DNA of 24,289 nt from Trueperaceae bacterium (GCA_040905465.1 JBBDRK010000076.1:1578-25866), one strand, 5' to 3'; positions 1 through 24,289 are shown, numbered from the stretch's first letter. Notes: a model not told the origin generated them from the sequence alone. Program-made: numbers and translations.

Positions 1-380
1 CGAGGTTCCCTGAGATCAGAATGCTGTCGAAGTACTCTGCGATACCGGTCGCTTCGATCTTGGTCGTCTGAGAAAGGCTCGAGCCGTTGCTGAAGATGGA
101 CCGCCTCGAAGCAACGGGCGCGAAAGTCTTGCAGCAGCTCCTCTGCGCCGGCGCTCAATTGGAACTCTGCGCACAAGGTCTGGTAGAGCAGCCCCTTATC
201 ACCGTAACCGTTGGCGTCGAGTTCCAGGAAACGCCGGGCAAACTCCTCGCCGTCGTTCTTGCTCGAGTCCGAGAAACGGGCGAACTGGCGGGGCACGAAC
301 TCCAGGACCGAGCGGCTGCGGTCGACCAGGGTACCGTCGAGATCGAACAGAAAGTCCATATCCATGCGACCCCTGCTCAT
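1..380 (-). pseudogene. HAD-superfamily hydrolase (YjjG/YfnB-like), frameshifted with an internal deletion; runs off the window
   Basis: Manual translation from ATG 380 gives ...MDFLFDLDGTLVDR... (HAD motif I DxD). At about 97-101 the homology switches frame to IFSNGSSLSQTTKIEATGIAEYFDSILISG (motif II region). The usual intervening 'PG..E.L..L...G..LG' segment is absent. Confidence 0.75.
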
Positions 381-478
381 CGCGGGAGAGTGGAACGCGG
401 AGGCTCCTTCGGCGTCACCAGTTCGAGACCCGGAAAGTAGTAACGGTAGAGCCGAGGATCGCGCGTAAGGAGTCTCAT
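377..478 (-). pseudogene. C-terminal remnant of a PIN-domain (VapC-like) toxin
   Basis: The 33-aa ORF MRLLTRDPRLYRYYFPGLELVTPKEPPRSTLPR* resembles the LLTRDxxxYRxYFPxLxLxxP tail of a VapC/PIN subfamily. The N-terminal PIN core is missing. Confidence 0.55.
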
Positions 479-496
479 CCTCCTCGCGTCGGAGAC

Positions 497-889
497 CTAC
501 CCGCCGGGCCGGCGATTTTCGTCCTGTTTCAGGTGGTATCGGATGCCCTTGCCGGCCAGCGGCTCGTCTGCGAAGCGTGGGACCACATGCAGATGGGCCT
601 GCGGTATCGTCTGCCCGCCGACGCGGCCGACATTCCATCCGATGTTGTAACCGTCGGGAGCGTAACGAGCGTCTATCCACGCCTTTGCTTGGTGCAGGAG
701 TTCGAACGTCGCTGCCCACTCCACCTCCGTCAGATCGAAAACGGTCGCGCGAGATTCGAAGGGCACGATCAAACCCGAACCCGCGAGCACCTCACGCCCG
801 GGGATGGTCAGGAACGCGCAATGTTCGTTTCCGAGGGTCAACTCCTGCTGCGGAAAGCTCTCCATGTCGAAGTGCGGCGGCAAGCGCAT
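497..889 (-). CDS. HIT-family nucleotide hydrolase
   Basis: Contains PDGYNIGWNVGRVGGQTIPQAHLHVVPR. Start placed at ATG 889, 5 nt after a -10-like TACCCT (900-895); alternative ATG at 865. Confidence 0.85.
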   Translation of the reverse strand: MRLPPHFDMESFPQQELTLGNEHCAFLTIPGREVLAGSGLIVPFESRATVFDLTEVEWAATFELLHQAKAWIDARYAPDGYNIGWNVGRVGGQTIPQAHLHVVPRFADEPLAGKGIRYHLKQDENRRPGG

Positions 890-1047
890 GCGACAGGGTA
901 ACAGCCGAGAAAACCTTGATCGAGCGGTTCGAATGGGTGCCTCCCCGCGCCCAGATCGGGCGGCAGGGCAACCCGCTCGGCGATCACCTGGGCAAGCGCC
1001 CCTTCGTTCAATCCGGCACCATGCACCAGCTTTTCCAGGTGTCCGCC

Positions 1048-1083
1048 TCGGCACAGTACCAGACGTCTGGTATAGTACTGGTA
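1048..1083 (+). promoter_or_regulatory. Putative gntR promoter with overlapping operator
   Basis: TCGGCA-N17-TATAGT with TG extension. Perfect 16-bp palindrome TACCAGACGTCTGGTA (1057-1072). Motif TCTGGTATAGTACTGGTA (1066-1083) is shared with the ABC operon promoter. Confidence 0.6.
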
Positions 1084-1159
1084 CGAGCGTAACCGGAAGT
1101 TGGTCGACCTGTCAAAGAGGTGCCTCGTCGCTCGCGACGATCCAGGGAGGCGGTAAACC

Positions 1160-1972
1160 ACGAAGTCGTTCCTGGTAATAGATAAGCGTCTACCGACGCC
1201 GGCGTATCTCCAGCTTCAAGGTGAAATCGGTAGGGCAATTGCGTCCGGCAAGTTGATTCCGGGGACGGCCCTGCCCTCCGAGCGGGCACTAGCTCAGGCG
1301 CTGGCCCTCTCGCGTATGACGATACGCAAGGCGCTCGAGGAGCTGGTTGCCGTCGGCTTGGTCGAAAAGCGTCAGGGATCGGGCACGTACATTCGTGAGC
1401 TGCCGGTGGAACAGACCATAGACCGACTCGCCGGCTTCAGTGAGGAAGCCGCACAGCTTGGGTTTCGTCCCAGGAGCAGATTTCTCGATGTGTCGACTCA
1501 TCCGGCTGATCCAAACATTGCTACGTCGCTCGGTGTCGAGTCGGGTCAATCGCTTCTGCGGATAACCAGGTTACGACTTGCCAGCGATGTGCCACTTGCC
1601 TTGCAGGTGGCGCACCTCGGACCGATACTCGCGGACCTTTCGATCGACCGCCTGCGAGGGGTGGGCTCGCTCTATCGGACGATAGAGGCTCAGTTCGGAA
1701 TTCAGCCGAGCAGGGCGCGGCAGAAAATTGCTTCACGACTTCCGACACCGTGTGAGCAGGACCTCCTCGAGATCGGTCCACAAACTCCGGTACTTGCTCT
1801 GGAACGGACGACTTTCGACTCAGAAGATCGGGCATTCGAATTCGTTCGCAGTGCCTATCGCGGCGACAGGTACCGCATGGCGCTCGACCTCCGTTCGTCT
1901 GGCGAAAGCCATCCGGTTGCCGATACAGTCGCGGTGGTCGTCGGACCCGATCCTCACTCCGACGTTCCCTAG
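1160..1972 (+). CDS. GntR-family transcriptional regulator, HutC/DasR/NagR subfamily (wHTH + UTRA)
   Basis: IDKRLPTPAYLQL...PGTALPSERALAQALALSRMTIRKAL...QGSGTYI, then a UTRA-type C-terminus. The conserved frame extends upstream of TTG 1253 to an in-frame TAA at 1154. Proposed start is ACG 1160, 9 nt after AGGGAGG. Confidence 0.9.
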   Translation, partial: TKSFLVIDKRLPTPAYLQLQGEIGRAIASGKLIPGTALPSERALAQALALSRMTIRKALEELVAVGLVEKRQGSGTYIRELPVEQTIDRLAGFSEEAAQLGFRPRSRFLDVSTHPADPNIATSLGVESGQSLLRITRLRLASDVPLALQVAHLGPILADLSIDRLRGVGSLYRTIEAQFGIQPSRARQKIASRLPTPCEQDLLEIGPQTPVLALERTTFDSEDRAFEFVRSAYRGDRYRMALDLRSSGESHPVADTVAVVVGPDPHSDVP

Positions 1973-1987
1973 TGTGGGGTGACAGAC

Positions 1988-3580
1988 TCAGTAACCAACG
2001 GCCTGCCCGTCTCTGCGCTGGTCCGAGCCGGCGACGTAGCCATCGTCAAGCCGGTAGATCAGCTGTGCCCCTCCGAACAGGTAGCTTTCCCGCACACCGT
2101 ATTCGGTAATGCGGTGCCCCCGCTGACGAAGCCCTTCCAGGACGTCAGCTGGAAATCCCTTCTCGACGGCAACCTCCAGTCCGCTCATGACCCGCCATCG
2201 TGGCGCATCTGCAGCAACCTGGGGATTTTGTCCGAAGAAGCAGGTTCGAATAACCATCTGAGCATGGCCCTGAGGTTGCATCGGCCCGCCGATCACACCG
2301 AAGCTCATCAACGGCATTCCACCACAGGTTACGAAACCGGGCATTATCGTGTTGAAGGGACGTTTATACCCGCCAACCTGGTTGGGATGCCCCGGTTCGA
2401 GGGTGAAAAACGAGCCACGATTCTGCAGGCTGATTCCGGTGCCGGGCACGACCAGACCCGAACCGAAATTGGAGCAGTTCGATTGGATGAGAGAGACCAT
2501 TATCCCGTCGGCATCGGCACTCGTAAGGTACACAGTGCCGCCGGATCTGGGCACTCCGTGTCCTGGATCCCGAGCCATCTTCACATCGAGAAGCCGAGCA
2601 CGGTCGGTGAGGTAGCCGGCATCCAGGAAGTCCGTCGCGCTGACCTCCATACAAGCTGGCTCGGCTACGTAGCGACGCACATCGACGAGGGCGAGTTTCA
2701 TCGCTTCTATCTGCAGGTGCAGCGAATCCACCGAATCGACAGCGTGGTCGCAGAACGGCACATTCTCAAGCAGCCCCAGCATGATGAGGGCCGCTAAACC
2801 CTGGCCGTTCGGTGGCAGTTCATGCAGTTCGACATCGCCAAAGGCCTGTGAGATAGTGTCGCACCACTCAGATTGATGCATCGCCAGGTCGGACCCCGTG
2901 AGCAGTCCACCCGATTCATCGGAATACGCGGCGATACGGTCGGCCAACTCTCCGTGATACAGGGCAGCCCCTTCCGATTCAGCGATCAGCTCCAGTGTTC
3001 GGGCCTGCTCCTCGAATCTGAACACTTCACCGGGAGCCGGCACGCGTCCGTTCGGCAGGAAGTACTTCGCGAAGTCGGGGTAATCCGCATAGTCCCCAGC
3101 AACGGTACTCCAGAAATGTGCCGTGATCGGTGAAACTGGAAACCCGTTCCTTGCATACGCTATGGCGGGGTGGAACAGTCTTTCGAATGGGAGCCGTCCG
3201 AAGCGCTTTGAGAGCGCCACCCAGCCGGAAACGGCACCCGGCACCGTTACCGTATGCCAACCCCTCAACGGCATTTCCGTCGCTCCCACCAGGTGATTCG
3301 GGTCGAGAGCTCCCGGAGAGCGCCCGGAGGCGTTGAGGCCATGTAGGCCCGAGCCGTCCCAAACTATGGCGGATGCGTCGCTGCCGAGGCCGTTGGAGGT
3401 CGGTTCGACTACGGTAAGGGCGATCGCCCCGGCAAGCGCCGCGTCGACTGCGTTACCTCCCTCGAGCAACATCCTGATTCCGGCCTGGGAAGCGAGTGGC
3501 TGGGAGGTGGCCACAACGTTTCGGGCCAGGACGGGCATGCGAGCCGACGGATATCGGTGCTCATAGTCGAGAGTGCTCAT
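1988..3580 (-). CDS. ggt: Gamma-glutamyltransferase-family Ntn hydrolase, cytoplasmic (YwrD-like)
   Basis: GGNAVDAA, VVEPTSNGLGSD, GTVY (nucleophile Thr), SLIQSN..FGSG, LQNRG, KRPFNTIMPG, GGPMQPQGH, SDQRRDG. No signal peptide. Confidence 0.92.
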   Translation of the reverse strand: MSTLDYEHRYPSARMPVLARNVVATSQPLASQAGIRMLLEGGNAVDAALAGAIALTVVEPTSNGLGSDASAIVWDGSGLHGLNASGRSPGALDPNHLVGATEMPLRGWHTVTVPGAVSGWVALSKRFGRLPFERLFHPAIAYARNGFPVSPITAHFWSTVAGDYADYPDFAKYFLPNGRVPAPGEVFRFEEQARTLELIAESEGAALYHGELADRIAAYSDESGGLLTGSDLAMHQSEWCDTISQAFGDVELHELPPNGQGLAALIMLGLLENVPFCDHAVDSVDSLHLQIEAMKLALVDVRRYVAEPACMEVSATDFLDAGYLTDRARLLDVKMARDPGHGVPRSGGTVYLTSADADGIMVSLIQSNCSNFGSGLVVPGTGISLQNRGSFFTLEPGHPNQVGGYKRPFNTIMPGFVTCGGMPLMSFGVIGGPMQPQGHAQMVIRTCFFGQNPQVAADAPRWRVMSGLEVAVEKGFPADVLEGLRQRGHRITEYGVRESYLFGGAQLIYRLDDGYVAGSDQRRDGQAVGY

Positions 3581-3676
3581 CGACTGCTGCCAGTCTGCGA
3601 CTGCGGGCGACGGGACCGATGGGCCTCGCTGTTACGACCTGCCGGAATCCAGCTAGACCAACCACGAGTCATTTCC

Positions 3677-4510
3677 TCAATCCTCCCAATCTGACGGGAC
3701 CGTGGTGGTGACTACACGAGGTCGAATCGGGCATCGGACGCAAGGAGGGTTTTCATTACGGCCCTCTTGCAACAGATTGGCTACGACCTTGAAGCAGTCG
3801 CGCAGGCGGAAGAGCGTAAACTTACATTCTCCGACCTTTGCAGTGCGTTCCAGCCCTTGTCTCCTCATCTCTTCGCCGTATCTTCCGTCGCCCGTAAGGG
3901 GGCAACTTCTCTCGCGCCACCCCCATGTTCTGACTGGAGCGATCGAGCCGTCGGGCATGCGCACAGGGTACTCTTCGGTCCGCTTGCCTAGACACGGGGC
4001 GCCCGTAACGACCTCAACGACATGGTGGAAAGTGTTCACCTCGTATCCGACGCCCATGAGAAGACCGTAGCCACCTGCCTGCAGCAGCAGACCGAGTGGC
4101 GAATCCTCGCCCATCGTGAGAGTGCGGTGATGCCCGTTCACGAACCTCGACGACCCGCCGCCCCAAGCGGCGAAGGGATGCGTGGGATTCAGGCTCCGGT
4201 ACACGGCCGGCATTCGCCAGAAAGTATCGGCGATCACGCCGTTGGTTGTGGGTGTAGTCGCCGGGTCGTATATTCCGGCACCGCCTTCGCCGAAGGGGGC
4301 GCCGTGGTTGAAGGAGGGCATCAGTAGAACGCCAGCAGGCGTCAGCACCTCCAGCAGGGCATCAATGACGGTGACGGGACCGCCCTCGACCCGTCCGAAG
4401 CTGCTGAGGGAGCTGTGAACCATCAGCTTCATCTCGGCGTCAACTCCGACCTGGCGCAGGCCCGAGAGAATCATCTCTTTCGTGACTAGAGGGGATGATA
4501 CCTGTGTCAC
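3677..4510 (-). CDS. AAC(3)-family (Antibiotic_NAT) N-acetyltransferase
   Basis: MVHSSLSSFG..EGG..TVIDALL, LLMPSF, DPATTP, RSLNPTHPFAAWG, DSPL, LLMGVGYEVNTFHH..E. GTG 4510 has a GGAG SD 5 nt upstream; alternative GTG at 4525. Confidence 0.88.
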   Translation of the reverse strand: MTQVSSPLVTKEMILSGLRQVGVDAEMKLMVHSSLSSFGRVEGGPVTVIDALLEVLTPAGVLLMPSFNHGAPFGEGGAGIYDPATTPTTNGVIADTFWRMPAVYRSLNPTHPFAAWGGGSSRFVNGHHRTLTMGEDSPLGLLLQAGGYGLLMGVGYEVNTFHHVVEVVTGAPCLGKRTEEYPVRMPDGSIAPVRTWGWRERSCPLTGDGRYGEEMRRQGLERTAKVGECKFTLFRLRDCFKVVANLLQEGRNENPPCVRCPIRPRVVTTTVPSDWED

Positions 4511-4535
4511 TCTCGCTCCGGCCACCGTCGCGACG

Positions 4536-5363
4536 TTACTTCAGCGCTCCGGCGGTGAGGCCACGGATGAACTGCCGGGACATGATCACGTAAAGAGCGA
4601 TCACCGGTAGGGCTGCTACCGTGAGACCTGCGAACAGGACCGCCCAATCGGTACTGTATTGACCCATGAAGACGGTAAGCCCCAGAGGTAACGTCTTGAG
4701 ACTTTCACTCTGAATGAATACGAGCGGAAAGAAGAAGTCATTCCAAACCGGCACGAGGTTGTAGATCGCCACGATGACCAGGGCAGGCCGGATGAGCGGC
4801 AGCATGACTCTGAAGAGGGTCTGAAACTCGCTCGCGCCGTCGATGCGCGCCGCGCTCTCGAGGTCCCTCGGTAGCGTCCTCAGGAAGCCGGTGAGTATGA
4901 ATACCGCGGACGGAAGGCCCTCGGCCGCGTAGATGCAAACCAGGCCGAGCAGGTTGTTCGTCAGGCCCATCGACTTGAACTGTATGAACAAGGGAATGAC
5001 GGCTAGTTTCAGCGGGAGCATCAGGCCGGAAAGGAAGAACAGATACAGCAGTTCGTTGCCCTTGAACTGGTACCGGGCGAGCGCGTACGAGGCCATTACC
5101 CCTAGAACGAGGATCAGCAGGATCGCGCCGCTGGTTACAACTACCGAGTTTCGAAAGTAGAGTGTGAAGTTGGTCTGCTCCCAGACTCTGATGAAGTTGG
5201 CAAGACTCCAGACATCCGGAAGGCCGAACGGGTTTCTGAAGATCTCTCGCGTGGACTTGAAGGCGGTCAGGCCCATCATCACTATCGGATACAGGATTAC
5301 GACCGTATGCGTTATCAGGATTATCTGGATCAGACTCTTGCTGCTTAGGTTCCGCAAGTTCAT
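4536..5363 (-). CDS. Carbohydrate ABC transporter permease (MalG-like)
   Basis: Hydrophobic TM segments, EAA-like loop LESAARIDGA, WNDFFFPL, C-terminal FIRGLTAGALK. ATGA overlap with the upstream permease stop. Confidence 0.93.
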   Translation of the reverse strand: MNLRNLSSKSLIQIILITHTVVILYPIVMMGLTAFKSTREIFRNPFGLPDVWSLANFIRVWEQTNFTLYFRNSVVVTSGAILLILVLGVMASYALARYQFKGNELLYLFFLSGLMLPLKLAVIPLFIQFKSMGLTNNLLGLVCIYAAEGLPSAVFILTGFLRTLPRDLESAARIDGASEFQTLFRVMLPLIRPALVIVAIYNLVPVWNDFFFPLVFIQSESLKTLPLGLTVFMGQYSTDWAVLFAGLTVAALPVIALYVIMSRQFIRGLTAGALK

Positions 5364-6328
5364 GACAGTTCCATCTCGCGTTTCCGCAGGATTCGCGTCC
5401 AGACGATCGAAACCGTAAGGACGAACAGGAAGAGGAGAACTGCTAATGCGCTGCCGCGTCCGAAGTCCTGGAGTCCCGCCGAGACCTCGCCGAAGGCGGT
5501 GCGGTAGAAATAGAGGGCCAGGACGTCCGTCGCCCGTCCGGGCGGACCGTCCACACCGGCCATCGCATAGGGCAGGTCGAACCAGTTGAAGGAACCGATG
5601 AAGGTCAGGATCACGATTATGGTTACAGCAGGCGCGATCAGGGGCCAGGTAACGTAGCGCGCAATGTGCCATTCGTTTGCCCCGTCGAGTTTCGCGGCCT
5701 CGAAGTATTCGATAGGAATGGACCGAATCGCGGCCAGAAAGACGATTATCGGGAAGCCCAGCCAACGCCACATGTTGACCACGATTATCGACATGAGCGC
5801 GGTCGACTCCTGGCCGAGCCAGGGCTGCGACAGCGACTCGAGGCCTACCGATTCGAGAAACTTGTTGACGAGCCCGAACAGAGGGTGCAGCAAGAGCTTC
5901 CACTGGAACCCGACCAACACCATTGCGAGGGTAACGGGAAGAAAGAAGACAACCTGGTAGAAGCGCGTGCCCCTGGGGTTGGACCCAAGCAGGAGTGCCA
6001 GGAACAGGGCCAGCCCATTTTGAACCGTCATTCCGAATGCGAACACGATCACGTTGTTTTTGAAGGCGTTTATCGTCCATGCCTGATATGGCGGGTCGAA
6101 GAGTACGCGGCGGAAGTTGTCCAGACCAGCGAAACCTTCGCGAACGATCCCATTCCAGTGGAACAGGCTATATATCAGCGCGGAGACGATCGGGTAGATC
6201 TCGAAGACGATGAAGAAGATAGCTGGAGGCAGCAAGAGCGTGGCGAGCCACAGGGCTCTCCGGCGGTGGTAGCTCAGCCTGAATCTGCTCCTGCCGCCAG
6301 CCCCGGCGACAAAACGTTCTACGGCCAC
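5360..6328 (-). CDS. Carbohydrate ABC transporter permease (MalF-like)
   Basis: FAGLDNF, GLVNKFL...QPWLG, EAA motif YFEAAKLDGA, multiple TM helices. Confidence 0.93.
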   Translation of the reverse strand: MAVERFVAGAGGRSRFRLSYHRRRALWLATLLLPPAIFFIVFEIYPIVSALIYSLFHWNGIVREGFAGLDNFRRVLFDPPYQAWTINAFKNNVIVFAFGMTVQNGLALFLALLLGSNPRGTRFYQVVFFLPVTLAMVLVGFQWKLLLHPLFGLVNKFLESVGLESLSQPWLGQESTALMSIIVVNMWRWLGFPIIVFLAAIRSIPIEYFEAAKLDGANEWHIARYVTWPLIAPAVTIIVILTFIGSFNWFDLPYAMAGVDGPPGRATDVLALYFYRTAFGEVSAGLQDFGRGSALAVLLFLFVLTVSIVWTRILRKREMELS

Positions 6329-6349
6329 GTTAGCCCTTTCACTCCTGGG

Positions 6350-6387
6350 TCCCCGCCCCCTATAGGTAATGCGCGAGGGGGCGGGGA
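6350..6387 (-). other. Intercistronic stem-loop downstream of the SBP gene (mRNA stabiliser or partial terminator)
   Basis: Perfect 12-bp inverted repeat TCCCCGCCCCCT-N14-AGGGGGCGGGGA. No U-tract follows on the coding strand. Confidence 0.7.
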
Positions 6388-6419
6388 TATTCGAACGAAG
6401 CGTTATTACAGTTTCTGCT

Positions 6420-7664
6420 CTAACGTTGCTGGAACGGTTCGTAGTATTGAGTTATGCCTTCCGTTACTTCCTTGGCCAGCTGTTCTGGGCTCATGCTGCC
6501 GGCATACATGCCCGGAAGGCGTTGCTGCATAAGGACGGACCCCGTCGGCGCTTCGTAGCGGAAGCCGACGAGCATGATGTAGGGTGTCGAGTTCTGATTG
6601 AACTCGGTGACCTTCTTCAGTAGCGGGTCGTCAGATACGACGCCTGGAATCGGTGACACGTTCGCGAGCTTGTCCGTGAGCTGTTGTCCGAATTCCGGCG
6701 AGGCCAGGAACGTGACGAACTCGATCGATTCCTCCGGGTGATTCGTATCAGCGCTGACGGCATACCCACCATCGAGGAACCAGGAGACAAGCGGGGTGTC
6801 GTCCGCCGACTCGGGCGGCGGCGCCATGACGTCGAAAGCCAGGTCGGGGTTTTGGTTGCGAAAGTTGGCAATCTCCCATGAGCCGCCCGCGTACATGGCC
6901 GCGAGTTCGTTGAGAAACAGGTTTTGAGCTGTTGCCCGGTCGACACCCGAGAATTGGGGAGCCATGTACTCGGTCAGTTCGCTGACCTTTTCCAGGGCCT
7001 GGATGAAGCGTGGGTCTTCGAAGGTGGTCTCACCTGCAACGACCTGATCGAAAAAGTCTGCCCCGTAGAAATTGGGGGCGAAGACTCCGGTGAAGATTTC
7101 GGCTTCCGAAGCCGTAGCTGTTCCGTTCGCCAGGGCAATGTAACCGGCATCCTCGATCGTCTTGGCGGCCGCCAGGAATTCATCCCAGGTCTCAGGAGGC
7201 GCGAGTCCGAGTTCGTCGAAGATGTCGGTGTTGTAGTAGACGATGAGCGTTTGCGAGGCGAACGGAACGGCGTACACATTACCGTCCTCCCTCAGTCGCT
7301 CCCCATTCAGGGCGAGATCGGGAAAGTTCTCGAGTGCATCCACCTTGTCGTCGAGCCGCATCAGGTACCCGGGTGCAGCATATGTTTCGAAGTTGCCGTA
7401 TGCCCGCACATGGATTATGTCCGGCGCTTCACCGGCCGTAAAAGCGGTCGTAAGAATCGTGTCGTATGTGGTCGATTCGAAGGCGTTGTAGTTGATGCGG
7501 ACCCCGGGGTGATCTTCGACGTAGCCGGCAATGATCTCTTCGTACGCCCACCTGTCCTCGACACGCCAACTCCAGAAATCCAGAGTCACCTGAGCCGATG
7601 CAATGCCACAGAGAAACATGGCTACCAGAACTATGCGCACGGGCGTATACCGCCTCGCAATCAT
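6420..7664 (-). CDS. Carbohydrate ABC transporter substrate-binding protein (family 1)
   Basis: Sec signal ending ASA-Q, then TLDFWSW, GEAPDI, YAVPF, YYNTDIFDELGLAPPETWDEF, AAMYAGGSW. GAGGAG SD before ATG 7664. Confidence 0.93.
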   Translation of the reverse strand: MIARRYTPVRIVLVAMFLCGIASAQVTLDFWSWRVEDRWAYEEIIAGYVEDHPGVRINYNAFESTTYDTILTTAFTAGEAPDIIHVRAYGNFETYAAPGYLMRLDDKVDALENFPDLALNGERLREDGNVYAVPFASQTLIVYYNTDIFDELGLAPPETWDEFLAAAKTIEDAGYIALANGTATASEAEIFTGVFAPNFYGADFFDQVVAGETTFEDPRFIQALEKVSELTEYMAPQFSGVDRATAQNLFLNELAAMYAGGSWEIANFRNQNPDLAFDVMAPPPESADDTPLVSWFLDGGYAVSADTNHPEESIEFVTFLASPEFGQQLTDKLANVSPIPGVVSDDPLLKKVTEFNQNSTPYIMLVGFRYEAPTGSVLMQQRLPGMYAGSMSPEQLAKEVTEGITQYYEPFQQR

Positions 7665-7782
7665 GAGAACTCCTCTCGAACGCACTTGCACGTAGCGGCC
7701 TCCATTCACGTGGAGTCACGTGAAGGCGTCCCGCTGCTTTCGCTGCTGGCTACCGGTAGACTTTTGCCGTCAGGCCACTGTG

Positions 7783-7812
7783 AACATACCACTTCTATAC
7801 CAGATGAGTCAA
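7783..7812 (-). promoter_or_regulatory. Sigma70-type promoter of the ABC-aac(3)-ggt operon with internal operator
   Basis: TTGACT-N18-TATGTT with TGn extension. TCTGGTATAGAAGTGGTA (7804-7787) fills the spacer. Confidence 0.7.
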
Positions 7813-7901
7813 GAGATCGGCAGTGCCCACCCGGCTCGAACAGGTCCTGCCGCGCGCCCCGAGCTTGAAGGTGAAATCGCCCCTCAGTATGAAACTTGCC
7901 A

Positions 7902-7931
7902 TTGACGCCGCCGAGGCACGCCTCGTACGCT
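7902..7931 (+). promoter_or_regulatory. Putative sigma70 promoter for the lipoprotein gene
   Basis: TTGACG-N18-TACGCT upstream of an AGGAGG SD. Confidence 0.5.
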
Positions 7932-7951
7932 TCGGCTCTGAGGAGGCAAGC

Positions 7952-8302
7952 GTGAACCGTCTCGCCCTGGTCGTCGGGCTCTTCTTGCTGGTACTGTCCT
8001 CCTGCGCGCCACAGCCGCAGGTGGAGAACAACGTCATCCCCACGCTGGTCTCGACCACCGTCCAGGGAGACACCGTCATCTTGCAGGGCCGCTACTTCAG
8101 TGACGGCAGGGACGGCGAAAGCGCCGGTTCCTACGTTCTCCTCGGTGCCAACTACAGCGGCACCGGCGGTGTGCGGGCCGAAATCGTGTCCTGGAGCGGT
8201 CACCGCATCGAAGTCGCAGTGCCGGCCGGAGCCGGCTACGGCTACGCCTTCGTCTTCGTCGACCGCATTCGGTCCAACGGACTGCCCGTAAACCTGAACT
8301 GA
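7952..8302 (+). CDS. Lipoprotein, probable IPT/TIG-like beta domain
   Basis: AGGAGG SD then GTG. Lipobox LSSC. VILQGRYF...IVSWS..RIEVAVP pattern typical of IPT/TIG domains. Confidence 0.8.
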   Translation: MNRLALVVGLFLLVLSSCAPQPQVENNVIPTLVSTTVQGDTVILQGRYFSDGRDGESAGSYVLLGANYSGTGGVRAEIVSWSGHRIEVAVPAGAGYGYAFVFVDRIRSNGLPVNLN

Positions 8303-8326
8303 CCGGTCGAACCATGACCACAAGTC

Positions 8327-8354
8327 GAGGCCGCAATCGCGGCCTCATTTTTTT
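8327..8354 (+). terminator. Rho-independent terminator
   Basis: GAGGCCGC-AATC-GCGGCCTC followed by ATTTTTTT. Confidence 0.88.
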
Positions 8355-8426
8355 GGCAGCCACACCGTCGTACGGTCAGCGGGGGCCGGAGCGCGCCGAG
8401 CGCGGAACTCTCGTTCGCAGCCAGCT

Positions 8427-8455
8427 TTGCGCACCGAAGAGGGCCGGTGTAGACT
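8427..8455 (+). promoter_or_regulatory. Putative (near-)leaderless promoter of hisS
   Basis: TTGCGC-N17-TAGACT, 8 nt before ATG 8464. No SD. Confidence 0.55.
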
Positions 8456-8463
8456 CGGACGTT

Positions 8464-9732
8464 ATGAGGCTCCGAGCCGTCAAGGGCACCCACGACATCC
8501 TGCCGGAACAGATGCCCGCCTGGCACGAACTGCGCCAGGCGGTAGCCACCACGCTCGAGCGAGCCGGTGTGCGCGAGATGGCGACTCCAGTCTTCGAATA
8601 CAGCGACGTGTTCACAAAATCGGTCGGCGAATCGGCGGACCTCGTGGTCCAGAAGGAGATGTACACCTTCGAGGACCGCGGTGGACGCTCTCTGACTCTG
8701 CGCCCGGAGTTCACGGCGGGGGTGTTGCGCGCCTACATCGAGCACGGCATGCACACTCGGCCGACCCCGGTAAAGTTGTGGAGCGTCGGTCCGGCGTTCC
8801 GGGCGGAAAACGTTCAGCGCGGACGGTTTCGCCAGTTCCACCAGATCAACTGCGAGATCCTGGGGCTCGCCGCGCCGCTGGTGGACGCCGAGGCCATTGC
8901 GCTGATGTACCGCTCCCTGCAAGCCTGCGGGCTCAAGCAGATGATCGTGAAGCTCGGCTCGGTGGGTGATCCAAGCGACCGCGCCAGCTTCAACGCGTAC
9001 CTGAGAGACGAGCTGCAGCCGCGGGCGAACGAGCTGAGCGAGACCAGCCAGGCTCGCCTCGCGGTGAATCCGATGCGAATCCTCGATGCCAAAGACCGGG
9101 GGGACCAGGAGCTCGTGAGCGGCCTGAAGCGCCCGCTCGACTTCCTGGGCGACGAGAGCCGGGAACACTTCGCCCTCGTCCAGGCCAGCCTGGCCGACTG
9201 GGGGATCCCGTTCGAGATCGACCCGGGCATAGTACGTGGCCTCGACTATTACCGCCGCACCGCTTTCGAGGTTCATCACGGCGGAATCGGGGCCCAGTCG
9301 GCGTTGGGCGGCGGCGGGCGCTACGACGGCCTGGTGGAGGGCCTCGGCGGGCCGGCAACACCCGGAATCGGCTGGGCGTTCGGGGTGGAGAGGGTACTCG
9401 ACGCGCTCGCACAGGACGGCGTCCAACCGGCCGTAGCGGCTACACCCGATCTCTTCCTGGTGCCGCTCGACGACTCGGCGGTAGCGGAAGTGGCGCGGAC
9501 CGCCGCCCGCTTGCGGAACCGCTTCCACGTCGAGCACGCCTACGTTCGGCGCAACGTGGGCAAGGGGTTGAAAGACGCCGACCGGACCGGCGCCCGCTAC
9601 GCCGCGCTGCGCGGGCCGGACGAGCGCGCCGCCCAGGCGTTCCGGGTCAAGCACCTCGCCACCGGCGAGCAGCACGACGTCGTGGAGAGCGAACTGGAGC
9701 GGTTTTTGGCGGCGGCGCCGGCGGCTCACTGA
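8464..9732 (+). CDS. hisS: Histidine--tRNA ligase
   Basis: KGTHDILP, KEMYTFEDRGGRSLTLRPEFTAG, FRAENVQRGRFRQFHQ, VRGLDYY, GGGRYDGL, GWAFGVER. Confidence 0.97.
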   Translation: MRLRAVKGTHDILPEQMPAWHELRQAVATTLERAGVREMATPVFEYSDVFTKSVGESADLVVQKEMYTFEDRGGRSLTLRPEFTAGVLRAYIEHGMHTRPTPVKLWSVGPAFRAENVQRGRFRQFHQINCEILGLAAPLVDAEAIALMYRSLQACGLKQMIVKLGSVGDPSDRASFNAYLRDELQPRANELSETSQARLAVNPMRILDAKDRGDQELVSGLKRPLDFLGDESREHFALVQASLADWGIPFEIDPGIVRGLDYYRRTAFEVHHGGIGAQSALGGGGRYDGLVEGLGGPATPGIGWAFGVERVLDALAQDGVQPAVAATPDLFLVPLDDSAVAEVARTAARLRNRFHVEHAYVRRNVGKGLKDADRTGARYAALRGPDERAAQAFRVKHLATGEQHDVVESELERFLAAAPAAH

Positions 9733-9828
9733 GCCAGCGAGTACACGCCAACTGGTAGCCAGCGCGGCCGGAGGAACACCGTGCCCCGAGCGGCATCGAC
9801 ACGACACATCACGAGGAGCCAACGAGTC

Positions 9829-11625
9829 ATGCAACGAACGCATCAATGCGGCGCCCTGCGCGCCGAGCACCAAGGCAGCGAAGTAGTCCTGCAGGGCTGG
9901 ATCAACCGCCGCCGTGACCTGGGCGGCCTGATCTTCCTGGACATCCGTGACAGCAGCGGCATGGTCCAGGCGGTGGTGGAGCCGGACGACGCCGTGGCGT
10001 TCTCGGTGGCGGAGACGTTGCGGAGCGAGTACGTAACGCAGTTGCGCGGGGTCGTACGTCTGCGCCCGGAGGGTCAGCGCAGCGAACGACTCGCCAGCGG
10101 CGCAGTAGAGGTCCTGGTCCAGGACCTGGCAGTGCTGGCCGAGTCGCGTACCCCGCCCTTTCAGATCGACGGCAGCGTCGCCGGGGACGAAGTAAGCGAG
10201 GAGTTGCGCCTGCGTCACCGCTATCTCGACCTGCGCCGGCCGGAGGCCGCTCGGCCGTTGCTCGTGCGCCACCGCGTCTCCAAGGCGATCTGGGACTATC
10301 TCGACGAGCGCGGCTTCGTCCAGATCGAGACTCCGCTGCTCACCCTGTCCACCCCCGAGGGCGCCCGCGACTATCTGGTACCGGCGCGCGTGCGGCCGGG
10401 TAGCGTCTACGCGCTGCCACAGTCGCCCCAACTCTTCAAGCAGATGCTGATGATAGCGGGGTTCGACCGTTACTTCCAGATCGCGCGCTGTTTCCGGGAC
10501 GAGGACTTGCGGGCCGACCGCCAGCCGGACTTCACCCAACTCGACATCGAGATGAGCTTCGTCGACCAGGACGATGTGTTGACGCTCAACGAAGAGTTGA
10601 TGGCGCACGTCGTAGCGGCAGCGACCGGGCGCGAGACAGTAACGCCCTTTCCGCGCATCGGCTACCGGGAGGCGATGGACCGCTACGGATCGGACAAGCC
10701 CGATCTGCGCTTTTCGCTCGAGCTGACCGACCTCACCGAGGCGTTCCGAGCCAGCGAGTTCAAGGCGTTCGCCTCGGTCGCCGCCTCGGGAGGCGCGGTG
10801 AAGGCGCTGTCGGTGCCGGCGGTTCAGGCCAAGGAGTTGAGCCGCAGGCATCTTGGCGAGCTCGAGGAGCATGCCAAGCGCCACGGCGCCAAGGGACTGG
10901 CATGGCTGCGTCGCGCCGGAGACGGCTTCACCGGGCCGATCGCCAAATTCGTGGAACGGGAGAAGGAGGCTCTCAGCGCAGCGGCTCCCGCCGATGGCGA
11001 CCTGCTGCTGCTGGTGGGGGACGCCTGGAACACCGCCTGCACCTCGCTCGGAGCCGTACGCCTGGAGTTGGCCGGCCGGTTCGGGCTGCGCGACAGCGAA
11101 GCTTTCAACTTCCTGTGGGTAGTCGACTTCCCGCTGCTCGAGCGCGGCGAGGAGCGCGGCGAGGAGCCCGGTGAGGGCGAGGCCGGCTGGACCTACATGC
11201 ATCACCCCTTCACCCGGCCCCACGACGAGGACCTGGAACGGCTCGAGTCGGACCCGGGCAGCGTCCGTGCCTGGGCTTATGACCTGGTACTGAACGGCAA
11301 CGAGATCGGTGGCGGCTCGCTCCGTATCAACAGGCTCGACGTGCAGGAGCGTATGTTCACCGCGCTGGGCTTCAGCAATGAGGAGGCGCAGGCCCGATTC
11401 GGATTCTTCCTCGAGGCGCTCTCTTACGGCGCACCGCCGCACGGAGGCGTGGCCTGGGGGCTCGACCGCCTGGTCATGCTGCTCGCCGGTCAGAAGAGCA
11501 TTCGCGACGTCATCGCGTTTCCCAAGAATCAACGGGGCGTGGACCCGCTCACCGGCGCGCCAGCGCCGGCCGATCCGAGTCAACTGCGGGAGCTCGGCCT
11601 GGAAGTCATCGAGGAGCAGCAGTGA
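9829..11625 (+). CDS. aspS: Aspartate--tRNA ligase (bacterial type with GAD domain)
   Basis: [86 protein letters not shown]; alternative in-frame GTG at 9781. Confidence 0.97.
11140..11175 (+). repeat. 3 x 12-bp in-frame tandem repeat inside aspS
   Basis: GAGCGCGGCGAG GAGCGCGGCGAG GAGCCCGGTGAG encodes [12 protein letters not shown]. Confidence 0.75.
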
Positions 11626-12431
11626 TCCCACTGCTCGTGCTCGACCTCGACGGTACCGTGATCGGCTCCGACGGTGACGTGCGTCAGTGCGTCTGGGACG
11701 CGGTGGAGCGTGCCCAGGCCGCCGGCGTCAAGTTGGCGGCCTGCACCGGCAGGCCGGACGCCGGGGTGGCCCACAGGGTCGCCGCCCGACTAGGTCCGCG
11801 CAACGCTCACGTGTTCCAGAGCGGCGCCCTGATCTCGGATCCGTCCGGCAACACTTTGCACGTGGCCGCGCTCCGCGAGGCGGCGGTCCTGCAACTCGTC
11901 GAGCACGCGCGGGAGTTGGGCTTCGCCCTCGAGCTCTATACGCCCACCCATCTGTACGTGGAACGAAGGACGCCGATTACCGAAGCGCACGCCAGGATGA
12001 TCGGCGTGACGGCGCTGGTACGGGACCTCCGTGAAGTGGGCCGCATCGAGCCGGTGATCCGCGGACAGTGGGTGGTGAACCACCAGGAGCGCGCGCTGGT
12101 CGAGGAAATCGTGCTCTCCGGGGCGCAGATCTCGTCGGCGACCTCACCGGCTCTGCCCGATACGGCCTTCGTGAGCGTCACCCGAAGCGGAGTGTCAAAG
12201 GGCAGCGCCGTGAAGCTGCTGGCGGAGACGCTGCAAGTGGACCTGAAGGACGTAATGGCCGTAGGCGACAGCGAGGGCGACCTGCCGATGCTGGAAGCCG
12301 TTGGTCGTCCGATGGTGATGGCGGATGCCCCCGAGTCGCTACGCGACAGCTATCCAACGCTCGCCAGGGGCGCCGACGATTGCGGAGTCGTCGAGGCGCT
12401 GGAACTGGCCATTTCTGCCCGGAGCGCCTGA
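11622..12431 (+). CDS. Cof-type HAD-IIB family hydrolase
   Basis: [32 protein letters not shown] overlap with the aspS stop. Confidence 0.92.
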
Positions 12432-12458
12432 CGCAAACGGAAAGGTAGACTACCGCTC

Positions 12459-13757
12459 ATGCAAAGTACGACCATTAGCCAACTCGGCCGCCAGGTAGGC
12501 GCCCAGGTCGAGATCGCCGGCTGGCTCACCGGACTCCGCTCGAGCGGCAAGATCGCATTCCTGCAACTGCGCGACGGCAGCGGCTTCGTCCAGGGGGTAC
12601 TGGTGAGAAGCGAGGCCGGCGACGAACTGTTCGAACGTGCCTTGGAGCTTACCCAGGAGAGCAGTGTGCGAGTGCGTGGCGAGGTCCGCGAGGACAAGAG
12701 GTCGCCCGGTGGAGTAGAGCTCGGGGTCAGCGGTGTGGAGCTGGTCTCCCCCGCCGTCGACTATCCGATAACTCCCAAGGAGCACGGGGTCGACTTTCTG
12801 ATGGACCGGCGGCACCTCTACCTGCGCCACAAGGGCCCATGGGCGCTGATGCGGGTACGCGACGAGCTCGAACGGGCGATCCACGACTTCTTCGGCGAGC
12901 GTGGCTTCGTTCGCTTCGACGCTCCGTTTTTCATGCCGACCGCCGTCGAGGGGACGACCAACCTGTTCGAGATCGACCTCTTCGGCGGGGACAAGGCCTA
13001 CCTGTCGCAGTCGGGGCAGTTGTACGGCGAGGCTGGAGCGCTGGCCCTGGGACAGGTGTACACCTTCGGGCCCACGTTCAGGGCCGAGAAGAGCAAGACC
13101 CGGCGCCACTTGCTGGAGTTCTGGATGGTCGAACCGGAGGTCGCCTATCTGGAACACGAGGGCAACGTACGGCTTCAGGTCGACCTCATCAGCTACCTGG
13201 TGGGAAGAGTGCTGGAGCGCCGTCGTACCGAGCTGGATATGCTCGAGCGCGACGTGAGCCGGCTCGAGCCGACCGCCAACGGCGATTTCCCGCGCATCAC
13301 CTACGACCAGGCGCTGGACCTGCTGCGAGACAAGGGAGAATCTCTCGAGTGGGGGGACGATTTCGGGGCTCCACACGAAACAATCCTCGGAGACTCGTTC
13401 GACCGTCCGGTAGTGATCGAGGCCTGGCCTACCGCCGCGAAGGCGTTCTACATGGAGCCGTTCGAGGGTGATCCCGGCAGGGTCAAGAACAACGACATGA
13501 TTGCGCCGGAGGGGTACGGAGAGATAATCGGCGGTTCCCAGCGGATCCACGACCTCGAGCTGCTGGAACGCCGCATCGCCGAGCACGGCCTGCCGGCGGA
13601 CGCGTTCGCCTGGTACCTGGACCTACGGCGCTACGGAAGCGTGCCGCACTCCGGCTTCGGAATGGGCCTGGAACGGGTTCTGGCATGGATAACCGGAGCG
13701 CACCACCTGCGCGAGGTAATCCCCTTCCCGCGGATGCTCACCCGGCTCTACCCCTAG
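12459..13757 (+). CDS. asnS: Asparagine--tRNA ligase
   Basis: [78 protein letters not shown]. Confidence 0.96.
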
Positions 13758-14332
13758 AGCGCCGCGGGCACGGCCAGGTGCTCCAGGAACACCCCGGCGG
13801 CCTCACCGTGCAACAGGAAGCGGATCTGATCCACGCCGTTGGCGAGCAGCGTCTCCTGCACCGAACGCAGGAGCCTGAGTTCGCCCGCGACCGACAGCGG
13901 CACCGGACCGGCGGGCCGGAAGTCGAGTATGGCCACCGACTGCCGGGCGAGGCTCTCGACGTAGACCGTGGGTGTGGGCAACGCCTCGGGCCACTCCCCG
14001 TCTGCCATCTCCCGGCGCAACGCGTCGAGGATCGCCTCGAGCCGGCCAGGAGCCGCGTCGGGTAGAGCGACCCGCGCGAACACCGGAGCCTCCAGGCCGC
14101 TGGCGTCGTACCGCATCAGACGCACCTCGCGCGTCTCGAGCGCCTCCGGCTCAGGGTCGACGATTTCGATGGCCGGAGGAGGTGGGTGCTGTTCGCCCCT
14201 GCCGAGCAGGAAGAACGCCGCGGACACCGCGAAAACGAGCAGCGCTATCAGCGGCTCGGGCCGCAACAGGGCCTGTCGCCGCGTCTCTGCCGGCAGGTTC
14301 AGCCTCAGGGGGAACTTCCAGCGAGGTCTCAG
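13754..14332 (-). CDS. Membrane-anchored GerMN-domain-like protein
   Basis: One N-terminal TM helix and a C-terminal AILDF...[29 protein letters not shown] GerMN-like pattern; lies downstream of an amidase as is typical. Start is either CTG 14332 (coupled) or TTG 14266. Confidence 0.75.
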
Positions 14333-15696
14333 GGCGACACCTCACGCCCCTGCAGCAACGCCGCTACCGCGTCGGCTACCGCCTCCACGACGGCTTCGCC
14401 GACTTCTTCGGCCGGCAACTCGAGGAGCAGACCTCGTCCCGCAGCACCTGCCAGAACCGCCAACGGAGCTGACTGCGCATCCTCGACCCTTACGCCCGAC
14501 CGGGCGAAGACCTCGGACTCCAGTCCGAGCGCATAGCGCCGGCCCACCTCGACATCGGGGACGAGGTTGAGCAGCAGTCTGCGTCTCAGAGCGTCGGTCG
14601 TGCCGGGAAGATCGGCCTCGGCGTTCCGCCTCACGGCCAGGTCCAGGTTGGCCGCGCCATCCGCTTCAGCCAGGTAGTACACGCCGATCGCTCCATCGGC
14701 GTCCGGATGTACATGGATCGACAGGAACAGGTCGGCGCCGACGCCCATCCCCGAGCGACTGGACAACGCGACATCGTGGTCCTCGCTGCGCGTCAGCTCG
14801 GTGCGCAGTCCCCTTCGATCGAGCTGTTCGGCCAGTCGGCGGCTGAAGTCGAGCGTCATCCCGCTCTCCGGCGAGCCGTCGACGATCATGCCGCCGTCTT
14901 CACCGCCGTGAGCCGCGTCGATCACCACGCGGGGAGCCTGCGCAGCCGGCTCCTCCTCTGCCGCTTCCGGGAAGATATCGACCACCAACCGGTAACCCCG
15001 TCCCTCCGGCACCGTGTAGACCGTGTACCCGACCTCCGGTTCGAGCGACACCCTCACCACGGCACCTCCGCGTTCGCCCAATGCCACCGCCCGGCTGAAG
15101 TAGCGGCCGTCCTCGACGGCCGCCAGCTGCGCCGCGTCGCTCCTGTCGAATCTCACCTCGAGCGAGTTCACCGGCTCGTTGTAGTACAGCGCGTATGACA
15201 CGTTGGAGCTCAGCGAAACGATCAACCGGTCCGCGCCGGACTGTCTCGTCCAGTCGAGGTCGCGCACCTGACCCCGCGGCAGCACCACCATCACCCGCTC
15301 ACGCTCGGGCACGTATGTCGTGTAACCGAGAAACGACCGTGCCACGAGGCTCACCGGCAGGAACAACTGGCCGTCGTCGAAGACCGCGCCCGTACCCGGC
15401 CGCTCCACGCCGTTCACGTTGACGGTCATGCCCTCGGTTGCGGCATCTTCCGGCTCGGTGAAGGTTCGAAGCACCAGCATGCGCCCGCCCAGTTCCAGGC
15501 TCACCAGTCCGGAACCGTAGTCGATCATCGAGCGAGCGCCCAACGCTTCGGCGTAAGCCCCGGCAGGCGCGTACGACACACCCTCGACCAGGGACAGGGT
15601 AAGCCCTGGTACTTCGCGGCCGTTGACGCTCAGGGTCGGAGCCGCCGTTGCCCCCGCCATCAGCAGCAGAACGACCAGTGCCAGGCTCCGCCTCAT
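14329..15696 (-). CDS. N-acetylmuramoyl-L-alanine amidase (Amidase_3) with N-terminal accessory domains
   Basis: Signal peptide ending ATA-A; VVIDAAHGGED..E, LTRSED, ADLFLSIH, LLLE. ATGA overlap with the smpB stop. Confidence 0.85.
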   Translation of the reverse strand: MRRSLALVVLLLMAGATAAPTLSVNGREVPGLTLSLVEGVSYAPAGAYAEALGARSMIDYGSGLVSLELGGRMLVLRTFTEPEDAATEGMTVNVNGVERPGTGAVFDDGQLFLPVSLVARSFLGYTTYVPERERVMVVLPRGQVRDLDWTRQSGADRLIVSLSSNVSYALYYNEPVNSLEVRFDRSDAAQLAAVEDGRYFSRAVALGERGGAVVRVSLEPEVGYTVYTVPEGRGYRLVVDIFPEAAEEEPAAQAPRVVIDAAHGGEDGGMIVDGSPESGMTLDFSRRLAEQLDRRGLRTELTRSEDHDVALSSRSGMGVGADLFLSIHVHPDADGAIGVYYLAEADGAANLDLAVRRNAEADLPGTTDALRRRLLLNLVPDVEVGRRYALGLESEVFARSGVRVEDAQSAPLAVLAGAAGRGLLLELPAEEVGEAVVEAVADAVAALLQGREVSP

Positions 15697-16127
15697 CGTT
15701 CGGAGAGCGCTCGCTCGATCTGTCGCTTGGCATCCTTCTCGGCCTGCTGGCGCCTCTTGTCGTGCATCTTTCGGCCTCTCGCGAGGGCCAGCATCACCTT
15801 GGCCCAACCATCTTTGAAGTAGAGTTTCGTCGGTACCAGCGTCAGCCCCTTGCGTTCAAGACCCCGCGCTATCTCCTCGATCTCCCGCTTCTTGAGCAGG
15901 AGCTTGCGGCTGCGCAACGGCTCGTGATTGTTGTAGGAGGCGTCCTTGTAGGGCTGTATGTGCATGCCTTCCAGGAAGACCTCCCCGCCGCGCATCCGGG
16001 CGAACGACTCGGCGATAGAGCCTCCTCCCGAACGCAACGACTTCACCTCCGAGCCGGTCAGGGTTATCCCGGCCTCGAAGGTCTCGAGGAATTCGTAATC
16101 GAAGCTGGCGCGGCGGTTCTGAAGCAT
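15693..16127 (-). CDS. smpB: SsrA-binding protein
   Basis: NRRASFDY...FEAGITLTGSEVKSLR, RSRKLLL, LARGRKMHDKR. Confidence 0.97.
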   Translation of the reverse strand: MLQNRRASFDYEFLETFEAGITLTGSEVKSLRSGGGSIAESFARMRGGEVFLEGMHIQPYKDASYNNHEPLRSRKLLLKKREIEEIARGLERKGLTLVPTKLYFKDGWAKVMLALARGRKMHDKRRQQAEKDAKRQIERALSER

Positions 16128-16180
16128 GTCGGTGCAATCTCCCTGCCGGCCAGTCTACCGCGCAGGTCCGGGCGATTCTT

Positions 16181-18514
16181 TCACTCGAGAAACTCGGCCA
16201 CGTCGCGCGGATCGACATCGAGACGGATCTTCACCGAACCGGTCGATTGGGCCACTCCGTCGAGCAGTTCGCGAAAGCGTTCCTCGTCATCGCCGCGCAG
16301 GTATGCCAGAAACGAGTAGAGGCCGCGCATTCGCGTCACCGGGGCCGCCACCGGACCCATCACGTCGTCGGCGTCCGCGCCACGGGCCGTCAACCGGCCA
16401 GCCAGCTTGACGGCCTCGCTTTCGGCGGCGGCGCGGTCCCGTGAGGTCACCTGCAGTTTGGCAAGCTGGCCGAAGGGTGGATAGCGGAACTTGCGGCGGC
16501 GGTCCATCATTCGCTCCTGGTAGCTGGCCAATGCAGCTTCCGGATCGAGGTCGGAGAGCGCTACCAAGGCGTCGTGTTCGGGTTGGAACGTCTGCACCAG
16601 CACGAGCGGGCGGGCTCCGGGTGCGAGTTCGGGAAGCTGAAGCAACAGTCGCAGGCTCTCTTCGGCGACCCTGAAGTCGCTGACGTTCAGGTGCGTATCG
16701 AGGAGGGTGATGGCGATCAACGAAACCCGCGGCAAAGGCGGTACCCGGAATACCGCGCTCGTAGCTACCAGGACGCCGGGGGCGCCGTCTCGTAACCGGG
16801 TAAGGTCGTCCCGGTGATCCTTGTCGAGGCGGGCGACCTCCAACTCGGGCAGCAGGCGTTGGACGGCGCCCGCAACCCATTCCGTTCCGGCCGCACGGCC
16901 GGGAGCGAACGAGGAACCGCCACAGCCGGGACACTCCTGCGGCGGCGTCGCCTCGTGACCGCACTGATGGCAGCGCAGCCTGTCGCGCGAGCGGTGGTAG
17001 CGCAGAGCGAGATCGCAGTTCGGGCACATGACGATGTGTCCGCACTCCTGGCATGCCAGAGCGGCCGAGAACCCGCGCCGCGGAGCCAGCAAGACCGCCT
17101 GGCGGCCACGCTCCTGTACCTGACGCAGCACCAATGAGAGATCGCTGCCGAGCGGCCAGCCGCTGGATCGCCCCAGATCGCTGACGAACAGCCGCTGTCT
17201 GGCATTGGTCAGGCGCAACTCGGCCGCCGCCGAGGGACTGTCCCCGAAGGGGAGCCGCCCGGCAGCACCGTCGAATCTCGGCGCGCTGGTCAGCGCCGGG
17301 TCGGCGGTCTCCGGAGCGGCCCACACGAGCATCTCCGGACTGGCGAGGACGTCGGTCAGGACCAGCGGGACATTCTGGCGCCGGGCGAGCCGCCGGGCCG
17401 CCGCGGGCACGAACAGCCGCGGTCCGGCCGGGAGCTTGTACGAGCCGCTTCCCGCTTCGGTGACAACGAGCAGCCCAGGCTGGCGCAGCGGCGCGAAAAG
17501 AGCCGGGTAGGTGCCTACCAGAACTATCGGCCTGCCCGATGCCGCCTCGTCCCAGACACGACTGCGCTGGTCGTCGCTGGAATCCCCCGAGAGAGTCAGT
17601 ACCGGCAAGGCGCCGGCCAGGAGGGACGCCGCCTCGGCTTGCAGTGACGCCTCGGGAGCAAGAACCAGGGCGCTCCGGCCCTCCTCGATCACGCGCCGGA
17701 GCGCCGGCAGCACCGCACCCAGGCGGTCGCGGCGCAGGCCGCCGGTCACCAGGGCGACGGCGGCTTCCGGCAGCTCCCCGGCGCGCGCCTGCAGCGGCTC
17801 CGCAGCCGGCTGCGCAGCTGTCAGTGCCACGGGCGGCGCAGGGAGGTCGCGATATGCCGCATAACCCTTGCGCACCAGGGCGCGAACGGAGCTTTCGGGA
17901 ACGCCGGTGTCGCGAGCCAGCTCGGCCGCGCTTGCGGCGCTCCCCTGCTGTTCCAGCCGCTCCAGTGCCAACGACTGATTGGCCCGGGCCCGGCCCTCGA
18001 GACCGGAGTCGGCCGGTTTCTCCGGCACCAGCCGACTGACCGTACGCTCCAGTGGCCGCACCCGTTCGCGCACCATCCCCTGCCGGCGGTAAAGTTCGAG
18101 CTCGGCCGCACCGAAGCTGCTCCCGGCCAACCACTCTCCTCCCGGCAGCGCGAGACTCTCCGCTCCCTCCACTGCGCTCACCTCGTGGCTCAACTCCTGG
18201 CGAAAGCCGGTCGGGACCAGCGTCGCGAGCACGACGCCCGCAGGCGCGCCGCTGGCCTGCGCCAGCTCGACGAGCAGCTCGGCGGCACCCGGCGACAGGA
18301 ACGGCTCGCGGTCGAGCCATGAGATGATCTCCCGATATTCGGTCGCCCGGCCGGCCGGCAGCTCCTGTGAGCCCACCACCAAGCCCACTCTCACGCCGCC
18401 TTGCCACGGTGCGGCGACGCGCGCCCCCGTCGGGCCCGGCTCCTGATCGAACGGAACGATGAATCGAAACGGCGGCAGCGGCAACGGGAAGAGGACATCC
18501 ACCGCTAACGGCAC
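16181..18514 (-). CDS. priA: Primosomal protein N' (PriA), ATPase motifs degenerate
   Basis: Four CxxC pairs (CQEC, CPNC, CHQC, CPGC), RRGF, GTE, VQTFQPEH, YPPF, GPVAAP, LDVDP. Start set at GTG 18514, 5 nt after TACAAT. Confidence 0.92.
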   Translation of the reverse strand: MPLAVDVLFPLPLPPFRFIVPFDQEPGPTGARVAAPWQGGVRVGLVVGSQELPAGRATEYREIISWLDREPFLSPGAAELLVELAQASGAPAGVVLATLVPTGFRQELSHEVSAVEGAESLALPGGEWLAGSSFGAAELELYRRQGMVRERVRPLERTVSRLVPEKPADSGLEGRARANQSLALERLEQQGSAASAAELARDTGVPESSVRALVRKGYAAYRDLPAPPVALTAAQPAAEPLQARAGELPEAAVALVTGGLRRDRLGAVLPALRRVIEEGRSALVLAPEASLQAEAASLLAGALPVLTLSGDSSDDQRSRVWDEAASGRPIVLVGTYPALFAPLRQPGLLVVTEAGSGSYKLPAGPRLFVPAAARRLARRQNVPLVLTDVLASPEMLVWAAPETADPALTSAPRFDGAAGRLPFGDSPSAAAELRLTNARQRLFVSDLGRSSGWPLGSDLSLVLRQVQERGRQAVLLAPRRGFSAALACQECGHIVMCPNCDLALRYHRSRDRLRCHQCGHEATPPQECPGCGGSSFAPGRAAGTEWVAGAVQRLLPELEVARLDKDHRDDLTRLRDGAPGVLVATSAVFRVPPLPRVSLIAITLLDTHLNVSDFRVAEESLRLLLQLPELAPGARPLVLVQTFQPEHDALVALSDLDPEAALASYQERMMDRRRKFRYPPFGQLAKLQVTSRDRAAAESEAVKLAGRLTARGADADDVMGPVAAPVTRMRGLYSFLAYLRGDDEERFRELLDGVAQSTGSVKIRLDVDPRDVAEFLE

Positions 18515-18605
18515 GCCCGATTGTAACGCTCGGGCCGCTGGCATCACGCGCGCGGCGGCGTCCCGGCCGGGACCGCTGGCCGGTCGCGAACGGTAGAATT
18601 CCGGA

Positions 18606-19601
18606 ATGGACGACGCTTCCGCCTACCGAGACGCCGGCGTGGACCTCGCGGCCGCCGATGACGCTCTGGCCGGGATCCGCGAAGCAGTGGCCTCGACGTA
18701 CGACGAGCGAGTGCTGGCCGGCCTGGGTTCGTTCGGCGGGCTGTTCGCCCTGACCGACCTTCCGCGGCAACCGGTGCTGGTCGCGTCGACCGACGGCGTG
18801 GGCACCAAGACCCGGGTGGCGACCGCCGTCGATCGCCTCGACGGTCTGGGGGAAGACCTGGTCAACCACTGCCTGAACGACATCCTGGTGCAAGGCGCGC
18901 GGCCGCTCTTCTTCCTCGACTACGTCGCCTCGTCACGGTTGCAGCCGCAACAGGTCGCAGCGGTGGTGAGCGGTGCCGCACGGGCCTGCCGCCAGGCGGG
19001 CATGCCGCTGCTCGGCGGCGAGACGGCTGAGATGCCGGGGGTCTACGCCGAAGGCGAACTCGACCTCGTCGGTACGATCGTGGGGATTGTCGGGCGCGGC
19101 GACGTGGTCGACGGCAGCAGGGTGCGACCGGGCGACCGGATCCTGGCCCTGGCCGCGTCCGGCCTCCACACCAACGGCTTCAGCCTGGCGCGCAAGATAC
19201 TCGCCGACCGTTACCACGACGAATTCGAGAACGGCACCGTCGCCGACGCGCTCCTTGCACCACACCGCTCCTACCTCGCCGCGGTCGAGCCGCTGCTCGG
19301 GCTCGTACGGGGGATGGTCCACGTAACCGGCGGAGGGATCCCGGGCAACCTGCCGCGCGTGCTGCCGCAGGGCAGCGGCGCCCGTATCGAGCTCGGCAGC
19401 TGGCCGGTTCCGGCGATTTTCGAGCTGATCGCCCAGACGGGCGAGGTGGCTCGCTCCGAGATGCACCGAGTGTTCAACATGGGCGCCGGCTACCTGTTGA
19501 TAGTGGCTCCCGAGCACGTCGAAGAGGTACGAGAACTGTGCCCCGAGCCGGTGTGGCTCGTGGGCACAGTCGAGGAAGGGCAGGGTGTCGCCCTCGTTTG
19601 A
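18606..19601 (+). CDS. purM: Phosphoribosylformylglycinamidine cyclo-ligase (AIR synthetase)
   Basis: YRDAGVD, STDGVGTK, NDILVQGARPLFFLDY, GGETAEMPG, SGLHTNGFSL, HVTGGG, FNMGAG. Confidence 0.97.
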   Translation: MDDASAYRDAGVDLAAADDALAGIREAVASTYDERVLAGLGSFGGLFALTDLPRQPVLVASTDGVGTKTRVATAVDRLDGLGEDLVNHCLNDILVQGARPLFFLDYVASSRLQPQQVAAVVSGAARACRQAGMPLLGGETAEMPGVYAEGELDLVGTIVGIVGRGDVVDGSRVRPGDRILALAASGLHTNGFSLARKILADRYHDEFENGTVADALLAPHRSYLAAVEPLLGLVRGMVHVTGGGIPGNLPRVLPQGSGARIELGSWPVPAIFELIAQTGEVARSEMHRVFNMGAGYLLIVAPEHVEEVRELCPEPVWLVGTVEEGQGVALV

Positions 19602-19628
19602 CAGGCCGCTGAGGACCCGGGTTTTCGT

Positions 19629-20567
19629 CTAGCGTTCGCGCTCGGTGAGCGAGCGCAGGTCGAGCAGGAAGTTGCTGTCCGAGGGCAGCAGGATCGTCTG
19701 CAGCGTGGGCGCCAACCTCTGCGCCACCTCGAGCTGGATGATCTCGGGGTTCTCGCGCAGGGCGTCGCCGCGCAATCTCAGCGCTTCGGCTTCTCCCTCG
19801 GCTTGCGCCACGGCGGCGTCGCGCTCGCCCGTGGCCTCGATCACCCGGCGTTGCGCGGCGATCTCCGACTGGAGTCGGCGGTTCTCCTCCACCGCCACTT
19901 GCTGCTCGGCGGCCTGCTTCTCCTCGATCGCCGTGGTTATCGACGCCGGTATGCTGACCTCGCGCAACAATACGCTCAGCACCCTGACGTTGTCGTCCAC
20001 CAGCGCCTCGACGAGATTCTCCTCGATCAGCCGCTGCAGGTCGTCCCGTTCCGACGAGATCAGGTTGGCGGCATCGAATTCGCTGATTCCGTCTCGAATC
20101 TGACTCCTGACCTCGGGTCTCACCCGAATTTCTTCGTACGACGTGCCGATGTCCTGGTGGAGCCTGGCCGTTTCGCTGCCGACGATCTGGTAGAGCACGG
20201 TCACGTCCACGACTATCTCGAGACCTTCGGACGAACGAGCCGTGATCTGATCTCCGCGCGCTCGGGCCAAGGTGAGCTCCTGTTGGCGGATGTCGTAGAG
20301 CGTCACCTGCTGCAGCACCGGAACAACGAGGTGGAGACCTTCGCCCACCTCGTCTTGCTGTACGCCGCCGACGACGTTGAAAACCACTCCCACGTGCCCC
20401 GCGGGAACGATGACGATCGAGCTGGCCAGGAAGGCCACCACTACACCGACGACCATCAAGACGGAGCCGAGTGAACGCTGGCGCGGCAACTGTCCCTGCA
20501 CGCCCTGCACCAGGACGATCAGTCCCAGCAGCACGACGGCGAGTCCGGCGAATAAAAAGATGTTCAC
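19629..20567 (-). CDS. SPFH/prohibitin (band 7) family membrane protein
   Basis: Two N-terminal TMs, VPAGHVGVVF, EGLHLVVP, AIEEKQAAEQ coiled coil, AEGEAEA. GGAGG SD 6 nt before GTG. Confidence 0.92.
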   Translation of the reverse strand: MNIFLFAGLAVVLLGLIVLVQGVQGQLPRQRSLGSVLMVVGVVVAFLASSIVIVPAGHVGVVFNVVGGVQQDEVGEGLHLVVPVLQQVTLYDIRQQELTLARARGDQITARSSEGLEIVVDVTVLYQIVGSETARLHQDIGTSYEEIRVRPEVRSQIRDGISEFDAANLISSERDDLQRLIEENLVEALVDDNVRVLSVLLREVSIPASITTAIEEKQAAEQQVAVEENRRLQSEIAAQRRVIEATGERDAAVAQAEGEAEALRLRGDALRENPEIIQLEVAQRLAPTLQTILLPSDSNFLLDLRSLTERER

Positions 20568-20697
20568 GAAATACCTCCGAACCCCCCGGCGTTACCGAGT
20601 GTAACCGGAGCGAAGCGGCAATTCGCAAGCGGTTACGGCGGTCGGTCCGGCTGGACGCCGGCGGCCGACTGTGGCCGACGGGGCAGGAATCGCCGCG

Positions 20698-20821
20698 GGG
20701 ACGCGTCGGGCGTCCATTACTGCCGGGACGCGTTGGGCGACCGTTACTGCCACGATGCCTTGGGGGTCCGTTTCTGCCGCGGCGCCTCGGGCGTCCGTTA
20801 CTGTCGCGACGCCTTGGGCGT
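20698..20821. repeat. Degenerate 27-bp tandem repeat, about 4.6 copies
   Basis: Units GGGACGCGTCGGGCGTCCATTACTGCC / GGGACGCGTTGGGCGACCGTTACTGCC / ACGATGCCTTGGGGGTCCGTTTCTGCC / GCGGCGCCTCGGGCGTCCGTTACTGTC / GCGACGCCTTGGGCGT. No spacers. Confidence 0.85.
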
Positions 20822-22273
20822 GGCGCGCTGATCCGCAGGCGGGTGCCGCGAGGCTCCACCCGAGTCGGACTCGCGGGTGTCGAGGGCGGGCAGGCACACC
20901 GTGAAGACGCTGCCCTCGCCCAGTCGCGATTCGACGTCGACGGTTCCGGAGTGCTGCTGCACGATCCATTTGACGATGGCAAGACCGAGGCCGCTGCCGT
21001 TGCCCCGGCTCGAACGGGCGCCATCGACCCGGTAGAAGCGGTCGAACAGGTGGGGAATGGCGTTCTCCGGAATGCCAGGTCCGTTGTCCAGTATTTCCAT
21101 GCGGATCGTGTCTTTCTCGCGCAACAGCGAGATGGTGATCCGGGTCGCGCCGGCATTGAGGGCGTTCTGCACGAGATTGAGCACCACCTGCTTGAGGCGC
21201 GCCGCATCGCCCGAAACCTGCAGCAGCGGCTGCGGGCTGGTGATGACGATCTCGGCGTTGCCTGCTACCGGTGCTATTTCCATGTGCACGGCCTCCACCA
21301 CGTCGAGGAGGTTCATCGGTTCCGGCTCGATCGAGAATCCGGCGTCGGCGCGGGCGAGCTCGAGCAGGTCGTTCACCAGCTTCGCCATTCGCTCTGCTTC
21401 ACGGCGGATCACGGTGAGCGAGTCCATCTGTTCGGGCGTGGGGCTCGAGCGCCGCAGCAGGTAGTTGGTATGTCCCACTATCGCCGTAACAGGCGTTCGC
21501 AGCTCGTGCGAGGCGTCGGCCGTGAATCGCCGCTGGGTCTCGAACGACTCCTGGAGCCGGTCGAGCATGCGGTTGAGCGTGAGCGCCAGTTCGCGGATCT
21601 CGTCGTTGCTCGGCGGCACCGGTACCCGATGCGAAAGCTCACGGCCGGTCACCCGGGCTGCAGCGTGCGTGACCCTCTGCAGCGGACCCAACACCTGCCG
21701 GGAGAGCAGCCAGACGCCGATGGCGAACGCGATGAACGCAAGCACCACTGTTACGCCCAGGTCGGAGCTGAGTTTGTTGAGAATTATGTTCACCTCGCTC
21801 GCCGGCACGCCGACGAGCATCAGTGCCGGCCAGCTTCGTTCCGGCGCCGCCGAGGCGATCGTCCCGATCCTGCCCGCCAGCAGGATGTTCTCGCCCGTTT
21901 CGAAGCGGGCGCGCGTAAGAACCCTGCCGGTTTCGACCAGCTCCTGCAGGTGGGAGTCGTTGAGCAGCTGGCTCATCCGTCTGCGGGGCGTGGGGTACGG
22001 GATGCCGACGCGCAGATCGTCGATGCCACGCACGCCGCCGTCGTCGTCGCTCCTGATCAGCAGGATGTGATAGTAGATGTCACCTGACAGCTTTTCGAGG
22101 CCGCGTTCGATGTACCGCTCCTGCGACATGTCGGAGAGGGCCTGGCGTGCCCGTTCTTCGATCGCCGCGTTGAGCGAACGCTCGGTGAGCGCATACACCG
22201 ACAGCGCCACAGCCGACAGGATCACGGCGATGAACGCGCTGAAGAACAGCGTCAGGCGGAGTCTCAACGACAT
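20798..22273 (-). CDS. Membrane sensor histidine kinase (TM-sensor-TM-HAMP-HisKA-HATPase)
   Basis: FTADASHELRTP H-box, NLVQNA, DNGPGI, FDRFYR, GSGLGLAI. Confidence 0.96.
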   Translation of the reverse strand: MSLRLRLTLFFSAFIAVILSAVALSVYALTERSLNAAIEERARQALSDMSQERYIERGLEKLSGDIYYHILLIRSDDDGGVRGIDDLRVGIPYPTPRRRMSQLLNDSHLQELVETGRVLTRARFETGENILLAGRIGTIASAAPERSWPALMLVGVPASEVNIILNKLSSDLGVTVVLAFIAFAIGVWLLSRQVLGPLQRVTHAAARVTGRELSHRVPVPPSNDEIRELALTLNRMLDRLQESFETQRRFTADASHELRTPVTAIVGHTNYLLRRSSPTPEQMDSLTVIRREAERMAKLVNDLLELARADAGFSIEPEPMNLLDVVEAVHMEIAPVAGNAEIVITSPQPLLQVSGDAARLKQVVLNLVQNALNAGATRITISLLREKDTIRMEILDNGPGIPENAIPHLFDRFYRVDGARSSRGNGSGLGLAIVKWIVQQHSGTVDVESRLGEGSVFTVCLPALDTRESDSGGASRHPPADQRATPKASRQ

Positions 22274-22279
22274 GGTCTG

Positions 22280-22957
<678 letters not shown>

Positions 22958-22963
22958 GGTTCG

Positions 22964-23001
22964 ATTATGAGGGAAGGAAAGATGAGAGGTTTGATGAGAG
23001 G
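22964..23001 (-). promoter_or_regulatory. Leaderless -10 box plus direct repeat (candidate response-regulator box)
   Basis: CCTCTCATC-AAA-CCTCTCATC overlaps the expected -35 position of the CATAAT -10. Confidence 0.5.
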
Positions 23002-23039
23002 CGGGCAATGTCTTGGCCTCGTTTCTCAGGACAGGCTCA

Positions 23040-23522
23040 TCAGCGCTGTTCGATCGGGATCGTCGGTTGCACGACGATATCCCGTTCCAGTACTCGTTCG
23101 GCCCACGCCTTGGCTCCCGGCAGTGAGTGATCTCGATAGTTGCCGCACTCGAGCTCGCTGCAGCCCGGTATCGGACCCTCGTGGCTGGCGACGCTCGCGA
23201 GCGCTTGGCGAAAGGCGGCACGGGCCTCCTCCTCGCTGACGTCGCCCAGGACCGTGAGGTAGAAGCCGGTGCGGCAACCCATTGGGGACGCGTCCACTAC
23301 CCGGCTGCCGAGCTCGTTGCGCAGGAAGCCGGCGAAGAGGTGCTCGATGGTGTGCAGGGCGGCAGTGGGAATCTCAGCCTGGTTGGGCTGCACCAGGCGC
23401 ATGTCGAACTTGCGAACCACGTCGCCGTGCAGTCCCTGGTAGTTGGCCGCGAGCCTCACATAAGGCGCCCGGACTCGCGTGTGGTCCAGGTCGAACGACT
23501 CGGAGCGGGGTTTCTGGCCCAT
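23040..23522 (-). CDS. luxS: S-ribosylhomocysteine lyase (AI-2 synthase)
   Basis: [37 protein letters not shown]. Confidence 0.97.
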
Positions 23523-23602
23523 GTCCGAGTATACCCGCCGTCGTGGCCGAACCGAGAAGTTTCCGACTGTCCGATTGCGTGCGTCCCACCTAGACTGGGC
23601 GC

Positions 23603-24013
23603 ATGGGAATCTTTCGGGTCGTCGTCCTATTCGGTACCGCCGTTCTCCTGACGTCGTGCGCTGTAACGGTGCAACCGCGGGTAGGTTTCGAAGCTCACGC
23701 CGTCGGCGTCTCCGACGGCCGGCACGTCAACGAGCGCTTGGGCCTGGTCGGCTACCCCGGCTCCACGGTAATCAGGCAGGAACAGGACCGGTCGTCATCG
23801 AAGACTACGTTCGAGTCCCGTGCCTCGCTCGACGCAGTGTACGCGCACTTCCACGGACAGCTCGGCAACCAGGGCTGGCGGCGCTTCGAGCTCGACAGCA
23901 AGCCGAACCACGTGAATGCCGAGTACCGGCGCAGCGGCGAGGAGCTCGAGTTCGAGCTCAAACGCGAGGGGCAGAGCGGCCGCTACCGACTGGAACTCGA
24001 GCTCGACGACTGA
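23603..24013 (+). CDS. Hypothetical lipoprotein
   Basis: Lipobox LTSC, GC3-rich codons, TAGACT 6 nt before ATG. Confidence 0.8.
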   Translation: MGIFRVVVLFGTAVLLTSCAVTVQPRVGFEAHAVGVSDGRHVNERLGLVGYPGSTVIRQEQDRSSSKTTFESRASLDAVYAHFHGQLGNQGWRRFELDSKPNHVNAEYRRSGEELEFELKREGQSGRYRLELELDD

Positions 24014-24215
24014 CGCCGGCGCCCGGACCGGTTACTCACACGACACGGGGCGGGGTGCGCACGCGGCCCAGTCCATGCGACCCGGTCAACGCGGCACGGT
24101 TAAGACCGCGACCAGGTGGCTGGCACTGGCCCCTGCGGGAATCGCTCTCACGGCGGTTCCGCCTGGCACGGCGTCTCGAAGCGGATGTCCCTCACTGATC
24201 CTCCTCGGCAACAAC

Positions 24216-24289
24216 CTACAACGTAGGCGCGTCTCCCGCCCGGCCGGTGCGGCGATCTTCCAGGCGGCGCACCGCGGGGTCGTCGCCCA
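24216..24289 (-). CDS. 3' end of an unidentified gene entering from beyond the window
   Basis: ...GDDPAVRRLEDRRTGRAGDAPTL* with GC3-rich codons, TAG at 24218-24216. Confidence 0.45.
   Translation of the reverse strand, partial: GDDPAVRRLEDRRTGRAGDAPTL

Follow-up and report, generated by a model that had tools for sequence, protein, structure and literature searches.

NagR (YvoA) of Bacillus subtilis and DasR of Streptomyces, two regulators of the GntR/HutC type, bind dre sites and repress the utilisation of GlcNAc. [quoted passage not shown] For enzymes of the Antibiotic_NAT family, the His/Glu motif is given as TxPhiHPhiAE, the substrates of AAC(3) enzymes are placed in a negatively charged cleft, and BA2930, YokD and FrbF are reported to be inactive on aminoglycosides (PMC8956665). 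The locus described here lies in a stretch of 24,289 nucleotides from a Trueperaceae bacterium (hereafter the window). We consider it somewhat more probable than all else that this locus represents an amino-sugar or peptidoglycan-sugar salvage operon in a variant form, acquired horizontally and specific to the lineage, in which the roles of the acetyltransferase and the GGT are ones that we only infer.

ORF calls and Pfam searches delineate a minus-strand run that consists of an SBP gene (6420..7664; SBP_bac_1, E 2.5e-39), two CUT1 ABC permease genes (MalF/UgpA-like permease 1, 5360..6328, and MalG/UgpE-like permease 2, 4536..5363; both BPD_transp_1), a gene for an AAC(3)-fold acetyltransferase (3677..4525; Antibiotic_NAT) and one for a cytosolic, 2NLZ-type GGT-like Ntn hydrolase (1988..3580; G_glu_transpept, E 1.6e-133). 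A NagR/DasR-type HutC/UTRA GntR repressor gene (1157..1972; GntR and UTRA domains in Pfam) is located on the plus strand and converges on this run, with 15 nt between the stop codons of the GGT gene and gntR. The SBP and permease 1 genes are separated by 91 nt, the stop of permease 1 and the start of permease 2 overlap as ATGA, and the acetyltransferase-GGT gap is 96 nt. The co-oriented run with short gaps and the convergent GntR of the original prediction are thus borne out, as is its broader idea of a regulated import operon with two co-oriented, closely spaced enzymes. The SBP (414 aa, as in the database copy) has a signal peptide and a GGAG 6 nt 5' of its ATG, the acetyltransferase could start at GTG 4525 or at GTG 4510, the latter preceded by GGAG, and the GGT has no signal peptide, in agreement with the cytoplasmic amidase that had been proposed. 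The locus contains no ABC ATPase gene, but the genome encodes two MalK-type ATPases at other sites. A HIT-family gene divergent from gntR (497..865, minus strand) and, 3' of it, a HAD-family hydrolase gene that is incomplete at the window start (3..380, minus strand) belong to the same low-GC block. Positions 894-7967 are covered by a single contig of a second assembly, made from what is probably the source sequencing run, with 1 difference.

The sharing of an operator noted originally is confirmed for a 16-nt sequence, TGGTATAGNNNTGGTA. A search of all 3.53 Mb of the genome gave exactly 2 matches, which both fall within the window and were independently detected by a repeat finder as inverted pair I7. 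At both copies the operator overlaps a sigma-70-like promoter identified in a promoter scan: copy 1 (TGGTATAGTACTGGTA; 1068-1083, plus strand) is part of the gntR promoter region (TCGGCA-17 nt-TATAGT; 1048..1083, plus strand), and copy 2 (TGGTATAGAAGTGGTA; 7787..7802, minus strand), which contains the dre-like half-site TGGTATAG, lies over the import-operon promoter (TTGACT-18 nt-TATGTT with a TG 5' of the -10 box; 7783..7812, minus strand). A motif search located a further dre-like half-site, TGGTCTAG, in the acetyltransferase-GGT spacer (3653..3660, minus strand). The design TTGACn-N3-4-TGGTATAG-N3-(T/A)GGTAT also occurs 5' of SBP or gntR orthologues at the related loci L094, L095 and L097. 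Among proteins of solved structure, the GntR protein best matches NagR/YvoA (E 3e-41), followed by DasR (E 3e-33), as expected for a UTRA regulator of the amino-sugar-phosphate-sensing kind, which the original prediction had named. The gntR frame is open from 1157, and the part that precedes the invariant N-terminal helix offers no ATG, GTG or TTG; a canonical start codon first appears with TTG 1253, and CTG 1172 or ATA 1178 as the start would retain the invariant N-terminus. Because the start codon is missing or non-canonical, self-regulation by GntR may be broken.

The regulator, operator and importer are orthologous to a system that is common in this bacterial family. The SBP family (E<=1e-80) is represented in 60 of the 128 same-family genomes, including the unpublished G111, with identities of 64-66 % in G023, 63-66 % in G080 and 39-45 % in 57 further genomes. 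The best importer loci are those of G023 and G080, to whose orthologues the permeases are 78 and 72-80 % identical, respectively (78-80 % for permease 2 across both), and the GntR is 56 % identical to its G023 orthologue. Peptidoglycan-sugar salvage genes, counted as at least one of MurQ, the exo-muramidase NamZ, NagZ, AnmK, a MurK-like BadF kinase, NanE, NagA and NagB-II within ~9 kb, accompany the importer at 18 of the 30 inspected loci (12 of 18 genera), and 12 of the 30 have no nearby peptidoglycan gene. The layout NagB-II<MurQ<GntR <> SBP>permease>permease>NamZ>kinase recurs in L109 and L113-L116; NamZ at related loci was identified by a Pfam match, and MurQ, NagZ and NanE of L088 and L089 score above the NCBIfam cut-offs. 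The clues to the substrate from the SBP itself are weak and count against the salvage reading: its nearest solved relatives (E ~1e-26) bind ordinary oligosaccharides, and relatives are named raffinose/melibiose binders by JGI.

The same genome also contains a native peptidoglycan-sugar cluster (contig C49, 184-208 kb) that encodes NagA-like, NagB-II, NanE, kinase, MurQ, GntR, Opp-type importer, AmiE-like beta-lactamase-fold protein, AnmK and NagZ; NamZ has no match in this genome. The GntR paralogue of this cluster is 65 % identical to that of the window, and its divergent promoter region yielded the best one-mismatch copy of the window operator in a genome search; the half-site TGGTCTAG is present in this operator as well. 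The lack of a glycosidase, kinase or dehydrogenase noted originally holds for positions 1-8300 of the window; a kinase, etherase, deacetylase and deaminase, for which the original prediction did not account, are encoded on this other contig under the paralogous regulator.

The salvage operon that we favour would operate as follows. Release of the repressor by an N-acetyl-amino-sugar phosphate (GlcNAc-6P, MurNAc-6P or GlcN-6P) would allow the TTGACT/TATGTT promoter to yield one SBP-permease-permease-acetyltransferase(-GGT) transcript, and, with energy supplied by a MalK-type ATPase encoded outside the locus, a sugar or disaccharide of the MurNAc/GlcNAc type would be taken up from the debris of cell walls. 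The acetyltransferase would then N-acetylate free amines, for example on de-N-acetylated GlcN or muramic-acid residues, with products able to enter the NagZ/kinase/MurQ/NagA route, and the GGT-like amidase would act on what remains of the stem peptides, by cutting a gamma-(D-)glutamyl amide. The N-acetylation and the amide cleavage are the least secure of these steps.

The GC content of the block is 0.596, compared to 0.650 for the genome, in which just 3 % of the 8-kb windows fall below 0.60, and its GC3 is 0.61-0.77, compared to 0.81-0.85 in native genes and paralogues; by these compositional measures, the block is foreign and presumably acquired horizontally. A young mosaic of this kind might also have arisen by chance juxtaposition, such that the acetyltransferase and the GGT paralogue dropped behind an amino-sugar salvage importer and regulator during horizontal transfer and rearrangement and, although co-transcribed, act on unrelated cytoplasmic substrates. 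We regard this as a distinct but rather unlikely possibility. Consistent with it, the 36 acetyltransferase homologue loci are devoid of any adjoining SBP, permease, GntR or GGT homologue, the importer, acetyltransferase and regulator are all missing from the 11 closest GGT loci, and none of the 30 importer loci has the acetyltransferase; the single importer locus with a GGT (L089) encodes a protein of another subfamily (27-30 % identical) that is found in 7 of 128 genomes and adjoins the importer in L089 only. The combination of AAC(3), GGT and ABC importer is real but is seen in this lineage only. A lack of conservation elsewhere is what the original prediction had named as refuting it, and the result speaks against a conserved pathway. 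Furthermore, gntR lies at the far end of the block, convergent, without a canonical start and with a 24-aa C-terminal extension relative to its orthologues, and the acetyltransferase is devoid of the C-terminal tail found in 8 of the 11 aligned homologues. The GGT family is nearly universal in the order, being present in 38 of 41 genomes among unrelated neighbours, and a dre-like site precedes none of 12 other GGT genes. On these counts, the link of this GGT to the module is weak, and the copy may simply have landed at this locus. The window protein is a third, divergent paralogue in this genome, and the tree likewise points to a foreign origin: it is the copy on contig C32 that clusters with same-genus genomes (support 100/99), and the window copy, with its long branch (0.52), is not the native orthologue.

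Several features argue against mere juxtaposition. Only 10 nt separate permease 2 from the acetyltransferase gene, and no terminator-like site is seen between the genes. The GGT gene of the window is itself preceded by a dre-like half-site, and the three TGGTMTAG sites of the 24-kb window (0.41 expected) all fall in the three intergenic regions of the locus. The slot 3' of permease 2, here occupied by the acetyltransferase followed by the GGT paralogue, regularly holds enzymes for the imported sugar in relatives (NamZ and a kinase, MurQ, or a kinase and an M42 peptidase). Finally, pieces of gntR and of the GGT, acetyltransferase, permease 2 and permease 1 genes, about 95 % identical (~94-97 %), are present in a soil run from another study.

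The pathway put forward originally, in which an unusual amino sugar, an aminocyclitol or an aminoglycoside-like compound that bears an N-acyl group (e.g. gamma-glutamyl) is imported, deacylated by the GGT-like amidase and acetylated at the freed amine by the AAC(3)-like enzyme, seems improbable to us, although the gene order and tight spacing are consistent with it. In addition, the acetyltransferase retains an intact His/Glu catalytic motif (N164-T-F-H-H168-V-V-E171), and the GGT keeps the nucleophile (Thr349 in GGT|VYL). In a pairwise alignment, the residues with which Escherichia coli GGT binds the free alpha-amino group (N411, Q430 and D433) correspond to C, R and F in the window protein, and a non-glutathione amide is therefore a plausible substrate. 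However, the orthologues of the importer and regulator reside next to MurNAc/GlcNAc and peptidoglycan-sugar salvage genes rather than aminoglycoside genes, nothing indicates an aminoglycoside or aminocyclitol substrate, and the gene combination is not conserved. The acetyltransferase scores 103.8 and 92.6 bits with the NCBIfam AAC(3) models, far below the cut-offs of 420 and 270. Its nearest structures by sequence are BA2930, YokD and FrbF (E 3e-26 to 5.5e-22, 27-29 % identity), with BA2930 and YokD as the nearest folds (TM 0.71-0.79; 0.70-0.79 for all three), that is, the very proteins described as inactive on aminoglycosides, and, with a pI of 7.2 and a net charge of 0, it is not acidic as the AAC(3) cleft would suggest (PMC8956665). 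These comparisons favour the suggestion that a 'resistance' fold would serve scavenging rather than defence here, and the enzyme looks metabolic from its sequence and surroundings. Sugar or glycan-catabolic genes neighbour 10 of the 22 annotated homologue loci, two of these neighbours being sulfatases with an N-sulphoglucosamine-sulphohydrolase C-domain; a peptidoglycan gene is found at none of the 36. The clade has four invariant Cys, including a C-terminal CxxC. Of the 363 other genomes of the phylum, only 1 contains a close relative, and the nearest relatives, from Chloroflexota and other phyla, are at most 60 % identical, again in keeping with a foreign origin. That the gene is a true aminoglycoside resistance determinant on a mobile island, unrelated to the rest, is highly improbable: the Pfam match (E 2e-49), AAC(3)-IVa among the structural matches and the foreign composition of the surrounding block would fit, but the model scores are sub-threshold, the closest structures are non-resistance members, homologues of 53-60 % identity occur among sugar-catabolic genes of uncultured anaerobes, and no integrase, transposase or tRNA is seen beside the gene in the window.

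Compared with its nearest solved relatives NagR and DasR, the repressor would recognise a related site, the half-site TGGT(A/C)TAG resembling the dre core, which we take to be TGGTCTAGACCA. The window operator differs in that it forms no clear palindrome, since TGGTATAG precedes another TGGTA, which shares positions with the -10 box, and the window gntR differs in its lack of a canonical start codon. The GGT, which matches PDB 2NLZ ('cephalosporin acylase') over its full length (E 3e-145), resembles the 2NLZ/YwrD-type cytosolic homologues in the absence of a signal peptide and the conserved nucleophile Thr but is an extra paralogue within an amino-sugar regulon; we know of no established physiological substrate for this subfamily. 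The acetyltransferase shares the Thr/His/Glu catalytic motif with BA2930 of B. anthracis, YokD of B. subtilis and FrbF of Streptomyces, in a different gene context. Like the B. subtilis MurNAc operon as described in PMC8054146, the locus places a transporter under an amino-sugar-phosphate-sensing repressor, and the enzymes of that operon (NamZ, NagZ, MurQ, AmiE-like) are the ones found beside the importer in relatives of the locus. In B. subtilis, however, the transporter is the PTS protein MurP and the regulator an RpiR-type MurR, as opposed to the CUT1 ABC importer and HutC/UTRA regulator of the window, where an acetyltransferase with the AAC(3) fold and a GGT paralogue are present in place of the hydrolases and MurQ. 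The role model for the acetyltransferase is GlmA, which re-acetylates non-acetylated GlcN ends of peptidoglycan fragments and so enables NagZ-type enzymes; GlmA is a GNAT, whereas the window enzyme has the unrelated Antibiotic_NAT fold, and the likeness that we propose between them would be one of function.

The locus consists, on the minus strand, of genes for a solute-binding protein of an ABC importer (SBP; SBP_bac_1 family, with a signal peptide; 7664..6420), two BPD_transp_1 permeases (6328..5360 and 5363..4536, joined by an ATGA overlap), an Antibiotic_NAT protein, i.e., an AAC(3)-fold acetyltransferase (4525..3677; Pfam E 2e-49), and a G_glu_transpept protein without a signal peptide, a gamma-glutamyltranspeptidase-family Ntn hydrolase (GGT; 3580..1988; Pfam E 1.6e-133); a convergent gntR gene on the plus strand, with both GntR and UTRA domains detected by Pfam, ends at 1972, 15 nt away from the GGT stop. 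This arrangement, recognized in the original prediction, is corroborated by the ORFs (with Pfam/NCBIfam profiles for the SBP and both permeases), by Pfam and by a second assembly of the probable source run, which reproduces 894-7967 on one contig with one difference, so that the gene order does not depend on a single assembler. The genes from the SBP to the GGT are spaced by 91, -4, 10 and 96 nt, and a site scan of the locus detected no terminator-like site between these co-oriented genes. Profile searches of window 1-8300 yielded no glycosidase, kinase or dehydrogenase, in agreement with what had been read from the sequence. They identified the SBP and both MalF/MalG-type permeases as the parts of a CUT1-type importer present at the locus; a MalK-type ATPase is absent here, and two MalK-type genes are located elsewhere in the genome. 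The locus can be read securely as an acquired importer of amino sugars or cell-wall sugars that is accompanied by a NagR-like repressor and by an accessory slot with two unusual enzymes. Divergent from the SBP operon, within a low-GC block, lies a small lipoprotein-like gene (7823-8302, plus strand; lipobox LSSC; no Pfam match), with a strong terminator-like hairpin at its end (8327-8346), just before hisS. Elsewhere in the window, two class II Asp/Asn-type tRNA synthetase genes (12459-13757 and 9781-11625) occur within 3 kb, with a gene for a Cof-type HAD phosphatase between them, and an Amidase_3 (MurNAc-L-Ala amidase) gene is found at 14329-15807 on the minus strand.

The proposed shared operator proved to be real at the level of the whole genome: TGGTATAGNNNTGGTA has exactly two matches in 3.53 Mb, at 1068-1083 (plus strand) and 7787-7802 (minus strand), a pair that was also recovered by a repeat finder (I7). 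In a promoter scan, both copies overlap promoter-like sites, the former that of gntR (TCGGCA-17-TATAGT) and the latter that of the SBP operon (TTGACT-18-TATGTT), and orthologues in three other genera are preceded by the same promoter-operator design. Against an expectation of 0.41, the 24-kb window contains the 8-mer TGGTMTAG three times, each time in an intergenic region of this locus, the third site being in the acetyltransferase-GGT spacer. The regulator itself combines a winged-helix GntR domain with a UTRA domain, and, of the solved proteins, NagR/YvoA and DasR are closest to it. In the gntR frame, the codons for the invariant N-terminal residues IDKxLPTPAYLQL precede the first ATG, GTG or TTG (1157-1253); the only start candidates ahead of this invariant N-terminus are CTG 1172 and ATA 1178, neither of them canonical, with GGGAGG at 1144-1149 ahead of both. 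The gene is located at the end of the locus opposite to its usual place and encodes a 24-residue C-terminal extension. An 18-nt direct repeat (17/18 identical) connects the 5' coding region of gntR (1212-1229) with a site just upstream of the SBP promoter (7862-7879), and might be left over from the 5' end of an ancestral gntR in divergent orientation; we did not adopt this reading because alignment of the regions around the two copies revealed no similarity past about 20 nt.

Relatives of the SBP at 50-70% identity number in the hundreds, and at E<=1e-80 the protein is represented in 60 of the 128 genomes of the taxonomic family to which the window belongs (one of them, G111, unpublished), probably Trueperaceae to judge from the nearest named SBPs; a metagenome scan seeded with the SBP returned seven loci, all at merely 25-31% identity. 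True orthologues were found in two genomes, G023 (SBP 64-66%, permeases 78% and GntR 56% identity) and G080 (SBP 63-66% and permeases 72-80% identity). The G023 operon runs NanE, BadF-type kinase, GntR, SBP, permease, permease, MurQ, with MurQ and NanE exceeding the NCBIfam cut-offs. We further surveyed about 9 kb around each of 30 importer loci from 18 genera: at least one gene for MurQ, NamZ, NagZ, AnmK, BadF kinase, NanE, NagA or NagB-II is present near the importer at 18 loci (12 genera), and none of these is present within that distance at the other 12. Among these loci, the arrangement NagB-II<MurQ<GntR facing SBP>permease>permease>NamZ>kinase is found repeatedly. In this family, uptake of MurNAc-type sugars appears to proceed as a rule through a CUT1 ABC importer paired with a NagR-like regulator, and full-text literature searches found no description of an ABC importer of this kind.

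Within the same genome, another contig, C49, carries at 184-208 kb genes for a NagA-like protein, NagB-II, NanE, a kinase and MurQ, together with an Opp-type importer with SBP_bac_5, an AmiE-like beta-lactamase-fold protein, AnmK and NagZ, and represents a complete native peptidoglycan-recycling cluster. A phosphotriesterase-family protein and EamA are also encoded there. The GntR of this cluster is a paralogue of the window regulator (65% identity), and the best match to the operator with one mismatch, a dre-like site, lies in the divergent promoter region of the cluster, here too between a -35 and a -10 box. Because of this near-identical operator and the paralogous GntR, the window operon looks like a second uptake unit tied to the same kind of regulon. 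Profile searches of window 1-8300 detected no MurQ etherase, no MurNAc kinase or PTS, and no NamZ or NagZ; as such salvage genes are present beside the orthologous importer at 18 of the 30 loci and on C49, the link of the locus to peptidoglycan is provided by orthology and the shared operator, not by gene content.

Sequence comparisons mark the block as foreign and young. Its GC content is 0.596, compared to 0.650 for the genome, a value below 0.60 being reached in merely 3% of the 8-kb windows, and GC3 of the block genes is 0.61-0.77 vs 0.81-0.85 in flanking genes and in paralogues on other contigs. The SBP and the acetyltransferase are both absent from the same-genus genomes; the acetyltransferase clade is represented in only one of the 363 other genomes of the phylum, and the nearest relatives of this protein (<=60% identity) come from Chloroflexota, Nitrospirota, Spirochaetota and others. 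There is no tRNA gene in the window and the left edge of the island is past the contig start, so no integration site can be named. The original prediction was to be refuted if the gene combination proved not to be conserved, and on that test a conserved new pathway does not hold up: the combination was recovered just here and, in pieces of about 95% identity, in a sequencing run of another study. The exact gene mix is in all probability a one-lineage mosaic, not a conserved pathway.

The GGT-like protein matches PF01019 with 446.7 bits (cut-off 27) and is assigned, at E 3e-145, to the cytosolic 2NLZ type; it retains the nucleophile as Thr349, which aligns with position 391 of the E. coli enzyme (PDB 2E0W). 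It does not reach the canonical gamma-glutamyltransferase model TIGR00066 (293.1 bits vs cut-off 357.85), and in a pairwise alignment only, N411, Q430 and D433 of E. coli GGT, which we take to be the residues holding the free alpha-amino group of the gamma-glutamyl moiety, correspond to C, R and F. Within the order, relatives are encoded by 38 of 41 genomes, and their gene contexts are unrelated. The genome encodes three GGT paralogues; the copy on contig C32 groups with same-genus genomes (100/99), the window copy is on a long, unresolved branch and, with nine of the ten inner branches of the tree open, no donor can be named. None of 12 other GGT genes is preceded by a dre-like (NagR/DasR-type) site, so that GGTs do not generally belong to the regulon. 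A recurrent association of a GGT with the importer was considered and rejected: GGTs of the type found at locus L089 occur in seven of the 128 family genomes and are adjacent to the importer solely in G018. The native GGT orthologue is immediately preceded, in most relatives, by the gene for a conserved membrane protein (L057, L059-L061, L063, L065-L067) that ends in ...HPA(L/V)LI(V)AGG.LG, a synteny that neither the window GGT nor the C49 copy shares.

Sugar or glycan-catabolic neighbors are present at 10 of the 22 annotated loci of acetyltransferase homologues (24 were prepared from 36 fetched, with L006 and L015 left out), and peptidoglycan genes, a GGT or this importer were found beside the homologue at none of the 36. 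Two Anaerolineae loci, L005 and L008, share a conserved run of FGGY kinase, class II aldolase, the acetyltransferase homologue and a DUF5107/TPR protein, and L006 and L015 resemble them by ORF layout. Directly behind the homologue, two other loci encode sulfatases with an N-sulphoglucosamine-sulphohydrolase C-terminal domain (L011:4835-6316 and L028:8858-10399), a pairing reminiscent of the lysosomal order in which N-desulfation of glucosamine is followed by N-acetylation. Fusion proteins, about 870-890 residues long, combine an extended N-terminal part with a C-terminal Antibiotic_NAT domain and are encoded in MAGs of Gemmatimonadota and Latescibacterota (L034:1286-3955 and L036:6138-8741), the N-terminal part of the latter giving a weak match to Peptidase_M28.

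The acetyltransferase itself matches PF02522 over 231 of the 232 profile positions (168.7 bits vs cut-off 25). The family motif is given as TxPhiHPhiAE, with a His/Glu dyad (PMC8956665); the window protein has T165-F-H-H168-V-V-E171, with Val in place of Ala. An alignment of 12 clade members shows no variation at H167, H168 and E171 and at least 90% conservation of T165, and four cysteines (Cys178, Cys208, Cys262 and Cys265 in the window protein) are invariant in the clade, whose Cys4-bearing relatives come from Chloroflexota and many other uncultured phyla. With an intact motif, these cysteines and sugar-catabolic contexts across many phyla, this AAC(3)-fold clade is a candidate for a native non-antibiotic function.

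Taken as an import-and-modify pathway, the original prediction stands for an importer and regulator of the amino-sugar type but not for a conserved new pathway, and the apparently exotic module of a resistance fold and an importer can now be placed in bacterial scavenging of cell-wall or amino sugars. In the accessory slot, the acetyltransferase would re-acetylate free amino sugars and the GGT-like protein would cleave a gamma-glutamyl amide, roles suggested by the logic of the slot itself, by the half-site ahead of the GGT gene and by the precedent of GlmA, a GNAT enzyme reported to re-acetylate GlcN ends of peptidoglycan fragments. It may be that an amino-sugar regulon has recruited the third GGT paralogue; this offers a handle on the role of the cytosolic 2NLZ/YwrD-type GGTs. 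A more far-reaching proposal, which we regard as improbable, is that the Cys4-bearing clade comprises glucosaminide/muramyl N-acetyltransferases of glycan and cell-wall salvage, that the partner GGT now acts as a gamma-D-glutamyl muropeptide amidase, and that together they form an import, re-acetylation and de-glutamylation route for modified peptidoglycan fragments. If true, this would give a physiological, non-resistance role to the fold from which the AAC(3) resistance enzymes arose.

With respect to known systems, the window acetyltransferase falls well short of the NCBIfam cut-offs for AAC(3) resistance enzymes (AAC_3, 103.8 vs 420; AAC_3_IV, 92.6 vs 270; AAC_3_II, 67.9 vs 480), and its pI of 7.2 and net charge of 0 are a weak hint against aminoglycoside acetylation. 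Its AlphaFold2 model (pLDDT 81.6, pTM 0.83) has the YokD-like fold: used as a Foldseek query, it retrieved BA2930 and YokD (E about 1e-22, TM 0.70-0.79). BA2930, YokD and FrbF are reported to be inactive on aminoglycosides (PMC8956665), and these three proteins emerge as the closest solved relatives of the window acetyltransferase.
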